IMG/VR virus record: IMGVR_UViG_3300021375_000007
Coordinates: 32,001 to 96,000 of that record
Direction: 5' to 3' (one strand)
From: a virus
Length of the DNA: 64,000 nucleotides
Shown: positions 1-64,000 of the stretch, one piece after another
Position numbering within the stretch: position 1 is the first letter of the stretch
Layout: every line of letters begins with the position of its first letter
Made by a program: the position numbers and the translations under genes
The notes under the pieces: model-generated
Seen by the model: the letters and a program-made list of their open reading frames with translations, nothing else
Told to the model about the DNA's origin: nothing
The model's database searches: none

Positions 1-2197
1 AGACAGGTGATAATGTTGTTTTCGTGCCGCCGCCTAACCGTGCTACTGTTTTCTTTACACTATCGCCATAACCTATCTTAGCTAACGTATTTAGACTATT
101 CATTACTCTTTCACGCTCTACTGCAGATAATACTGGTACTTTAAAATCTATACTTAAATTTCTCGATGTACTATCATAATTACCTTCTTTAATACGTGCA
201 TATGCTTGTTGTAGCTCTCCGGTAGCAGTTGATATTGTCATACTAACCGAATCAATATACGATCTAAATCTGGCTACCGTATTATATGTATCTGTAGGCT
301 TGTCATATTCAGCTATTACAAATTTAACCAAATCTTTCGTACTATTACCTAATACCAATTGGTCGGCTTTTTCTTTGTGCGATGTAATAACAGTGGCCTT
401 ATTATCTATTACATATCGTGGATTGCTCCTATCCATTGTATTAAGATCGCCATAATCGCCAATACCAATTCTTTTAACTAAATTACTATCCTTATACTCT
501 TTGTCCTTAGCATTTTTACCAACTCCGGTATTTTTAGGTCTCTGAGAAAATTCTAATCCGTAATTTGCTCTATTCAACGGCACGTTATCACGGAAATCAT
601 TTGGTGTAATGGTACTAGTACTACCATCTGTTGTAGTTCTGTTAAGATCGCCATATGCTACTGTAGCATAACGCTTTCCTATATCTTTAATATTGCCATC
701 ATTCTTACCTAATACTTTAGATTTAGCAGGATCTTTCTTTATTTCATCATATGTTTCACGTAATTTAATAATACCTTTGCCAGCCCATTCAGCTTCTTCT
801 TCTTTTGTTAAAGGTGAATTATATTCTCTTGCAAGATTCGGACCAGGCAATGATGCTAACGCATCTGGCGATGTATAGGTATTATCATCTTTATATCGCG
901 TGATATCATACGTGCTACCATCATCAACCGGCGTGAGAGCGACACCAGCAAACATAACAGGTGATTGAAGTACTGAGTATGGTGTAGTAACAAACCGTAA
1001 TCCTTTAGTTGGTTTATTCAGTAATTTACTCTGTCTTAAAGATGTATTAGTATATCGCTTATTAGATGTAATACCTATACCTAATACGGACTTAGGACCT
1101 GTTAAATCTGTTATTGTTAAATATGGTAATCCAATTGGAGTATTAAATAATGGTCCTAATCCAAATCCATTAAACGCTTCGGTATGTAATGTAGTCAATC
1201 GGTTAAATCGAGTACCAAATCCTAATATATTACGCTCCTTAATAACAGATTCATAATTATAGGATGTCAATCCAGATGGATCAAACGAATCACGTCTGAC
1301 ATGAAATGGCACTGGTGCATTTAGGCTAAATACCGATAATGGATTATATATTTTATTGGACCTAGGAGTTACCCCTGTCCAGAATCCAGTTACACCTTCA
1401 ACATTTGGATTCATTAATTGCAGGCCAAATTGCTTAGCCTGAAATATCAATCCTTTCGGTGATATCATAAACTTGCCAATTCTAGCTTTATCAACGGCTT
1501 CGCGCTCGACGGCAGTGGTTATTCCACCTCGAGGTATATCAGTTAAGGTATCTGCAAATCCTCCCCAATATTGTGGATCTGAATTATTATCTCTTTGTAT
1601 TCCTCGTAATATAAAAGGCTGATCTGTTGCTAGTCCAAAACTGTTCTTATTCCAGGCCGCAGATCTAACTTTTACTTTATTGTATATATCATCAATTGGA
1701 GAATTGGTTGTATATGTATCTGCTAATCCAGAGTTACCATATATAGCACCTATATTATCATTATATTTGTTATCTTTATTCCATCCGGTATGAGCATTTG
1801 GCTTCCAATCATATACATTACCGGTCGGTCCTATAGGGAATGGAAATCCTATACCTCCTTGATTCATTCTTCTAGATGTACCACTTTCTCCTAATGCAGT
1901 AAATATTGGATAATTATCTTTGCTTTCTCGATAGCCTGGTCCTAGGTTAAAGAATCCAAAATTATTAAATCCAGGACGGAATCTTATAAACGTGCCAATA
2001 TTGGCTGTTGTATTTTCTAAAAATAATGATTGGCCGGTAGATGAAGGAGCTGCTCCTATCGCATTTATAGGGGTATTACTAGAACCTGGGCCAATTGGCA
2101 TTGCGAATGGCGACCGTGCAGGAGTACTTCCTTGTGGCGAAGCTTCTGGATTCCATATACCAGCGGATAAATTCGATACTAATTCTGTTAATGCCAT
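1..2197 (-). CDS. Partial (runs off window) tail/baseplate protein with C-terminal tube-initiator-like (gp48/gp54-type) domain
   Basis: Not in the ORF track. ATG at 2197 overlaps the tape measure TAA (TAATG) and reads MALTELVSNLSAGIWNPE...; the frame appears open to the window edge, ending in ...FRSYIDSVSMTIS...SRNLSIDFKVPVLSAVERERVMNSLNTLAK, which resembles tube-initiator folds. It lies directly downstream of the tape measure gene. Confidence 0.65.
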   Translation of the reverse strand, partial: MALTELVSNLSAGIWNPEASPQGSTPARSPFAMPIGPGSSNTPINAIGAAPSSTGQSLFLENTTANIGTFIRFRPGFNNFGFFNLGPGYRESKDNYPIFTALGESGTSRRMNQGGIGFPFPIGPTGNVYDWKPNAHTGWNKDNKYNDNIGAIYGNSGLADTYTTNSPIDDIYNKVKVRSAAWNKNSFGLATDQPFILRGIQRDNNSDPQYWGGFADTLTDIPRGGITTAVEREAVDKARIGKFMISPKGLIFQAKQFGLQLMNPNVEGVTGFWTGVTPRSNKIYNPLSVFSLNAPVPFHVRRDSFDPSGLTSYNYESVIKERNILGFGTRFNRLTTLHTEAFNGFGLGPLFNTPIGLPYLTITDLTGPKSVLGIGITSNKRYTNTSLRQSKLLNKPTKGLRFVTTPYSVLQSPVMFAGVALTPVDDGSTYDITRYKDDNTYTSPDALASLPGPNLAREYNSPLTKEEEAEWAGKGIIKLRETYDEIKKDPAKSKVLGKNDGNIKDIGKRYATVAYGDLNRTTTDGSTSTITPNDFRDNVPLNRANYGLEFSQRPKNTGVGKNAKDKEYKDSNLVKRIGIGDYGDLNTMDRSNPRYVIDNKATVITSHKEKADQLVLGNSTKDLVKFVIAEYDKPTDTYNTVARFRSYIDSVSMTISTATGELQQAYARIKEGNYDSTSRNLSIDFKVPVLSAVERERVMNSLNTLAKIGYGDSVKKTVARLGGGTKTTLSPV

Positions 2198-4443
2198 TAT
2201 CTTGCTCCTACTAGATATGTACTATTAATATCCGCCTGTGCTCTGATTTCGTCTACTACTCTATCACCTACGATGACTTGTACCGGTCTTCCAGATACTG
2301 CATTTATTAACTGCTGCAATAACCCTTCTACTCGTTCCATTGATCCATTGCCAGAACCACCTCTAACATCAGAAGCTAGGCCTCCTGGATCTTGTGTTGC
2401 TAATAGATAATCGCCAGGCGCTGTTGATATGATATTTCCACTAGGATCGATAACACCATCATTTATACCTGTCACTGTCATTGCTTCTTCAGCTAAATCA
2501 TATACAGGTATATCAGTATTTCCACCAAAAAGCCCCATTATTCTTTTATATGCATTTATAGCATTTTCATATACTATCTGAAATGGAAATAATAGCTGCT
2601 CGAGCACTGATTTAGCAAACAGCTTCACGGCGCCTATTAGATCTCCACTTAGTAATTTTTCCCATCCCTCAATCGCAGTCGTTATAGGTCTAAACGCTAT
2701 TTCAAGAGCTAGGGCGGATTGCTCGATACCAAATGCAATGAGTTCCACGAGTCCACTAATTATTTTAAATATAGGTGTAAGTGCTGATATAATCTTTAAG
2801 AAAGATTTACCAGCTGGTAATAAAGCTAATTTAATTTGATTTCCCATATCTGCAAAATCAGCTGACATCCGTTTGGCCGCTTGTTCTTGTGCCAATGCCT
2901 GCTCCAATTGTTCCGGCGTCATATTGGCTAATTGTTCCGTCGATAAATTTAATCCTTTCGCCGCGAGTAATTGTCCTTTCGTTGCATTTGTTAATTTATC
3001 TTGTATTGCTAAAGATTTAGATAATTCTTCAACAGACATTCCTGCTGCCTTAGCCGCAGCTTCTTTTTGGAACAGATCCATCTTACTAAATTCATCTATT
3101 CCACCCATTCCATCTAATATTAGCTTAGTAGCACCTGCTATATCATTATTCGCTGCTAATCGACGTGCCTCATCAAAATTAATTTCTTTGCCGGTTAAGG
3201 CCATAAATTCAAATTGGTTGGCTAAACTTGATTCTATATCTAATAATGATTCAGCTGTCTTGGCCATTTGATCTAAACTTACACCTAATTTACCAGCTTC
3301 GAATGCGGCCTTAGTTAATGCTTTAACATTACCACCAAAGAATTTTGCCGTTGCTTTTGCATTTTGGGCAATATCTGCAGTAACAGCGCCTACATTAAGA
3401 CCTGCTTGTGCAGCTTCCGTAGCTAATTCTCTTTGCGCATCCGCGGCATCCGCGGCAGGTACTCCTAATCCTATTAATGCATTATTTACTGCGGCTGCTT
3501 GTTCAGCACCATAACCAAATGCTTCTCCAATATTAGCAACTTCTGCAGCAACTTCTGCAGATAACATTGACATATTACCAAATTCTTTTATCGTAGCTTG
3601 CTGAACTGTTAATACATCTTTCATTGATATTAACTGATTATCTAATGATTCAGCTACATTTTGTGATTCAATTGATAATGCCTCGGCTTGAGCTACTGTA
3701 GTGCCTATATTTTTTGCCATTTCGGCAAATTGTTTTTCTAATGTAGCTGCCAATTTTACTAATTGCACTAACGCCGCAACAATTGCCAATGCCAACAATG
3801 GTCCTAATTTTACAACTTTCATGAATTTTTTCATTGCCTGGCTTGAAGCTTTGGTTATATCGCCTCCTGTTGCAAGCGTCTCATTGAATGCATCCATAGC
3901 CGCATTATGACCTTCCTGCAGATTCGATTTTATTTTGTTAAGGCCAATAATTTTTGATAACGCTCTACCCATGGGTATATACTTATCAATAAAGCTATCC
4001 AATTCTTGGCTTGCATTGCCTAATAAATCTAAAATTTTGCGACGATTATCTATTTCATCTTCACCTAATTCTTGCAATTTTCGTTGAGCACCTATAATGT
4101 GCTCAAGTCGAGTTACTCGTTCGGCTTGTTCTGCATTTAAATTTTCTAATCCACCGTTTAAAGCCACATATGCATGCATTTCTTCTTCTAACTTATCGAC
4201 TATATTTTTACTAACTATATAATTATCTCGCAATTCATCATTATATTGATTGCTTAATCCAACAATTTTATTTAATGACTTTTCTATTTCATCAGTATCA
4301 TTGCTAAGTCTTTCCGTCTCATCTGCCGCTACTCCCATTTTTTCTGCTACCTTACCGAGAGTAAATGCTACATCTTGCATTGCACTAACTAATTGCCTTG
4401 TTAAGTCAACCTGTTCCCGTAACAAATCATTATTATCTGCCAT
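2197..4443 (-). CDS. Tail tape measure protein
   Basis: 748 aa, Ala/Leu/Gln-rich helical coiled coil with hydrophobic segments, downstream of tube and chaperone genes. Confidence 0.85.
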   Translation of the reverse strand: MADNNDLLREQVDLTRQLVSAMQDVAFTLGKVAEKMGVAADETERLSNDTDEIEKSLNKIVGLSNQYNDELRDNYIVSKNIVDKLEEEMHAYVALNGGLENLNAEQAERVTRLEHIIGAQRKLQELGEDEIDNRRKILDLLGNASQELDSFIDKYIPMGRALSKIIGLNKIKSNLQEGHNAAMDAFNETLATGGDITKASSQAMKKFMKVVKLGPLLALAIVAALVQLVKLAATLEKQFAEMAKNIGTTVAQAEALSIESQNVAESLDNQLISMKDVLTVQQATIKEFGNMSMLSAEVAAEVANIGEAFGYGAEQAAAVNNALIGLGVPAADAADAQRELATEAAQAGLNVGAVTADIAQNAKATAKFFGGNVKALTKAAFEAGKLGVSLDQMAKTAESLLDIESSLANQFEFMALTGKEINFDEARRLAANNDIAGATKLILDGMGGIDEFSKMDLFQKEAAAKAAGMSVEELSKSLAIQDKLTNATKGQLLAAKGLNLSTEQLANMTPEQLEQALAQEQAAKRMSADFADMGNQIKLALLPAGKSFLKIISALTPIFKIISGLVELIAFGIEQSALALEIAFRPITTAIEGWEKLLSGDLIGAVKLFAKSVLEQLLFPFQIVYENAINAYKRIMGLFGGNTDIPVYDLAEEAMTVTGINDGVIDPSGNIISTAPGDYLLATQDPGGLASDVRGGSGNGSMERVEGLLQQLINAVSGRPVQVIVGDRVVDEIRAQADINSTYLVGAR

Positions 4444-4451
4444 AGATTTCC

Positions 4452-4712
4452 TTATCTAGTATGACGAAATCTTTTTTTACAATTTGAAAGATGTGGATTT
4501 CTAGCACATATTGATTTTATTACTTGCTTAACATTTTGGCTTTGTTTAGCGTAATCTATTAAAGCAGCTTTTAATTCTGGATCTGCCTCTGCTTCTTTAT
4601 ATATCTTGCTAAATGTACGTTTTAATTTAGGAGCAAACATTAATCCAAGAAATGAACCTAATATAGATTCATTGATTTGCTTACCATAATGTTCTAATGG
4701 ATCTTTTGCCAT
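4452..4712 (-). CDS. Hypothetical protein
   Basis: 86 aa ORF preceded by the late promoter motif (4731-4738) and AAGGG; contains an I-N-E site near the N-terminus. Confidence 0.7.
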   Translation of the reverse strand: MAKDPLEHYGKQINESILGSFLGLMFAPKLKRTFSKIYKEAEADPELKAALIDYAKQSQNVKQVIKSICARNPHLSNCKKRFRHTR

Positions 4713-4730
4713 AATAGTACCCTTCTTTGT

Positions 4731-4738
4731 TATAAATA
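4731..4738 (-). promoter_or_regulatory. Late promoter motif (sense ATATTTAT[A/T]); first of at least 17 copies
   Basis: The + strand (T/A)ATAAATA occurs at about 4731, 5818, 6395, 8224, 8538, 11135, 12104, 16769, 17455, 25170, 27076, 30656, 36766, 45152, 50359, 56732 and 58866, each about 12-30 nt before a minus-strand start codon. Confidence 0.75.
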
Positions 4739-4751
4739 TAAGGATAGCGAA

Positions 4752-4967
4752 TTATCGTCGTCTAGATGACGCTGCTTTGGCCTTTTTAGTGGCTTCTTCT
4801 TCGGCCTTTGATTTTTCTTTGTGCACATTGTCTACACTTCTAATATAAAATGTACGTAACCAGATCGGCATATCATATACATCAGACCAGGTGAATCCAC
4901 CCTTACCCCAATATATAAGATCAAATATTTGTTTATGAAGTGTAAGTCGGTAGCTAGGCGTCAGGCC
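4752..4967 (-). CDS. gp51-like / gpT-like tail chaperone extension, probably expressed by frameshift
   Basis: 71-codon frame GLTPSYRLTLHKQIFDLIYWGKGGFTWSDVYDMPIWLRTFY...; the D-V-Y-x-M-P-x-W-x-R motif is typical of tail-chaperone C-terminal extensions; no ATG/GTG/TTG before codon 33. Confidence 0.75.
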   Translation of the reverse strand, partial: GLTPSYRLTLHKQIFDLIYWGKGGFTWSDVYDMPIWLRTFYIRSVDNVHKEKSKAEEEATKKAKAASSRRR

Positions 4968-5796
4968 AAAAAAAGTTGACTCCTATCGGTAAGCCTAAAG
5001 TAAATGGATCTCCAGTCTCTTCATCAATGAATTCAATATCCATATCAACGTCAGGCTGAACTGTTTTCATATGTGCTCTTAAGGCTCTGGAATCAATTGC
5101 ATATAATTCATCACGAACAAATTTACGAACTTTTTCTTTATCCTCATCTCCATCTATAGACGTAATTGAATGTGCCAATCTAGTTGTTAATTGTGGATCG
5201 GCACCTCCAGTCTTTCTTTGAAGCTTTTTAAGACCTTTCAATTCTTTTTCAATCATATCATTGTCTCTATGCGATAGCATTTTAAACGTTATAGTTCGTT
5301 TACTGGTCGGTAGCTGGAATGAGAATTCATTTACCCCAGCCTCTATCGAACCTTCGTCAAATGGACGATCATCAATGCTAGTGAGGTCTATTGTTTCTTG
5401 TTGTTTCTTACCGGAAGGAGTAGTAACCTCTGTTACATAATCTTTACCATATCCTAAGATACGTGCAGCAATCATAATTGCATTTTTATCACCTACCAGT
5501 AAATCATTGTAATTGATTCTTTGGCCTTCACCATTTCCTACAATAAGAGATTGAAATAATTTGTCTAATACAACTCCTTGCTGAATATATGATTGAGTAG
5601 TAAGAATATCTTCTTCTTTAGCCGTCATATATTTCATTTCCACTTTACCTGATGCCAATGGATTGTCTTTTGGATATAGTAATCCTTTAGATGGCAATGT
5701 TACAATCTCCGTTGGAAATTTAGGTGGTTGTGCTGCTTCTGGGGTTGGATTGGCTGGTGTTCCTGCCGACCTATGGTTGGGTAATTCGTTGCTCAT
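4954..5796 (-). CDS. T4 gp26-like baseplate hub assembly protein / tail assembly chaperone
   Basis: LPSKGLLY...MTAKEEDIL...GDKNAIMIAARILGYG motif; ends NFFWPDA; lies between tube and tape measure; strong SD (TAAGGAG). Confidence 0.8.
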   Translation of the reverse strand: MSNELPNHRSAGTPANPTPEAAQPPKFPTEIVTLPSKGLLYPKDNPLASGKVEMKYMTAKEEDILTTQSYIQQGVVLDKLFQSLIVGNGEGQRINYNDLLVGDKNAIMIAARILGYGKDYVTEVTTPSGKKQQETIDLTSIDDRPFDEGSIEAGVNEFSFQLPTSKRTITFKMLSHRDNDMIEKELKGLKKLQRKTGGADPQLTTRLAHSITSIDGDEDKEKVRKFVRDELYAIDSRALRAHMKTVQPDVDMDIEFIDEETGDPFTLGLPIGVNFFWPDA

Positions 5797-5835
5797 TAAT
5801 ACTCCTTATAACTTTTATATAAATATGCAGAACAG

Positions 5836-5867
5836 TAAAAACCTCCATATAAATATGAAGGCCTTTA
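5836..5867 (-). terminator. Probable intrinsic terminator after the tail tube gene
   Basis: Sense GGCCTTCATA-TTTA-TATGGAGGTT-TTT hairpin with G-U pairs, followed by a U-run. Confidence 0.55.
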
Positions 5868-5888
5868 CTTTAAATATATGTTTACAGA

Positions 5889-6377
5889 TTAGAACTGCAA
5901 TATTGCATAATCATATTTCAATGTAAGCTCGATTTGAACCGGGTCTTCTGTACTCCAATCCATATCACCAAAGGTGGCAGAAGAAATAAAAGCACCTTTC
6001 AATGTCCATTCCTCAACTTTATCACCAACTGGTCCTAAAGCATTGAAAGTGATATCTTTTTTGTAGAAGTCAGAATAACCATCTCTACCTGTTACAGATT
6101 CGTGATGCAATCGTACCCATTCCATTACTGCCTGAGCACCGGATGGTACTACTGGATCATATAATGTAATGCTAACATCTTGCCAACGACTCTTCCCTTT
6201 GATCTTTCTTTCAATGTTGATGTGATCTAATACAATCTCACCTTGATCGATTGATGGTCTAGATGCAGCTTTAATAAGATATGATGGAATCCCATCTACA
6301 TACATAATAAACCTGTTACTTACTTTTGGTTCATATGCGGTAAAAAATATCTCGGTTGGATCTAATAATTGTGCCAT
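5889..6377 (-). CDS. Tail tube protein (gp19-like)
   Basis: 162 aa; EPKVSNRF, WQDVSITLYD, EEWTLKGAFISSATFGDMDW, IELTLKYD motifs; immediately after the sheath gene. Confidence 0.92.
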   Translation of the reverse strand: MAQLLDPTEIFFTAYEPKVSNRFIMYVDGIPSYLIKAASRPSIDQGEIVLDHINIERKIKGKSRWQDVSITLYDPVVPSGAQAVMEWVRLHHESVTGRDGYSDFYKKDITFNALGPVGDKVEEWTLKGAFISSATFGDMDWSTEDPVQIELTLKYDYAILQF

Positions 6378-6418
6378 TTATGTTTCCTCTTTTATATAAA
6401 TATCTACTTTCCTAATTT

Positions 6419-8197
6419 TTACTCTGGAAAAGCAGCTCCCGTTGGTAAAACATTGAAATCAATAATAATGAATTCTGCTGTCTTGGCTGGTTGCAAGAAT
6501 ATCTGTCCTACTAATTGATTTCTATCAACTACGTCTGGGGTATTATTTGTTTCATCCATTACTACCTTGAATGCATATAAACCTTGACGTTGCTGGATAT
6601 CTTCAAAATAAGGATTGACAATAGAAAGGAATCTGTTTCTAGTTGCGGTCGTATTTTGCTCGAATACCAAGAACTTACTAGATGATGCAACAAATTTCTT
6701 AGATGCGATAAGTAATCTTCGTACATTAATTCTATCCAATGCAGATGATTTTTTCTGTAATGTCTTTTGTCCAAATACTACAACTCCACTGTTAGGAAAA
6801 GTTGCAATAGGATTAACATTACTTTCATAAAGATCATCTCGGTTGGTTTGAGTTAATTTTCTCTCAGCTCGAATCACTGTTTCCAATCCACCTCTGTTAA
6901 GACCTGCTGGTGCAAACCAAGGAGCAGCTACCATATCATTAAATGCATATACTCCTGGAATCAATGTGGTGGCTGGTACCCAAATATTCTGACCTAAATC
7001 ATTATCTGCGATTTGCAACCATGGCCAATACATTGCATTATAGCTTGAATCTTCTGCTTCTGCTTGTGCTTGTGCTGCTGATAATCCTGACCCGTATAAT
7101 ATTGGATCTGATATCATAAAACAATCACCTCTACCTTCTACCATGCTTTCTGCCGTAGATAATATAGCACCGTGATTGGCTGCGCTATTAAGTAATCCTG
7201 GGAATGATATCAAATTAATATCATATTCATCTTGGTTACTTAATAAATTAATAGCATCTGTATAAGCTGTTTTACCTTCATCAGTAACACTTAGATTAAA
7301 TCCTTGCGTATTGGTATTGGTAATGCCATTATAAAATTGCTGTGGATGCTGAACGTTTCCATCTGACCCATTAGCAAATGTTCCTGATACTGCTTGTGGT
7401 AATGAAGCGGAAGCAGCACCTACTCTAACATTTCCATTTGAATCTAAATAATTAAGAGTGGTTTTAAGTACCTCGGCTCTTACATATTTAGACCTTACTG
7501 GGAATGAACCTGATAATTGCAAGAATGGTGAAGTGCCACCGGAATCTCTCATTGTAAATACCTGATCACCAATTCTCCGTGCAATATAATTAGGTGAATT
7601 TGGATCTAATGTAAGATTGTTATATTGTTCAACAATGGTTTTTCTTCTTGAAGTATCATCGCCTCTTCTAATATATAAACTAAATGTACCTAAATTATTA
7701 TTAACATTTGCTACTTCCCATCGTAGGTTATCAACAGAACCGGAAACAAGCATGCTATTTGTTGTTTCATCTGCCGCTATTCCCTCTCCTTCTGACGATG
7801 CTACAGCTTGACCACTATTCATAATAGCGCCATCGGCTAATGTATATAATCTAAATGAATTACCGGCTCCGGATGATGTTACAAAAGAATCAGCAGGAGC
7901 ATACGCACCAGCCATAATTCTTGTCACGGTTAATGTATCAGCATATTTTAAATAGTTTTGTGCTGATATAGATGTTAAATATTTATACGACTTTTCATCT
8001 GCACCAGAACCACTAATGAATACATCTCCAAATATTTGTCTGTATTCATCATACCCAGATACAATTGTTGGTACCATTGCTGGACCTTTTACGGTTGGTC
8101 CTACAACTGCGGCACCAATTGCACCTATTGCGGCTGGTAAAAATGATTGGTCAACTTCCCTGGTAAACACACCAGGACTTACAATTCTTTCGGCCAT
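6419..8197 (-). CDS. Contractile tail sheath protein (gp18-like)
   Basis: SPGVFTREVD N-terminus; WFAPAGLNRG, VNPI, FGQKTL, DRINVRRL, FEQN and PAKTAEFI motifs. Confidence 0.97.
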   Translation of the reverse strand: MAERIVSPGVFTREVDQSFLPAAIGAIGAAVVGPTVKGPAMVPTIVSGYDEYRQIFGDVFISGSGADEKSYKYLTSISAQNYLKYADTLTVTRIMAGAYAPADSFVTSSGAGNSFRLYTLADGAIMNSGQAVASSEGEGIAADETTNSMLVSGSVDNLRWEVANVNNNLGTFSLYIRRGDDTSRRKTIVEQYNNLTLDPNSPNYIARRIGDQVFTMRDSGGTSPFLQLSGSFPVRSKYVRAEVLKTTLNYLDSNGNVRVGAASASLPQAVSGTFANGSDGNVQHPQQFYNGITNTNTQGFNLSVTDEGKTAYTDAINLLSNQDEYDINLISFPGLLNSAANHGAILSTAESMVEGRGDCFMISDPILYGSGLSAAQAQAEAEDSSYNAMYWPWLQIADNDLGQNIWVPATTLIPGVYAFNDMVAAPWFAPAGLNRGGLETVIRAERKLTQTNRDDLYESNVNPIATFPNSGVVVFGQKTLQKKSSALDRINVRRLLIASKKFVASSSKFLVFEQNTTATRNRFLSIVNPYFEDIQQRQGLYAFKVVMDETNNTPDVVDRNQLVGQIFLQPAKTAEFIIIDFNVLPTGAAFPE

Positions 8198-8253
8198 TGA
8201 TTATCCCTTTTATTAAGTTTTTATATAAATATGATATTAATCAGCCAAACAAT

Positions 8254-8523
8254 CTATTCGGTAGGTATAAATTCACCTTTCTCGAGATCAACCGATCCAT
8301 CGCCATATTTTTCATTTAATGCTTTAGCTGCAGCTTGCTCTTCTTTTTGTAACGTACCAAAATCGGCATTCAATTTGGTTTTAGCATTATCCAGTGATTC
8401 TAAATATTGATGCGTTAATAGCATTTCTATTTCTAACTGCCCAAATTCATATACTTTTGAATCGCTGCGTTCTTTTAGATTTTTTAAATTATCTAGTTCT
8501 TCTTGTGTTAACTTTGTTGCCAT
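8254..8523 (-). CDS. Small coiled-coil hypothetical protein
   Basis: 89 aa helical protein ending KYGDGSVDLEKGEF; late motif variant upstream. Confidence 0.7.
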   Translation of the reverse strand: MATKLTQEELDNLKNLKERSDSKVYEFGQLEIEMLLTHQYLESLDNAKTKLNADFGTLQKEEQAAAKALNEKYGDGSVDLEKGEFIPTE

Positions 8524-8550
8524 AATATAACCTTTTAAATAAATATTGCG

Positions 8551-9399
8551 CTATTGATCAAACCGTCGATAAAACGGTAGGAAATTACCATTGGTACCTA
8601 TATCATCTCCATACCCATCAGGCGGCGCTGTAAATTGAGTTTCTGCTAATTTAATCTGCTTGATACCGTATTGCTTTTGCACATTTGATTTATATAATTC
8701 TGTTTCTGGAAAAATAGTGCCTTTCATTGTTACTGGTAATGTAGCTCTTACGGTTCTATCTTCTCCAGTATCATTAGATAATTCATTTGCCACATCTTGT
8801 ACTATACAAGGAAATTTCCAGGTCGTGCCCCATGCAAATCCTCCTAATGGTATTATCTGCTCTAATACTTGATTCATTTGCTCTTGCAACGACGTCCATA
8901 TAAATACATCATAAGATATATCAACAAACTCAGGTATTAGCGTTACATAATATTCTTTGTTAGGCTTTGAATTTGATGTTGCAGAGAATCTATCATATCG
9001 ATGTCTGTTCGTATACTTGCTTTCTAATACTAAATTGTTACCAGCTGGATTTCTATTAACATCTAGCTTTTTCATCGAATCACGCTCGACAATAGAATTA
9101 CGACGGATCATAATAAGAGGGGTCATTGTTTTACCTTTAGCATCTCTCATATATCCATGTGCCTGAACTTGGCTCCATTTTTCTCCATTGGCATACATGA
9201 CTGGTATATCAATAACAGCATCATTTTCTATTATCTTAGGTTTAGCAACATCTCTAAGATAAGTTAATATTGCAAAGTCATGGTCGTATATTGTACATGC
9301 TTGCGTTTTAATTGTATCATCATCTCGCCGGACTTGTTCAGCTCGGTTTGATTTTGGATTATTAGTAAATGATGAATCTGTTCTGTCTAGTTCAGCCAT
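8551..9399 (-). CDS. Tail sheath stabiliser / terminator (gp15-like)
   Basis: IPVMYANGEKW, PLIMIRR and QMNQVLEQI motifs; synteny gp13-gp14-gp15-sheath. Confidence 0.75.
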   Translation of the reverse strand: MAELDRTDSSFTNNPKSNRAEQVRRDDDTIKTQACTIYDHDFAILTYLRDVAKPKIIENDAVIDIPVMYANGEKWSQVQAHGYMRDAKGKTMTPLIMIRRNSIVERDSMKKLDVNRNPAGNNLVLESKYTNRHRYDRFSATSNSKPNKEYYVTLIPEFVDISYDVFIWTSLQEQMNQVLEQIIPLGGFAWGTTWKFPCIVQDVANELSNDTGEDRTVRATLPVTMKGTIFPETELYKSNVQKQYGIKQIKLAETQFTAPPDGYGDDIGTNGNFLPFYRRFDQ

Positions 9400-9950
9400 T
9401 AGTTATATATCCCTCTATCTGTTGGTGAAATATAAGGCGGTTTATTTATACCGGACCTAACTTCTTCAATATTAATGTTATTACGTTTAGTAACATGAGC
9501 TTCTGCTATTATAGCAACACTATATCCAAATTCCTCATCCAATTCACCAGAAGTATTGCCTAACAATGTTGATGGATTTCTACCAGCCCAATACTGCGAC
9601 GATCCTACATTATCTATTTCATAATATTCATTATCCCATTCGATAACATCACCTTCTTCAACATGAATATTTTTATCTTTTAAATCATCACGTAAAAATG
9701 CAAATATACCAGTACGATTAAATTCTAAACCAAAATCATCTGAGGTAGCTGTTTTTTCATCCTTCTGAACTATTGTTGTAATTCTTGTAGGTTTATAATA
9801 TGTACGACGTTCTGATTCGCCGTATATATTTTCATTTGTACTATCTAATACCAATTTATAATGCAATACCTCAGTATCAATATACCGTAATAATTCACGG
9901 CTCATTGATCTAATTAACGATGCATCTCTACCTGATCCAAATAATGCCAT
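9399..9950 (-). CDS. Neck / head closure protein (gp14-like)
   Basis: NIYGES, FGLE and EGDVIEWDNEYYEID motifs; synteny. Confidence 0.75.
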   Translation of the reverse strand: MALFGSGRDASLIRSMSRELLRYIDTEVLHYKLVLDSTNENIYGESERRTYYKPTRITTIVQKDEKTATSDDFGLEFNRTGIFAFLRDDLKDKNIHVEEGDVIEWDNEYYEIDNVGSSQYWAGRNPSTLLGNTSGELDEEFGYSVAIIAEAHVTKRNNINIEEVRSGINKPPYISPTDRGIYN

Positions 9951-9953
9951 ATG

Positions 9954-11120
9954 TTACCCTACATATATTCCTAACGGAATTTTATTCATTTGTTGTAACA
10001 TCGCATCCGATTCGGCTTGCTTTCTTTCTAATTGTGCTTGACGTGATAATGAATCTAACGTTTCTTTTAATTCAGTAATCAATTCTTCTTTTTTAGTAAC
10101 AGCGTTAGATATTAAATCAGATCCATTCAATGTGATTTCTGAATTAGGTATCGGTAACGAGCTATACTTGCTTCGAACTAACCCTAATAATTCTTTTGCT
10201 AATTCCAGAGTATATCTACGTATCCAATTTCGGCCTACTTCATTAATAAGATCATAATCCATTCTACCATATGGTATTGTACTATAATCACTTATCAAAG
10301 ACCCGCTTTCTGCATTATACTTTAAAGGATTACCTTTTTCGGAGGTAAGCATATAATTGAAATATACTGTTTCATCTCCAGATGGTATTGGAAACAATCT
10401 TATTTGCTTGTTATTGATATCAAAGCCATATGCTGATTTTCGTATTTGGTCATTGAATTCAATTGCCTGGATTCTTAATACATCTGCATACATCGGCATC
10501 ATCATAAATGATACTCCTGGCGAATAACCACCCCATCCAAATGAATCCATCATTTGCTGACTACCAGCTCCGGTACCTACGAAAGGATCGAAGAATCTAG
10601 TAATGGCTGGTGGTGCCTCATGGAATACTCTTCTTATTTCAAATGAATCTGTATCCGGGGATCCTTGTTCAAATGTTACTGATGAGGTACTTGTTAAATC
10701 ATATACCTGTACTCCATTCTTAACTGCAATGGATGCTGTATAAACATTTACGTTTCCTATAGCACCAGCCTCGGTACCATAATCTTGTGCCAATTCTATA
10801 ATACCTTGAAGATTGGCAGAAACTGCTTTTTGTGTTAATTGCATGGAAGCTGTTGCAGCATATAAATTAAGAAAGTTATCTCTTATATTATATGTATTAA
10901 CATGGCCACCATATTCATTTACAGCTTCTTCAAAACAAGAATAAAACGAGCCAGATGGTAATTCTACATCATTGACCGGATATCCTAATTTTTGAGCACA
11001 CCATTTAACAACATTATCTATATCAGATGCAAAATCAGGTTGAGCATCATAAAAGCCTAACGGCGTTTGGCCAGCGGCAAATGTAGATGAACCATCCCAT
11101 ACGGGTATATTAACAGCCAT
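9954..11120 (-). CDS. Neck protein (gp13-like adaptor)
   Basis: LGYPVNDVEL and WIRRYTLELAKELLGLVRSKY...TLNGSDL motifs; C-terminal IPLGIYVG. Confidence 0.85.
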   Translation of the reverse strand: MAVNIPVWDGSSTFAAGQTPLGFYDAQPDFASDIDNVVKWCAQKLGYPVNDVELPSGSFYSCFEEAVNEYGGHVNTYNIRDNFLNLYAATASMQLTQKAVSANLQGIIELAQDYGTEAGAIGNVNVYTASIAVKNGVQVYDLTSTSSVTFEQGSPDTDSFEIRRVFHEAPPAITRFFDPFVGTGAGSQQMMDSFGWGGYSPGVSFMMMPMYADVLRIQAIEFNDQIRKSAYGFDINNKQIRLFPIPSGDETVYFNYMLTSEKGNPLKYNAESGSLISDYSTIPYGRMDYDLINEVGRNWIRRYTLELAKELLGLVRSKYSSLPIPNSEITLNGSDLISNAVTKKEELITELKETLDSLSRQAQLERKQAESDAMLQQMNKIPLGIYVG

Positions 11121-11183
11121 GAATTACCTTTTTATATAAATATCGAAGGCTACAAGAAAGGATGTGTTATAGTTTAAATGACA

Positions 11184-11756
11184 TTATCTTACCAAACTTA
11201 CTTTACCTACTATTTCTTTATAGTAGTTTTGATAATCTTGATAGCGTATTTTATAAGTATATACAGCTTGTGGGCATAAACGTCCTCGAACTTTTCCATT
11301 CCATCCACCATTAATATTACGAGTAAAATATAATTGTTGCCCCCACCGATTATAGATAGCCATTTCGTAATATTTGATGTTAGTTGCCTTTGCAGTAAAT
11401 ATATCATTATAACCATCATTGTTAGGTGTAAATGAATTAGGAACATAAATAGTGGTAGTATTACATGGCAATGTTTCCATTATCAAATTAACGCTACTTC
11501 CACAATTCAGATCGTTTGTCACCGTAACAGTCAGCTGACCGGTACCTGGTACATCATTCCAATCTACTAGTACATTACCATTATTGTAGTTAACTATTGT
11601 ACCATTGGTAACTTGGTAATTGTATTGATATTGTGAATTGTATGGCACTGTATATTGTACTGGCCTAATGCCATTATAGCATAAAGGTATACGATGGTAG
11701 TATTGTGCTTGTAACGTATTGCAAGCTAGTAATAAGATAATTAAATACTTAATCAT
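11184..11756 (-). CDS. Secreted PKD/Ig-like protein with T9SS type-B (gliding motility-associated, CHU_C) C-terminal domain
   Basis: Signal peptide ending LQA-Q; C-terminus YVPNSFTPNNDGYNDIF...IYNRWGQ...WNGK...VYTYKI...GKVSLVR matches the type-B CTD signature. Confidence 0.9.
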   Translation of the reverse strand: MIKYLIILLLACNTLQAQYYHRIPLCYNGIRPVQYTVPYNSQYQYNYQVTNGTIVNYNNGNVLVDWNDVPGTGQLTVTVTNDLNCGSSVNLIMETLPCNTTTIYVPNSFTPNNDGYNDIFTAKATNIKYYEMAIYNRWGQQLYFTRNINGGWNGKVRGRLCPQAVYTYKIRYQDYQNYYKEIVGKVSLVR

Positions 11757-12090
11757 GCGTTATAGCCCCTGTTACCGGTGTCGCATTAACCGTAACATCG
11801 CATAATACTATATTACCTACACATCCATTAATATCAGTTTCAATTACTTCAACTGCATAATTGCCTGGTATTGTAGCAGACCAATCAACTTGTATCGTAT
11901 TTGTGCCTTGCCCGGCTGCTATATTACCACCTGTAATATTCCATGCGTAAGTTGAGCCTGGCGTGGCAGGTACTGAATAGGCTGTTAAATTAGCATCTGA
12001 TTCACATATGAAATCTGGACATGGTAGATTTTGAGAATAACCTGCTAGCGTCGCTAGACTTAAAAATAATATAACTGCAATCTTTTTCAT
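11749..12090 (-). CDS. Secreted single PKD-like (SprB-type Ig) domain protein
   Basis: Start revised to ATG 12090 (late motif and AAAAGGA upstream); signal peptide ending GYS-Q; YSVP..GSTYAWNITGG.I..GQGTNTIQVDW...GC repeat signature; ends PVTGAITHD. Confidence 0.8.
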   Translation of the reverse strand: MKKIAVILFLSLATLAGYSQNLPCPDFICESDANLTAYSVPATPGSTYAWNITGGNIAAGQGTNTIQVDWSATIPGNYAVEVIETDINGCVGNIVLCDVTVNATPVTGAITHD

Positions 12091-12103
12091 TTGTATCCTT
12101 TTA

Positions 12104-12111
12104 TATAAATA
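12104..12111 (-). promoter_or_regulatory. Late promoter motif inside the secreted-protein cassette
   Basis: Sense GATATTTATATAAAAGGATACAAATG directly before ATG 12090. Confidence 0.7.
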
Positions 12112-12112
12112 T

Positions 12113-12715
12113 CTAGTTATGTGTAATAGCACCTGTTAATACGGGAGGACAGCATTCTATTGTAGCATTAAAAGTTTCATTTGGATCTGCTTGGCAGTCT
12201 AAATTTATCCAACTACCTGTTTCCCCATCAGCATAATTTTCAATTATAATAGATAAATCATCACCATTTGTGTTAGGTGGGCAATCCCCCACAGTAACTT
12301 GAAACTGGAATGTCCAAGGGCCGTTCAACCCATCACCCCAATTATTACCCGGATTACCATCTAATGCACCACCTAAATTAGTATCATAAAACCACCCTGG
12401 GTTATTTATGATTATGCCTGTAGCAGATGATTGTACCATATTAACCCATAACCATACACCTGTTCCTGAGTTATTTGTTGGGAAACCTACAGGAACTAAT
12501 GAGGCAGCATCCCATCCACCACCTAACGCGACTGCAACTCCATGCATCCAATTTACCGATAATCCTTGGTAGTCTACTATAGTATAAGTAAATGTTATTG
12601 TTTGGCCTGGTTGGTATGTTCCTCCTATAGGTGGTATATCAACTGCAATGTTATCATCTAATATACATTGAGAAAATACTTGGAATGGGAATAGCAGTAA
12701 TAATAACCATTTCAT
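12113..12715 (-). CDS. Secreted Trp/Gly/Cys-rich beta protein (adhesin-like domain)
   Basis: Signal peptide ending VFS-Q; DGNPGNNWGD motif; ends PPVLTGAITHN. Confidence 0.75.
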   Translation of the reverse strand: MKWLLLLLFPFQVFSQCILDDNIAVDIPPIGGTYQPGQTITFTYTIVDYQGLSVNWMHGVAVALGGGWDAASLVPVGFPTNNSGTGVWLWVNMVQSSATGIIINNPGWFYDTNLGGALDGNPGNNWGDGLNGPWTFQFQVTVGDCPPNTNGDDLSIIIENYADGETGSWINLDCQADPNETFNATIECCPPVLTGAITHN

Positions 12716-12727
12716 GTGTTATATATT

Positions 12728-12958
12728 TTAGTCTGTTTCATCAGGATCTTTATTCCGTTCAACCCAGTCAAGATATTCCACGGGAGGTATTATTTTATAA
12801 TCCCACCCATCATAAGGATATTCATAACTTTCGTGATCTTCTATAAATAACTCATATGTAGGTGTTTTAATCCAATCAATGGCTACAAACCAATCTTCTT
12901 CTGGGTCGAATACTTGCTTATAAAAAGCTGGCTGTTCTGGTATTGAGAATCTTTCCAT
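12728..12958 (-). CDS. Hypothetical acidic/aromatic protein (possible fibre chaperone)
   Basis: 76 aa ORF directly after the LRR fibre gene; YEYPYDGW motif. Confidence 0.6.
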   Translation of the reverse strand: MERFSIPEQPAFYKQVFDPEEDWFVAIDWIKTPTYELFIEDHESYEYPYDGWDYKIIPPVEYLDWVERNKDPDETD

Positions 12959-12964
12959 ATCTTA

Positions 12965-15094
12965 TTAGTTTACTACTGTCCACCCTTTATTGGTAGCTAT
13001 TGTTGTTGTGCATGTCGATGACCCAGGATTATTTGAAACTGTAACTGTTTTTCCTGACACCGTTGGGAGATCTGTGAATAATTCATCAATCTCAGTTGCT
13101 TCAAAATTACAGCCTGATATTGTAAAAGTAATCGGTATATTTCCTCCTTCAATCCTTCTTAGATTATATGCGTTATAAAAAGTATTGAGCATATTAGTAG
13201 CACTGGACCAATCTATACCACTCATAGTCTGGACGGTAGTGCACTCTCGGACTAGTCCTCTGAAGTTAGTTACGCTGCTTGTGTTACTTAAAAAATTAAG
13301 ATTAATTAAGCCGGTGTTTCGATAAAACATTCTATAGAGAGAATTAGTTGATGAGCAATTAATAGCTTGATAATTAACAATTCCACTAGCTTGAAACATA
13401 AACTGTAATACGGTAGCATTTGATGTATTTAAAGAAGGCATATCTGTTAACTTAGGTGTAGTTGCAAGCATACCGTTATAGTCGGTGGCGTTTGAGCTTA
13501 CAGTTATTGACCCTACAGATGCTAAAGATACACACCCACTAAACATACTATTTGGATCTAATGCATTTGGAGCATTGATATTTCCAACTTTGGTAAGTGA
13601 TATACATGATATAAATAAAGCATCGATATCAGTGGCAAGAGGAAAATTTAAATTTGGAATTTCCATTAAACTATTACAGCTTCTAAATAATACTCTAACG
13701 CTAGTAGCTGCAGAAAAATCAACATTTGGAAATTTTATTAACCTAGTACAGCCATCAAATATGACTCCCATATTTTGAACTCCTGAAGTATCAATTAAAG
13801 GAAATTCTGTAAGTGAACTACAGCCGGCTACGAATGACGTCATTGACGTTGCTGAGCTTATCACCAGGAGAGGAATTTTTGGCAATGAAAAACAATTCTT
13901 ATAAAATGTATTCAATAGTACTATTGAAGTAGCATCGAAAAATGGAGCGTATACCATAGAACTACAACCGCTAAAAAAGCTACTAGCATTTGTGCTACTT
14001 GAAATATTTAAAGTTTTTATTCCTTGTAATGACTGACAATTAATAAAAGTATTAATAGTATCTGTTGCCGTAGAGACAGAATATTCATTTAACCATTTTA
14101 AGTTTGAGCAGCCATTGAATACATTTCTTGCTTGCCCAGTTGCACTATTAGCTATGAATGATCCGTTATTAAGTTCTATAAGAGAAGAGCAGAAGCCAAA
14201 AGTATAAAGTAAAGTAGTAACAGAACTAACATCTATTTGAATTTTTTCTAAAGCAGTACAACCTCGAAATGTGTTAGACATATTGGTAATTGAATGAGAA
14301 CCTTCCCAAATGAATTGTTCTAACATTCTATGCTGAATATTCTGGGCGTAAAAAGTAAAACTAGTACAATTAACAGCTTGTACTAATACATCCAACCATC
14401 CTGTAGTTCTATTAGTTGACGAAACCGAACTGTGTCTTTGGTTAAAATCAATTAGGGTCAAATTAGATCCCACCTGAGGGTAAACTTTTACAATTGATTG
14501 CTTATAACCCAAATTAGTCAAATTACTGGCTGCTGAATAAGAAAAATCATGCTCAGCAGTTACACCTGATGCATAATTTACTACATTGCCATCTCCCCAA
14601 TCTACAGTATAATCTCCCTGGGCTTCCAATGCTACATAATTATGTTCTACATCAAAAACGGCATAAAGACCATATACAACCTGTTCATTTACGATAAGTG
14701 TAGGTAGATTAACCCATTGAGAGTTTCGTGTATAAGAATCGAGTATAGGAATAGCAAATATATTTTTTTCAGTGACAGTGTATGCACTTAATATAGGTGA
14801 GGATGAATCTTCAACATATCCGCCTATATTGATACTTCCTATAAAATCACATTCTAATGCATAACTAGACGATCCCGTTTGGTGAGTATAAGTCCCATTG
14901 GGAGTCTGTATAGTATAAATATACGTATAAGGTCCAGTACCTCCTGTAGCCGTAAGACTTAGATATATTGTATTCCCAAATGTGGTTTCCGTGATAGGAG
15001 TAGTAAGCCCGGCATCAGAAAATATACCTACTTCTAATCCGATTCCACCACCACCACCACCAGAGGTTTTAATATTAATATATTGTTGTATCAT
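12965..15094 (-). CDS. BspA/DUF285-type leucine-rich-repeat protein, candidate receptor-binding protein
   Basis: More than a dozen repeats of about 22-25 aa of the form (T)S.V...MF.GC.SL; PKD-like YTVDWGDG; C-terminal NPG...IATNKGWTV cap. Confidence 0.8.
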   Translation of the reverse strand: MIQQYINIKTSGGGGGGIGLEVGIFSDAGLTTPITETTFGNTIYLSLTATGGTGPYTYIYTIQTPNGTYTHQTGSSSYALECDFIGSINIGGYVEDSSSPILSAYTVTEKNIFAIPILDSYTRNSQWVNLPTLIVNEQVVYGLYAVFDVEHNYVALEAQGDYTVDWGDGNVVNYASGVTAEHDFSYSAASNLTNLGYKQSIVKVYPQVGSNLTLIDFNQRHSSVSSTNRTTGWLDVLVQAVNCTSFTFYAQNIQHRMLEQFIWEGSHSITNMSNTFRGCTALEKIQIDVSSVTTLLYTFGFCSSLIELNNGSFIANSATGQARNVFNGCSNLKWLNEYSVSTATDTINTFINCQSLQGIKTLNISSSTNASSFFSGCSSMVYAPFFDATSIVLLNTFYKNCFSLPKIPLLVISSATSMTSFVAGCSSLTEFPLIDTSGVQNMGVIFDGCTRLIKFPNVDFSAATSVRVLFRSCNSLMEIPNLNFPLATDIDALFISCISLTKVGNINAPNALDPNSMFSGCVSLASVGSITVSSNATDYNGMLATTPKLTDMPSLNTSNATVLQFMFQASGIVNYQAINCSSTNSLYRMFYRNTGLINLNFLSNTSSVTNFRGLVRECTTVQTMSGIDWSSATNMLNTFYNAYNLRRIEGGNIPITFTISGCNFEATEIDELFTDLPTVSGKTVTVSNNPGSSTCTTTIATNKGWTVVN

Positions 15095-16473
15095 AATTTA
15101 GATCCTGATAATATAACTAACCCTGCAGCTGATGAGGTTACTGATAATGTACTAAATTGGCTTAGTGATGAAGTAAATACATATGGAGCGCCACTGGATG
15201 AAATTTGTACAATCATTGCTGAACTGGTAACAAAACCAGCAAATTGCAAATTATAAGGTACAATGTAAGCAAATGATGTAGCTTCTTCAAAATTTAAATA
15301 TACATCAATATCTGTATTTTCTGGTACATTTGTTAATCCACTACCGTCACCACTAAATATACTAGCACTAATAATACTAGCTGTAATAGGTTGCTGAAAA
15401 GTAATACTATCGGTTACGGTAATAGGGGAAAGACCTGTAATAGTGCCAAATGAACCTGTTAAAGCAGTTACTGTTCCACTTGAACTTATATTACCTGATG
15501 CAGTTACAGGTCCTAATAAAGATAAGCCGGCTACTGTATTTAAAGTTATAGCAGTATTTGCTCCGTCACCTCCATATAGATTATTTGTCGCCAAATCATC
15601 TATAAATCCTCTACTGGCAAATACTCTTTCTCCATATAGGTAACCGGCACTTGAGCTTATATTTCCTGTTGTCGTAACGGCTCCAGCAGTTACTGTTCCA
15701 CTTGAACTTATATTACCTGATGCTGTTATGTTTAATATACCATTTATATTAGTAGCACCATCCCCTACTATATTTCCATTGGCATTAATATCATTAGTAA
15801 CGTTGAGATGACTTCCAGCAGTTATATAAGTTTGTGATATAATTCTATCTCCAAATACATTACCACTTGCACTTATATTACCGGATGCTGTTATGTTTCT
15901 GAAGATTACATCATCAGTACTAGTAAATTGCAACGAGCTAGATACTAGCCCGGCAGGTAATGTTGCTGTAGCGGTTACACCTGTCAGACCACTACCATCA
16001 CCATAATAACCAGATGCGCTAACATTACCTAATACAGATAATGTCATATAAGGAGATGTTGGTGCTAAATTAATATATGACCCACTATTAACTAAATCAC
16101 CATTATTGATTAATGCTCCATTTAATGTTAAAGCGATGCCGGATGGTATTATCAACTCACTACCTGATGATATTGTCAAGTCACCATTAAATATTAATGA
16201 GCCGTCTAATGTATATGAGCCTGATATTGGGTTCGGTATTGAATTTGGATTAATAGTAACAGATCCAGTAATCAATGTTTCTGAAAACAGATTAAATAAC
16301 GATGTTACTACTTCAATATTACTACCTGATATTCCTAACGATCCAGTAATACTATTTATCGAGCCGGACATTGTAGTTGATAACCATAACAGATTACCGT
16401 CCAGTTCATCAATAGTCAATTGAGAACCTTTTGCGGTCCTTGTTAATAATGAATATGGTGGTGTTAGTGGCAT
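15091..16473 (-). CDS. Tail fibre / spike-like virion protein
   Basis: N-terminal R..KGSQLT.DELDGN fibre-attachment motif; repeated ITASGNISSSG and GDGSGLT.V motifs. Confidence 0.75.
   Translation of the reverse strand: MPLTPPYSLLTRTAKGSQLTIDELDGNLLWLSTTMSGSINSITGSLGISGSNIEVVTSLFNLFSETLITGSVTINPNSIPNPISGSYTLDGSLIFNGDLTISSGSELIIPSGIALTLNGALINNGDLVNSGSYINLAPTSPYMTLSVLGNVSASGYYGDGSGLTGVTATATLPAGLVSSSLQFTSTDDVIFRNITASGNISASGNVFGDRIISQTYITAGSHLNVTNDINANGNIVGDGATNINGILNITASGNISSSGTVTAGAVTTTGNISSSAGYLYGERVFASRGFIDDLATNNLYGGDGANTAITLNTVAGLSLLGPVTASGNISSSGTVTALTGSFGTITGLSPITVTDSITFQQPITASIISASIFSGDGSGLTNVPENTDIDVYLNFEEATSFAYIVPYNLQFAGFVTSSAMIVQISSSGAPYVFTSSLSQFSTLSVTSSAAGLVILSGSKL
15463..15898. repeat. 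Intragenic direct repeats encoding (I/V)TASGNIS(S/A)SG
   Basis: agcagttactgttccacttgaacttatattacctgatgc occurs near 15463 and 15686, with a diverged copy near 15862. Confidence 0.85.
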
Positions 16474-16483
16474 TTATTTTATC

Positions 16484-16750
16484 CTATTCAACGTAATCCG
16501 GGTCTACATATCCCGATACAACATATAATGTAGTTACTGGTGGTGTTATAGTTCCCGCATATCCACCTATAGGTCCATGTACTGGCTGTAATACTGGTAC
16601 TGCTCTTTTAACGACTCTACGTGACCTAACCGCTGCCACTAATTGCGTATTAGTTGCAGTTTCAACATTGTCACGGTATTGGCCACGCGAGAAATATGTA
16701 TCGGTGGTAGCAGGGGGTGATAAAGAACTTTTTCTTCCAGTTAATGACAT
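16484..16750 (-). CDS. Hypothetical virion-associated protein
   Basis: 88 aa ending YVVSGYVDPDYVE; late motif variant upstream. Confidence 0.65.
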   Translation of the reverse strand: MSLTGRKSSLSPPATTDTYFSRGQYRDNVETATNTQLVAAVRSRRVVKRAVPVLQPVHGPIGGYAGTITPPVTTLYVVSGYVDPDYVE

Positions 16751-16780
16751 CTAGTAGATTCTCTTTAGAATAAATATTGA

Positions 16781-17437
16781 CTACTTCAATAAGTCGAAGA
16801 TTTCATCTAATGCAGCATGCCGGTGGTTATCTTTAAGCATTACCTCGTATACATACTTTGAGCCCCTTAATTTCGGTACATCATGTATAGCTGAATCGTT
16901 TGCAAACTTCAGATCGATCTGGTCTTTATCCCCGCAAAAAATCATTATAGAACCTTTACCTAATCGTCCTAATACCATTAGTAACTGTTGCTTAGTTAGA
17001 TTTTGGAATTCATCTACAATACATACTGCATTATCAAATGTACGGCCACGAAAGTGTGCTAAACTTAATAATTCAATATCTTCTGTTTGTTCCATTCTAG
17101 CTAATCCCTCTGCCTTATTATATACTTTGCGCATATTAGAACGTATTGGAATTATCCATGGATCCATTTTTTCTTCTAATGAACCTGGCAGAAAGCCTAT
17201 ATCTTCGGTAGCTACGGTTGGTCTCGTAATTACTATCTTATCAACTTCTCGCTTAAAGAATTTATCTAATGCTATCTGACAGGCTAGTAATGTTTTACCA
17301 GATCCTGCCTTTCCTATTACGAATGAAAAGGGTACGTGTAATATATTAGATTTGGCTGCTTTTTGCTCGGCCGATAATGTTAATGAAAATTTAACCGATC
17401 CCTTAGGTGGTGTTTTATCTGTATTCTTAGTTGCCAT
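16781..17437 (-). CDS. phoH: PhoH-family ATPase
   Basis: GKAGSGKT Walker A; TRP, IGFLPGSLEEK, RGRTFDN, IVDEFQN, RLGKGS and GDKDQID motifs. Confidence 0.95.
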   Translation of the reverse strand: MATKNTDKTPPKGSVKFSLTLSAEQKAAKSNILHVPFSFVIGKAGSGKTLLACQIALDKFFKREVDKIVITRPTVATEDIGFLPGSLEEKMDPWIIPIRSNMRKVYNKAEGLARMEQTEDIELLSLAHFRGRTFDNAVCIVDEFQNLTKQQLLMVLGRLGKGSIMIFCGDKDQIDLKFANDSAIHDVPKLRGSKYVYEVMLKDNHRHAALDEIFDLLK

Positions 17438-17470
17438 ATCATAACCTTATTTAATATAAATATGTAACAT

Positions 17471-17498
17471 AAAAAAAGGGAGGCCGAAGCCTCCCCTT
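17471..17498 (-). terminator. Intrinsic terminator after the major capsid gene
   Basis: Sense GGGAGGC-TTCG-GCCTCCC-TTTTTTT: perfect stem, UUCG tetraloop, U-tract. Confidence 0.93.
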
Positions 17499-17525
17499 AA
17501 TTAAACATCAATTAGTAAGTACTAA

Positions 17526-19205
17526 TTAGATAGAGTCTAGACCTTCAACAAAGATCTTACCATAGAACTCAGGACGTACAATCTTCTTAGCGTAACGTGT
17601 CATTACACCTTTTCTCGGAGTGAAATCCTGAGGATCGTATACCAATGGAGTCATAATCAATGGAATATATGGAGCATATACAGCACCAGTTTCAAGGAAT
17701 TGTGATCCTCTGTATCCCATCAAGATAGTATTCTCAGTCATGTATGGGTTCTTGTAAACTTGGAATCTACTATTAATAGCACCAACTTTCTGAACGCCCA
17801 TTGCGAACTGCATCTTATCACCATCTGTATCAGCAGCATATCCTGGAATAGATTCTAGGATGGTAGCTACGGTTGGAGAACATACTAGGAAGTTTGCTCC
17901 TCCTCTCATAGTCAACTGATGGATCTTGTTACTTACCTTCTGAACTTTAGTTCCTAAAGTCTGGAACCAGGTTCCTTGGTTGTAAGCTTGAGCAGCAGAA
18001 TTGCCACTGGTAAATGATTCGCTAGCGGCATCATATTCAACACCAACACGTGCAGACCATCTTTCAACTGTCTGACCATTCTCGATCAACATATCAAGGA
18101 TCTCAAGATCGATTTCCTGTGAAATGTACTCAGAAAGCATTGAAGTTAATTCAGCTTCTGCATCAATTGAATGATAAGCATTTAAATCTTGAGCAAACTC
18201 AGGAGTCCAAACAGCTTTCAACTTACGTGTCTTAGCAACAATTGCTTCAGAACGCATTTGAAGATCGATTTCTGGAATCTGAATCTTACCATTTGTATCA
18301 AGCTGCTGTCCAACATTACCTACTTCAAAATCACCACGTGAGTCTGAACCTGGTTGTTTATTGAATACAACTTGAAGATCTGTTACATCTGCACCAGCAG
18401 TTGCAACCTTAACTACGAATCTGATTGTATCATCAGCAGTTGCACGAGTTACTAATTTAGTAAACTCTGGATATACAGCTTCGAGCTGAGCATCATTCGT
18501 CAAGTTAAAAGATCTAACTGCATTTACATCAGCACCAACGAGATCCGCGGTTCTTACATCTAACGTTTGAATCAATACGGGATTCGAGCCAGTTGATGCA
18601 AGAAACTCAGTATTAAAGTTAACATCAATCGGGGCAACAGAACCAGTTGCAAACCTATCGGCACTAATTGCTGTTGTAGCAGACGCTGGTGTTTCTACAT
18701 CCAAATCAGATGATGTTACAGCGTTAATAGAATATCCAAATCTTCCAGCACCATAAAGTCCTTGGGATGGAGCAGTTGTGCCACGAGCGGCATCAGTTAC
18801 ACCAAATACAGAATCTTCTTGACTCGTACGTGCTTGCCCTGTCTGGAACAATCCACCTTGAAGGTCGTTTCCATACTTGAAATCAAGATAGAATACAAGA
18901 CCTGATGGTAGGTTCATTGGTTGAACAGATACGAAATCCTTAGCAGCAATTTCAGCGAAGATTCTTCGCACTAATGGTAGAGCTACCCCTGACCATTCTT
19001 CTGAATTGGAATCTGTACCTGTTTGGTTGGCTTCAGTTACTAACTGCTTAGCCTGGTTCTCTAAAAGAACCGCCATACCTTGTGTTTCAACTTCATTCTT
19101 AAGTCCTTCAAGAAGTCCGGTTCGTTCCCATTTGGAAACAAGCGCTTTGGACTCTTTACGAGCATTAGCATGAGTATTGGTAGGCAAAAGTGAATTTACA
19201 TTCAT
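17526..19205 (-). CDS. Major capsid protein (gp23-like)
   Basis: LPLVRR, VSVQPM..PSGLVFYL, AKTRKLKAVWTPEFAQDLNAYHSIDAEAELTSMLSEYISQEIDLEI, YAPYIPL and F.PRKGVMTRYA motifs. Confidence 0.98.
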   Translation of the reverse strand: MNVNSLLPTNTHANARKESKALVSKWERTGLLEGLKNEVETQGMAVLLENQAKQLVTEANQTGTDSNSEEWSGVALPLVRRIFAEIAAKDFVSVQPMNLPSGLVFYLDFKYGNDLQGGLFQTGQARTSQEDSVFGVTDAARGTTAPSQGLYGAGRFGYSINAVTSSDLDVETPASATTAISADRFATGSVAPIDVNFNTEFLASTGSNPVLIQTLDVRTADLVGADVNAVRSFNLTNDAQLEAVYPEFTKLVTRATADDTIRFVVKVATAGADVTDLQVVFNKQPGSDSRGDFEVGNVGQQLDTNGKIQIPEIDLQMRSEAIVAKTRKLKAVWTPEFAQDLNAYHSIDAEAELTSMLSEYISQEIDLEILDMLIENGQTVERWSARVGVEYDAASESFTSGNSAAQAYNQGTWFQTLGTKVQKVSNKIHQLTMRGGANFLVCSPTVATILESIPGYAADTDGDKMQFAMGVQKVGAINSRFQVYKNPYMTENTILMGYRGSQFLETGAVYAPYIPLIMTPLVYDPQDFTPRKGVMTRYAKKIVRPEFYGKIFVEGLDSI

Positions 19206-19216
19206 TATATTTCCCT

Positions 19217-20098
19217 TTATTTAGAAAGACCAGCCAATTTCTTCCATCTAGTTGCTAATTCATTACCTTCAGTAATTACTCTAGCAGCTGGTTTGGTAGA
19301 CCTGGTTGGCTTAGACGCGTATGATTCTTTAATACGCACCTTTGATTTTGTTTTACCGAATCCTTCGGCTAAAGTTGAATAAACTAATTTCACTTCTCTC
19401 ATATTATGAGCTCGATCAAAGTTTTCAATAACTTTCATCTTTTGTGATTCATTCAACTCGTGGTTCTTAAATAACTTATTTGAGAATAGCAATTTAGCGT
19501 TTAGAAGATTAACTTCTTGAAGTTGAGATTTCAGATAACGGATTACATTGTAAGCTTCTTCCATTTCTTTCTCGTACTTACCTTCTTCCATTTCATCTTC
19601 GTCTGCAGCTTCGTCCATGTCATCTTCTTCTTCACGTAATGAAGCGATAACTTCATCTAGGTCAATCTCTTCATCCATTTCATCGTCATACTTACCTTCA
19701 CCGATTTCTGATGAATCACCAGCATCAACATCTAATTTGTTGTCACCAGTTCCAATTTCATCTGAATCAGCAGCGTCAAGTTCACGTAAAATTTCGTCAA
19801 GATCTAATTCCATGTCAGCATCTTCCATACCGGAATCGCCATCTAAGTCAAGTTCCATATCTTCTTCAAGATCTAAATCCATTGATGGTTCGATTGGTGC
19901 TTCTATTTCATTGCCTAAGTCAAGTTCCATGTCTTCTTCCATTTCCATATCATCTTCCATCTCTTCTGCTAATTTAGCATGGAGCATAGATTGTAAACGT
20001 GGAGTGAAAGCTTCTTCTAAAGCAGCTTTGGCGTTAGCCATTGCAGTTTCTCTTACAGCCTTTGCGTCAGCAATTGCCTCTTTTAAAAGATCATTCAT
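19217..20098 (-). CDS. Prohead core scaffold protein (gp22-like)
   Basis: Very acidic coiled coil with DMELDL repeats; C-terminal RWKKLAGL; immediately upstream of the capsid gene. Confidence 0.8.
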   Translation of the reverse strand: MNDLLKEAIADAKAVRETAMANAKAALEEAFTPRLQSMLHAKLAEEMEDDMEMEEDMELDLGNEIEAPIEPSMDLDLEEDMELDLDGDSGMEDADMELDLDEILRELDAADSDEIGTGDNKLDVDAGDSSEIGEGKYDDEMDEEIDLDEVIASLREEEDDMDEAADEDEMEEGKYEKEMEEAYNVIRYLKSQLQEVNLLNAKLLFSNKLFKNHELNESQKMKVIENFDRAHNMREVKLVYSTLAEGFGKTKSKVRIKESYASKPTRSTKPAARVITEGNELATRWKKLAGLSK

Positions 20099-20226
20099 TT
20101 GTTGTCCTTAATTATAATTTGCGGAAATAAGATTATTCTGAATCTTAATAGATATAAATAAATTTTGTCAGGGACTATACATTGAGGTATAGTATCGGAT
20201 AATCAGTAATATATATGCCGAACAGT

Positions 20227-20255
20227 AAAAAAGGCGACCGTTAAGCCACCTTTTT
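20227..20255 (-). terminator. Probable intrinsic terminator after bS21
   Basis: Sense GGTGGC-TTAACG-GTCGCC-TTTTTT with G-U pairs. Confidence 0.7.
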
Positions 20256-20273
20256 ATTTAATCTATATGAATA

Positions 20274-20531
20274 TTAATCATACATATGCTCCCATCTCTT
20301 TCGCGAATTATATATACTCGTCTTTCTTGCTACACGCCTTTTGGTAGTAGGTTTAGTATATTCTTTGTTATCTTTTAGCTTTTGAATAACATCAGTTGCT
20401 TTAAGTTTGCTTTTCCAAGCTCGGAGCGCTCCTGCAATATCACCGGAAGGATTTCTTTTTGTTTTGGCTACTCGAGTAGCATTAGGGTTACCATGTACTA
20501 TAGACTGGTGGAATCGTAACTGTCTGCTCAT
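20274..20531 (-). CDS. rpsU: Phage-encoded 30S ribosomal protein bS21
   Basis: Basic 85 aa protein with DIAGALRAWKSKLK...VIQKLKDNKEYTKPTTKRR..RK, matching the bS21 pattern; sits among head genes, as reported for bS21 phages. Confidence 0.8.
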   Translation of the reverse strand: MSRQLRFHQSIVHGNPNATRVAKTKRNPSGDIAGALRAWKSKLKATDVIQKLKDNKEYTKPTTKRRVARKTSIYNSRKRWEHMYD

Positions 20532-20560
20532 TTAATAATTTAATCGTTAATAATGCTTTT

Positions 20561-20589
20561 AATATAAGTAATTTATTTTATTTATCCTA
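20561..20589 (-). promoter_or_regulatory. Host-type (-33/-7) promoter upstream of bS21
   Basis: Sense TAG-N20-TATATTAA, a variant of the TTG-N19/20-TATATT motif found at three other loci. Confidence 0.5.
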
Positions 20590-21177
20590 ATATTGCTCTT
20601 CATTATCAAATTCATCATCTTCTTCATCACCAAACTCATTCCATCCATCTTCTTCTTCATCATCCCACTCATTCTCCTCTTCTTCTTCATAATCAGAATC
20701 ATAATCGAATAAATCCACATCACTTTTAGTAGTTGGAATCATTTCTACATGACGCACTGCATATTTAAACAATCCTTCAAGAAACTTTTCATATTGCTTA
20801 TCCGTTGTAGTACCTACTACAGCTTTTTCAAGTTTCTTAAATGCATCTTGAATCTGAGGATCAATTTCGTTATGCCTACGTAAGAATGCCATTGCCGGTG
20901 CAGCGGTTTGTGTTCCATATCCTTGATAAAACTTATCACCGTCATTATACCATCGGTAACCGATTCTATTTACAGCACGGACTATCTCACCATTCAGAGT
21001 GCCGGCATTTCCTTGGCCTGGTACTAGCTTGTCAAAATATTTATCTAATTCTTTACCATCTTTGGTATCTCGTGCATATTCCAATAATTGGCGCTTTGTA
21101 TTACCAAATAATCTATTATAGGATTCTGCTAGATTAATTTTTTCAGCTTTAAAATTTTCTATCAAATGTTTTTTCAT
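20587..21177 (-). CDS. Hypothetical protein with acidic tail (candidate internal head protein)
   Basis: 196 aa; N-terminal LIE/LAE/LLE sites; Asp/Glu-rich C-terminus. Confidence 0.7.
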   Translation of the reverse strand: MKKHLIENFKAEKINLAESYNRLFGNTKRQLLEYARDTKDGKELDKYFDKLVPGQGNAGTLNGEIVRAVNRIGYRWYNDGDKFYQGYGTQTAAPAMAFLRRHNEIDPQIQDAFKKLEKAVVGTTTDKQYEKFLEGLFKYAVRHVEMIPTTKSDVDLFDYDSDYEEEEENEWDDEEEDGWNEFGDEEDDEFDNEEQY

Positions 21178-21572
21178 TATAGCGATCCATTAACTTTGTA
21201 ATACTTGTTTAATACTGACCCCATATCTTCATATGCCGATTCTAATCGTTGCTGTAGACCATCCATCTCTCCGGAAGTCTTTTCAAATACTTTATAAGCT
21301 TCTTTTAATTGCTTCATATGACGTGATACAGTAACATTATCAAACCAATGTTCAGATTCTTGAAGAGTTAATTGTTCTGCCGCTTCTATGATATTTGCCA
21401 TATTAGATGCAGTTTCTTTTAATTTATTAGCTCTATATATGTTTTCACCGATAGAATGATAATTAGCAACTGCTTCCATAAAAGCACGTTTTTCATCCGT
21501 ATTCATTTTTGCTGGTTCTTCTTCCTGCAAAAACTTTTCATATAATGCCATTGCTGATTTAGTATCTTTCAT
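21177..21572 (-). CDS. Hypothetical coiled-coil head-region protein
   Basis: Start revised to ATG 21572 (GGAG SD upstream); helical. Confidence 0.7.
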   Translation of the reverse strand: MKDTKSAMALYEKFLQEEEPAKMNTDEKRAFMEAVANYHSIGENIYRANKLKETASNMANIIEAAEQLTLQESEHWFDNVTVSRHMKQLKEAYKVFEKTSGEMDGLQQRLESAYEDMGSVLNKYYKVNGSL

Positions 21573-21573
21573 T

Positions 21574-21891
21574 TTACTCTCCTGTATCACCTATATTGGG
21601 ATCAATGCCTGTCATATCTGGTTCTGTGATTCCTGATTGTGACTTTTTCTTTCTTGTCAAGAATTTAATTGTATTATCTAAGCCTTTCTCCAATGCTCCC
21701 ATATACCGGGAAAATGTAATGAATTGCTGTTCGTTGTTAGCTTCTAGTTCAGTACCAACCTCTTTATGCACTTGCAATAACTCATTATATAAGTCATTAA
21801 ATTTACCAATTGCATAATCATAATCAACTTGCTCGGATAATATCTTAGAATATTCTTCTCGAATAATCTTTCTTAAATCATCTTGCTTCAT
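21574..21891 (-). CDS. Hypothetical protein (candidate internal head protein)
   Basis: N-terminal LRKIIREEYSKILSE motif. Confidence 0.7.
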   Translation of the reverse strand: MKQDDLRKIIREEYSKILSEQVDYDYAIGKFNDLYNELLQVHKEVGTELEANNEQQFITFSRYMGALEKGLDNTIKFLTRKKKSQSGITEPDMTGIDPNIGDTGE

Positions 21892-21902
21892 CAGTTACCT
21901 TA

Positions 21903-22316
21903 TTAATATGGTGGTGTTTGTACACCCGGTCCATATTCACCTGGTGCATTAGGTGTAAGCGCATATGGTTGATTAGCTAATATATCAGCAAATGAAGTAC
22001 CACTACTTGCAAATGGATCCATATAATTACCAGTACCTATATCCGGAGATGAATTAATAGGACCATAAAAGCTAACACCGGCTGCACCTGCATTATGCAA
22101 AGACTTTCGGTTATTTATGCTTCTACTTTTAACATTGCCAAAAGCAAAGTTTTTATTTCCTATTCCCCATACACCTGAATCTTTTGGATCATCTCCATCC
22201 GGTCCAGGATTAGAATATCCAACAAGATTAGATACTGTGGTAGCTGGTAACCCGTTTGTTCCTTGCGTATATCCACCGTATAAACTTGTTCCTGCCATTG
22301 CTGCTAAAGATGCCAT
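21903..22316 (-). CDS. Gly/Pro-rich hypothetical protein
   Basis: 137 aa ORF packed directly behind the protease gene. Confidence 0.65.
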   Translation of the reverse strand: MASLAAMAGTSLYGGYTQGTNGLPATTVSNLVGYSNPGPDGDDPKDSGVWGIGNKNFAFGNVKSRSINNRKSLHNAGAAGVSFYGPINSSPDIGTGNYMDPFASSGTSFADILANQPYALTPNAPGEYGPGVQTPPY

Positions 22317-22317
22317 A

Positions 22318-22929
22318 TTAGAATTCCTTTATTATATCTGTTATCAATCTATTTATAGATAAATATGGATCTACGGTGCTTTTGCTCCCGGCAGATTCAT
22401 TAACCGGTGATAGAAAAGCTCCATGCGTCGATGGATTAGAAACAAAATCAAATCCTATCAATTCAAAGTCAGGCTGTACTTGCAATTCCATTCCGCTACC
22501 AGCTTCTGTCATTACCTCTTTCACTGATCCCATACCTCTAGAAGATATTCCTAATCTGATTCCAGATTTAAATAATTCCTTAAGTATATTACCGGATGGT
22601 GTTGATAATACTTCTACAGTACCTACCAAATCATTTCCAGCCCAATGCATTTCTAATACATTATGTGACACATTATTCAAATTGATAATGTTTGAATCTG
22701 GATGATCTAATTCACCTAAAGCTCTTCGCTCTTTAATAAAGGTATCATATTTAGTAGCTTCACGTTCTAAAATAGATTTCGGATAAACTCTTTCATTCTG
22801 GTTTTTAGCATCCGCTCTTTGTAATGTACCTTTAACAATTAACCGACCACCGTTATTCTCCAAACTTTCATTAATTTGTTGCGGAGATACTTGAAATGGT
22901 ATATAATCTAATATTAATTGCTTTGACAT
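22318..22929 (-). CDS. Prohead core protease (gp21-like)
   Basis: NQNERVYP, ALGELDHP, VSH, TPSG, GISSRGMGS and DFVSNPS motifs. Confidence 0.96.
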   Translation of the reverse strand: MSKQLILDYIPFQVSPQQINESLENNGGRLIVKGTLQRADAKNQNERVYPKSILEREATKYDTFIKERRALGELDHPDSNIINLNNVSHNVLEMHWAGNDLVGTVEVLSTPSGNILKELFKSGIRLGISSRGMGSVKEVMTEAGSGMELQVQPDFELIGFDFVSNPSTHGAFLSPVNESAGSKSTVDPYLSINRLITDIIKEF

Positions 22930-22938
22930 TTTATTCCT

Positions 22939-23991
22939 TTATTTGGATAATTCTTTTAATCGATTAGATATACGAGTCATTCGTTCATTTATCTTTGCAA
23001 ATCTCTGTCCGGTTGATTTCCAGAAATGAGATGAATCAACACCTGTTTCTTGTTTGAGACGTAAATTGTTATTTACTATCTTTTCCATCTCACTTAACAT
23101 TTTATTAACTTCGGCAATACCTTTGTTAACTTTTTGCTTTGGAGTGGAATTTGGATCTTTTTTATATTCTCTATATGATACTGCTTCATCCAGTTTATTT
23201 AGAATTGGATATAATTCTCTAACCATGGTCGCGTCTTCTGGTATTTCATCTTTACCAACCATTGAGGCGCCAATGTGGTCAGCAACAGCATCAACATTGC
23301 CACCAGTTACCTTAAATCCTAGGTCTTTTAAAATATCTGCAGAAAGTTCTTCGATATCGCCGGATTCAAATTGACTATAGTTGCCTCTATTAAATTCGCG
23401 AATTTTTCTTACTGCTGCCGCTATATCAATATGCACGGCTTCTTTAAGGCCATACATTTCAGCCATCATTTTCTTAAAAGTAGATTTACCTTCCATTGGT
23501 TTGAATATTTTATTTGTTTTTGGAATCTTTTTCCATCCATCAACTTCTACGGTATCTTCATCAGCATCGCCAAATGCATTTGGAGTATCATAGCCTGGTG
23601 CCGAAGCCGTAGTCGACATTTCAGTTACACTTTCTTCTACCCAGGTATTATATCCTGGCTCAAGTATAAATGTATATGTATTGCCATCTCTAAATGTTAC
23701 TTCAACTCTATCATCTGAAATTTGTTTTACTTTTTTAGCTGTACCATAGCCTGGATAATCTTTTCCTGCCATCCATATAGCTACACCCATTCCGGTTATA
23801 TCTTCTTCCTCATCCATTTTAGCTATAGTACCAAAACGCTTATGAAGATATTCATCAGAATCATCTGTATCACCGTCATTATCAATATCCTTGTCTTCAA
23901 GGTTATCGAAATCTGTTACAGCTTCTTCATCATCAATGAAGTCTGCTTTTTCATGTATAAAATATTTTTTCATTTCAGACCTTAAACTCAT
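22939..23991 (-). CDS. Hypothetical acidic head-region protein
   Basis: 350 aa; DIDNDGDTDDSDEYL EF-hand-like loop; several (L/V/M)-x-E sites; C-terminal coiled coil. Confidence 0.7.
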   Translation of the reverse strand: MSLRSEMKKYFIHEKADFIDDEEAVTDFDNLEDKDIDNDGDTDDSDEYLHKRFGTIAKMDEEEDITGMGVAIWMAGKDYPGYGTAKKVKQISDDRVEVTFRDGNTYTFILEPGYNTWVEESVTEMSTTASAPGYDTPNAFGDADEDTVEVDGWKKIPKTNKIFKPMEGKSTFKKMMAEMYGLKEAVHIDIAAAVRKIREFNRGNYSQFESGDIEELSADILKDLGFKVTGGNVDAVADHIGASMVGKDEIPEDATMVRELYPILNKLDEAVSYREYKKDPNSTPKQKVNKGIAEVNKMLSEMEKIVNNNLRLKQETGVDSSHFWKSTGQRFAKINERMTRISNRLKELSK

Positions 23992-24302
23992 TGTTGTCTT
24001 TTAAATGTAAATACATCGCCTGTATCTGCTACTATTTTACTTGGCGTAATATCATAAATAGTACCTACAACTAAATCATTGCCATCAATAGTAGCACCAC
24101 CAGCGACATGAATTTTAGTAGCGGCTACATTTGCAGCATTGCCAATTAAAACAGCACCATATCCATAATTAGAGCCGGTAAAGTTAACTGTTGCTCCTGA
24201 TGCTACCTTTAAGGCTGAATGATACTTGCCTGGAAATCCTAACCTATCAAATTGGTTTTTATCTGTTGCCACTGGATTATATGGTCCTGGATTATTTGCC
24301 AT
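23988..24302 (-). CDS. Hypothetical small beta-rich virion protein
   Basis: 104 aa, overlapping both neighbours in the head module. Confidence 0.65.
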   Translation of the reverse strand: MANNPGPYNPVATDKNQFDRLGFPGKYHSALKVASGATVNFTGSNYGYGAVLIGNAANVAATKIHVAGGATIDGNDLVVGTIYDITPSKIVADTGDVFTFKRQQ

Positions 24303-25140
24303 TCTGAACTCCTTTTAATTGATCGATTAATTCATAATATCGAAGCATTGTAAGTATATGCTTGTCTTGAATAGTTTTAATATCATTCATTCCACTAACC
24401 ATATTGGTTACTTCCTGTAATTTAATCTTAACTACCTTAGATGGAATTGTACTATTCAATGTATTTAGATTTTCAACAATTACTGGAATTTGGTTTTTAA
24501 CCTTATCTAGCAATGCAGGAGAATTATTAACTGAATTAACATATTCTTTTAATAGTTCTTTTTGATCTACATTTAATCCAGAATACTTTTCATTGAACCT
24601 ATCAACTACAATTTTAGATGCAAGCTTCCGTACTACCGGATCTTCTTTAGTAAATGATTCATTAACTGGTATGGATTCTTTTTCTTTACGAATTACATAT
24701 TCAATTATCATACCTTGACATCTAGTAATCTCTGCAGGGGAATCGGCAATATTATATTCAAATAATTTATAAATACTTGCATTCAATTTATAGTTTGAAA
24801 TACGTGCATTTATAAAGTTTTCAAATACCAATTTGTTTTTAATATCACGAATCAAATTATATTTTGATCTACGCAATGTTGTTTCATTTAATTGCTTGCG
24901 TGATTGAACTGCGGCTGATAAAAATCTAGTAGCTTGTGCTTCGGCCACGAATCTTTCTTCGGCTAATGTACGGTATAGTGATAATTCCTTATATAATTCC
25001 GTACCTTCTCTGAAATGTTTCTTTAAAAGTACTATTGCCGGCGAGTCACGATTCTCCATCGTATCGGCAGCAACTTGACGTACTAACAGTTCAAAAAGAA
25101 TAGCAGTATTCTTTACTTTAGAATGTTTTAATGAATTCAT
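24292..25140 (-). CDS. Hypothetical head-module protein
   Basis: 282 aa helical protein (KHSKVKNTAILFELLVRQ) directly downstream of portal; late motif variant upstream. Confidence 0.75.
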   Translation of the reverse strand: MNSLKHSKVKNTAILFELLVRQVAADTMENRDSPAIVLLKKHFREGTELYKELSLYRTLAEERFVAEAQATRFLSAAVQSRKQLNETTLRRSKYNLIRDIKNKLVFENFINARISNYKLNASIYKLFEYNIADSPAEITRCQGMIIEYVIRKEKESIPVNESFTKEDPVVRKLASKIVVDRFNEKYSGLNVDQKELLKEYVNSVNNSPALLDKVKNQIPVIVENLNTLNSTIPSKVVKIKLQEVTNMVSGMNDIKTIQDKHILTMLRYYELIDQLKGVQNGK

Positions 25141-25188
25141 TCAAATCTTCCATTTTTCTGAGCATTTTTAATAAATATAGAACACATA

Positions 25189-27060
25189 CTATTTCACTGT
25201 TTTTTCGTCTTCAATTAAATTACTCTCGTCTAATAATGTACCATTATCATTATCAGAAGATTTGTCTTTAAGACTTTCATTTAATATTTGCTTACTTTTT
25301 AAACTAGTTGGTAATGTACTTATAAATGATGATATATCTTTCTGTTCCGTGCTTAAAGCACTACCACCTTTGAAATCCGAGGTAGTTGAAAAGTCAGGGG
25401 CAGCTTTATCTTTAACACCAAATGGATCTCTACCAAATGCATCTTTATGCTTGCCCCAAGTTCCATATTCTTTTGGACGGCCAGGTCCTGCTTCATTGTT
25501 ATCAGGCATACCTGGTAGATTGGCACTTGTTGCTGTATGCATGGTGGCTATATCATGTGGTGTACCAAAGCTCATATTTGTTTTCTTAGGATCATTTCCT
25601 TCGCTGCTTATTTGCTCTCTTCGGAAGCGTTCTTTAAGATCTTCTATTACCTGGTCTTGTTCGTTCTTCCATTCATCCTCAGACATATCAAATATATTTT
25701 CATATATCCATTGTTCTGAGAACATATTAAGTTCAATTAAATTAGCAGCCAACCCTTGACGCTCATTCATTAATTCAACTTTTTGCTTCTCATATATAAT
25801 TGAAGGACTAGTTAAATGTAATTCAAAATCAATTAATTCTTCATCTTGAAATCCTTGACTATATAAATGAACAATTGCTATCTTAGTTAGTTCTGAAATA
25901 AAGATTCTTTGAATCCTTTCAATTGTACGTGCAAATCGAATATCTTCTGCGGCTAATGTTGCTTTTCCTTCAACACCTTCGTCATATCCTAAGAATGCTT
26001 TTGGTATTTTAAGAGCTGACATCATCTTGTTACGTAAATATTCTATATCATCAATCTGACCATCATTTGATAAGCCTTGCAATGATTCAATACGTGTTCC
26101 AGACTCTCCACCTCTTACCGGAAGATAAAAATCTTCAAGCATATTCATCAAATTGAATTTAAGATTATATTCACCTGTCTGTTCATCGATATACGGAGTC
26201 TTTTTCATTTTGTTCATGATATTCTGCATATGAGAATCAACTTCGTTAGGCGGTATATTACCTACATCAATATAAAACAATCTTCTTTCTGGGGCTCTCA
26301 TTATTCTATGCAAGAGCATTGCATCTTCCATTAATATCAATTGCTTGAATACTTTTCGAGCACCTTCAATCATTGATTTACCATATGGTAAGAAATTAGC
26401 ATCTGATAGTAATCTGAAGTGAGCTACTTCATATGGTTCTAATTCATTCTTCTGTGATACTGAATATGAATTAACTGTTTGCAATGTAAATCTATATGCA
26501 TATGGATTATCAGGATCATATCCTTCTTCACGAACTACTTCATAAGATGACATAGGAGTTACATTAATAATTCCTATTTCCGGCTCGATATCTAAATGCA
26601 AATAAAAATCACCATATTTACATGCATTTCGTACCCATGGCCATAAATTGTATTCAATATTTAAAATATCATAAAACAAGTTATGTAGTATTTTTTGTAT
26701 CTTAGCATTATTAGTCTTAATACCTAATACATCATTTTCAACATTCTTTACTGTAGATTCATCTGCATATACATCTAATGCAGAGGCTATAATAGGATCT
26801 AAGTCCATTGCCTCATATTCAGTATATAATTCTGTTCTATTAGATTGAAAACTATATCCGGTACCATTATAAGTACTATACCGGCCTGATTTCTGCTGTA
26901 CTCCGGCGAATCGATCTGCATATCGACTATTATTAGCATTACCTGCTGATTGTAATCGGTTACTGTCTACGACCTTTAATCGATCCTTACCTAACCGACG
27001 AACTACTACATTTGTAGAAAATAGTCGTTCTAGTCTTTTAAAAAATGATTTATCTGCCAT
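25189..27060 (-). CDS. Portal protein (gp20-like)
   Basis: QLILMEDAMLLHRIMRAPERRLFYIDVGNIP, MLEDFYLP, DDIEYLRNK and EDIRFARTIERIQ motifs. Confidence 0.97.
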   Translation of the reverse strand: MADKSFFKRLERLFSTNVVVRRLGKDRLKVVDSNRLQSAGNANNSRYADRFAGVQQKSGRYSTYNGTGYSFQSNRTELYTEYEAMDLDPIIASALDVYADESTVKNVENDVLGIKTNNAKIQKILHNLFYDILNIEYNLWPWVRNACKYGDFYLHLDIEPEIGIINVTPMSSYEVVREEGYDPDNPYAYRFTLQTVNSYSVSQKNELEPYEVAHFRLLSDANFLPYGKSMIEGARKVFKQLILMEDAMLLHRIMRAPERRLFYIDVGNIPPNEVDSHMQNIMNKMKKTPYIDEQTGEYNLKFNLMNMLEDFYLPVRGGESGTRIESLQGLSNDGQIDDIEYLRNKMMSALKIPKAFLGYDEGVEGKATLAAEDIRFARTIERIQRIFISELTKIAIVHLYSQGFQDEELIDFELHLTSPSIIYEKQKVELMNERQGLAANLIELNMFSEQWIYENIFDMSEDEWKNEQDQVIEDLKERFRREQISSEGNDPKKTNMSFGTPHDIATMHTATSANLPGMPDNNEAGPGRPKEYGTWGKHKDAFGRDPFGVKDKAAPDFSTTSDFKGGSALSTEQKDISSFISTLPTSLKSKQILNESLKDKSSDNDNGTLLDESNLIEDEKTVK

Positions 27061-27087
27061 TATCTCGTTGTTTTATATAAATATTAA

Positions 27088-28668
27088 CTATTCTAATAAC
27101 CAGTTAAGATTATCATTATCTTTATCTCCAGATTGCCATTCCCAGCCTTGCGCGGTACCAGTTTTGCTAGAATATACTCCAGAATTTGATTTGCCAAAAT
27201 GGCCTAAAGCCTTACGTGATAAATCTAATCCTTGTTGCTTTAATCGTAATGCAGTATCTCGTATCCATAATGCAATTCCTAAGGACATAACTAAATCATC
27301 ATTATAACCTCGCTGAGCTTCTGCTCTAGAACCATTCCATATAAATGTAAACAATTCATCGATGCATCTATTTGAATGTACTACAATACCCTTTTCTCTG
27401 AAATATGTTTCTAATTTAGAAAGTAGCAATGGACGAGTTTTTGTCGTAGTTGAAAATCCAGGTACCATTTGTGATTTACTTTTGAGGTCATATCCTTTTC
27501 GTAAATGCACATTTTCATCTACATATGCATCTTGCTTGTAAGAATAATATAAATTATCATATCCTTTATCAATAGCAACTTGAATTGTCGCCCATCCAAT
27601 ATTATTGTTCTCAATAACTAATAACGCATTATTCCATTCAGTTGCAACTCCAATAAGCATATTACCATATTCGGTAGTACCTATCTTTCCTTTGTATTCT
27701 GCAACTTGCCGGACTTCATCTATATCAATTACATGAAACGCGCTGTAATCACTACCATCACCTCGAGCCACGTCAGCAACCACTGCGTATGATTTTGAAT
27801 AGTTCGGGTAATCCCATAACCAATAGTTTCCATCAAATCCTCTTTTTTCTATAGGGTCTTTTGTATATGTTTCTTTATACCACTGTAACAATGTACCGTC
27901 GATTACGGTATGGCCAGAAGAAACAAAATCACAATCACATTCCTGTGCTGCCATTTTCTCGCCTAAGAGCTGATCTTGTTCTGCTCTCCAAGTTTCATCT
28001 CGGTCCGGATGCATTGACCAATGTAATTCTATAGGTAAGAATTGCCCACCACTCTGAGCATCAACCCATGTTTTATGAAACCAATTACCGGTACCGTTAG
28101 GAGTAGATAATGCAATACAGCCACCACCAGTTGCTAACGTTTGTTGTGCCGCGGTCCATATCTCATCGATATTTTTAATAAATGCAGCCTCATCTAATAC
28201 TAGTAATGATAAGGCTTCTGATCTACCTGAGGTGCCTGATGATGATACGGCCTTTACTTGAGAACCATTTTTAAATCGTAAACTTAATTTGTTATTTTCA
28301 ACCAATCCACCTTGTAACCATTTTGGTAAATTATCATGCATTACCTGTATCTTAGTTACAAGATTTTTTGCAACATCTTTCGTGGTTGCAATTACTAGCA
28401 CATTGAAATCTGATTTAAAAAGCATTGACCATAAAATATAGCCAGCCGTTAATGTTGATATTCCTAATTGTCTAGATTTAAGAATAATTGAATATCGAGA
28501 ATCTCGTAATTCTGTTAATGATTGCTCTTGGAATGGATATAAATGAAAATAGGTTTTACCTCTGGTAGGATGTTGTATAATACAATACTTTTTCATGAAA
28601 TGTGCAGGATCTATTGCACATCGTTTAAACTCATCCTGTATTATTTCTCGTATTGATTTCTTGGCCAT
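27088..28668 (-). CDS. Terminase large subunit (gp17-like)
   Basis: LYPFQ, KSRQLGIST, LVLDEAAF and STPNG ATPase motifs; DVARG...D and DDLVM nuclease motifs. Confidence 0.97.
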   Translation of the reverse strand: MAKKSIREIIQDEFKRCAIDPAHFMKKYCIIQHPTRGKTYFHLYPFQEQSLTELRDSRYSIILKSRQLGISTLTAGYILWSMLFKSDFNVLVIATTKDVAKNLVTKIQVMHDNLPKWLQGGLVENNKLSLRFKNGSQVKAVSSSGTSGRSEALSLLVLDEAAFIKNIDEIWTAAQQTLATGGGCIALSTPNGTGNWFHKTWVDAQSGGQFLPIELHWSMHPDRDETWRAEQDQLLGEKMAAQECDCDFVSSGHTVIDGTLLQWYKETYTKDPIEKRGFDGNYWLWDYPNYSKSYAVVADVARGDGSDYSAFHVIDIDEVRQVAEYKGKIGTTEYGNMLIGVATEWNNALLVIENNNIGWATIQVAIDKGYDNLYYSYKQDAYVDENVHLRKGYDLKSKSQMVPGFSTTTKTRPLLLSKLETYFREKGIVVHSNRCIDELFTFIWNGSRAEAQRGYNDDLVMSLGIALWIRDTALRLKQQGLDLSRKALGHFGKSNSGVYSSKTGTAQGWEWQSGDKDNDNLNWLLE

Positions 28669-28679
28669 AAAGTACTTTT

Positions 28680-28709
28680 AATATAAGAAAAATTAAAGTG
28701 ATAACCAAA
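28680..28709 (-). promoter_or_regulatory. Host-type (-33/-7) promoter upstream of terminase
   Basis: Sense TTTG-N20-TATATTAA. Confidence 0.6.
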
Positions 28710-29112
28710 TAATTGCCGCAATTGAACCAATTGCTATTGTGGTACCACTAGCTATAATTGCAATACGCTTTCGTCGCTCTTTTTTTGCTTTAACTAGATA
28801 TAATTTAATTTGATCATCCTTTACATCTATTAGATCATTCAAATCATTTACTTCATACTTATATCTACGTATAACACCTTTATAATTAATTATTACACTA
28901 TCCTTTTCTAATAGTTGAGCATCCTTAAGTGTTACAATTTTTCGAGTTGCGAGTAATTCAGCCTTACAAAAATCCCCAGACTTTATATCTTGTATAGCAC
29001 TTATAAGATATGATTTAGGTAAACAAATAATTGTATCATTTACCGTAACGCTTTGCGAAAAACTCTGAAATGTCGTTAGTATTAAAATTACTAATAGTTT
29101 CCAATGTTTCAT
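28693..29112 (-). CDS. Secreted coiled-coil protein with C-terminal membrane segment (spanin-like partner)
   Basis: Start revised to ATG 29112 (AAGGAGG SD); signal peptide ending SFS-Q; coiled coil, basic patch and hydrophobic C-terminus. Confidence 0.6.
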   Translation of the reverse strand: MKHWKLLVILILTTFQSFSQSVTVNDTIICLPKSYLISAIQDIKSGDFCKAELLATRKIVTLKDAQLLEKDSVIINYKGVIRRYKYEVNDLNDLIDVKDDQIKLYLVKAKKERRKRIAIIASGTTIAIGSIAAIIWLSL

Positions 29113-29389
29113 TATAATCCTCCTTAAGGTCATTAATAACGATTTGTGTACTATCAATGCTATATTGTAATTTTGTTATAGATTGATTAAGGCTATCAAT
29201 ATTTTGAAAATATTTAGCACGTGCCACTTCATGCGATTGTATTACTACGTTTAGGCTATCTACTTTTTGCTGTAATTTATATTCTTTTACAGCATCTGCC
29301 GGAGATGGCCTTGTTATAATTGTCATTATTAATATTAGTAGTAATACGGCAATTGTTATAACGTGCCAATATTGCTTAACTAATGTCAT
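29036..29389 (-). CDS. N-terminally anchored coiled-coil membrane protein (i-spanin/Rz-like)
   Basis: One N-terminal TM segment followed by a coiled coil; overlaps the next gene by 77 bp. Confidence 0.6.
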   Translation of the reverse strand: MTLVKQYWHVITIAVLLLILIMTIITRPSPADAVKEYKLQQKVDSLNVVIQSHEVARAKYFQNIDSLNQSITKLQYSIDSTQIVINDLKEDYNETLETISNFNTNDISEFFAKRYGK

Positions 29390-29991
29390 GATAAATCCTC
29401 TAAAAGTTTTTTCTTGAAATCTACAAACTCATTATCCATAAAATCTAAATATGTATCTCTGTCGACTTGATCCCATGTTTCTGTGGTACCATCGCTATTA
29501 ACAAATTCTTTTTTACCTTTCAATGCTTCACGCAATAATTCGAACTCTTTATCAACATCCTTAAGCCACGATTCGGCATTAGCTTTCATGAATTTTTTAG
29601 AATACTCTTCCCAAGCTTCTTTACCTTGTTGTTTAATCTTACGTTCGTTAACTAATACACAGCTAAAGCATGTCCCATGTATGCGATACATTTTTTCATG
29701 TAATTTCTTTTCATGGTCGCGCATATCACCACCACATTCGGGACAAATGGCTGGAATTGTCAATGCTTCACGGACCGTATCTATTATACTATTTCTTGCA
29801 GTTTTAACACGAAATCCGTCTTTCTGTTCCCACCGGTATGTAGTACCTGTTGCATTTGCCTCGTACCATACATCACCTACCTCTCGCTTTTTGCTAGCAG
29901 ATTTAGTATATCCACTAACCGATCGGTTTTGTGATTTATGACTACCGTCGAGTAGTTCCTTGATGTTTTCTAAATTACTTTTTTTTGTCAT
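29386..29991 (-). CDS. Hypothetical Zn-finger protein
   Basis: CPEC...CFSC pairs. Confidence 0.7.
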   Translation of the reverse strand: MTKKSNLENIKELLDGSHKSQNRSVSGYTKSASKKREVGDVWYEANATGTTYRWEQKDGFRVKTARNSIIDTVREALTIPAICPECGGDMRDHEKKLHEKMYRIHGTCFSCVLVNERKIKQQGKEAWEEYSKKFMKANAESWLKDVDKEFELLREALKGKKEFVNSDGTTETWDQVDRDTYLDFMDNEFVDFKKKLLEDLS

Positions 29992-30006
29992 AACTTGTTT
30001 TTTGGT

Positions 30007-30639
30007 TTATTCTTCTGGGAGTTCTTCTTCCTCAGGTTCTTCTATTGGCTCTTCTGGTATATCATCCACTGGTATATCATCAATAGGCTCTTCAATAGGT
30101 TCTTCCATTGGCTCTTCTTCACCTTGCTGAGCAAGCAATCCAGAAACAATATCACTAATCTTACTCGTCGGTACTCCGATCATTTTTGCAAACTTAACAA
30201 TTGCTTCTGCTCTTGCCGCATCAGGCTTAGAACCTAATCTTGCAAATCGTTTACCTAACACAGACTTACCTAGAATGCTAAATAATTGATTAACATCTAC
30301 ACGACCATCTTCTTCCGTTGGTAATGCAGGAATTTCTTCTTTTTCTTCACGTAATTTAGATTTATATCGTTTGGCACTTTCTACTAAATCCGGTAACGCT
30401 CTTTGCAATTTTTGCTTGGTAGAAGAATCTAATCCAACCTTCTTAATCATTGCAACAATAAATTCCACTTTCTGTGGCGGGGTTAGTTTACCAAATTCAG
30501 CATCAGAATCAAATTTCTTTAAAGCTGTTTTTGTAGCACCTTTTGCCTTTTTAATGTAATCAGGCTCATCTGCCTCTTTAAGATATTTACGAATTTGAGC
30601 TCTTATAGCTTCTCGTAATTTTTTTTCTGTACGTGTCAT
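30007..30639 (-). CDS. Hypothetical protein with EEP repeats (candidate internal head protein)
   Basis: N-terminal LREAIRAQIRKYLKE; acidic Pro-rich tail; late motif upstream. Confidence 0.7.
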   Translation of the reverse strand: MTRTEKKLREAIRAQIRKYLKEADEPDYIKKAKGATKTALKKFDSDAEFGKLTPPQKVEFIVAMIKKVGLDSSTKQKLQRALPDLVESAKRYKSKLREEKEEIPALPTEEDGRVDVNQLFSILGKSVLGKRFARLGSKPDAARAEAIVKFAKMIGVPTSKISDIVSGLLAQQGEEEPMEEPIEEPIDDIPVDDIPEEPIEEPEEEELPEE

Positions 30640-30663
30640 ATAGTAAGTCCTTTGTTATAAATA

Positions 30664-33084
30664 TTACCGAGAATAACGAAATAGGCCTAATAGTTGATTT
30701 ACTGGTGCAAATGCGCCTGTATATTTGTAGGTCTTTCCTTTATATACAAATACTATGCCTTCTGATGGTACTATTTTATCAAAACCACCTAATCGTTCTA
30801 TTCTCTGTAATTGAATTTGTAATTTATTTAATGCTTCAAGATCATTTGAATCTTTAACAGCCTTTATTGCTTGTGCTACATCTTTCCTTAGGCTCTTAAC
30901 AGAATCCGCAGGATTAACTGCTAGATAATTAGTAATGTTACGCATTACATCGGCTCCTAACTCTAAAAAGATTTCTTCAAACTTTTTAATATTCTTTTTA
31001 CCTAAGGCCACTGATTGTGTTTTATCAATTTCTTTAGCCTTAGCTAATACAGCAGCATCAGGTATATTTTTTCCATTTAGCCTAAATGATTTATCACCCA
31101 ATGCCCATCGCCTCGTTAATCCATCTTTTACTTCTGGGGAGGCTTCTGGTATATTCTCATTAATGAATTTGGTCCACCATTCTTCATGATATTCAGATAC
31201 TTCTGCCTTATCCGGCAAACCAAACTCTTTTTGAATCTTATTTATCTTGCTAATATAATAAGGTACCTTTTCATCAAATTCAATATCCTTTTGCATTTGA
31301 ATTACATTTGGTGGTATAATCTTAAAATGCTCCTGTGTATCTGCATTTACTTTAGCAATTATCTTTTGAAGCTTATCACCCTGGTCTGGATATGATTTAA
31401 CTTTTTTACCAGTCTCATCAAATTCATCTAACCCATGGAATTGCAGATATGCAGCAGGTCCATATGATATAACATTTTGAGTGGCCGGATATATAATTTC
31501 CAAATTAACAAATCTACGACCATTCTGAAATAATTTAGTTCGTTGAGCTTCTGGTATTGCTAAAATAGCCTTTTCTAGATCTTCCATGGCATAAACAAAT
31601 GCTTTTTCAATATCTCCCCTGCCTTCAAATTTTTGAGCAATATCATCAATACTCATTGGATTGATAACTGTTGATTTATTTCTAGCAGCACCGACTTGAC
31701 CGTCTTTAAACGTAACTTGCAAATTCTGGCCATCCGTCTTTTCAGATACAGCTGATTCTAAATCTAATTCACCTGCCAATGACCGTCTTACTAATTCTTT
31801 AAGATCTTCAAAAGTTAAATCATTATCATCAAATGGATGTGCCATATGGCCTGCTGCTCCGCCTTCTGTTAATAATTTAGATTCTTTAAGAATTGATTTG
31901 AATTGCATGTTCCACCATTCTTTACTAGTTACAGATTCATCCATTGCTATTGGGTCCTTGCTAATTGTTTTAGGTGTTGCCTTAAGTACACTGGTAGGCT
32001 CTTTGATACTCGATTCAATAGAATCTTCGGCACCTAAGAAATTTAAAAATTTATATCCTACTTGCTGAGCTACATTATTAATATATGATTTCCATTTATT
32101 ATATGCAGGCTTACCTTTTAATTCTTTGAAATAATTTGTTCCTGAATCTACTGCACCGTCAATACCTACCGGAAAGAATGATACCGCCGGTACAGGTCCG
32201 CCTGGAAATTTAGTATCATATTTTGGTAGTTCTTTGTTTCCGTTAAGATAATTTATAACGGTATATCCTAACCTTTTTGCAATTTTTGCTGTACTAGCTT
32301 CATATGATTTATTATTACCATAAAAATATCTCGGACCATCATCCACATCTTGATCGGCTGGTGCTGTAGATGATGCTTCGTTTAATATTGATTTGATATC
32401 ATATGACTCTATAAAACGTTCTATTTGCTCGGCTTGGGATGCATCTGATGCAAGTACCTTCTGGACCATCCCGTAGACCTTAGGATCACTTATACCGGTT
32501 ATATCCTTGAAGCTTTTTTCATCTGCTGTCGCAAGCACTTGTCGCAATGCAGTACCACTCATCTCTCCATCATATCCAGGAATATCAATTTCAACATGAG
32601 GAGCTACGATTACATATCCATGCGTCGCCAATCCTTTCATTTCTTCGCCTTTCTTGTAAGGTTGGAAATATCCAGGGCTACCATCTTTTTTGGTATATGA
32701 TAATCTACCAGCATCCTTTTTACCATACATGATAAGTAATGCTGTAGTATCAGGATCAAATTGGTCCGTGATTTCAACTGGTCTATATGGATTAGTTTTT
32801 ACTACTTGCCCTGCAGGTACTCCCATGGCTGATATAATTGATTTTTTTTGATCAAATGTAAATGGTGATTTATCTTTTAGCTTACCTTTACTATCCATGT
32901 TATCAGCTGTTGCAATAAAAGTATTTTCTTTGCCAAATTGCTTTGCTAACCAATCATATGCTTCTTTATGATGCTTACCGAAAGGTTGGAACCTTCCGGG
33001 GTAGATTGCAATTACTTTATCAATACCATTATCTTCAGTGATAATGCGTTCTGCTAACCAAGTACCTAAATCCATCTTATCCAT
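30664..33084 (-). CDS. Multidomain protein: cytidylyltransferase-like (HIGH-superfamily) domain plus ATP-dependent ligase-like nucleotidyltransferase domain
   Basis: N-terminal IYPGRFQPFGKHH and MSGTALR; C-terminal SEKTDGQN (KxDG), EII, EGIVF and terminal YKYTG motifs. Confidence 0.7.
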   Translation of the reverse strand: MDKMDLGTWLAERIITEDNGIDKVIAIYPGRFQPFGKHHKEAYDWLAKQFGKENTFIATADNMDSKGKLKDKSPFTFDQKKSIISAMGVPAGQVVKTNPYRPVEITDQFDPDTTALLIMYGKKDAGRLSYTKKDGSPGYFQPYKKGEEMKGLATHGYVIVAPHVEIDIPGYDGEMSGTALRQVLATADEKSFKDITGISDPKVYGMVQKVLASDASQAEQIERFIESYDIKSILNEASSTAPADQDVDDGPRYFYGNNKSYEASTAKIAKRLGYTVINYLNGNKELPKYDTKFPGGPVPAVSFFPVGIDGAVDSGTNYFKELKGKPAYNKWKSYINNVAQQVGYKFLNFLGAEDSIESSIKEPTSVLKATPKTISKDPIAMDESVTSKEWWNMQFKSILKESKLLTEGGAAGHMAHPFDDNDLTFEDLKELVRRSLAGELDLESAVSEKTDGQNLQVTFKDGQVGAARNKSTVINPMSIDDIAQKFEGRGDIEKAFVYAMEDLEKAILAIPEAQRTKLFQNGRRFVNLEIIYPATQNVISYGPAAYLQFHGLDEFDETGKKVKSYPDQGDKLQKIIAKVNADTQEHFKIIPPNVIQMQKDIEFDEKVPYYISKINKIQKEFGLPDKAEVSEYHEEWWTKFINENIPEASPEVKDGLTRRWALGDKSFRLNGKNIPDAAVLAKAKEIDKTQSVALGKKNIKKFEEIFLELGADVMRNITNYLAVNPADSVKSLRKDVAQAIKAVKDSNDLEALNKLQIQLQRIERLGGFDKIVPSEGIVFVYKGKTYKYTGAFAPVNQLLGLFRYSR

Positions 33085-33096
33085 TTATTATATATA

Positions 33097-33639
33097 TTAT
33101 GAGAATCCGCTATTAGATAATATTACATATCCCGGATCATTCACATTACTATTAATTACCGAGAGGAATGCATATTGAGCAGTTGCTGACTTAGATATAG
33201 CACCGTCAATTTTACGTACCGAATTTGCACCTTCTACGGTAACTGTGCCAGTCGACGTTATCTTTTTTATATAATAAATACGTCCATAATTACTAGCGAC
33301 GGCATTAGGTGGTAACTTAATTGTAACCGTACCACTAGTGGCATCTATTAATAGTAACGTAGAAACATCAAAATCACTATCCGACAATGTACTAGTACCA
33401 CCGCTATAGGTATATACATTTGGTATATGTACGTTTCCAGACATTACGGTATCACTAGCTATTGTAACCGCACCGTCTAGAATAATATTACCATCTTGTC
33501 TTATTGAACCTGTAATTTCAACATCATTTCTAAAATGATTAGTATCTTCAGCTCCATCGGTTGATTCTATAATAATCGGAACTCCATTTACCTTTGCAAA
33601 TGTATATCGTTCGTTTTCACTTAAGCTTATATTACTCAT
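33097..33639 (-). CDS. Virion fibre-like protein
   Basis: DATSGTVTIKLP...GRIYYIKK...IDG beta-sandwich pattern common at fibre C-termini. Confidence 0.6.
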   Translation of the reverse strand: MSNISLSENERYTFAKVNGVPIIIESTDGAEDTNHFRNDVEITGSIRQDGNIILDGAVTIASDTVMSGNVHIPNVYTYSGGTSTLSDSDFDVSTLLLIDATSGTVTIKLPPNAVASNYGRIYYIKKITSTGTVTVEGANSVRKIDGAISKSATAQYAFLSVINSNVNDPGYVILSNSGFS

Positions 33640-33647
33640 ATATACCC

Positions 33648-36005
33648 CTAAATTGGTGAATCATTATTATATGCAGCTGCGATGCTACCAAATACACTAT
33701 CATTATCAAATGTAACATTTGTTATGCTGGAACTTATAAATACATTGACTTCACAAGATCTTCCTACATTACTATTTGGTATTAATACATTTGTAATAGG
33801 TCCTACGGCGGCTGAACTATTATTGTATGGAGCTGTCTTAAGTTCCATATTTAATGTTACTGAACCTGTATATCCTGGTTTCTGCCCACCGGTACCATCA
33901 AACACCAACATAACACCACCCGCTTCATCGGGATCATCTCTAAAATATGATGCACTATTCGACTGCCCTACTTTAATAAGTGTTTCTGCAAAATTTGTCG
34001 CGGTTACTAATCCCTGATTACTTAGATGAAAATTAGAAGATGATATTTCCAATTTACCGCCTGATCCTGATATAAACTGATTATTGGCATTTCCTAAAAA
34101 GAATTTATCGGTAACTACTTCCAATCCTGCATTAGGACCGGCCGTACGGAATCGGAAATAACTTCCGGAATCTTGTACTAGCTCTAATCCTACTCCACCA
34201 TCTACGTAATCATTTGTTTCATTTGGTATTACCGATCCAGAGAACATCATCCATCCAGATCCTGATCCTGCAGATGCAGATGTAAATCCATTATATCCAA
34301 TTGATCGTATAAATCCCGAGTTCTGTCCTGACTGCTGAATACCTTCACCAACTCCCGAACCTATATATTGGGATCCCGTAATTAAATTACTATTTCCTTG
34401 TATATAAAGATTTTCTCCGGAGAATACTGCTCCATATATAAATGAAGTTAATGCGGCTGGCGTGCCTTGATAATCTAAATATTCAAATCTAAACGTTAGC
34501 GGTGTATTTAAATGCTGAGATGGTATTCGAATATCCATTCTTGCAAAATTAGGACTAAACCCAGTTTCAACGTTAGTTCTTAACGATATATCTGCAATTG
34601 TCCAACTTCCGCCACGCACTATAAAATATATAGTAGCTCTTTTAGTTTCATTCGATTCGAATTCAAATGTAGTATCTTGATATGCCTGGGCAGGTGTCAC
34701 TGTTAATGGTGCATTTGGACTAGTTGATATTGACCCTATTAACGTACCATATATTCCGCCAGACTGGTAATCCGTACTTTCAATTGAAGTAGGTACATAA
34801 TCCATATCAGGTATTACCTGTGAGCCGCTTATATATACATCTAATCGCATTGAATCGGTATTACCAAATGAATCAGTAATATTAGCTGGGCCAGGAAATA
34901 CCGCGGTACTATAATGGCCAAATTCTAAAATATATTTAGTTCGCTTTTTTAATTCTGGCATATGGCCCGCGTCTGATAGCAGATTGAATGCAATAGCCTC
35001 TCCATTTGAATATGCCCCGGCCGGGGTTAATTCAGCACCACCCATTATATTGCTAGGTTCATATGCTACTGATGGACTGGCCATTCCACCAACACCACTT
35101 GCAGACCAATTATCAGTTATGTCTGGCAAATTAACAAATAATCCTGTTGATGGATCTGATGCACCAAATATTGGATTAACTGAGCTAGGTAATGAACCTG
35201 TAGTTAATTGTTCTTGCTGCTCTAATACCGTTAATCCTAAATCTATAAAGTTACCATATGAACCACCTGGCTTATAAGATGTTCTAATTGCATATACATC
35301 ACCTGTCGCAGGATCTAAATCCGATATTACAATTTGCGCAAAGCTCTGCGATTGTTGCGTATATACTGTTGCTTGAGGTAATATAAAACTTGATGTGAAA
35401 TTTGTCGTAGGTACAGGCGATTGGCCGGTCGGTCCGAAAGATGTAAATGAGTATGGAGCAAATTGCGCGGTAGGATCTACTGGCGTCAAATCAATTCCAT
35501 AAAATACAAATCCAGCGCTGGTATTAGTTAGTATGGCATTGCAAGTAGTACTATTAGTAATGCTTGTTATTTGAAACTGAAACGAACCGCTTAATTGAGT
35601 TTGGCCGGTTGTAGCTAATTCACCAGTGGCCACTGTCATTGGAATAGTTAGCTCAGCTATATTAAAAATTTTGTTAGTACCGTCATCATGTACTACCATG
35701 CCAGCTGGGGCTTCTACATAAGGATCTACAACGGTAACGGTACCTCCGACCATTGATGCTGATAATGCAAATCCTGTAAATGTTAATATACTACTATATG
35801 GCGCACTAATATTGCCTTCTTCGCCACTTGCATTTAACTGAACATTATTAGGATTATTTTGTGAATTATTTGAATTACCACCGCCGCTATTTCCAGGAGA
35901 ATTATTTCGCTCGCCAATAAATACAGTTCCACCGCCACCGCCGCCTTCTTCTATCGGACCTTGTGGTGGCAGGAGATTACGAAATAACAGAGGATCATTT
36001 GGCAT
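33648..36005 (-). CDS. Large virion structural protein
   Basis: 785 aa, Ser/Gly/Thr-rich and beta-rich; low-complexity N-terminal linker; AAAGGA before the ATG. Confidence 0.7.
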   Translation of the reverse strand: MPNDPLLFRNLLPPQGPIEEGGGGGGTVFIGERNNSPGNSGGGNSNNSQNNPNNVQLNASGEEGNISAPYSSILTFTGFALSASMVGGTVTVVDPYVEAPAGMVVHDDGTNKIFNIAELTIPMTVATGELATTGQTQLSGSFQFQITSITNSTTCNAILTNTSAGFVFYGIDLTPVDPTAQFAPYSFTSFGPTGQSPVPTTNFTSSFILPQATVYTQQSQSFAQIVISDLDPATGDVYAIRTSYKPGGSYGNFIDLGLTVLEQQEQLTTGSLPSSVNPIFGASDPSTGLFVNLPDITDNWSASGVGGMASPSVAYEPSNIMGGAELTPAGAYSNGEAIAFNLLSDAGHMPELKKRTKYILEFGHYSTAVFPGPANITDSFGNTDSMRLDVYISGSQVIPDMDYVPTSIESTDYQSGGIYGTLIGSISTSPNAPLTVTPAQAYQDTTFEFESNETKRATIYFIVRGGSWTIADISLRTNVETGFSPNFARMDIRIPSQHLNTPLTFRFEYLDYQGTPAALTSFIYGAVFSGENLYIQGNSNLITGSQYIGSGVGEGIQQSGQNSGFIRSIGYNGFTSASAGSGSGWMMFSGSVIPNETNDYVDGGVGLELVQDSGSYFRFRTAGPNAGLEVVTDKFFLGNANNQFISGSGGKLEISSSNFHLSNQGLVTATNFAETLIKVGQSNSASYFRDDPDEAGGVMLVFDGTGGQKPGYTGSVTLNMELKTAPYNNSSAAVGPITNVLIPNSNVGRSCEVNVFISSSITNVTFDNDSVFGSIAAAYNNDSPI

Positions 36006-36093
36006 TACAGTTCCTTTGAGGTTGTATCACATATTTCGAAAACTTCTGAAGTGATTGTGTATTAAATATATTAGGGATATATAGCATTGTTAA

Positions 36094-36753
36094 TCATCTC
36101 TCTTCTATCAAGCCCGTGAATAGTTCAAACCCTGGCATTGATATCGGTGGTGCTGTTGTCACTGGTGTACATGTAACAGATGCGCCGCCCGATCCGGTTA
36201 CTGTTGTTTGCACATTAAATACATCTACCGGCTGCAAGTATGGCTGGACTACTTCTTGTATTGCTATAGTAGGTTGGCGCGTATATATAATTTCATTATT
36301 ATTACGTGCTAGCGGTTGTACTGTAATTGGTCTCTGCCATAATAAATTTGGAATCTGTTTGAAATTAGGACTCTCACCATCCGATGAAAATGGATATTGT
36401 TCTCCTGTTTCTGGATTAACTCGTGCACGGCTAGCTAAATATACTATAGCAGGGCCTGGCGAGGTATTAGGATAAATATATACTGATACTACACGAGTAC
36501 CATCAGCCTCACGATATTTTAATGGCTCATAATATATAGGAGTTCCATTATAATCTAATATTTCTATGTATATTTCAGCTCCATCAGCAAAATTTCTAGG
36601 ATGTGCTCGTAATTTAAATAAATTTTTACCAGCTTGAAAATTATCTGGAAAATCTACTATTCTAAAAAAGTCTAAAGATAATGGATCTGTATCCACTAAA
36701 TCGTAAGGTAAATCTTTTAATCCAACATATGAAACTTTTTTACGTAATGACAT
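36094..36753 (-). CDS. Virion structural protein
   Basis: Start revised to ATG 36753 (late motif at 36766-36773 plus AAGG); beta-rich. Confidence 0.7.
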   Translation of the reverse strand: MSLRKKVSYVGLKDLPYDLVDTDPLSLDFFRIVDFPDNFQAGKNLFKLRAHPRNFADGAEIYIEILDYNGTPIYYEPLKYREADGTRVVSVYIYPNTSPGPAIVYLASRARVNPETGEQYPFSSDGESPNFKQIPNLLWQRPITVQPLARNNNEIIYTRQPTIAIQEVVQPYLQPVDVFNVQTTVTGSGGASVTCTPVTTAPPISMPGFELFTGLIEER

Positions 36754-36773
36754 GGCTACCTTTAAAATAAATA

Positions 36774-39700
36774 TCAATCATATGATATTTTCGAGTATCC
36801 AGACTCCTTCTTGATTTCTATTAAACTATCAACGATATCTCTCATTGCATCAATATGGGATATACTTAAAATAAATCCAAATTGTGATTTTAAGTAATCA
36901 AATAGCATATACATTGAATTGAGATTATCTGAATCTAAATTACCAAATCCTTCATCTATTGCTATAAAGTTGGGACGAGGTAAACTAGATATATGAATTA
37001 ATGATGCTCGTATCGCAAGACTTGATATAAATTTTTCCATGCCAGATGTCAATTCCAATGGCCAATAATTATCAGTATCATATACAATATAAGCATTTAT
37101 ATTTTTGCCATCTGTATTAAGTAGGATCGTAAATTCAACTATTTGAGTTAATATATTATTTACCTCAGCTTCAATTTGTGGCAATGCCTTAGTAATTAAA
37201 TCATATGGTACTCCATCACGCTTAACAGCTTTAAGATAATATTCATATCCAGTATATGATTGCTCTAACTCAATTAATCGGTCAATTGATTTTTCAACGT
37301 CTGTTTTAGTTTTTTGGGCTATAATTAATCTAGGTCGTAATTTTGATAGTGTACTTTCAATTTCATTAATCTCGGATTCAGTATCACTTAATTCAGATTC
37401 AATTATTACTATTTGCTCATTTAACTCTTTATTAGCTTTAACTATTTCTTTTTGCTCTTCAGCCTTAGCGAGAAGATCTATATATTTATCTAAATTCCAT
37501 TTAACTGCTTGGTATTCAGAATTAATCTTACTTAATTCATATTTAATTGATGATTCTTTTTTAATTGCATCACCTAAATCAGATTCAGCCGTACCTAATT
37601 CAGATACCAATGTATTATATGAATTCTTATTATATATACTACTTGAATATGTAATTTTATTAGTTAAATCATCAATCTTACTAGTAATATCCGGAATTGA
37701 TTCTGATTCTATAATTGCCGTTTGCACTATTGGATTTGAAGTGCAATATGTACAATTTGGATCATATTCATGTGATTCCAATTGAGATGCCAGTGACTCT
37801 TTATGTGATAATATATCTTGCTGTACCTTAAGATTACCATGCAGTGATTTGATATAATATATTGCAGTTTCACATTCTTCTATTTTCTCAGGTAACCTAT
37901 CTGCAATTAAAATATCATATGCAGCACGTGTAGTCTTTATTAACTCTTCTGTTTCCTTTAAATTTATATCCCAGTCATGAATCGTACCTTCAAGAATAAC
38001 AGCAGATTGAGTGAAATGTGAATATTGCCCCTGCAGGTATTTTATATCCGTCAGCTCAGAATCTACCGGCTTTAAATCTTTAGTAGTATTTAATAACTCG
38101 GTTGATAATGCAGTACGTATTTCAATTAGGCTATTCCGCTCTTTATCATATTCTTGTAATGAGGCTGAAACTGAATTTATGGTTGTAATTGCATCGGATA
38201 GTTCCGTAGAATAATCCGTACGCTTATGTTCCTTTATAGCTGCAGCTGTTTCTTTTATTTCTTCATTTGCAATTTGGTATTGCTGATCAAATATATCAAT
38301 ATCTAAAAACTGAGATAATAAATCTTTTCGCTCTCGCTGAGATTTATCAATAAATCCAGTATTGTTATTTTGCAATGATAATGCCGTTAAAATAAAGTCA
38401 TCATATGTACCTAAATACGTACGTATAATTTTATTAGTAGAATCACGTTGGTCTCCGTTAAGTAGAACTTTATTGCCTTCCTCATCTATAGACCAAAAAT
38501 TAACTAATACTCTCACATGGCCATGATTATTTTTAACGCCACTTCGTTCTATATAATATGGCCGGCCTTCTAATTCAAATTCAAACTTTGATTGAAAGGA
38601 TGATTTTTTATTATTTAATACATGGCGAGCCTTTGATGTCCTAGAACATTTATCAAAGCAACAAAATGATAATGCATCCAACAATGTCGATTTGCCACTG
38701 GCGTTTGGTGCGAATAATCCATATGTACCAGTCATATTAGTAAAATCAATTTTATTGGAATCTCCATAACTAAACATATTAGAAAACTCAAACACTTTAG
38801 GGATCCATGTTACATTCCGGTTTGCAACTAGTTCTGGTATCTTACTATGGACTTTTCGATTAATGTGTCTAATAGCATCTAGAACCGGCTCTGATATAAC
38901 ATAATTATCAGTTAAATATTCGCTTATAATTTTATTCTGAGATTCAACTTCTCTATAATCAGCAAAATTAATTTTTCGTGTTACCGCGCTTTGATTAAGA
39001 TTATTAATCCGTTGAATGCTTAATTCCTTAACCTTATATTTTTGTTTAAGCTCAGTTACAATTAATTTCAAGGCACTAGTATCCGTATCCGTTACTTTAA
39101 GGCGCAGTCTTGGCTTGGGTGGTACATTATTAGATGCATTAACGATCTTGCCATTTTTAACCTCAAACGTATAATAACCATAATCATTTTTAATTGGTAC
39201 GAATTCAGATTCTCTTTGAGCTACATCCCATACCATAATACCATGTACTAAAGCCTCCCCATGCGATTGCTGTATTAATGAACCTGGATATGCTATAGTT
39301 TTTTCATTGTTAAGATATTGTGTTTTATGAATATCACCTAACAAGACTAAATCATGGCCAGCAAATAAATCATTAGTAACATGAGTATTTGATAACGATA
39401 TACCTAAATCAGTCGTGGCATTATGTACTGCGCCGTGGTGTAATGCAATCTTGTTTGTGCCTTCGAACTCAGCACCACGAATAAAATCAGCCGGCTTATC
39501 AAATACCGACATTACATTGAATTGGCAATCGCCTAACTCATATATATCAGTATCCTTAAGATAATATACCGATGGATGATTAATAGCATTAACAATTGGA
39601 GTAATGGCATCTAACCGATAACTATTATTTAAATTGCAATCATGATTACCAGCAATTATAATGGTAGGAGCGATTTCAGCACATTTGGTAAAGAATTCAC

Positions 39701-39929
39701 TTACAAGATCAACCGATTCCGGTGATAAGTCTGTTTTAGAATGTACAATATCACCTGCAATATAAATTACACTATTAGGTGTTTTTGTACTTTTAATATA
39801 AGTATATAATCTATTAAATACAATTCGGTATTCTTTATGACGTTTTAAATTACGTACATGCACATCTGCAATGTGGTATATTCGGTCTATTTTAGATATT
39901 CCTATATCTATTTTCTTTATAGCATGCAT
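36774..39929 (-). CDS. Fused Mre11/SbcD nuclease - Rad50/SbcC ATPase (gp47-gp46)
   Basis: Phosphoesterase motifs DVH, GDIVH, GNHD and GDIH; Walker A APNASGKS; coiled coil with CTYC Zn hook; SGME signature; IDEGFGNLD; ISH. Confidence 0.93.
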   Translation of the reverse strand: MHAIKKIDIGISKIDRIYHIADVHVRNLKRHKEYRIVFNRLYTYIKSTKTPNSVIYIAGDIVHSKTDLSPESVDLVSEFFTKCAEIAPTIIIAGNHDCNLNNSYRLDAITPIVNAINHPSVYYLKDTDIYELGDCQFNVMSVFDKPADFIRGAEFEGTNKIALHHGAVHNATTDLGISLSNTHVTNDLFAGHDLVLLGDIHKTQYLNNEKTIAYPGSLIQQSHGEALVHGIMVWDVAQRESEFVPIKNDYGYYTFEVKNGKIVNASNNVPPKPRLRLKVTDTDTSALKLIVTELKQKYKVKELSIQRINNLNQSAVTRKINFADYREVESQNKIISEYLTDNYVISEPVLDAIRHINRKVHSKIPELVANRNVTWIPKVFEFSNMFSYGDSNKIDFTNMTGTYGLFAPNASGKSTLLDALSFCCFDKCSRTSKARHVLNNKKSSFQSKFEFELEGRPYYIERSGVKNNHGHVRVLVNFWSIDEEGNKVLLNGDQRDSTNKIIRTYLGTYDDFILTALSLQNNNTGFIDKSQRERKDLLSQFLDIDIFDQQYQIANEEIKETAAAIKEHKRTDYSTELSDAITTINSVSASLQEYDKERNSLIEIRTALSTELLNTTKDLKPVDSELTDIKYLQGQYSHFTQSAVILEGTIHDWDINLKETEELIKTTRAAYDILIADRLPEKIEECETAIYYIKSLHGNLKVQQDILSHKESLASQLESHEYDPNCTYCTSNPIVQTAIIESESIPDITSKIDDLTNKITYSSSIYNKNSYNTLVSELGTAESDLGDAIKKESSIKYELSKINSEYQAVKWNLDKYIDLLAKAEEQKEIVKANKELNEQIVIIESELSDTESEINEIESTLSKLRPRLIIAQKTKTDVEKSIDRLIELEQSYTGYEYYLKAVKRDGVPYDLITKALPQIEAEVNNILTQIVEFTILLNTDGKNINAYIVYDTDNYWPLELTSGMEKFISSLAIRASLIHISSLPRPNFIAIDEGFGNLDSDNLNSMYMLFDYLKSQFGFILSISHIDAMRDIVDSLIEIKKESGYSKISYD

Positions 39930-40840
39930 AAAATCTTCTCTTCCATTAATCGTTCCTCAGTGAGCCTATGAGTATTATCAATATAAGAAATAATATTCTG
40001 AAATCCTATTTCCGACGGATCTTTATCCTGAATATCAACAAAGTAAACTTCAATACCATTGCCCATGAAATATTCAGCCGTTTCAAATGCTTGCTTCCGT
40101 GCATCTTTATCTAAACACACATATATTGATGTTACTTGTTTTTCTACAATCCTCATTTTAAGTGTATTGCTAATCGTTTTACCAAATAACGGTATCGCAT
40201 TACGCTTTACGGCTATAGCATCAAATGCACCTTCGACTAGTATAATTGGCAAGTCCCAATTGATAAATAATTCAAACCCTATAATATCTTTAGATACCGG
40301 TGGATTATTATATTTAAAATTATCTGACTCATAATATGCTCGGGATACAAAATAATTCAACGAACCATTCGCGTCATAGCTAGGTATAATAATTTTGCCA
40401 CCATACTTGCCAGACTCACAGTAACCAATTCTATATTTCAATATATCAGCAATGCCTATAGCACGCGTTCTTAAATATGCAACTGCATTTCTATATTCTG
40501 GGTTTTTAGCATCTAATTCCCATAATGGTTTGAATTCTGCAGGTAATTCGACAACCGGTGTTTCTGTAGTAGTAACTTTATGTTTATATTCAGTTTCATC
40601 TAGCAATGTAAATAGATTTGAAATGCGTATTCTATCTACCTTAAGCTTTTTAAATAGCGTTACTAATTTTCTACCAGCTGCGTTACACGTCCAACAATGC
40701 CATGACTGATTAACATGGCTTACTTCAAGTTTACGTTTATGATGATGACAGAAAGGACAGAAATATGCAACATTACCTTTGTTAGTTGCACGCCCTTTAC
40801 CTAATACCGATTCGATTAGTCCGTCTAGTTTATAACCCAT
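39917..40840 (-). CDS. DNA primase (DnaG/gp61-like)
   Basis: CPFC...HCWTC Zn-binding domain; TOPRIM motifs LVEGAFDA, LDKDA and KDPSE. Confidence 0.92.
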   Translation of the reverse strand: MGYKLDGLIESVLGKGRATNKGNVAYFCPFCHHHKRKLEVSHVNQSWHCWTCNAAGRKLVTLFKKLKVDRIRISNLFTLLDETEYKHKVTTTETPVVELPAEFKPLWELDAKNPEYRNAVAYLRTRAIGIADILKYRIGYCESGKYGGKIIIPSYDANGSLNYFVSRAYYESDNFKYNNPPVSKDIIGFELFINWDLPIILVEGAFDAIAVKRNAIPLFGKTISNTLKMRIVEKQVTSIYVCLDKDARKQAFETAEYFMGNGIEVYFVDIQDKDPSEIGFQNIISYIDNTHRLTEERLMEEKILCML

Positions 40841-40948
40841 ATATTATATATTAGCGAGATCATTGATAAACCAACAATCTCGTTTCGTCTTTGATTTTCA
40901 TTCATTGCATTCTGAAAACAAAAACAAAAAATTATTATTATTTTCTTT

Positions 40949-40976
40949 AATATAAGAAAAAAATCCAAAAGGTCAA
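40949..40976 (-). promoter_or_regulatory. Host-type (-33/-7) promoter upstream of the primase operon
   Basis: Sense TTG-N19-TATATTAA. Confidence 0.6.
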
Positions 40977-40980
40977 GAGC

Positions 40981-41400
40981 TCAAAAGAACTTTTTTTCAT
41001 TTATCCATGATTCTGGTATTTGTTTCTCAGCCCATTGGATACCATGTTTGTCACAATAATCAGCATAAGTTGTCTTGGACCCCTTACTTATTTTTGATTT
41101 AGCCGACTGGAATACTAACCTAATATCTAATTCAGGTTGCTGTTTTTTAATTAGTAAATGCTTCTTTCTATCAGCAGCTACCCATCTACCTTTAGTTTCT
41201 ACTAATATGCCATTTGGCAATGTAAAGTCAACAGTATACTTACTCTTTCTTTCCGGTATTGTATATTCTATTACAGTATCCTCATATCCAAACTCAATCT
41301 TTTGTTCAGTTAATTGCTCTGATACTTTATGTTCGAATCCCGATCGATAGCCATGCTTTAACGCGGCTCTCCGGGCACGTGAATTAGATCCCCATCCCAT
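40981..41400 (-). CDS. T7 endonuclease I-like Holliday junction resolvase
   Basis: YRSGFE, YTVDFTLPNGILVETKG, DRKKHLLIK.Q.PELDIRLVF and KISKGSKTTYADYC motifs. Confidence 0.93.
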   Translation of the reverse strand: MGWGSNSRARRAALKHGYRSGFEHKVSEQLTEQKIEFGYEDTVIEYTIPERKSKYTVDFTLPNGILVETKGRWVAADRKKHLLIKKQQPELDIRLVFQSAKSKISKGSKTTYADYCDKHGIQWAEKQIPESWINEKKFF

Positions 41401-41415
41401 AACTTTTTCCTTAAA

Positions 41416-43155
41416 TTAATAATCCCATCTAACAATGAAATTTAAATCAACATCATTTCTTTTTTGTATCGCCTGAGCCAATTTACCAACCGCTAGCAAT
41501 TCGCAGTTATCATTATATAATCCAATCTCAGTTACATATGGTAATAGAGATCCGGTAGTCATTCCATCTATTCGCAATGAATCATATCCTTGCTTGACTG
41601 CTGATGGGTTAACTGATACATTCATCGTATCTTTAGGTATATTGCATAATACCGTATTTTCATATACTGTATGAGTGCCTTTATAATTAGCTGTAAATGC
41701 ACCTTGCAATGTATCGTGATATTTCGGCAATGGTGATGATACTACCATATGGCCGTTACGATAAAACACGTTTCCTGCGACATTTGTTTGATATAATGAA
41801 CCTGATATATAATGTGCGTTAGCTAAAGATTGTATCTCGGAATCCGTACAAGCATAATCATAAAATCTGATTTCTGCTAAACTACCGGAAAAATATCCAT
41901 ATGTTCTAGTAGTAGTATCTGCATTGCCAAATATCAATTGTGTATTAGTTTCAGTATAACCAATATTAGATGTATTAGCTGAAATAGTAAATGAACCAGT
42001 GGCACCATTGAAATATGGTTGTAATACATTATTTCGATGTACCAACGCTACATGATTCCAGGAACCAGTAACCGGATATGATAATTTACTAGCATCTATC
42101 ATAGCAGTTGCAACACCATTATCACCACCAATTGAAAATTGCATATCTCCTCGTCTCGTATCGCCAGTATTTCGAGTAGCTAATGATTCAATATGCATGG
42201 GAAATCTTTTAGATACCGTACGATCGGATTCTGATAATAGTAGCTCACTGTAATCATTAGCAATTGAACTTGTTACATATGATTCCAATAATCCTGTTAC
42301 CTGATTATATCGAGTTAATTCTTTTTCATACCTTTTAGATATAATAGGTCTCCATTGATCGGTAGGATATCCATTATGGTCAGATTTAATCCAAAATGAT
42401 ATTGACCAATCTTTTGTAGGATAGAAATTAAAATCTTTAATATGTTGTGTTGCAATATTATTATTGTTAACAAACTTTCCTGACAGGCCACTAGCACTAA
42501 TAGCACTAGTAGCAACGCCATTCTCTAAAACAACATTATTAATAGTAGACCCAAATTCTGGAGTAAAGGTTCGGCTATCAAACGGCATTGAACCATTTAA
42601 AGTTCCGGTTTGGTTTTGAAACTTACGGAACTCGTTATTGAAAGACCAATATGCAATTAATTTTTTACGGTTAGCAAACGAAGCAGAATTAATTAATGCA
42701 TCTCGTAAATTACCATTACCATCATCCTGTAAAGTGAAATTAGGAGTTTCAATTGAAACACTATTTGCCTTAATCCGCTCTCCCATTTCGAAATAAGGAA
42801 CGGATAATAATGATGCAGAATAAAACAAAAACTTATCTGTTTTTCGTCTATCAGTTAATTCTGCTGCCTTAGCAGGATCGTATGGATGGCGATAATATCG
42901 ATGGTCTATAGCATTCCAGGCTATATGCTGATTAATACCATTTGTATTGGTAGGATCATTCGCCGCAGAACTTGCACTAATGGATGGAGTTCTTTTTGCA
43001 TGAATTGCATGTAATAATTCATAACCAGCTGGTACGCCGGATGGCTCTCCACTATCATTGGTGGTTTGAGCGATGGCATAATTCTTGTAAGTCTGAAAAG
43101 GCGTAAACTGCTTATCGCTAGGTCGTAATGCTCGAAATACTGACGGTTGTGGCAT
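41416..43155 (-). CDS. Baseplate/fibre protein with LamG (concanavalin A-like) domain
   Basis: WSISFWIK, WNHVALV and FSGSLAEIRFY LamG motifs; C-terminal YVTEIGLYND..ELLAVGKL tail-collar-like motif. Confidence 0.75.
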   Translation of the reverse strand: MPQPSVFRALRPSDKQFTPFQTYKNYAIAQTTNDSGEPSGVPAGYELLHAIHAKRTPSISASSAANDPTNTNGINQHIAWNAIDHRYYRHPYDPAKAAELTDRRKTDKFLFYSASLLSVPYFEMGERIKANSVSIETPNFTLQDDGNGNLRDALINSASFANRKKLIAYWSFNNEFRKFQNQTGTLNGSMPFDSRTFTPEFGSTINNVVLENGVATSAISASGLSGKFVNNNNIATQHIKDFNFYPTKDWSISFWIKSDHNGYPTDQWRPIISKRYEKELTRYNQVTGLLESYVTSSIANDYSELLLSESDRTVSKRFPMHIESLATRNTGDTRRGDMQFSIGGDNGVATAMIDASKLSYPVTGSWNHVALVHRNNVLQPYFNGATGSFTISANTSNIGYTETNTQLIFGNADTTTRTYGYFSGSLAEIRFYDYACTDSEIQSLANAHYISGSLYQTNVAGNVFYRNGHMVVSSPLPKYHDTLQGAFTANYKGTHTVYENTVLCNIPKDTMNVSVNPSAVKQGYDSLRIDGMTTGSLLPYVTEIGLYNDNCELLAVGKLAQAIQKRNDVDLNFIVRWDY

Positions 43156-43171
43156 ATCGTGACATTATTTG

Positions 43172-44449
43172 TTAAAAGTCTAATTTAACTTTGATAAGTG
43201 CTTCTCTTGTAAAGGCTTTCAATACTGGCTTGCTTAATTTAGCAACAGCAAGCATTTCTTTTCTATCATTATATAATCCAACCGTTGTAAGATATACTTG
43301 AGGATCATTAACAAAAGTACTAAATGCTAACTGACCTAATGATCCGGTTACAAATGAAGGATTGTTTGAATAATTATATTCTCCATTCTTAACACGTACA
43401 TAATAATAAGTAGATTTTACTTGTTCCGATGATCTTGCTTGAATACCAAATTCATCGGATCCTTGAGTGATAGTAGCGGCTCCTGATATAGCAGTGAATA
43501 ATTTCATTGCATTATCACCTTGAACCTGGGATCCTGTTACTGTTTCGAAAGATGCATCTGCATCTAATGTATCAGCATTAAAAATTGCATATCCATGCTG
43601 AGGATAAAGGAGTCCATAATAAGTCGGAGTAGCTGGAGTATTAATACCATCTACAATTGAACCGGATACTAAGTTATAAACTAATCCAGCCTCAGATACA
43701 TCTCCTAAAGAAGCTCCGGAATCATCAATAACTCTTAATACTCTATTAGTACCATCTAATTGAACATTCGATCCAGTCATACCAGCATTAGACGATTCCC
43801 CACCTGCAACCGCTTGAGAACCTGATAAAAATGCAATATTGAATTCTACGTTACCTGGATCTAATTTTTCACGGAATCTAGCTCGATTAAAATTAACTAT
43901 ATAAATTCTATCGGTATCAACTCCATTAATAGTAAATTTAGTATCATTAGGCTCTAATACCAATTGAGCATATTGTTTATAAATAGCTCGAGTAGGAGTA
44001 TCATTATTTAAGTTACCTGTTAAATCAACAGAGCCAGATCCTAATCTATCGCCAAATGCAATAGATAATTGTGATGAACCTGTCCCTAATGGATTGCCAT
44101 TAAATACGTTTTGAAAATAAGTTTTCTGAGTTGCCGTAGCAGTCGAAGAAGTAAAGTAAGTTAAAAGGTTACCGACATTGTTTGAAAATAAAGCTTTTGT
44201 AACAGTTTCCTGTTGATTAGGAATAACATCTTCTGCGGGATCGAAGGTAGTAAATACTCTACCTAATCTAGCCGTTCTAGCAGCGACCTCTCTTTCTCGT
44301 ATAATCTGATTAGCCAATTGACTAGCTAATGATTGTATTTGCTGAGTAGTTGATGTGTTTGATGTTTCACCTGCAGGGGAAGCTGGCGTTCTTACTAAGG
44401 CTCTCCTGGTTTCTGCTGTACGTCTGACTGGTCTATTATTAAATGCCAT
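43172..44449 (-). CDS. Baseplate/tail-collar-like structural protein
   Basis: C-terminal YLTTVGLYNDRKEMLAVAKLSKP...IKVKLDF, paralogous to the C-terminus of 41416-43155. Confidence 0.72.
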   Translation of the reverse strand: MAFNNRPVRRTAETRRALVRTPASPAGETSNTSTTQQIQSLASQLANQIIREREVAARTARLGRVFTTFDPAEDVIPNQQETVTKALFSNNVGNLLTYFTSSTATATQKTYFQNVFNGNPLGTGSSQLSIAFGDRLGSGSVDLTGNLNNDTPTRAIYKQYAQLVLEPNDTKFTINGVDTDRIYIVNFNRARFREKLDPGNVEFNIAFLSGSQAVAGGESSNAGMTGSNVQLDGTNRVLRVIDDSGASLGDVSEAGLVYNLVSGSIVDGINTPATPTYYGLLYPQHGYAIFNADTLDADASFETVTGSQVQGDNAMKLFTAISGAATITQGSDEFGIQARSSEQVKSTYYYVRVKNGEYNYSNNPSFVTGSLGQLAFSTFVNDPQVYLTTVGLYNDRKEMLAVAKLSKPVLKAFTREALIKVKLDF

Positions 44450-44462
44450 TTTCTTTTACCTT

Positions 44463-45134
44463 TTATGATTGCGATGTCGGTGCACCCGCCGTAGTAGCAA
44501 CTTCCAATCTACGCACAGTTAAGTTAATAGTAGCACGACCACCTGTCTCATTTCCTATAATTAATATAGTAGCTGATTTATCTGATAATAATTGCTCTTT
44601 TGCGGTTATTTCAAATTCAATGCCGGATACTGTTACAGATTGGGCGGCTTCATTATCACCAACGAATTGCGGTACTGTTGCACCGGAACTATTTGGAGCT
44701 GATCTTACAACTCTAACTTCAGCCACATCTGAATCAGAAAGAATAACTGTATATCCAAAGGATTGATTACCATTCTGGAAATTAACCGTTTGTGGATTAA
44801 TTCTTGTCTGCTCGCCTGATTCTAAATTAATAGTGTTTTGAGCTACTCTTACAACTGGTATCCTTGCAGTACCTTTTGGTAGTGTTACTAATTTATATTT
44901 CATCATCTGCGTTTCATCTGTCAACGCTTCAACAATTGGCAAATTCTCGATAGCCGCACCATAATATGCAGTACCTAATGGATGTGCCGGATTATATAAA
45001 TCGTAATCAATTTCAGAATCAGCTAAAGCAAATTGCGTGATTTGAAATTCATCTCTACCACGTGCTAATAATTCTCTACCTTTTTTTGTGAGAATTGCGT
45101 CTACTGTAATAGAACTATTGTTTAAGTATCCCAT
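44463..45134 (-). CDS. Baseplate structural protein
   Basis: DAILTKKGRELLARG...ITQFALADSEIDY motif; late motif upstream. Confidence 0.7.
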   Translation of the reverse strand: MGYLNNSSITVDAILTKKGRELLARGRDEFQITQFALADSEIDYDLYNPAHPLGTAYYGAAIENLPIVEALTDETQMMKYKLVTLPKGTARIPVVRVAQNTINLESGEQTRINPQTVNFQNGNQSFGYTVILSDSDVAEVRVVRSAPNSSGATVPQFVGDNEAAQSVTVSGIEFEITAKEQLLSDKSATILIIGNETGGRATINLTVRRLEVATTAGAPTSQS

Positions 45135-45175
45135 AGTTTTACTTCCTTTTTAATAAATATACGCATGCTCGATAA

Positions 45176-48100
45176 TTACCTGATTCTCAAATTACCGTTA
45201 CGTGCATTCTGTGAATATATGATTTGATTTGGATTAGTTTCAAATACCGTTACTACAGCGCTATTGTCTGGTGTCTGTGTTGTCGGTACGTTTATATCTG
45301 CAGATGTTATACGACATCCATTATAATATAGATTATCTGTCTGAGTGAAGAAATCATCGTTATATGCAGCTGTTTCTAACGATCGGCTCACTACAATATC
45401 TAGATTGATATTCGAAGCTTGTATACGTGCATGCGGATCTCTAATAATTCGGTGATGTGGATATTGCCATAATCGTTCTACTTCAGATTGTGATAGCCGT
45501 ATACCATCATAAATTTGAACTTGTCCTATTAATCCCGCAAATCCATACGTACCACCATTTGCACCATCGGCACGCATACCAGAACCAATGCACCCAAATA
45601 TAGACTGCTTAGCTATCCAATCTATATAAAAATCAGCACCGCCATAAGCTATACCATTAATCCATAATTGGATATTAGTAGCATTGCCACTATCACCGCC
45701 ATCATATACTAATACAAAATGGTTTAAATCTTCTCTATTAAAATCGTTACCTACATACCATTCGGCGTATGGATATTCATTTGGAGAAATAAAGTGATAT
45801 TGTGGACTAAATCCAATTCCATTATGGTTACGAAATGATATAAATGGATTATTAGTATTATCAGCACCAAACATTACACGCAACGATCCGGTATGTCCAA
45901 CGTCTTCTTGAGCTAACCAAGATAAACTCCAGGAACCGCTAGGGCCACTACTAGGTATTCTTATATCATTAATATCAACAAACTCTCGACCATTATATCT
46001 TGCCTCTGATGATGATACAGATGCACTTACTCGAGTTAAGTTACCAGAATAAAAATTAAAATCAACAGGCTCGGTTGGAAATGGATCTACTTGAACATCT
46101 GATAATGAAATTTGGTTTAATGCAATACCCGTCGGTGTTGCCGAGGATGACTGTGCGTTAAATGCAAGATATAATTTTTGTGTCTGGTTAAACCCTGTCA
46201 GATCAAAACTAAATCGCGAGCCAGATCTACTAACCCCTACTCCTAAGGCCGATGGTGCAACACCACCTATTAATAGTGGTGCAAAATTATCGGCATAGGT
46301 TAATCCAGGTACTGAGCCTGTTATTGATGCGGAAAAATGAAATTGGTATGATGCATTACTAATACGATTAGTTAATTCAGCTGAAGATGTAGCATATATA
46401 AGTTTGAAGTCATATGTCTCTGTATTTAGACCATTCAATGGCTTGATATCATCTATATGAATTTTAGTCCGGCCATTATCCGTAAAATATCCAGAGCCGG
46501 AATATGGCCGGGTTGTGCCGTTATAATCATATGGTCCATATGGTCCTTGAGCATTAAACTCAACCTGCAGCCAACTAGTTGGATTAGCTGTCGCCTGGAT
46601 TATTGCGTTATCTAATACATATCCTGCAATTAAATCCGGAGCTCCTAAAATCCATGACCATGGACGGAAATTATTCGTAGGATGATTTGAAGAAGTTACT
46701 AATAAGAATTTACCAAAATTACCAGCTGTTATATCCAATTGGTTTGCAGTAGACCCGGTAGTGTCATTAAGTACTCTTTTATTACCTGTAGAACGTTCTG
46801 TATTTAAACTTAAATCATGAGCCCTACCATTAATATAGTTATTTAATGGATAGTGTCTAAAAGACTGGTTAGGATTATAATCACGCTCTACCTGCCGAAA
46901 TATTTCCGATTCTCTAGGATTTCTAATAACACTGCAAGTTGCCGGTATTTCAATATCATTATTATAATATCCAGTACTGGATGCAGTATATAATGCTTCT
47001 GTTATCGTATAGCTCATAGGAGCAAATGGATCTGAACCTGAGAATTCTGCTGTAAACGTGCCTGGCGTATTATCATAACCACTTGCACTTATATGGAATA
47101 CCGTACTTGCTTTTAGCAAATCTGCTACCGGCTGAATAGATCCTGAATACAATATATAGTCAGCTGATGAGGTTGGCTCTTTATCATCTATTAGAGCGGA
47201 ATAAGCAGGCTGTTCTACCGTCGGCTTATCATTTAATAAAACTTTAGAACGCTCTAATACGTTAGGTTCGACTAGCAATCCAACACTAGGTATAACACGT
47301 GCCGGTAACATTTGTTTTATCTGCTCGAATAAGCTAAAATCATATAAACTAAATACGCGAATATAATCATTTATATCATTTCTATCCGTATACTTTTTCC
47401 AATACTGCTGAGCAAATTTAGTTAGGTCTGGATAGCTCATTTCAAACTGATCATTCGGATCACCGATGTAATCATCCAATTCTACCGGTCCGATATGATT
47501 GAAAATTTCTTTGTTATATTGATCGGCAGCACTATAAAATAATCCTAATCGTTCTGAATCGATAGGTGCATTTTCAAATTTACTTCTTTGTGCTGTATTT
47601 TCTGGTGATAACACATTAACCAATCGATTATTATCTAATCTAATTTTTTGGCTACGGAAATTATTACCTCCTAAGGAAGGAGCGTCAACATAATATGTTT
47701 CTATATTATTATCATAATTAGTTTCATTTGCAAATCCACTAGCTGTTGCAAAAGTAGTCATTCCAGCACCAAAAGATAATTTGCTTTGATCTGGATGTGA
47801 ACTAGTAATGCTTGTAATTACAGAATGATTAAAAGTATGTTGATCGGTACCGAACACATAATGACGAGTTAATGTATCAAATGACGATGTTTCATTGTTA
47901 CCTACATATGAAGTAGGATTAAAAGTATGCAAATCAAAAGTAGCATCATTAATCTTTTCAATATATTCACGATATTCTTGAATAGATCCACTTAACCCTT
48001 GAGTAATACCAACAGCAGAATTTGCAATACCTCCTACGTAATGCAAATCAGGCGTACGCCAGGCTTCATTATAACTTGCACTATTAGCCCCAGCCATTTG

Positions 48101-50344
48101 AGGATGAGTTTCTAGAGATACACTAGAAGATATTCTATGCGTTATACGGCCAATTGCATGATCGGCGGCTTTTTGACAAGTTATACCCCAGGCCTGGTTA
48201 TTAATAGCACTATCGCTTGTCGGTCGAAGTGGATTACTGTTATTCGATGGTATTACATTGGTCTGGACTCTTAAATTCCAATAATCGCCATCGAATATAG
48301 GAGCATATGGAGTCGATGAGGATACATATCCATTAGATCCAGATATATAGAAATTAACTCTACCATATTCCGCTGACCCTGACATAGATCCGGTAGATTC
48401 TATAGATACTGCCCATTTATCTGATAATGCTAGCACAGACTGTTCCGAGCTAGTATATTGAGATTTAAATCGCACTTCCTGAGTCCATGGAACTGCACTA
48501 TATCCAGATACATTTGATAGCGATACGTCTCTCCAATTGGAAATTACATTACTACCTGTTAATTCTAATCCAAATACTCTACGGTCTTCAATTAATGCTG
48601 GGGTATCATTTGCGACCTTAGGTCCGCCATACTCTCTAATTGATAATAACGTTTGCGGAACACCATATGCATTCATTAAAGCTTTAATGCCTCGAGTGGT
48701 ACCTTTTGTCTTAAGCAGGTATGGTAAGTTATTAACTATTCTTCTCCATACTTCATGCGTAATTGACTCGCCTGACTTACTAAATAACGATCCGGTAGAC
48801 TGATAAGAACCCGATTGAGTTAATCCTAATTTATATTGCCATAATTGCTCGGCTTGCTTACCATTGGTTAATTGCCACCCCATTGATTCTGCCATTGGTT
48901 TTAGCAGATCGGCTGACATACCTAATTTAGGATGCTCCTCACGGGTGTATAAATTGGTAGCAAGTGCATTTACGTAGGTCCATAATATATCAAAATGCTG
49001 ACCAATCATATTAACGAACAGATCGTATTGATCGTTATTCGCATCATTACGAATGTGTTCTGGTATGGTCTTAGTTAATGAATCATCATTCGACAAATCA
49101 TATAGCGAGGCTGTAGATGAAAATCCTGTATACCAACTAGTACCTAAGGATGATGTTGTATGATGATTAACATAAACACCATTCGATAAATATTTTGGCC
49201 ATGGCTGTAAAGTATAGGTTTCAGCAAATATTGTAGAACCACTGACACCATGTGTCGTTAAGCTTGAAGTTGGTTCATTATATAACCATCGTTCAAATAG
49301 ATCAAATGAGCCAACTACATTATCCTTACGTTGTCGATTAACTCCTATGTTACCAACAATAGAACCTGAATCAGATCCGCTAGCAGCTGATAATGTACCA
49401 ATTTGAGTATCATAATGTTCTATAAGCTGTAATTTATATCGGAAATTTAATAATCTTTCTGTTGCCGATGAATAATGTACAAAGTTTTCAAAATTAGTAA
49501 AATCAATATTTAAATCAGCTCCTTGCAAGGAACCTGAGAAATATCTATCGATGACTTGCTGGCTTGTTGATAAATTAGTATCTAATAAATCATTCCAGCT
49601 TTTGAAATCAGTTTCGGTAACTGTACCATACCCGGTTTCAATATCCCAATTTGGTCCGCGTAATGTATTAAACGCATCATCCGTGGCAGGTGGTAAGATA
49701 TTAACATTATCAATGTATGGTTGTATTAATTCTTCGACTAAATATACACGTTGCTTTTCTTCAACGGTTGTCTCATCAAAGGTACCATAAATTTTTAAGT
49801 ATAAATCATTCTCATCACCTTTCGCGTTAATAATGCGGTATAATTCATTTTCGCCAAAATTAACAGAATAGCGTTTATTGATATTATTTATTTGAGCAAT
49901 TAACTCATCAGTAAATATAGGTGTTGGTTGATCTTGATACTCTACAAACCGTAAATGAATTTCATCGCGGTCAGGTGCAACTTCAACTATATATAAATCG
50001 CGATTATAATAATCACCAATATGATTACGTAGATAATTAAATGCAACTTTAAATTGCCCTCTACGAATATCAAGCTCTTCAAAGGCTTTAACTAACCCAA
50101 TATCTAATGATGTATCGTCATCAAGTATATCACGTACATCATAAACTCCACCAACATATTGAGTTCCAGGAGGAGGTGCATATACATGCATTTCCAGCTT
50201 AACATCTTCAAGGCCTTTTGGGAGATCTACATTATCAATATCATAAATAAGCAGATCTAAATCTAAATTACTAAACACCTGACCGCGTTCCGGGGAAGTG
50301 GACTCTTTAATCTCCTCAAAATTTTCGTATTGATCTAACGGCAT
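45176..50344 (-). CDS. Large baseplate wedge protein (gp7/P2 gpI-like core with lectin-like domains)
   Basis: 1722 aa; IPEHI...FVNMIGQHFD and YLLKTKGTTRGIKALMNAYG wedge motifs; LamG-like segments. Confidence 0.72.
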   Translation of the reverse strand: MPLDQYENFEEIKESTSPERGQVFSNLDLDLLIYDIDNVDLPKGLEDVKLEMHVYAPPPGTQYVGGVYDVRDILDDDTSLDIGLVKAFEELDIRRGQFKVAFNYLRNHIGDYYNRDLYIVEVAPDRDEIHLRFVEYQDQPTPIFTDELIAQINNINKRYSVNFGENELYRIINAKGDENDLYLKIYGTFDETTVEEKQRVYLVEELIQPYIDNVNILPPATDDAFNTLRGPNWDIETGYGTVTETDFKSWNDLLDTNLSTSQQVIDRYFSGSLQGADLNIDFTNFENFVHYSSATERLLNFRYKLQLIEHYDTQIGTLSAASGSDSGSIVGNIGVNRQRKDNVVGSFDLFERWLYNEPTSSLTTHGVSGSTIFAETYTLQPWPKYLSNGVYVNHHTTSSLGTSWYTGFSSTASLYDLSNDDSLTKTIPEHIRNDANNDQYDLFVNMIGQHFDILWTYVNALATNLYTREEHPKLGMSADLLKPMAESMGWQLTNGKQAEQLWQYKLGLTQSGSYQSTGSLFSKSGESITHEVWRRIVNNLPYLLKTKGTTRGIKALMNAYGVPQTLLSIREYGGPKVANDTPALIEDRRVFGLELTGSNVISNWRDVSLSNVSGYSAVPWTQEVRFKSQYTSSEQSVLALSDKWAVSIESTGSMSGSAEYGRVNFYISGSNGYVSSSTPYAPIFDGDYWNLRVQTNVIPSNNSNPLRPTSDSAINNQAWGITCQKAADHAIGRITHRISSSVSLETHPQMAGANSASYNEAWRTPDLHYVGGIANSAVGITQGLSGSIQEYREYIEKINDATFDLHTFNPTSYVGNNETSSFDTLTRHYVFGTDQHTFNHSVITSITSSHPDQSKLSFGAGMTTFATASGFANETNYDNNIETYYVDAPSLGGNNFRSQKIRLDNNRLVNVLSPENTAQRSKFENAPIDSERLGLFYSAADQYNKEIFNHIGPVELDDYIGDPNDQFEMSYPDLTKFAQQYWKKYTDRNDINDYIRVFSLYDFSLFEQIKQMLPARVIPSVGLLVEPNVLERSKVLLNDKPTVEQPAYSALIDDKEPTSSADYILYSGSIQPVADLLKASTVFHISASGYDNTPGTFTAEFSGSDPFAPMSYTITEALYTASSTGYYNNDIEIPATCSVIRNPRESEIFRQVERDYNPNQSFRHYPLNNYINGRAHDLSLNTERSTGNKRVLNDTTGSTANQLDITAGNFGKFLLVTSSNHPTNNFRPWSWILGAPDLIAGYVLDNAIIQATANPTSWLQVEFNAQGPYGPYDYNGTTRPYSGSGYFTDNGRTKIHIDDIKPLNGLNTETYDFKLIYATSSAELTNRISNASYQFHFSASITGSVPGLTYADNFAPLLIGGVAPSALGVGVSRSGSRFSFDLTGFNQTQKLYLAFNAQSSSATPTGIALNQISLSDVQVDPFPTEPVDFNFYSGNLTRVSASVSSSEARYNGREFVDINDIRIPSSGPSGSWSLSWLAQEDVGHTGSLRVMFGADNTNNPFISFRNHNGIGFSPQYHFISPNEYPYAEWYVGNDFNREDLNHFVLVYDGGDSGNATNIQLWINGIAYGGADFYIDWIAKQSIFGCIGSGMRADGANGGTYGFAGLIGQVQIYDGIRLSQSEVERLWQYPHHRIIRDPHARIQASNINLDIVVSRSLETAAYNDDFFTQTDNLYYNGCRITSADINVPTTQTPDNSAVVTVFETNPNQIIYSQNARNGNLRIR

Positions 50345-50376
50345 CTAGGAACCTTTTAAATAAATATCGGCTGCTG

Positions 50377-52704
50377 TTAAATTAGGTTGTTTATAATATT
50401 CTCATCTAGGTCAACGGTGGTTGCCAATGAATCACGGAAATTTTGTATTGATACTCTCATATCCATAATACTTAACCCGTCATTGGCCTGGCCGATTTCT
50501 CTATTCAATATACCTAAGAAGTGAGTATATGCATCTATAGAATTAGTACGTACTGATCGCATCTGCGAAATATTAGCGTCAATTGTAGCAATCATTCCTT
50601 CGGCATCTATATCATTAATCCGTGCTTGGTAATTATCAAACGCGGTTACAAACGAATCAGCATTTATTTCATTTCTAATTGATTCTAATCGATCGATTTT
50701 TAATTCAGCAACTTGCCGTAAGCCTGTAGATGCTGATAATAACTGGTCATATTCAGTTGATAGGGTGTTAATCTTATCTTTATATAAACGTTCCTGGGGA
50801 TTGCCGAATTCAAATTGATCGGCAGCTCTGGCATATGCAGCTGTCCCTAACCCCTGGGCTGCTACAGCAGCTGAAGCTAATCCAAATGTGAAGAAATTCG
50901 CAAAAGATGCAACCGCTGTTCCAATTCCTGATCCGATTGCAGCACCTTCAAAATAATTATCTAACGATCGAGCACCCGTTCCACGTTTCAATACATTAAC
51001 GGAATTTGAAACAACATATTTAAATCGATTATTCTCACCATCGACAATATCATCTGCAACGCGTTTCCAATCAATTAAATCATTTATCTGTACTTGCAAT
51101 GCATTGATTAAACCAACTGAATCAGATATACCAGCCGTAAGCTGAATTATCTCGGCTTGTATTTGTTCATTTAATGTAACCTTTAACGACTCAGGTGCAC
51201 TTGAATTACCATCAACTAGCCGGTTACCTGGAAATAATTCAGAGCCTCTTGCTCCATTTCTAATAGGATCATAATATTTTACAGATCCTCGAGGCTCATA
51301 TGGCGCTAAATACTCAACATCAAATACGTCAGTTAATTTAAGATAGTTTTTATATTCGGCTACTTCCAATGGCCTTAAGGCATGCGGAAATGAATTCCAA
51401 ATCGGTGAATTAATACCATCATCATTTAATATTATAATTACACCAGAATCAACTAATTTACGTAATGCAGCACGCAATAAATTAAACCGAGCTTCCTGCG
51501 CCGAATTAAAAGCATCTTCTTCCTCCTCTGAAGCACCAATTGGCAATGATTGGTTAAACCCAGACTGTCCACCACTTCCATTATCGACTTGGAAGCTAAT
51601 ATCTCCACCGGTTTCTGTTCCATATAATGTAAGTATATCTAAACTAAAGACAGGCCGCCATCTTCCATAAAATAACATGCGACATCCCTCGAGGTCATCT
51701 GCATCCTGTGATCCGCGGTTCGACAGCAGATTGGATTCGTTTAATGATTTAAATAATACAATTCGGCCTTCATATTTATCTCGGAGTTTTTCTAATGATG
51801 TTGCCTTATCAAAATTAGTAGGTAAATCCATTCCAGCCGATTGCCCTATATAATCCACGGGGTCTCGTTTGAATGGAGAATCCGGCCTATACCCAGAATT
51901 AAACCGTGTTTGTATAGACCAATTATCTAGCTGTGATACTTCTACTGGTAGCTCTTTAACATACATATTTAATCGCTGGTCTGGAGTTAATGAATTATTT
52001 TCCGTTGCAGCAGTAATAGCATTGTTTACGGCATTTAAACTTTCAATTGATATAGTATCATTTAATGTACGCCGTATTAATTTATTGAAAATTTCTACTT
52101 CAATTACCTGGATGGCATTATATCGTTGCTCGCGCGCTACTAACATTACCTCGAGAGTTTTATAATCAGGAATGCGATATAATATAGGTATGCCGTTTAT
52201 TTTTTTTCCATAAAAGACTTGCAAGTATTCTAAATTTGGAAAGATATCGCCTAGCATATAATACAAATGAATATCAGACGTCGGGCCATTCATAGTCGGT
52301 ATACTTTTCTTCGGCATAATAATAAATTTACCTGCGATATCTGGTAAGTCATCAATACCTATATCTTCTACATCAATAAAATAATGGTAATCAGTATCAA
52401 TTATTTCATTGTAATTATCACTATCAACAAATGTTAATTTTTGTAAAGGAATATTTAATGACTTAGTATCATCATCACCATCAATTTGTATAACGCCATT
52501 TTCACTTCTATCTAACGGTATTAGTTCAGGATAATGATTTATTGCACCCGCAGTTTCATATACCGGAGTAACGGTTCTAGCAACATATTCAGCTTCAGCT
52601 GCAGATGGTAATTGTGTTAAGCCTGGAAACTGCTCCTGTAATACACTTAATACTATTTGGTTTGAATTAACACCTTCGATATATTCAGTACTGTTAGTTT
52701 CCAT
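50377..52704 (-). CDS. Hypothetical baseplate-region protein
   Basis: 775 aa; hydrophobic Gly/Ala hairpin (GAAIGSGIGTAVASFANFFTFGLASAAVAA) flanked by coiled coils. Confidence 0.65.
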   Translation of the reverse strand: METNSTEYIEGVNSNQIVLSVLQEQFPGLTQLPSAAEAEYVARTVTPVYETAGAINHYPELIPLDRSENGVIQIDGDDDTKSLNIPLQKLTFVDSDNYNEIIDTDYHYFIDVEDIGIDDLPDIAGKFIIMPKKSIPTMNGPTSDIHLYYMLGDIFPNLEYLQVFYGKKINGIPILYRIPDYKTLEVMLVAREQRYNAIQVIEVEIFNKLIRRTLNDTISIESLNAVNNAITAATENNSLTPDQRLNMYVKELPVEVSQLDNWSIQTRFNSGYRPDSPFKRDPVDYIGQSAGMDLPTNFDKATSLEKLRDKYEGRIVLFKSLNESNLLSNRGSQDADDLEGCRMLFYGRWRPVFSLDILTLYGTETGGDISFQVDNGSGGQSGFNQSLPIGASEEEEDAFNSAQEARFNLLRAALRKLVDSGVIIILNDDGINSPIWNSFPHALRPLEVAEYKNYLKLTDVFDVEYLAPYEPRGSVKYYDPIRNGARGSELFPGNRLVDGNSSAPESLKVTLNEQIQAEIIQLTAGISDSVGLINALQVQINDLIDWKRVADDIVDGENNRFKYVVSNSVNVLKRGTGARSLDNYFEGAAIGSGIGTAVASFANFFTFGLASAAVAAQGLGTAAYARAADQFEFGNPQERLYKDKINTLSTEYDQLLSASTGLRQVAELKIDRLESIRNEINADSFVTAFDNYQARINDIDAEGMIATIDANISQMRSVRTNSIDAYTHFLGILNREIGQANDGLSIMDMRVSIQNFRDSLATTVDLDENIINNLI

Positions 52705-53825
52705 TATCTAGTAACCTTAAAATAAAATCCATCATCATGTATCTGCACATCATCCCCACCATCCTTTTCTATTTTGAGTACAAATTTATAATACCGTTCC
52801 GGTTGGAATGTATTTAATCGCAAATCAATATAATTGCCATTTGCATCGCAACTAATACGCGTAGCAGATGTATCAAATGGTATAATCGTTTCATTTGTAA
52901 CAGTATCTTTTACTGAATAGAATGATGAAGTTGGTAAACGGTTATCTGTTAAATAAAATGAACTAGTAACATAAGACTTGCTCGGAAATTCTGGTCTAAC
53001 CGCAATTCTGAATTTAGCACGACCATCTGCAAAATATTCCTTACGTATATTTTTAAAATTTAATACATATGAATCTGAACTAATTTCGGTATATGAACCG
53101 GTACCGGATAAGTTTGAATTATCCCATGCGGCTTCTAATCGAGGAACATATATTGTATGAGTATCTTTGCCAAAGAATTTCAAGCTACCTAATGGCTCAC
53201 CTGATTGTTCTTCTGATTCAGATCGTTTAATGACAAATCCATTATTCACAAATGAACCGGATACCCATTCTCTAACAATATCTGTTACATTCATTCTGAT
53301 ATCAGGTGACTGATAATTAAATGTCTGAGATGCACCAGAACCTGTATACCAGGTACCGCCACCTGCAGTTGATACCCCATTCGAGCCTGTCGAGCCATTT
53401 GCATATCCTGCAGTCAACCATTCGGTGCCTACTGCTTCTGAAGTTCGATATTGCCATGACGCTCCATTTGTAGTAATAGGAATATCAGCTTCATTACCAG
53501 TACCATTAACCCATGATTGAGATACGGCATATGCTTCAAGTGTATATTCTATAGGAAGATCTTCCGAATCGGTAGCTCTAAGATTTAAATAAAATTGAGC
53601 ATCGGCTCCTATATCACCACTTGCTATTGAAGATGAAATTGTTGTTATCTCAGGACCAAAATCCATTAAGATTCTAGTATTGAAAGTATTTAATGCAACA
53701 TTACCATCCAATGGCGATCCAGAGGCAATCTTAGTTAATTCCAATATTGGGTCTATACCAGTATTTTTTGTTTCATACCTTTCATATAATGTTGCATCAC
53801 GCTTTGGATAAAATAATTGATACAT
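52704..53825 (-). CDS. Virion protein with DNRLRE/CBM96-like beta-sandwich domain
   Basis: DATLYE, NTG.D.ILEL, RILMDF, MNVTDIVREW, NNGFVIK and PRLE motifs. Confidence 0.65.
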   Translation of the reverse strand: MYQLFYPKRDATLYERYETKNTGIDPILELTKIASGSPLDGNVALNTFNTRILMDFGPEITTISSSIASGDIGADAQFYLNLRATDSEDLPIEYTLEAYAVSQSWVNGTGNEADIPITTNGASWQYRTSEAVGTEWLTAGYANGSTGSNGVSTAGGGTWYTGSGASQTFNYQSPDIRMNVTDIVREWVSGSFVNNGFVIKRSESEEQSGEPLGSLKFFGKDTHTIYVPRLEAAWDNSNLSGTGSYTEISSDSYVLNFKNIRKEYFADGRAKFRIAVRPEFPSKSYVTSSFYLTDNRLPTSSFYSVKDTVTNETIIPFDTSATRISCDANGNYIDLRLNTFQPERYYKFVLKIEKDGGDDVQIHDDGFYFKVTR

Positions 53826-53838
53826 TTGCTATCTTCCT

Positions 53839-55722
53839 TTATAATTTAACAACTCTTCCTTTGATATCTGTATTCGGATATTTAACTTCGAATATAGATG
53901 GATCTAAAGAAGGATATATTATATTGTTACGTGTCGCGGCCTTGATATCATAAACATTACCACTATAACCCGCATTTGTATCAAATACATTTTTTACTTC
54001 AAATTCAACGACTGACTGTACACCTTCGACCTTATCTAAATCTGTCATGCAGTTACTAATACTAATCGGACCATTAACTTGATTGCGATCATTGCTAAAT
54101 TTTTCACGCAATACAGATAAACATCTTAATAATACTTCATTTGAATTATAATCAGGTCTTGTTATAATTTCAAACTCAATTTGAACATTAATAATAAATG
54201 CATCTTTAATACTTAATGCATCTGTTAATATTCGGTAATTAGATAAATAAGTTCGTAAATTTTCTTTTACAACATTATTAACTGGTACTAAATTTTTATT
54301 TGCATCAAATCCTAATAGGTAAACATCCAATCCTAATTGATTGGCAATTACATCTCTTGGATATTCTCTATCTGCCGTATTTAACTGACTATCCGGTGCT
54401 ATATACGCCTTTTCAACGCTACCATATTTAGCAGGCATTGCATATATACGCATTATATAATCTTCTTTTGTTACTGATCTATATTGAGAAGCAAAATTAC
54501 CTATAATATTTTGACGTAATGTTTCTACTGGTGGTAGATTAGAACCACCCGTGGCTGGTGTAGGATTATTAACCGCGATGCTATCTTTAGCATTTTGTAA
54601 CAATGTAGCATCTACTTCATCAACCGTAGTTAAATAAGTAACAGAGTCTACATTGGTAATTTCATTTGCACCTACATTATCATCTATACCTTTACCTACT
54701 GTATAAGTAACGGTTAATGTAATATTGTTAGGTGCTAACCCATAGGTATCAGTATATAAGAAATTGGATGGATCTAAAGCGGCATCGGTAGTACGTGATA
54801 TGACTGGTAATGATAACCCGACATTAGTTGGATTTGGTATAATAGCTTCATTAATACCACTACTAATACCAGCACCAAATTGGATCTCAACTCTACCATC
54901 ATCTCTCAACCGGCTAACAAACCGATGAGGAGTACGTGTTAATTTAAGTATATATGGAGCGGTAGATCGATTTGCTGATAATACCGGATCATTGTAAGAT
55001 ATATTACGAATGCTTTCGAATATTGTATCCTGGCCTAAGAATGGTACTTCTCTCCATCGGTTACCAGAATCATCAGTCATACTAACAATTTCAATAATAT
55101 TATTATCTGGCAATGCTATCTTATCATATATTTTTGGATCGCCGAAAGTAAAGGTTACGGTTTTTTGTGTACCGGAAATAACATCTACTTTCTTCTTAAG
55201 AAGATAGAAATCAACATTACCTGAGCCGTCAACACTATACACAGAAACATCTAATTCAGAATTACTACCAGATTGATGAAAGTCAACAACATCTAATGTA
55301 CGAAATTTTGTAGCACCATTGGTACTAACAATCATATTCTCATCCATTTCCAATGCATACCGGTAATCTGGTCTAGCAGCGGTACCGGTTCCAATTGCTG
55401 GTACGGTCTGGAAAACATCTAATTTAGCAACTGATGAAGCTACATTACGTGTCTGTACACCATAGAACTGAGATAACCGTAACATGTTTTCGGTTTCCTG
55501 AGCATATGGTAATAATGTTTCCTTTAAGGAATAATCAGTGTAATATGAAAGAACATCTCCTACATATGAAGCCATTTCCAAAAACATCATTCCTGGCGAT
55601 GATTCGTTAAAATCATTATAAGTATTAGGAAAATAGTTTTTAGTAAAGTTAATCAGGTTAGCTCTAAACTGCCCAAAATCTTTATTTAAATACTTAACGT
55701 CCTTTTCTACATATTCCGGCAT
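53839..55722 (-). CDS. Baseplate wedge protein (gp6 / baseplate J-like)
   Basis: KDFGQFRANL, MFLEMASYVGDVLSYY, IQFGAG, ATGG and RSVTKEDY motifs. Confidence 0.92.
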   Translation of the reverse strand: MPEYVEKDVKYLNKDFGQFRANLINFTKNYFPNTYNDFNESSPGMMFLEMASYVGDVLSYYTDYSLKETLLPYAQETENMLRLSQFYGVQTRNVASSVAKLDVFQTVPAIGTGTAARPDYRYALEMDENMIVSTNGATKFRTLDVVDFHQSGSNSELDVSVYSVDGSGNVDFYLLKKKVDVISGTQKTVTFTFGDPKIYDKIALPDNNIIEIVSMTDDSGNRWREVPFLGQDTIFESIRNISYNDPVLSANRSTAPYILKLTRTPHRFVSRLRDDGRVEIQFGAGISSGINEAIIPNPTNVGLSLPVISRTTDAALDPSNFLYTDTYGLAPNNITLTVTYTVGKGIDDNVGANEITNVDSVTYLTTVDEVDATLLQNAKDSIAVNNPTPATGGSNLPPVETLRQNIIGNFASQYRSVTKEDYIMRIYAMPAKYGSVEKAYIAPDSQLNTADREYPRDVIANQLGLDVYLLGFDANKNLVPVNNVVKENLRTYLSNYRILTDALSIKDAFIINVQIEFEIITRPDYNSNEVLLRCLSVLREKFSNDRNQVNGPISISNCMTDLDKVEGVQSVVEFEVKNVFDTNAGYSGNVYDIKAATRNNIIYPSLDPSIFEVKYPNTDIKGRVVKL

Positions 55723-55724
55723 TT

Positions 55725-56234
55725 TTATTCCTCTATAATATCAGCTGCTGTATCAGACTGAAATAATACTATTCTTCTATTAGCACCTCGTTCGGTTACT
55801 CGGAATACTATACTTATACGCACCGTATTCTCATCCGGATATACTTCTGCCGTAACTTCATCTAATATAATATAAGGTAGCCAGAAATTAATTACTTCTG
55901 TCAAATCACCTTCGATATCAGAAACTTCGTCCGGTGTAATTGCAATGCCACCTCCTGCCGTAATATTACCAAATATATAATCCGGTACCGGACTACCAAA
56001 GGTTGGTAACATAATTCTTTCACCTCGACGAGTTAACAATAAGTTCTTTAAGTTTGAAATTGCTTGAGCTTCTGTTGTATATGTTATAGAGAAAACAGAC
56101 CCACCACCAGTATTAGCATTATATGCCTGTGTCGCGGTTCTTCCGCCAGCAGCATTATTAAATGGTAATGCAACCCCTATGCCTATATCTGGCTCGAGGT
56201 CTAATGGTTGGTATGTAAATGTTTCTCTAGCCAC
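55725..56234 (-). CDS. Baseplate protein gp25-like
   Basis: NLKNLLLTRRGERIMLPTFGS and WLPYI motifs. Confidence 0.92.
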   Translation of the reverse strand: MARETFTYQPLDLEPDIGIGVALPFNNAAGGRTATQAYNANTGGGSVFSITYTTEAQAISNLKNLLLTRRGERIMLPTFGSPVPDYIFGNITAGGGIAITPDEVSDIEGDLTEVINFWLPYIILDEVTAEVYPDENTVRISIVFRVTERGANRRIVLFQSDTAADIIEE

Positions 56235-56237
56235 TTA

Positions 56238-56717
56238 TCAAACACCTTTCTTTTTATTAATTGCTGACATCAATGCAGAATAATCTTTTGTAATATTATC
56301 AACTACTGCCGCCACTTTTACATTTGATGTATCAACTGGATTATTATTAATATCCGTTACGGGTTGCTGAGCATGTTGTCGCATCATGCCAAATCCTTGA
56401 GCGTCATTGCTACCAAAAGATAATGTATCCTGTGATACCATCGGTTGATCGCCATACATTTCTTTAGGATTCATTGTTAATGCTGTTTCATTTAATAGAT
56501 CATTTAAAATAGAATCTTTAGTAAAGGATGTATCTCTTTTTCTAGCCACTGGCTTTGGTGTACGTGTTTCTTGGTACATATCCATGCCATGTTTCATACT
56601 TTTTCTGTGATCCGTTTTTTGTTCTTTAAGAAGTGTACGCATTTCAGCCCTTACGGCTTTTCGTACTTCTTCACTAATTAGTTTTCGCATAACTTTAACA
56701 AATGATTTGCTATCCAT
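56238..56717 (-). CDS. Hypothetical protein (candidate internal head protein)
   Basis: N-terminal MRKLISEEVRKAVRAEMRTLLKE; late motif upstream. Confidence 0.7.
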   Translation of the reverse strand: MDSKSFVKVMRKLISEEVRKAVRAEMRTLLKEQKTDHRKSMKHGMDMYQETRTPKPVARKRDTSFTKDSILNDLLNETALTMNPKEMYGDQPMVSQDTLSFGSNDAQGFGMMRQHAQQPVTDINNNPVDTSNVKVAAVVDNITKDYSALMSAINKKKGV

Positions 56718-56754
56718 GAGTCTTCCTTTTTTATAAATATATGTATAGTGTAGT

Positions 56755-57450
56755 TTAGGTGATTCCAGACCAGGTGATAATATTTATCGGTAATGTACTG
56801 CCTGGAGGCATAAATCCTATATAAATGCCAAATAGCGTAGATAAATGGTTACGGAATGCTTGTGCTAATAATTGTGCAGATTGTTCGTGAGTATTGCCTG
56901 GTGTAAATGCTAGCATGAGTTCAGCTTCTAATTGTTGCGGTACGCCTGGAAATAATACTATAGGACTAGGTATTGCAACAAGCGGGTCACCTACAATCGG
57001 ACCGTCGGTAATTGCATTTCGCAGCTCATTTTCTGCTATCGGTACAGTGCTATCAGCCATTGCCTGATCCATAATGTCGTTAAATTGTATATTTGGAATA
57101 AAGAACCCTGCTACTACTGGAGCTATTGTTGGTGGTGCTGCTGGAAATGGATTAAGAATGACCCCACCAGGACTCCAATACTTTATTATACCATTAGCTA
57201 ATCCTGAATATGAGCTAGGGGAAGTCGACTCTGCAGATTTTTCATTAGCACTAAATACCCCCTCGAAGGCATCTATTAGAATATCAATTTTAGGTACTAG
57301 TGTGGTTTGGCCGAATTGTGTCTGTGCTGGAGCTGTTGCGATTAAGTATTGAGCGGCTAGAAATTTTGCAGCTTCCTTGGCTCCCGTGGCAGGTGCCGTT
57401 CTAAAATATGTTGCAACGGATTGTTCAAATATATTCCACTGTGCTGGCAT
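56755..57450 (-). CDS. Hypothetical baseplate spike-associated protein
   Basis: 231 aa Ala/Pro-rich ORF coupled to the gp5-like gene. Confidence 0.6.
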   Translation of the reverse strand: MPAQWNIFEQSVATYFRTAPATGAKEAAKFLAAQYLIATAPAQTQFGQTTLVPKIDILIDAFEGVFSANEKSAESTSPSSYSGLANGIIKYWSPGGVILNPFPAAPPTIAPVVAGFFIPNIQFNDIMDQAMADSTVPIAENELRNAITDGPIVGDPLVAIPSPIVLFPGVPQQLEAELMLAFTPGNTHEQSAQLLAQAFRNHLSTLFGIYIGFMPPGSTLPINIITWSGIT

Positions 57451-58493
57451 TATTGACGCATTGCTTTAAGTTGGCCTAATAATAGTGTCAACTCAGGAAC
57501 TGCACCCGGAGCGCCTACCGTAGGACCGGTACCTGTTAAATATTGATATTGGGGGCTAGCAGATGCTTGTTCCTGGAGTAATGATATTAAATCTTCTAAT
57601 ACAGTAAACAATGAATCTAAATCCATTGCCCAATTCGGAGTTGCAACAGTTACTGTTTTCTTAGCTGATAATATAACCTCATCTTTCTTGCTATTGAATA
57701 CCAATCGATCCGATGTAATTATTACCTGTGCTCCAGAATATGTTGAACTAGGCTGTACTCCGGCCACGACGCCTAAGTTAGATTGAGCTGATTTGAATTT
57801 TGGTAACTTTTGATCGCTAGTTAATACTATTAAACTTTTTGTAGCATCAAAATCTTCGTTAACGGTTTTATTATCGCCATCCTTTTTCCATCCATTGGAT
57901 AATATCGTAATTGGCGATTTGTTACCTCCTTGAAATATACCACATGGTTTATTTGAATATTCGGTACGACCTTTAGTCCAACTAGTAGAAAATCTTAATC
58001 CAGACCCAAATCGGCTACTAAATATTATATCACCTTCATATGGTTGTAAGGACGATACACGGTCTTCTTCCTCCCATGATGGCGAGGACTTACTCTTACC
58101 TACGTTCCAATCGAACTGTTCTGTACGGCTGTCATTTGCCGCCTTAAACCAATATGTGCCTGGCGTAGGATTAATATTTTGATTATTGAATATATTAACC
58201 GTATTAAGATAATAATATTGGGTATCATATACAAGCGTATCCGTCTCTTCACCTGGTCCAGTACATACTAATACTATCTCACCTATTATAGGTACAGTGA
58301 ATCCATATTTGTTAAATGGCCGGATGCCATTAATGATGCTTGAGTTTCTTGAACTTAAAGGCCGTACGGATATTAGGTTGTTGATTTCAGGAGCCTGTTC
58401 TGGTACCGGTACCGGATTATCTGGACCTTTGAATCGAGTACCAAAATCATCGGGAGTCTCAACTACTTCAGCATAGAAGAAATTTGCATTCAC
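57450..58493 (-). CDS. Baseplate central spike protein (gp5/VgrG-like)
   Basis: PIIGEIVLV OB-fold motif, LQPYEGDIIFSSRFGSGLRF and beta-helix-like SDRLVFNSK; upstream of gp25. Confidence 0.7.
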   Translation of the reverse strand: MNANFFYAEVVETPDDFGTRFKGPDNPVPVPEQAPEINNLISVRPLSSRNSSIINGIRPFNKYGFTVPIIGEIVLVCTGPGEETDTLVYDTQYYYLNTVNIFNNQNINPTPGTYWFKAANDSRTEQFDWNVGKSKSSPSWEEEDRVSSLQPYEGDIIFSSRFGSGLRFSTSWTKGRTEYSNKPCGIFQGGNKSPITILSNGWKKDGDNKTVNEDFDATKSLIVLTSDQKLPKFKSAQSNLGVVAGVQPSSTYSGAQVIITSDRLVFNSKKDEVILSAKKTVTVATPNWAMDLDSLFTVLEDLISLLQEQASASPQYQYLTGTGPTVGAPGAVPELTLLLGQLKAMRQ

Positions 58494-58852
58494 TCTTCAT
58501 TCTCCTTTTGAATTTGAGCTAATTCTTCTTCCGCGGCTTGCATTAGCCTTTCACGTTCAAGTTCGGTCATTCCAAAATCATCACCTACATCCGAGGTTTT
58601 ACTGGACGCTGATACTAGTCGTTGAACGATTGCGGCTAACTTAATTAAATGATCATCGTTTTTAACTTGAACATCTAAATACTCTTTCATTATAGGAGCT
58701 ATTATAGTAGCATCTCCTATATTCTTAATAAGAGGTCTTAATTCTTGTATTAAGGTGGTTATTTGACGGTCTTTCTTCTTGGAATTATGATAGATATCCT
58801 TCATGAGATCCGAGAACGTAGTACCGTTAAAAAGTTCAAATTCTGAATTCAT
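58490..58852 (-). CDS. Helical hypothetical protein
   Basis: 120 aa; late motif at 58866-58873. Confidence 0.7.
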   Translation of the reverse strand: MNSEFELFNGTTFSDLMKDIYHNSKKKDRQITTLIQELRPLIKNIGDATIIAPIMKEYLDVQVKNDDHLIKLAAIVQRLVSASSKTSDVGDDFGMTELERERLMQAAEEELAQIQKENEE

Positions 58853-58876
58853 ACTAACCCTTTATTATAAATATGG

Positions 58877-59575
58877 TTAGATTGTATTCTGATGCAGCCA
58901 CCCCGTTTGTTGGTAATTAAGAAACATACGCTTGAAGTCTGACTTCATTACATTAATAACTCGAGTTATGTTTTGAGTTTTAAATCCGGTTCTTTCTCGA
59001 ATAAGAATATACAATGCTTTCTTATTGAAATTTTCGATGTTATCGCGTATACGGAATAATTCTAATACCGAATCTGCTACGGCGATATCTTTACGGTTGG
59101 TAAATACTTTATTCATGTTCTCATCATACCATTCAATGTATAAATTAATAAAGTCTTTCAATTGCTCTTGATAATCAGTATACCCCATTTCTGAAGTCAG
59201 ATTACGTTGCTCATCAACCTCAACCAATTCAGCCTTACGTTTCATACGCTTGTAATTGGTATTATTATTAATAATTAGATAATTCTTTGCAATAATTGAG
59301 AAGTATGAAAAGGCTTTACCTTTACCTTCTTTAAATTTATGTATCTTTTCATTTAAAAATGCAACAACTTCGTGCTGAACATCTTCAGATGGTACATCAA
59401 AATAATAAAATTTAAAAGTATGTATGATATTTTCTGATAGCTTATCAAATGGATACTTGATATGTTCCTTATATATTTTTGAACGTTGTATAGGATCTTC
59501 TGTCTTATTATATAAGATAATAGCATCCTCTGTTTCTTGTGTGAAATAAAAATTCTTAGTTTTCTTCCGCCCCAT
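58877..59575 (-). CDS. Late-transcription sigma factor (gp55-like)
   Basis: YF...AII.YN, KLSENII, EDVQHE and KF...KGKAFSYFSIIAKNYLI, resembling gp55 region 2; ATG at 59575. Confidence 0.75.
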   Translation of the reverse strand: MGRKKTKNFYFTQETEDAIILYNKTEDPIQRSKIYKEHIKYPFDKLSENIIHTFKFYYFDVPSEDVQHEVVAFLNEKIHKFKEGKGKAFSYFSIIAKNYLIINNNTNYKRMKRKAELVEVDEQRNLTSEMGYTDYQEQLKDFINLYIEWYDENMNKVFTNRKDIAVADSVLELFRIRDNIENFNKKALYILIRERTGFKTQNITRVINVMKSDFKRMFLNYQQTGWLHQNTI

Positions 59576-59858
59576 CAAATTCTTTGTTTAATTCTTCTAC
59601 AATATCTTTAAGTGTATTAAAGATTACCCCGGTCTCATCATCTGCTTCAAAAGAACCTATGCGATCCAATTGACGTATATATGAATAATTATTATTTGAT
59701 TTTTTACGTACTGATTCAAAAAATGCATTATATCTAGAATTAGATGATTCTAATTGTTCAACATACTCTTCCACATTTTCTAATTTACGTAATAGATTAA
59801 TTATAACCGGAATCAATATAATTAATATTACCGATACTATACCTAATGCCCATTCCAT
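59556..59858 (-). CDS. Membrane-anchored coiled-coil hypothetical protein
   Basis: N-terminal TM segment; GSFEADDETG motif. Confidence 0.65.
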   Translation of the reverse strand: MEWALGIVSVILIILIPVIINLLRKLENVEEYVEQLESSNSRYNAFFESVRKKSNNNYSYIRQLDRIGSFEADDETGVIFNTLKDIVEELNKEFDGAEEN

Positions 59859-60607
59859 TATTCAAATAATCCTTTAAAGATATCATCAACTTTATTATCG
59901 GATGATGATATTGATTTAGCATTTACTTTTTTAACTGGTGCCTTTTTAGGTGCATTGTTACTACCCGTCTTCCATCTTTCATATTCTATAACGGACGCCA
60001 TATGGTCTGCATGATGCAATACGATTGGCAAGCTAACTCTTAATCTGGAATCTGGGAATCTAGATATATAATATGGTTTATTCGATTCGTCATATAATCC
60101 ATCATGGATACGAATAGCCTGGTATTCATTCCAAGATACTTTTACATTATATTGTTGTAACATCCATAAACCTAAATCAGGTACCATTGCAAATGGATTC
60201 TCTGGGTTTACTTTATAGATGCGTCCTTGGTTCTTACGATGCCATTCGGAATCATTTGGAATATATATTTCACCATTCTTGCCTGGCCAACCTACTTTAC
60301 CGAGATCATGATGAATGGCAGCAAACTTAAGTTCGTTCATATCATATCCAGACATATCTGATCCCATTGCTTCCCATGAATTATAAACCGTGGCAGCGCA
60401 ATCATATACGCGTAATATATGGTCTACATAACCACCTGGAAATGCATTATGGAAATGTTCCATACTCGAAGCTGGCATTAACATAATGCGTTCTTCAAAT
60501 TCATCGTATATAACGTTTAGAGCTTCTGCTCTATCTGGAAACTCTTCGTTTATAATAGTTCTTAAACGGTTCCAATTCTCTTGTATTTGTTCAGCTGTTA
60601 GTTTCAT
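59858..60607 (-). CDS. HD-domain phosphohydrolase
   Basis: HNAFPGGYVDH...HHDLGK...HDG...HHAD metal-binding pattern. Confidence 0.88.
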   Translation of the reverse strand: MKLTAEQIQENWNRLRTIINEEFPDRAEALNVIYDEFEERIMLMPASSMEHFHNAFPGGYVDHILRVYDCAATVYNSWEAMGSDMSGYDMNELKFAAIHHDLGKVGWPGKNGEIYIPNDSEWHRKNQGRIYKVNPENPFAMVPDLGLWMLQQYNVKVSWNEYQAIRIHDGLYDESNKPYYISRFPDSRLRVSLPIVLHHADHMASVIEYERWKTGSNNAPKKAPVKKVNAKSISSSDNKVDDIFKGLFE

Positions 60608-60627
60608 ATATCTTTATTTAATAAAAC

Positions 60628-60657
60628 AATATAATAAAATAATATTAAAGTTCCAAA
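60628..60657 (-). promoter_or_regulatory. Host-type (-33/-7) promoter upstream of the HD / sigma factor operon
   Basis: Sense TTTG-N20-TATATTGT. Confidence 0.6.
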
Positions 60658-60833
60658 TGCTTTGTAACGCAAGTAGAACATAATACCGCCACTACATCAT
60701 CCATGGCCCTAACATACTTATCACATAATGAATACCGATAGTATTTATCTTCTTTATCAGATCCACGACATATCATATGACGATCGCCATTGATAGTTTT
60801 TGTTTTGAAATTATACTTTAATTTTTTTGCCAT
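60645..60833 (-). CDS. Small Cys-rich hypothetical protein
   Basis: 62 aa with four Cys including CSTC. Confidence 0.6.
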   Translation of the reverse strand: MAKKLKYNFKTKTINGDRHMICRGSDKEDKYYRYSLCDKYVRAMDDVVAVLCSTCVTKHLEL

Positions 60834-60847
60834 AACTTTTTATTAAT

Positions 60848-61828
60848 TTAGTAACTAGATACGCTTTTTGTTTTGGTCGGTACTACTGGGTTAACTTCTT
60901 TTTCTTCAATTACATTTTCTTCAATGAGAGGCGCCTCCCCATTGATATCTTCGACCATGCTATTTAAGACCTGATCTAAAGCATCATCCTCATCGAATTC
61001 TGTCGGCGTAATTTTTTCTTCTAACATATCTTCTTTTTTAGTGTTATAAAATATAGTATTAGCAGCAATTACTAATGCCACTGCTAATGGATCAAATACT
61101 AGCATTAATGCAATTATAAACCAATTCACTACCTGGTCTATTGTTTTATCTGTTAATTTAGCAATATACTTTAATGGACCGATTTCAGCTGCTATATCAG
61201 AATCGGTTTCTATATCTAATTTAATTATATCAATTCGAGTTATAGAATCTACTAAGGCCTCTTCAGTCGATGATAATTTATCTCGCTGTGCCTTTGAATC
61301 ATTTAATTGCCGCTCCAACACCTTACGCGTTGCACTTGATGTTGTTGTGATAATATTACCATCTTCATCTTTATATTGTATTACGTTATTAGATAATCCT
61401 TTAGATAATTCCTTAATACTTTCTGCTAGTGAATTCCGTTCAGTTCGTATATCCTCTAATTGCACCGAAAATCTATCTCTTTTTAATTCATATACGGCTA
61501 TATTTTTATCTATTACTTCAAGTTTATTAGAGGTCTCGGAATATGCACTACTTAAATAACCATAGATACCACCTGAGGTAATAATCATCAATATACCAAC
61601 GGCAATGGTTAAATATACCTTTAATAACGCATTTAACCTAGACCAATATTGATAAAGTAGTGATGCTATAACTAATTTTGCAATTTCTAAACTACCAGCC
61701 ATAATTGCTACTTGAATAGAAGCGCCGGCAAACATTTTACTTAATCCTATAACTGAATAAAAAGCTGCAGACAGTGATACTGATAGCGCGGATAATGCCA
61801 CCAGATAAGGTAATACTTTACGTTCCAT
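60848..61828 (-). CDS. Multi-TM membrane protein with long coiled coil
   Basis: Three N-terminal TM segments, a coiled coil, then a C-terminal TM (IIALMLVFDPLAVALVIAA). Confidence 0.75.
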   Translation of the reverse strand: MERKVLPYLVALSALSVSLSAAFYSVIGLSKMFAGASIQVAIMAGSLEIAKLVIASLLYQYWSRLNALLKVYLTIAVGILMIITSGGIYGYLSSAYSETSNKLEVIDKNIAVYELKRDRFSVQLEDIRTERNSLAESIKELSKGLSNNVIQYKDEDGNIITTTSSATRKVLERQLNDSKAQRDKLSSTEEALVDSITRIDIIKLDIETDSDIAAEIGPLKYIAKLTDKTIDQVVNWFIIALMLVFDPLAVALVIAANTIFYNTKKEDMLEEKITPTEFDEDDALDQVLNSMVEDINGEAPLIEENVIEEKEVNPVVPTKTKSVSSY

Positions 61829-61878
61829 TTATTTTTGGGTAACTATTAAGGATCCAATATCCTATTATAGTTATTTTA

Positions 61879-62196
61879 TTATACTAGTTTACGACTCCAT
61901 GGTAATCCACTAGCGGTTTGTCTGGCGCTTCGGGCAGCGATTTTAGCATCTAAAATAGATTGAACTTCTGCCTCGATAGCGGCTACATCAACTTCTGACT
62001 TAACCCAGGCTACTACATCAATTTCTTTTAGATCTTGGTAACCAATAAAATCAGGGGATGATGGATCACCTGTTAGGTTAACAACTCCTCGTTTATCTGA
62101 TACTAGTTCTTTATCGTTTGCTATTACGCGATAATTTATTTTAATTATCAAACCATCGCTTATCTGGCGTTGCATTTTTTCAATTTTCCACTTCAT
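61879..62196 (-). CDS. Small fibre-associated protein
   Basis: W.I...FI.Y.DL.E..V..WV...GLPW pattern common next to fibre genes. Confidence 0.6.
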   Translation of the reverse strand: MKWKIEKMQRQISDGLIIKINYRVIANDKELVSDKRGVVNLTGDPSSPDFIGYQDLKEIDVVAWVKSEVDVAAIEAEVQSILDAKIAARSARQTASGLPWSRKLV

Positions 62197-62238
62197 TTTG
62201 CTATGCTTTTTTAGATCCGTATTAATTTTTATATCTGC

Positions 62239-63156
62239 TTATGTCATTCTTATTCTTAATGCCCCTGCATTATTATATATACCTCCTACTGGTACTCCTC
62301 CGGCTGCGGCAGCTATATCATTTGCATAGTCAAGATTGGTTATTTGCGCTGATACGACTTGTTCTTGAAAGAACTGCATCACTGCAGTCCCAGTCACGTT
62401 GCTAATCTCAAGAAGAGAAGCGGATGTATCGGATATAGTGGTGCTTAATTGAAACCCCGAGGTTCCTAATTCTAATATTAGATCTTCTCCATTATCCAAT
62501 ACCTGCCCTATATCCCATTTTGCATCTTCACCTTCAACAGTGAAAGCTGTACTGATATCAACATGCGTACCATCATCAGCTGTAAAAAGCAGACCATCGT
62601 TTATCTGCCCGGCAGGAGTTCCGCCCATGGCAGTTAGGTCATACCCCCTTAGAGTTCTAGATAGAATCGAGCCAGAATTTTGCGAACCAGAATAATGTGG
62701 TACATTCAATGTTTGGGCTGAGACTTGAGTTGGAAATGAACCCATTCCTGGAATAATGGTATCCCCATCACCTACATAATTTCTTAGTACATAACTACTA
62801 CTAGCTGGGGCGTAACTGCCCGTGACTATAGAAGCAAACACGCTACCTGAAAATGCAAGATCTGTAATAGTCCCACCTTGATTAAGTTGGTATGATCTTA
62901 AGAATAGAGCATCCTCATCTGTTATAAAACTAACTGCATCTGTGAAGTCAACATTAAGGGTTCCACTTATATCCGCGGATCCGGTAAATGGGAAAGCAGC
63001 TCCTCCACCACCTCCGCCTGTGCCGTATACGGTTACGGCTCCTGATGATTCTTTAGTAAATAATTCACCTGATTCATTTACTGAGATTAAAGTATTTCCA
63101 GATCCTGGTGCTGTCACCGATCCTGAATTTACTTGTTTTTGGTATATTCCGCTCAT
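62239..63156 (-). CDS. Fibre-like virion protein
   Basis: GGGGGGAAFPFTGSA.ISG linker; C-terminal YANDIAAAAGGVPVGGIY...LRIR motif. Confidence 0.65.
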   Translation of the reverse strand: MSGIYQKQVNSGSVTAPGSGNTLISVNESGELFTKESSGAVTVYGTGGGGGGAAFPFTGSADISGTLNVDFTDAVSFITDEDALFLRSYQLNQGGTITDLAFSGSVFASIVTGSYAPASSSYVLRNYVGDGDTIIPGMGSFPTQVSAQTLNVPHYSGSQNSGSILSRTLRGYDLTAMGGTPAGQINDGLLFTADDGTHVDISTAFTVEGEDAKWDIGQVLDNGEDLILELGTSGFQLSTTISDTSASLLEISNVTGTAVMQFFQEQVVSAQITNLDYANDIAAAAGGVPVGGIYNNAGALRIRMT

Positions 63157-63168
63157 TTTTGTGTTCCT

Positions 63169-63561
63169 TTAAGGTTTTTTAGGATATGTAACTAAGTTAG
63201 GATTGATAGTTTCCATTAGGCCATCTTTAATAGCTGTTATTGCAGCAACATATTCATTCCATTGGGATTGGGTGCCACTAGGAACATCAGCTAATAGATC
63301 ATCACATTCCTTAACAACTTTAGCTTTAGCTTTTACTGTTTCCCATAGTTCGGTCCATGTTCCGGCATCATAAGAATATAATTTGGTTACCAGACTGGTA
63401 GGTAAAGTAACATCTTCTACTATATCACTATTAGAAGCGGTAACACCCCAAAGTAATAAATCAGATCCAATACTTGTTTTATCTCCATCTTGAGATATAA
63501 CAATATCATCTTCACATTTTGTTAATACTACTTTACTATTTTTATCTACTAATATTTTCAT
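63169..63561 (-). CDS. Tail fibre assembly chaperone-like protein
   Basis: YSYDAGTW...W.EY...YPKKP C-terminal pattern. Confidence 0.55.
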   Translation of the reverse strand: MKILVDKNSKVVLTKCEDDIVISQDGDKTSIGSDLLLWGVTASNSDIVEDVTLPTSLVTKLYSYDAGTWTELWETVKAKAKVVKECDDLLADVPSGTQSQWNEYVAAITAIKDGLMETINPNLVTYPKKP

Positions 63562-63595
63562 GGTTATATTTTATTTTCAATTAGTTTTTAACGTA

Positions 63596-64000
63596 TTACC
63601 CACCAGTAACGGAATAGTATGGATGGAATATTATTTCTGTTGAGCTAATAGCAGTTCCTATTTGTATTCCTGATTCCATCCTACCATCTTCGTATGCTTC
63701 AAGAGTACCATCGCCTTGCAATAGATATATATTCCCTGGTGTGAGGCCTGTCTGTGAAGAATTAACACCTGATATAGTAACACTTACATTAGATCCACTA
63801 GTACCTGCTGCAGCTGCTAACCCTACTAATCCAGACTGATTCTGAGTACCTTGAACTGCAAATCCGTTATCTGAATTGGTAGCAATTGCACCTGCAAACT
63901 TTCGCGTACTTGGGTTATAATTAACAATGGCAAAAGATGCATCGCTAAACGGTGAGGATGTGTTTATGTCGATATCAGGCAGACTGACCATATTGGCTAG
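63596..64000 (-). CDS. Partial virion protein (C-terminus; starts outside window)
   Basis: Frame is open to the window edge; GLTPGNIYLL..DG.L...IGTAISSTEI motif. Confidence 0.6.
   Translation of the reverse strand, partial: LANMVSLPDIDINTSSPFSDASFAIVNYNPSTRKFAGAIATNSDNGFAVQGTQNQSGLVGLAAAAGTSGSNVSVTISGVNSSQTGLTPGNIYLLQGDGTLEAYEDGRMESGIQIGTAISSTEIIFHPYYSVTGG

Follow-up and report, generated by a model that had tools for sequence, protein, structure and literature searches.

A probable programmed +1 frameshift in a putative tail assembly chaperone gene of a marine T4-like phage

A start-less frame behind a gp26-like gene

How is a long, conserved reading frame translated when it has no start codon of its own? 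The question arises in the tail gene region of an uncultured marine T4-like phage, of which we analysed a single stretch of 64,000 nucleotides (the window); all genes discussed here lie on its minus strand. A gp26-like gene of 280 codons, termed G (4954–5796), ends CCG ATA GGA GTC AAC TTT TTT TGG CCT GAC GCC TAG, which encodes PIGVNFFWPDA and a stop. Within this end lies a run of seven Ts (T7; 4968–4974), read in frame 0 as UUU (4974–4972), UUU (4971–4969) and U(4968)GG, the final T of the run being the first base of the TGG codon. The +1 frame is closed by a TAG at 4983–4985, beyond which it reads ESTFFGLTPSYRLTLHKQIFDLIYWGKGGFTWSDVYDMPIWLRTFY... and runs to a TAA at 4754–4752. The part of this frame that follows the run, termed T (4755–4967; GLTPSYR...SSRRR), comprises 71 codons, and the earliest ATG, GTG or TTG in the frame is the ATG of ..DMPIW.., at codon 33 past the T-run. 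Because the +1-frame TAG lies 26 nt ahead of the 0-frame stop, entry into the +1 frame must fall within that overlap, which contains the T-run. The gene end, the 71 open codons past the run, the lack of a start before codon 33 and the overlap of about 26 nt had all been described in the original prediction, and each was confirmed in the sequence. The −1 frame is shut after two codons (TTG GCC TGA) and lacks conservation.

The original prediction proposed that a programmed +1 frameshift fuses the gp26-like protein to the start-less domain. Comparative evidence supports this proposal, and we regard it as likely that the locus encodes a tail (tape measure) assembly chaperone whose translation includes a programmed +1 ribosomal frameshift. 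Judged from the sequence, one tail assembly gene very probably yields predicted proteins of 280 and 347 residues by a forward slip at UUU-U. Most ribosomes would stay in frame and stop four codons past the Phe-Phe pair, giving a 280-residue equivalent of lambda gpG. In a minority, the peptidyl-tRNA-Phe on the second UUU (4971–4969), the proposed P-site codon, would re-pair forward on UUU (4970–4968), with 4968 as the proposed skipped base. The shifted ribosome would then read GGC CUG... and append the 71-residue three-helix domain, and the predicted fused product of 276 + 71 = 347 residues, with the junction ...GVNFF-GLTPSYR..., would be the equivalent of gpGT. We infer that the slip is made by the ribosome and that both products are made and needed; as to their binding partners, analogy with lambda gpG/gpGT suggests that both proteins would coat the tape measure protein and that the rare long form would use its extension to recruit the tube or hub. 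We found no report of frameshifting in gp26-like genes in the literature searched. Public annotations omit the long product: in Flavobacterium phage vB_FspM_immuto (immuto), whose junction carries CUU_U, the second frame is annotated as a 36-aa CDS from an internal ATG, and in Microcystis phage Mel-JY01, which has UUU UUU U, as a second CDS from a TTG.

Conservation of the slip site and its frames

Related loci were collected by an HMM-based survey that made no use of the slip motif and covered 184 loci carrying both domains; the T domain itself is found in 394 cluster representatives at E < 1e-3. The conserved +1 frame that the prediction led us to expect in related genomes is present, with T in the +1 frame at 181 of the 184 loci. 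Junction motifs were tallied over 119 distinct junctions drawn from 178 loci. They comprise TTTTTTTGGCCT (n = 86), TTCTTTTGGCCT (n = 12), TTTTTTTGGTCT (n = 9) and TTCTTTTGGTCT (n = 8), together with the rarer TTTCTTTGGCCT (n = 2), TTTTTTTACCCT (n = 1) and TTTTTTTGGGTT (n = 1). The P-site codon and the base that follows it are UUU_U in 117 junctions and CUU_U in 2, that is, YUU_U in all 119. T7 occurs in 97 distinct junctions, TTC TTT T in 20 and TTT CTT T in 2; the motif varies only at its first codon (TTT/TTC) and at the P-site codon (TTT/CTT), and the flanking codons vary freely. Of the UUU UUU U slip site first proposed, the conserved unit is therefore YUU_U rather than T7, from which 22 of the 119 junctions differ. 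The P-site Phe codon is always TTT, compared with 72% TTT among Phe codons elsewhere in these genes.

Comparison of the relatives further shows selection acting on frame 0 up to the slip site and on frame +1 beyond it, with the switch exactly at the site. Ahead of the site frame 0 is kept, with Pro at −5 in 99%; right after it the +1 frame is kept, with Gly in 99% and Leu in 100%, both held through synonymous codons (GGC/GGT/GGG and CTN/TTA). Frame 0 past the slip varies (P/S/V) and stops within 3–7 codons. The UGG codon that had been singled out in the A site is indeed there, but its conservation probably reflects its two parts, the U serving the slip site and the GG opening the Gly codon of the +1 frame; in one lineage (L086) the codon is UAC instead.

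Three natural in-frame proteins (P0126, P0102 and P0105) align across the junction with conceptual +1 fusions at E values of 1e-38 to 1e-63; each is a singleton cluster on one contig and could reflect a sequencing error, and searches for related loci with P0126 and P0102 returned frameshifted relatives only. At two loci (L182 and L188), T stands alone as a gene whose ATG lies 2–5 nt past the G stop, so covalent fusion is not universal. Start codons of their own in homologues had been named as grounds against a frameshift, and here the outcome was divided: these two loci have one, and 56 of the 119 junctions have no ATG, GTG or TTG in the +1 frame before the slip (87 of 119 have no ATG).

These observations bear on the possibility that the downstream frame encodes a separate small protein, started at a non-canonical codon or by termination–reinitiation and never fused to G. 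Such an arrangement would resemble that of the two stand-alone loci, and it fits the 63 of 119 junctions with some upstream ATG, GTG or TTG in the +1 frame, a huge-phage locus (L083) with an ATG three codons ahead of the junction, and the cyanophage gp51 frames, which are annotated from an ATG. We nevertheless consider it unlikely. A canonical start is lacking at the window's junction and at 55 further distinct ones, and CUG, the sole near-cognate candidate in the window, is replaced elsewhere by other Leu codons (CTA, CTT or TTA). Before the slip, the residues encoded in the +1 frame show no conservation, and separate initiation leaves the strict conservation of YUU_U, synonymous positions included, unexplained.

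Two other processes would reach the same frame as a +1 ribosomal shift, and the forms that the run takes among relatives speak to both. A −2 ribosomal frameshift, in which the P-site tRNA-Phe moves back two bases on U7 to give ...NFFFGL... with one extra Phe, could re-pair perfectly in the window and at the 97 distinct T7 junctions. At the TTC TTT T (20) and TTT CTT T (2) junctions it would force UCU or UUC-type mismatches, and a single family-wide mechanism is the simpler account, which leaves the −2 shift very unlikely. Transcriptional slippage, in which RNA polymerase omits one U on T7 so that some mRNAs read through into the T frame, would give a product identical to the +1 product, and homopolymer runs can provoke such slips; seven bases, however, make a short run for bacterial polymerases to slip on efficiently. 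Lineages with only four Ts in a row (TTC TTT T) or with an interrupted run (TTT CTT T) share the architecture, and no indel at 4968–4974 was found in the Logan contigs of four sequencing runs, assemblies that drop rare variants and include no RNA contig across the site. The metatranscriptome contigs cover 4703–4878, where DNA carry-over is possible. The chance that transcriptional slippage accounts for the locus seems to us very small, and the two variant runs argue against both it and the −2 shift as the shared mechanism.

The T7 run is itself secure. It is present in four more IMG/VR contigs of 93–100% identity (L002–L005), and a DNA contig from an independent study covers 4630–5529 with 26 substitutions and zero gaps; the possibility of a homopolymer error, raised in the original prediction, can be set aside. 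It is extremely improbable that a miscalled homopolymer splits an in-frame gene, or that the extension is a dead remnant, despite the three in-frame versions in protein databases, since these are singletons, five independently assembled, near-identical phages and the other-study contig all have T7, the split layout is seen at 181 loci whose sequences otherwise differ at many sites, and the extension is under purifying selection. By itself, the run is not above chance (17 T7 runs in the window against 42.5 ± 9.3 in shuffles), and its significance derives from its conservation in relatives.

The +1 frameshift at this site can be compared with that of the E. coli RF2 gene prfB. CUU_U is the prfB shift site, and UUU is reported to be one of the P-site codons that rank next in slipperiness at that site (PMC10885494). 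As at prfB (CUU_UGA C), the P-site tRNA would slip one base forward onto UUU, and two of the lineages use exactly CUU_U, the others using the UUU_U reported as highly slippery at prfB. The forward re-pairing P-site codon is thus shared; the slow A site and the Shine–Dalgarno-like element 3 nt upstream are not. The A site here is a sense codon (UGG; UAC once, in L086) rather than a stop, and UGG is not rare in the window's genome (11.7 per 1,000 codons). The window's clade has a Shine–Dalgarno-like AGGAG (4980–4984) 8 nt before the proposed P-site codon; this AGGAG is not conserved in other clades, and the family has no conserved Shine–Dalgarno-like stimulator at 3 nt. The autoregulatory logic of prfB has no counterpart here. 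Among the relatives we found no conserved stimulator: a downstream hairpin is absent from the window, and one with compensatory changes occurs only in other lineages. A phage tRNA that reads four bases was considered and rejected, the genome encoding only tRNA-Leu(taa), tRNA-Tyr(gta) and a doubtful tmRNA. The 78 longest ORFs of the window's genome contain 135 in-frame copies of UUU_U, so the motif alone cannot give efficient shifting.

Protein families, neighbouring genes and the T4 counterparts

G matches phrog_150 ('baseplate hub') at E 1.2e-9, and PF12322 (T4_baseplate) over residues 47–184 at E 2.2e-4 and 21.4 bits, below the 24.5 cut-off; a PF12322 search of the phage's own genome gave no match. 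Relatives in the same alignment pass the cut-off (P0126 at 62.9 bits, P0102 at 71.1 bits). Judged by modelled fold and transitive similarity, G is a divergent PF12322 member. Its AlphaFold 2 model has a pLDDT of 91.9, and a Foldseek search of BFVD with this model returned models named 'baseplate hub (assembly) protein, T4-like' at E values of 1e-19 to 1e-8.

To place the fold among solved structures, a structure search independent of Foldseek covered 48,161 PDB representative chains. Ranks 1–3 were 3FGX (Z 5.5, rmsd 4.1, 84 residues aligned), 3KLU YqbN (Z 5.4, rmsd 3.9, 84) and 2OB9 HK97 gp13 (Z 4.8, rmsd 4.4, 83), all aligned to residues 23–125 of the G model. All three are tail assembly chaperones (PMC9603447). 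The N-terminal domain of G is thus predicted to have a chaperone-like fold at modest Z scores, the case resting on the only three known solved chaperones taking the top three of 48,161 ranks. A search of the PDB with the G sequence gave nothing relevant, and Foldseek of the G model against the PDB gave nothing significant, with 2OB9 at E 0.84.

The C-terminal domain of the G model matches small zinc-ribbon-like folds weakly (Z 3–4). The window's 280-residue protein has no cysteine, and so lacks the two CxxC pairs of a zinc-ribbon-like domain. The pairs are kept in T4 gp26 and in L085, L086, P0126 and P0102; in T4 gp51 the second pair reads CC. The T extension is modelled as three helices (AlphaFold 2, pLDDT 91.4), and Foldseek against BFVD returned mostly unnamed viral proteins of 53–64 aa at high probability and weak E values. 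One 'tape measure chaperone' appeared among these matches at E 0.78, which is suggestive only. The T domain also matches DUF6760 weakly, in 13 of 57 members with a best E of 4.6e-5.

The neighbouring genes place the pair among tail genes. Upstream lies a gp19-like tail tube gene (5889–6377; phrog_4542 'tail tube protein', E 1.1e-25; PF06841), and upstream of this, at 6419–8197, a probable tail sheath gene of 592 aa, so assigned by its position, at which immuto and Mel-JY01 are annotated with a tail sheath. Downstream of T, a small 86-aa ORF (4452–4712) has no Pfam or PHROG match, and relatives also hold small ORFs at this position. Beyond it lies a probable tape measure protein of 748 aa (2197–4443), with a weak TMP_2 match (E 0.0087); the syntenic gene of immuto is annotated as the tail tape measure protein. 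The minus-strand order is therefore tube (5889–6377), G (4954–5796), T (4755–4967), the small ORF and the tape measure candidate (2197–4443), and the order tube, G, T, tape measure is repeated in immuto and Mel-JY01.

T4 gp26 (208 aa) and gp51 (249 aa) are hub assembly chaperones (Leiman et al. 2010, PMC3004832), and one gene here very probably does what T4 does with its genes 26 and 51. Judged by fold and profile, G and both T4 proteins belong to the same family (phrog_150, PF12322-type). T4 gp26 stops three residues past an FF that aligns with the FF of the slip site, and T4 gp51 carries a 48-aa C-terminal extension that is colinear with the T domain in a MAFFT alignment. The arrangements differ: T4 has two diverged paralogous PF12322 genes on opposite strands and no frameshift, whereas the window's genome, which is 87% complete, has one G copy and one T copy, and the CxxC pairs of T4 gp26 are absent from the window's protein.

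The label 'gp51-like' given to T held in part. Compared by hhalign, the T family matches S-PM2 gp51 at E 3.8e-4, and S-PM2 gp51 matches T4 gp51 residues 212–246 at E 6e-5. The direct comparison of the T family with T4 gp51 is not significant (E 0.49), with its best local match at gp51 residues 223–244. The sequence similarity of T to T4 gp51 thus appears remote and indirect, by way of cyanophage gp51; the label is upheld by this similarity and by synteny, not by a direct match. A T-family profile search of the T4 and S-PM2 genomes gave no match, and the same profile finds the P-SSM2 gp51 ORF at E 0.029 per genome; a second weak P-SSM2 match (160613–160723) was rejected as spurious, as it falls within a hypothetical protein that is unrelated. 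Neither T4 gp26 nor gp51 is reached by an HMM built from the conceptual fusions.

The cyanophages P-SSM2 and S-PM2 share part of the layout. Each has a single PF12322 gene followed directly by a short 57-aa 'gp51' ORF, with the junction at the homologous Phe-Phe. Their second ORF, however, follows the heptamer U UUU UUC (AGT TTT TTC GTA TAA) in the −1 frame, and it has an annotated ATG nine bases past the heptamer, which makes separate initiation harder to exclude there.

Tail assembly chaperones and slip direction

The tail chaperone frameshift is among the most conserved viral recoding events. Its conservation across long-tailed phages was reportedly described by Xu, Hendrix and Duda in 2004. 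A later review likewise describes the tail assembly chaperone frameshift as conserved in long-tailed phages, for example in lambda gpG/gpGT, and names T4 as its one exception (Atkins et al. 2016, PMC5009743). In this class the two products are made in a fixed ratio, are both required to assemble the tail, bind the tape measure and tube proteins, and are absent from the virion. As in lambda, two overlapping ORFs of the window sit between the gene for the major tail (tube) protein and that for the tape measure, standard translation would yield the short product, and the N-domain model of G best matches solved members of the lambda-type chaperones. The locus departs from lambda in the slip, a +1 P-site slip on UUU_U rather than a −1 tandem slip on X XXY YYZ, the open, conserved frame being +1. 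The first protein, at 280 aa, is also much larger than lambda gpG and has an additional C-terminal domain, and lambda gpG and gpT have no detectable sequence similarity to the window's proteins. A +1 shift at this position has a possible parallel in the haloarchaeal myovirus HSTV-2, where Atkins et al. (2016, PMC5009743) call the shift in the tail chaperone genes 'very likely +1'. Compared by description only, HSTV-2 has in common with the window's phage a contractile tail and tail chaperone genes that would shift by +1 instead of −1; its host domain and its proteins are unrelated.

The original prediction suggested that gp26 and gp51 homologues are G/GT analogues. Position and the N-domain model agree with this, and 'analogues' may be too weak a term. 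We lean slightly towards a broader reading, in which PF12322 proteins would be true, very divergent homologues of the lambda-type chaperones. T4 would then be no exception to G/GT, making its short and long forms from two paralogues, and its marine relatives would obtain both from one gene, recoded at that Phe-Phe. The slip would have switched direction between clades, being +1 on UUU_U here and −1 on U_UUU_UUC in cyanophage-type genomes, and the extension would have become a separate gene in a few lineages.

On this reading, the two-product logic of other long-tailed phages would extend to the T4 superfamily, and T4 gp26 and gp51, so far termed 'hub assembly chaperones' with no mechanism attached, would gain a concrete, testable role as the short and long chaperones of the tape measure protein gp29. 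The loci would also form a large natural set of +1 shifts at a sense-codon site with no obvious stimulator, useful for asking why UUU_U slips here and not at some 130 further in-frame copies elsewhere in this genome.

Architecture of the gp26-like locus

Every gene in this stretch of the window is on the minus strand, in the order probable tail sheath gene (6419-8197), gp19-type tail tube gene (5889-6377), the 280-aa gene G (4954-5796), the start-less ORF T in the +1 frame of G (4755-4967, stop at 4754-4752), an 86-aa ORF (4452-4712) and a 748-aa tape measure candidate (2197-4443). The 3′ end of G reads AAC TTT TTT TGG CCT GAC GCC TAG. A TAG at 4985-4983 closes the upstream side of the +1 frame, which is then open for 71 codons past the T-run and has its earliest canonical start 33 codons in, within the conserved domain; the −1 frame meets a stop after two codons. 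The original prediction had described the gene end, the T7 run and the start-less +1 ORF correctly in every detail. The 86-aa ORF has no match in Pfam or PHROG, and its slot is also filled by small ORFs in relatives such as the phage loci L082, L087 and L088.

For the G protein, similarity to phrog_150 ‘baseplate hub’ reaches E = 1.2e-9, and its score falls slightly under the cut-off for PF12322, the T4 gp26/gp51 family, a cut-off that relatives in its alignment pass. Its AlphaFold model (pLDDT 91.9) matches numerous predicted structures labelled ‘baseplate hub assembly protein, T4-like’. Searching this model against 48,161 solved chains, by a method independent of Foldseek, ranked 3FGX (Z score of 5.5), 3KLU (YqbN; 5.4) and 2OB9 (HK97 gp13; 4.8) first to third, all aligning residues 23-125. 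These are exactly the known tail assembly chaperone structures in a published comparison (PMC9603447), and tail assembly chaperone is the class expected from the gene position of G. Z scores of 4.8-5.5 are modest, yet chance is a poor explanation for the three members of one functional class taking the top three ranks. Beyond this region, G has an additional domain (about 118-276) that weakly matches zinc-ribbon-like folds. Both CxxC pairs are kept in T4 gp26, loci L085 and L086 and the natural in-frame database proteins P0126 and P0102, and their cysteines have been lost in the window’s clade; the predicted fold of the cysteine-free G is still confident.

The T extension is modelled as three helices (pLDDT 91.4). 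A library of 1.84 billion proteins contains 394 cluster representatives of it, almost every one called as a short ORF in which frame-artefact residues precede FFG. The T-domain family alignment shows a weak match to Pfam DUF6760 in 13 of 57 members (best E = 4.6e-5). Public annotations lack the predicted long product and present the region as two unrelated CDSs: in Flavobacterium phage immuto (L001, MW353175) a 36-aa CDS at 6839-6949 begins at an ATG internal to the extension, and in Microcystis phage Mel-JY01 (L082, PP395634) the extension is annotated at 4992-5228 from an upstream TTG.

Conservation of the G-T junction

The T7 run (4974-4968) taken alone carries no significance; stretches of seven T or seven A number 17 in the window against 42.5 ± 9.3 expected from dinucleotide-preserving shuffles, below half of the expectation. 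The run itself is upheld, and a homopolymer miscall is excluded because near-identical phages in four further assemblies (L002-L005) have the identical T7 and an independent study supplies a DNA contig that spans the slip site without a gap.

Relatives of G were gathered from IMG/VR with three different queries and from GenBank isolates, and both domains were placed by profile HMMs without use of any nucleotide motif. The extension lies in the +1 frame at 181 of the 184 loci having both domains. Among the three exceptions, L157, with T8 and one further indel, probably reflects an error. At L182 (about 2230-2552) and L188 (about 2225-2440) the extension stands as a gene of its own, which starts at an ATG 2-5 nt past the G stop and has about 20 added N-terminal residues (MENIDNLLREIQ...GRQFLG); the fusion is therefore not universal.

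The junction motif is TTT TTT TGG CCT in 86 of 119 distinct junction sequences, followed by TTC TTT TGG CCT (12), TTT TTT TGG TCT (9), TTC TTT TGG TCT (8), TTT CTT TGG CCT (2), TTT TTT TAC CCT (1) and TTT TTT TGG GTT (1), and flanking codons vary freely among lineages at only 30-60% protein identity. From the preceding stop to the motif, the +1 frame contains no ATG, GTG or TTG in 56 of the 119 junctions and no ATG in 87. Frame 0 is conserved as far as Phe-Phe (Pro at −5, 99%) and stops within 3-7 codons after; the +1 frame is unconserved upstream of the motif and conserved from the first codon downstream. Its first residues are Gly (99%) and Leu (100%), encoded by the synonymous codons GGC/GGT/GGG and CTN/TTA, and the overlapping frame-0 residue is variable (P, S or V). 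Such a one-nucleotide switch of selection between frames is what a frameshift junction would be expected to look like.

Probable slip mechanism and candidate stimulators

This comparative evidence supports the original interpretation, with a corrected slip unit: a +1 ribosomal frameshift probably yields a G-like and a GT-like chaperone. Three routes lead into the +1 frame: ribosomes may slip by +1 or by −2, or transcription may drop one U. Several clades have TTC TTT T, with only four T’s, and two independent lineages, the isolated phage immuto and L133, have TTT CTT T. These variants appear compatible only with +1 re-pairing of the P-site tRNA, UUU or CUU onto UUU, which argues against the other two routes; at the window’s own site, a −2 ribosomal slip and transcriptional slippage, although each is compatible with the sequence there, are both very unlikely. 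Because of these variants, the predicted UUU UUU U is wider than the functional unit: UUU_U or CUU_U is conserved, and the remainder is not, the first codon being TTC or the P-site codon CTT in some clades.

In the proposed +1 slip, peptidyl-tRNA on the P-site UUU (4971-4969; CUU in two lineages) would re-pair one base forward onto UUU, skipping base 4968. CUU_U is the RF2 shift site, where UUU is reported to be among the most slippery substitutes (PMC10885494). The A-site UGG is probably a by-product of the slip-site U and the GG of the Gly codon, because L086 has UAC, and Thr instead of Gly; UGG is not rare by the codon usage of the phage genome (153 kb, 35.6% G+C), in which no encoded tRNA bears on the slip site. 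Outside the window, this genome (G000:C1) has tRNA-Leu(taa) at 111037-111124, tRNA-Tyr(gta) at 115613-115698 and a tmRNA-like ARAGORN call at 127710-127997 with the tag GEQVELAMAA.

Since the 78 longest ORFs of the genome contain 135 in-frame copies of UUU_U, either the shift would be inefficient, as in lambda, for which a review gives a ratio of 30:1 (Atkins et al., PMC5009743), or a stimulator escaped detection. An SD-like AGGAG 8 nt upstream of the P-site codon is limited to the window’s clade. Seven lineages (L008, L009, L011, L013, L036, L051 and L072) have a G+C-rich hairpin of 5-7 bp, 6 nt past the T-run, whose stem shows compensatory changes from one lineage to another (GCGCCT/AGGCGC, GGGCCT/AGGCCC, GGGGCC/GGCCCC and GGGCTTG/CAAGCCC). 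Absent from the window and most clades of junctions compared, it may be a lineage-specific stimulator. Three more in-frame TTT_T sites near the ends of long ORFs (G000:C1 reverse-complement positions 55491, 139839 and 146069), where the +1 frame continues for 60-249 codons beyond the stop, probably mark ordinary gene overlaps.

Comparison with gp26 and gp51 of T4

T4 carries PF12322 in two genes: gp26 (208 aa) comprises just the domain and ends in ...EFFELL, whereas gp51 (249 aa) adds a 48-residue tail to the domain (residues 1-201). Cyanophages P-SSM2 and S-PM2 have a single PF12322 gene followed directly by a 57-aa ORF annotated gp51, and the window phage genome (87% complete) has one copy each of the G and T parts. 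A profile of the window’s extension detects the P-SSM2 ORF (E = 0.029 per genome) and aligns with S-PM2 gp51 (E = 3.8e-4), which in turn matches T4 gp51 residues 212-246 (E = 6e-5); a joint alignment puts the slip-site FF in one column with both the FF of T4 gp26 and the point where the gp51 tail begins. Because the extension family, compared directly with T4 gp51, gives no significant match, the predicted ‘gp51-like’ label holds as a remote similarity, suggested through cyanophage gp51 and supported by synteny. The second ORF of P-SSM2 follows U UUU UUC in the −1 frame, whereas that of the window is in the +1 frame; therefore, the direction of recoding would differ between clades at a homologous site.

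The arrangement would work like lambda G/GT and is not a standard member of that system because it fails on the −1 heptamer. According to Atkins et al., long-tailed phages ‘except T4’ conserve the G-T frameshift, with an archaeal myovirus mentioned as one likely case of +1 (PMC5009743); gp26 and gp51 are given as hub assembly chaperones that have no known mechanism (Leiman et al., PMC3004832). Our literature searches found no paper reporting a frameshift in gp26-like genes. The finding would remove the ‘except T4’ exception and give T4 gp26 and gp51 a testable role.

Follow-up and report, generated by a model that had tools for sequence, protein, structure and literature searches.

The window analyzed here, the whole stretch of 64,000 nucleotides, belongs to a 153-kb record (486 open reading frames [ORFs]) of a marine T4-like phage of Bacteroidota and contains a cassette of three genes, A, B, and C, all on the minus strand (Table 1). 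Each of the three has an ORF, a signal peptide, and a stop codon of its own. The cassette is flanked upstream by a fiber-like gene with DUF285 repeats and a 76-aa ORF and downstream by neck/adaptor, collar-like, and gp15-like genes. The three-ORF form is kept in at least nine loci, and the set of A, B, and C stays together in two distinct genomic contexts. A blastn search of deposited phage genomes returned no match to the region; short contigs from RNA libraries cover parts of it, which is not proof of transcription.

Table 1. Features of the cassette, in window coordinates
Feature	Position	Strand	Basis
Gene A, 200 aa; putative exported tip protein without a CTD	12113..12715	-	ORF; homologues; profile search
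Signal peptide of A, aa 1-15; cleavage expected before Gln16	12671..12715	-	by eye and Q-rule
Tail of A, PPVLTGAITHN; 11 residues from CC motif to stop	12116..12148	-	conservation, synonymous codons, spacing, P0054 model
Promoter-like 12-mer, ATTTATATAAAA	12099..12110	-	ATG of B lies 8 nt downstream
Gene B, 113 aa; putative exported single PKD_6 Ig domain without a CTD	11749..12090	-	PKD_6 match, homologues, AF2 model
Signal peptide of B, aa 1-19; cleavage expected before Gln20	12034..12090	-	sequence; helix 2-20 in model
Tail of B, TPVTGAITHD	11752..11781	-	conservation, synonymous codons, AF2 model
Gene C, 190 aa; putative anchor/carrier: signal peptide, one Ig domain, type-B T9SS CTD	11184..11756	-	profile matches
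Ig domain of C, aa 18-101; mature N terminus QYYHRIPLC	11454..11705	-	homology to B
Type-B C-terminal sorting domain of C, aa 104-190	11187..11447	-	TIGR04131, CHU_C

The N termini of A, B, and C read MKWLLLLLFPFQVFS before QC, MKKIAVILFLSLATLAGYS before QN, and MIKYLIILLLACNTLQA before QY, respectively, with the signal peptides called by eye rather than by a predictor. Glutamine at position +1 follows the general Q-rule of Bacteroidetes and is not specific to this cassette (PMC5837995). Coordinates and flanks confirmed a preliminary description of this DNA, which had placed three consecutive genes, each with a signal peptide followed by Gln, between fiber and neck genes. The ATG start of B at position 12090 agrees with all homologues, and an upstream GTG is also present at 12132. 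An A-to-B frameshift fusion was considered and rejected, since the B frame reaches back to 12132 only by overlapping the conserved tail.

The window has six exact copies of the 12-mer that precedes B, every one of them on the minus strand and just upstream of an ATG; the neck/adaptor and sheath genes, as well as B, are among the genes that follow these copies. When up to one mismatch was allowed, there were 12 matches, against 5.3 expected from shuffles. As a candidate promoter, it would drive B and C jointly, because C overlaps B by 8 nt. The motif was not kept in the second genomic context of the cassette and was absent from other loci. The suggestion that B is a high-copy shaft gene with a promoter of its own was therefore not borne out.

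Domain content of the three proteins

The product of gene C matched the type-B sorting domain TIGR04131 (60.2 bits; cutoff, 35; E value, 1.6e-16) and CHU_C (PF13585; 56.6 bits; cutoff, 27; E value, 2.8e-15), the latter being the sole CHU_C match in the phage record. Its Ig domain is homologous to that of B (hhalign of the B family against the C family; probability, 96.9%; E value, 1.6e-10). Across the C family alignment, C26, C85, and C98 were invariant, and the N-terminal motif Q-[YF]-x-[HDQ]-x-[IL]-x-x-C was kept. A search for fused, longer forms of this Ig domain found none, which is weak evidence. The sorting domain and the signal peptide are those expected of type-B CTD cargo, and export of C through the T9SS is predicted. 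Type-B cargo is anchored to PorP-like proteins (PMC9143113). No PorP/SprF gene (PF11751) was found in the 153-kb phage record by a search that gave 15 and 17 in two control Bacteroidota genomes. Orphan type-B cargo on shared shuttles has been documented (PMC12618676), so the lack of a shuttle gene beside C does not exclude it from this class.

Gene B encodes a protein that matched PKD_6 (PF19408; 30.7 bits; cutoff, 25; E value, 4e-7) and had 21 homologues, all but one of them 113 to 114 aa long. The AF2 model of B (pLDDT, 79) had an Ig core at residues 30 to 101 and matched PKD, FN3, and Ig structures at Z scores of 6.7 to 8.0; against PKD1 of PrtV (4l9d), 76 of 82 residues were aligned (rmsd, 2.3; Z, 7.2). 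Residues 22 to 104 aligned with whole PKD and FN3 domains, residues 21 to 30 being coil (pLDDT, 61 to 64), and the tail of B lay outside the fold as coil (pLDDT, 60 to 67). B models as a complete Ig fold with no obvious need for an extra strand; this is a monomer model and leaves docking in trans possible. The single PKD-like Ig domain first described for B and the homologous Ig domain plus type-B CTD described for C both held.

Gene A had no match in Pfam, NCBIfam, or PHROGs. Its 32 close homologues are about 200 aa long, and a profile search placed the A domain in 845 representative clusters, mostly within proteins of 400 to 3800 aa. The domain is a beta-sandwich that occurs in hundreds of Bacteroidota adhesins, and A has five conserved Cys. 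Fold searches with it gave generic beta-sandwich matches only (pilin domains, cohesin, DUF4466, and CLIPPER; Z, about 8), and function is therefore not inferable from them. A lipoprotein signal on A was rejected: Cys17 is part of the A domain and is present in single-chain proteins too. Chaperone- or usher-like matches and a lipobox were sought in A, B, and C (Pfam, NCBIfam, PHROGs; sequence) and none were found, nor was a maturation protease in the cassette.

The C-terminal tail and single-chain relatives

Signal peptide aside, A and B are unrelated (hhalign probability, 4.7%), save that both end, as had been noted before, in TGAITH[N/D] at the extreme C terminus. Endings of the form [ILV]xH[NDEQY] were found in 2 of the 486 ORFs of the phage record, namely, A and B. 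In the A family, the Ile and His of the tail were invariant in every aligned member that reaches the C terminus; in the B family, 17 sequences with identity as low as 61% all kept TGxITHD. The tail codons of A and B change synonymously across loci. Because the residues are invariant while the codons vary in this way, the tail is judged from these alignments to be kept by purifying selection, with the consensus P-x-h-h-T-G-x-I-x-H-[N/D]-COOH. A second clade (DNA-polymerase/UvsX) has A tails, ILHN and IFHN, that are consistently unlike its B tails, ITHD, a pattern suggestive of two sockets and of ordered, not promiscuous, docking. Two chemical roles for the tail were rejected. An intein-like HN ending would call for a Hint domain and for sequence beyond the Asn, and both are absent; a SpyTag-like Lys-Asn/Asp isopeptide would call for a Lys, which mature B and the Ig part of C lack.

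In cellular Bacteroidota, the A domain lies inside long single-chain adhesins, and 69 of the best 140 end like a type-B CTD. Single-chain adhesins of 1000 to 3800 aa with the A domain were found in Saprospiraceae, Lewinellaceae, and Flavobacteriales, and proteins of 604 to 607 aa in three loci (L047, L050, and L066) consist of a signal peptide, the A domain, SprB repeats, an Ig domain, and a CTD. These relatives support the original view of the cassette as an SprB-like single-chain adhesin in pieces, a T9SS-linked set of tip, stalk, and anchor. The best 80 cellular loci were all single chains or frames ending at a contig end, and the tail was present in none of the 80. When the C profile was run against 301 Flavobacteriales genomes, its best 150 matches lay in long frames, and the three short frames fetched were truncated by contig ends; no small cellular anchor was seen among these top matches.

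The distance from the CC motif to the next Cys in single chains was most often 11 aa (67 of 108 cases), and A stops 11 aa past its CC, where the first Cys of the next domain usually comes. AF2 modeled the equivalent of the tail in the single-chain homologue P0054 as a confident strand (E199-204) of the next Ig domain; structural matches to domain 2 spanned residues 196/197 to 275/282, and those to the A domain ended at residues 193 to 197. As judged from this spacing and model, the tail derives from the linker and first strand that join consecutive Ig domains in single-chain relatives, in keeping with the resemblance to the first strand of an Ig repeat noted at the outset. A Pfam chimera of the tail and B residues 25 to 88 scored 35.8 bits, against 33.5 bits for a reversed-tail control, a gain of 2.3 bits that is too small for proof.

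Such a descent raises the possibility that gene fission simply left the tail behind, with the three proteins acting separately, A and B staying in the periplasm, and no assembly taking place. The tail is indeed the exact stub expected from a single-chain gene cut at a domain border. A stub would decay, yet I-x-H-[ND] is invariant under synonymous change; the tail also differs from the single-chain linker consensus, T-N-P-S-C, and recurs on unrelated proteins in distant phages. We regard this explanation as very improbable.

Linkage of the tail to small anchors and proposed assembly of the cassette products

Across phage contigs, tail-bearing neighbors were found beside all 13 small Ig-plus-CTD anchors but beside none of the 11 large CTD proteins of the single-chain type (Fisher P = 4e-7), an association that represents about four lineages and not 24 independent events; the background rate of tail endings was 1 in 1886 ORFs. 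The conservation of the tail and its linkage to small type-B CTD genes, proposed as a check in the preliminary description, were thus both observed. Besides the window, tail-bearing genes lie beside a type-B CTD anchor at phage loci L109, L118, L124, and L131. The same layout and I-x-H-N ending recur in further phage lineages whose tips are unrelated (proteins of 262 and 349 aa and a PKD-containing protein of 464 aa), whereas the window cassette has the A domain as its tip and a single-Ig stalk ending in ITHD. The order of the genes is tip-stalk-anchor in three of four lineages, the tip gene following the anchor in L006/L109, and in L118 only one tail-bearing protein lies beside the anchor.

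This linkage bears on whether the tail might be a sorting or processing signal for a host factor, such as a C-terminal peptide reader or an unknown T9SS-targeting branch, instead of a joining tag. Its strict position at the free C terminus, invariant His, and polar last residue are like those of other C-terminal signals, and the tail is also present on CTD-less proteins of 1367 to 2110 aa (P0100, P0106, P0107, and P0108), P0100 being encoded on a 546-kb contig. No relatives of P0100 were found in the viral contigs scanned; a scan of metagenomes yielded only CTD-bearing bacterial relatives of 4200 to 4400 aa and a 1.5-kb fragment ending in SPLYHD. A sorting signal would leave unexplained why tail genes always adjoin a minimal Ig-plus-CTD gene and never a complete CTD protein, as well as the descent of the tail from an interdomain strand, and no candidate reader is known. 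We consider a signal of this kind improbable.

The reading preferred here, to which we assign a probability of roughly 0.55 on the basis of sequence comparisons, is that the cassette encodes a split type-B adhesin in which A is the tip, B the Ig stalk, and C the anchor with its Ig domain and CTD, held together by a C-terminal docking tag and taken out of the cell on the CTD of C. The I-x-H-[N/D] tail probably hooks A and B on. The three pieces would be exported separately by Sec, A being the variable tip and both A and B lacking a secretion domain of their own. In the periplasm, the tag of each piece would dock on the N-terminal Ig region of the next (A on B and B on C), probably by beta-strand addition, and the one CTD of C would take the folded complex across the outer membrane via the T9SS of the host. 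The complex would then stay on the surface of the infected cell, bound to a PorP/SprF-like shuttle, which is assigned to the host because the phage has none. Possible benefits to the phage include surface remodeling, adhesion, or superinfection exclusion.

The tails might instead act independently, each tail-bearing protein docking alone on one receptor, which could be a part of C (its Ig domain or its CTD) or a T9SS or shuttle protein of the host, so that A:C and B:C pairs would be displayed. One socket could take both tails in the window, where they are nearly identical (TGAITH); the N termini of B (QNLPCPDFIC) and C (QYYHRIPLC) differ and may not be equivalent sockets; and in L118 the anchor adjoins a lone tail-bearing protein. 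Independent docking nevertheless seems unlikely, given that the gene order mirrors the domain order of single chains in three of four lineages (L006/L109 being the exception), that the distinct A and B tails of the DNA-polymerase/UvsX clade suggest two sockets, and that a lone Ig stalk would be odd cargo.

The preliminary description had favored a donor-strand filament, in which B polymerizes head to tail, its tail supplying the missing first strand of the next B, with A as cap and C as anchor. B does combine an Ig domain with a tail that is homologous to a first strand and unstructured in the monomer model, and the tails of A and B are similar here. The premise that mature B and C lack a first strand was not supported: the B model spans whole PKD domains over residues 22 to 104 with no strand missing, nine residues in mature B and eight in mature C precede the first conserved Cys, and stalks of a related phage lineage start with QLTTTNPDTVC, in which LTTTNPD is the canonical first-strand sequence. 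A complete monomer fold with a disordered tail had been set in advance as the outcome that would count against a filament; the monomer model of B has both features, and by that measure the filament idea fails, although a monomer model leaves room for docking in trans. The cassette also lacks a chaperone, an usher, and a maturation protease, and the promoter-like motif serves C too and is not conserved. Domain number is fixed in the single-chain relatives, and these relatives and the gene order favor a single copy each of tip, stalk, and anchor over a (B)n polymer. The odds of a filament are accordingly put low.

Implications and comparison with known systems

The prevailing view is that each T9SS cargo requires a C-terminal domain of its own, and to our knowledge, no CTD-less protein has been reported to leave through the T9SS on the CTD of another protein. 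A wider proposal, held tentatively and at somewhat less than even odds, is that I-x-His-Asn/Asp-COOH is a portable docking tag, that CTD-less folded proteins ride the T9SS on a minimal Ig-CTD carrier, and that the cassette is a phage kit for exchangeable surface tips. If this is true, one small carrier moving several tagged partners over the outer membrane would change the own-CTD rule. Piggyback export by the T9SS would be without precedent, adhesins would have a new mode of assembly, and a short tag for surface display in Bacteroidota would become available. On the reading preferred here, lytic marine phages spend late-region genes on remaking the surface of the host, a point of relevance to superinfection exclusion, aggregation on particles, and phage-host recognition in flavobacteria-like hosts. 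The docking idea can be tested directly, since it involves three small genes and a single 7-residue tag and the mutants to make are clear. No paper describing such a split, tail-docked type-B adhesin system was found in the literature.

Donor-strand fibers (chaperone-usher pili, type V FimA/Mfa1 pili, and archaeal threads and cannulae) have a tip/shaft/anchor layout to which that of the cassette can be likened, and the type V FimA/Mfa1 pili of Bacteroidota use C-terminal donor strands (PMC5954841, PMC8512630, 10.1101/2022.04.26.489512). In these fibers, a terminal strand-like extension joins Ig-like subunits, as is proposed for the cassette, whose extension is conserved, free in the monomer model, and homologous to a strand. 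The cassette differs in that the monomer model of B gives no sign of an incomplete acceptor fold, in its lack of chaperone/usher or lipoprotein-plus-protease maturation, and in its T9SS CTD anchor. The “Cryophage” type-A CTD enzymes (Bellas et al. 2020, PMC7468147) are, like gene C, phage products with a T9SS sorting domain that presumably alter the host surface. Their cargo consists of ordinary single proteins with type-A CTDs, whereas the cassette has a type-B CTD on a minimal carrier and separate tagged partners.

The single-chain type-B adhesins (SprB/RemA of Flavobacterium johnsoniae) resemble the cassette in the A domain (present in the homologues described here), in their Ig/SprB-type repeats and type-B CTD, and in the order of these parts. 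They share Sec export with Gln at +1 and the expected dependence on the T9SS and a PorP/SprF-like shuttle (PMC9143113, PMC12618676). Each is one polypeptide, usually with a shuttle gene nearby; the cassette, in contrast, comprises three polypeptides, two of them CTD-less and bearing the I-x-H-[ND] tag, and has no shuttle gene.

Organization of the predicted secreted cassette

The 153-kb virus record that contains the window carries T4-like structural genes, and the DNA runs holding this stretch are of marine origin. The three cassette genes, A (predicted tip), B (PKD_6 Ig stalk) and C (anchor with an Ig part and a type-B T9SS C-terminal sorting domain, CTD), lie between the neck genes and a fibre-like gene accompanied by a 76-aa ORF.

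Features of the cassette region and copies of the promoter-like 12-mer, in window positions
Feature	Position	Strand	Remarks
Sheath gene	6419-8197		
gp15-like gene	8551-9399		
Neck/adaptor gene	9954-11120		
C	11184-11756	minus	190 aa; 8-nt overlap with B
B	11749-12090	minus	113 aa
A	12113-12715	minus	200 aa
Acidic ORF	12728-12958	minus	76 aa; between fibre-like gene and A
DUF285-repeat fibre-like gene	12965-15094	minus	709 aa; six DUF285 (BspA-type leucine-rich) repeats
ATTTATATAAAA, exact copies	5813-5824, 6390-6401, 8219-8230, 11130-11141, 12099-12110, 27071-27082	minus	8-23 nt upstream of ATGs of several structural genes

As the preliminary description had stated, A, B and C alike open with a signal peptide, after which comes Gln, B has a PKD-like Ig domain, and C joins a homologous Ig part to a type-B sorting domain. 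The signal peptides are hydrophobic, B matches PKD_6, the Ig parts of B and C are homologous by hhalign (96.9%, E 1.6e-10), and C, which matches CHU_C and TIGR04131, carries the sole type-B CTD in the record. Gln at this position conforms to the Q-rule that applies broadly to signal peptidase I substrates in Bacteroidetes (PMC5837995); it places the host in Bacteroidota and says nothing specific about the cassette. A had no match in Pfam, NCBIfam or PHROGs and was unrelated to B on comparison, and yet the two proteins share TGAITH at their C-termini (PPVLTGAITHN and TPVTGAITHD, respectively), also as described. Five Cys in A (17, 145, 174, 188 and 189) are nearly invariant and three in the Ig part of C (26, 85 and 98) are invariant; an odd count of this kind in an exported protein suggests an unpaired thiol or an inter-subunit disulfide. 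In the B protein of locus L009, Phe replaces the Cys24 of other B proteins.

The fibre-like protein is also matched by the large unannotated families phrog_9915 and phrog_22899. The 76-aa ORF had no family match, and an 87-aa counterpart occupies the equivalent site in locus L001. Two RNA libraries yielded contigs that match the window identically at 12650-12800 and 12726-12917, covering this ORF, and RNA libraries also contain diverged pieces of A and B, which gives only a hint of transcription in the region.

The 12-mer ATTTATATAAAA ahead of B recurs ahead of other late genes, with 12 copies found versus 5.3 expected when one mismatch is tolerated, and may act in this group of phages as a late promoter or leader element. 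The claim that B alone has its own late promoter is not supported, as the element would transcribe C too and is absent from the other clade, in which the cassette lies between the genes for DNA polymerase and UvsX.

Conservation and origin of the tail

No ORF of the record other than A and B has an ending of this type. All close homologues of A whose alignment reaches the C-terminus end in CC-P-x-h-T-x-x-I-x-H-[N/E/Y], in which I and H never vary, and TGxITHD terminates 17/17 B homologues at identities down to 61%. Tail codons vary synonymously across loci (ACA/ACT/ACC, GGG/GGA/GGT/GGC, CAT/CAC and GAT/GAC) while the residues stay constant, a sequence pattern that marks the tail as a selected feature. 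In L002 (4783-5280) an A homologue is shortened to 165 aa and lacks the tail, with B and C intact; P0022, a close relative of full length, ends ILHY.

A profile search with the A family returned 845 representative clusters, nearly all with the domain inside proteins of 400-3800 aa; 69 of the best 140 had a type-B CTD-like ending (GxVTLxR). Among the best 80 cellular loci (Saprospiraceae, Lewinellaceae, Chitinophagales, Sphingobacteriales and Flavobacteriales), every A domain was part of a long chain or of a frame truncated by the contig end, and none carried the tail (0/80). The shortest such chains (604-607 aa) comprise a signal peptide, Gln, the A domain, three SprB-type repeats, an Ig domain and a type-B CTD.

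In these single chains, x-x-P-h-h-T-x-T-N-P-S comes after the terminal CC of the A domain and leads into the first Cys of the domain that follows, with a CC-to-Cys spacing of 11 residues in 67/108 cases; phage A has exactly 11 residues between CC and the stop codon. In the model of the single-chain homologue P0054 (pLDDT 84.6), the post-CC segment forms strand E199-204 (pLDDT about 91), structural alignments set the boundary between the two domains at residue 196/197, A-domain matches stop at 193-197, and residues from 196/197 to 275-282 align with whole Ig and FN3 domains. In the model, the tail equivalent thus opens the following Ig domain as its first strand. At the next linker strand of P0054, which belongs to a truncated domain, pLDDT falls to 55-62. 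The SprB-type repeat after the A domain (P0054 residues 197-276) superposes best on the RgpB T9SS CTD (5ag9; Z 10.0, rmsd 1.6, 65 residues) and also on the RemA CTD (8gl6; Z 8.3), a hint of a common fold in adhesin repeats and CTDs.

Coupling of tail genes to small anchors

A, B and C occur together at two genome positions: fibre/neck (this window and L009, with B-C also in L003-L005) and the interval from DNA polymerase to UvsX (L002 and L010-L012), with A set apart from B-C by one or two small unrelated genes. Further phage lineages came from a scan using the C family. L109/L006 encode a two-Ig protein of 185 aa with the C-terminus LGLIEHN, an anchor of the same length and a PKD-domain protein of 464 aa with the C-terminus LSQINHN; L124 and L131 encode a tip of 349 or 262 aa (C-terminus GPISHN or GPINHN), a stalk of 188 aa (C-terminus PIQHN or PISHN) and an anchor of 189-190 aa; and L118 encodes a stalk and an anchor. 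The proposed link between the tail and type-B CTD genes was borne out: with the window family included, tail-bearing neighbours were present at 13/13 small Ig+CTD anchor loci with readable flanks versus 0/11 distinct phage loci that encode large single-chain CTD proteins (505-1547 aa). The background frequency of tail-like endings is 1 in 1886 ORFs. Fisher's exact test gave p = 4e-7, which overstates independence since the loci represent roughly four lineages; the pattern is clean despite the few lineages.

Four CTD-less, adhesin-like proteins of 1367-2110 aa with CUB and A domains also have tail-like endings: P0100 (2108 aa; ..PIYHD), P0106 (..GIYHD), P0107 (..PLYHD) and P0108 (..GIFHD). Very large cargo may thus be served by the tag as well, perhaps outside phages. 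Close bacterial relatives (L014 and L017; 4200-4400 aa) have a CTD. One of the four sits on a 546-kb contig.

Secreted proteins in L109 (3147-3884), L118 (726-3176) and L124 (788-3247) end in ...RLIKIK, ...VKIEIK or ...IKIEIR, which look like type-A T9SS tails; a 245-aa protein in this set had no Pfam match. Downstream of the cassette in L002 (7022-7978) and L011 (7446-10076), a UvsX/RecA-like gene looks interrupted by an intein, with ...GGGCLTPGSLVLMSDN after the ATPase core and an intein-like C-terminal motif, ...NGVIHHN, in the downstream ORF.

Proposed assembly and export

Beside the observed homology, conservation and gene coupling of the tail, the simplest reading is that it would substitute for the peptide bond to the next module. 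An A-(B)n-C donor-strand filament had been proposed, in which mature B and C appear to lack a first strand; neither proposal is supported. AF2 models B (pLDDT 79) with an Ig core and its tail as coil (pLDDT 60-67), and residues 22-104 align with whole PKD and FN3 domains (76/82 residues of PrtV PKD1, for example), so the model misses no strand, even though confidence is low for the coil at residues 21-30. Nine residues in B and eight in C precede the first conserved Cys; the L118, L124 and L131 stalks start QLTTTNPDTVC, of which LTTTNPD is the first strand in P0054; and nothing points to homopolymerisation. A chimera of the tail and B residues 25-88 extended the PKD_6 match to profile position 5 (35.8 bits), weak support because the reversed tail still scored 33.5 bits. 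In the polymerase/UvsX clade, A tails read ILHN or IFHN versus ITHD in B, and B begins PCPHF instead of PCPDF; these changes, a single evolutionary event, would fit ordered A-to-B and B-to-C docking.

T9SS cargo requires a CTD (PMC12618676), which A and B lack, so to reach the surface they would have to travel on C. A search for PorP/SprF genes that detected 15 and 17 copies in two control genomes gave none in the phage; C would thus have to rely on a host shuttle, like orphan type-B cargo of Flavobacterium johnsoniae (PMC12618676), and would stay bound to it at the cell surface, as type-B cargo does (PMC9143113). No paper was found that describes strand-tag assembly or piggyback export in T9SS. 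Phage-encoded T9SS cargo of type A has already been reported (PMC7468147), whereas C is of type B.
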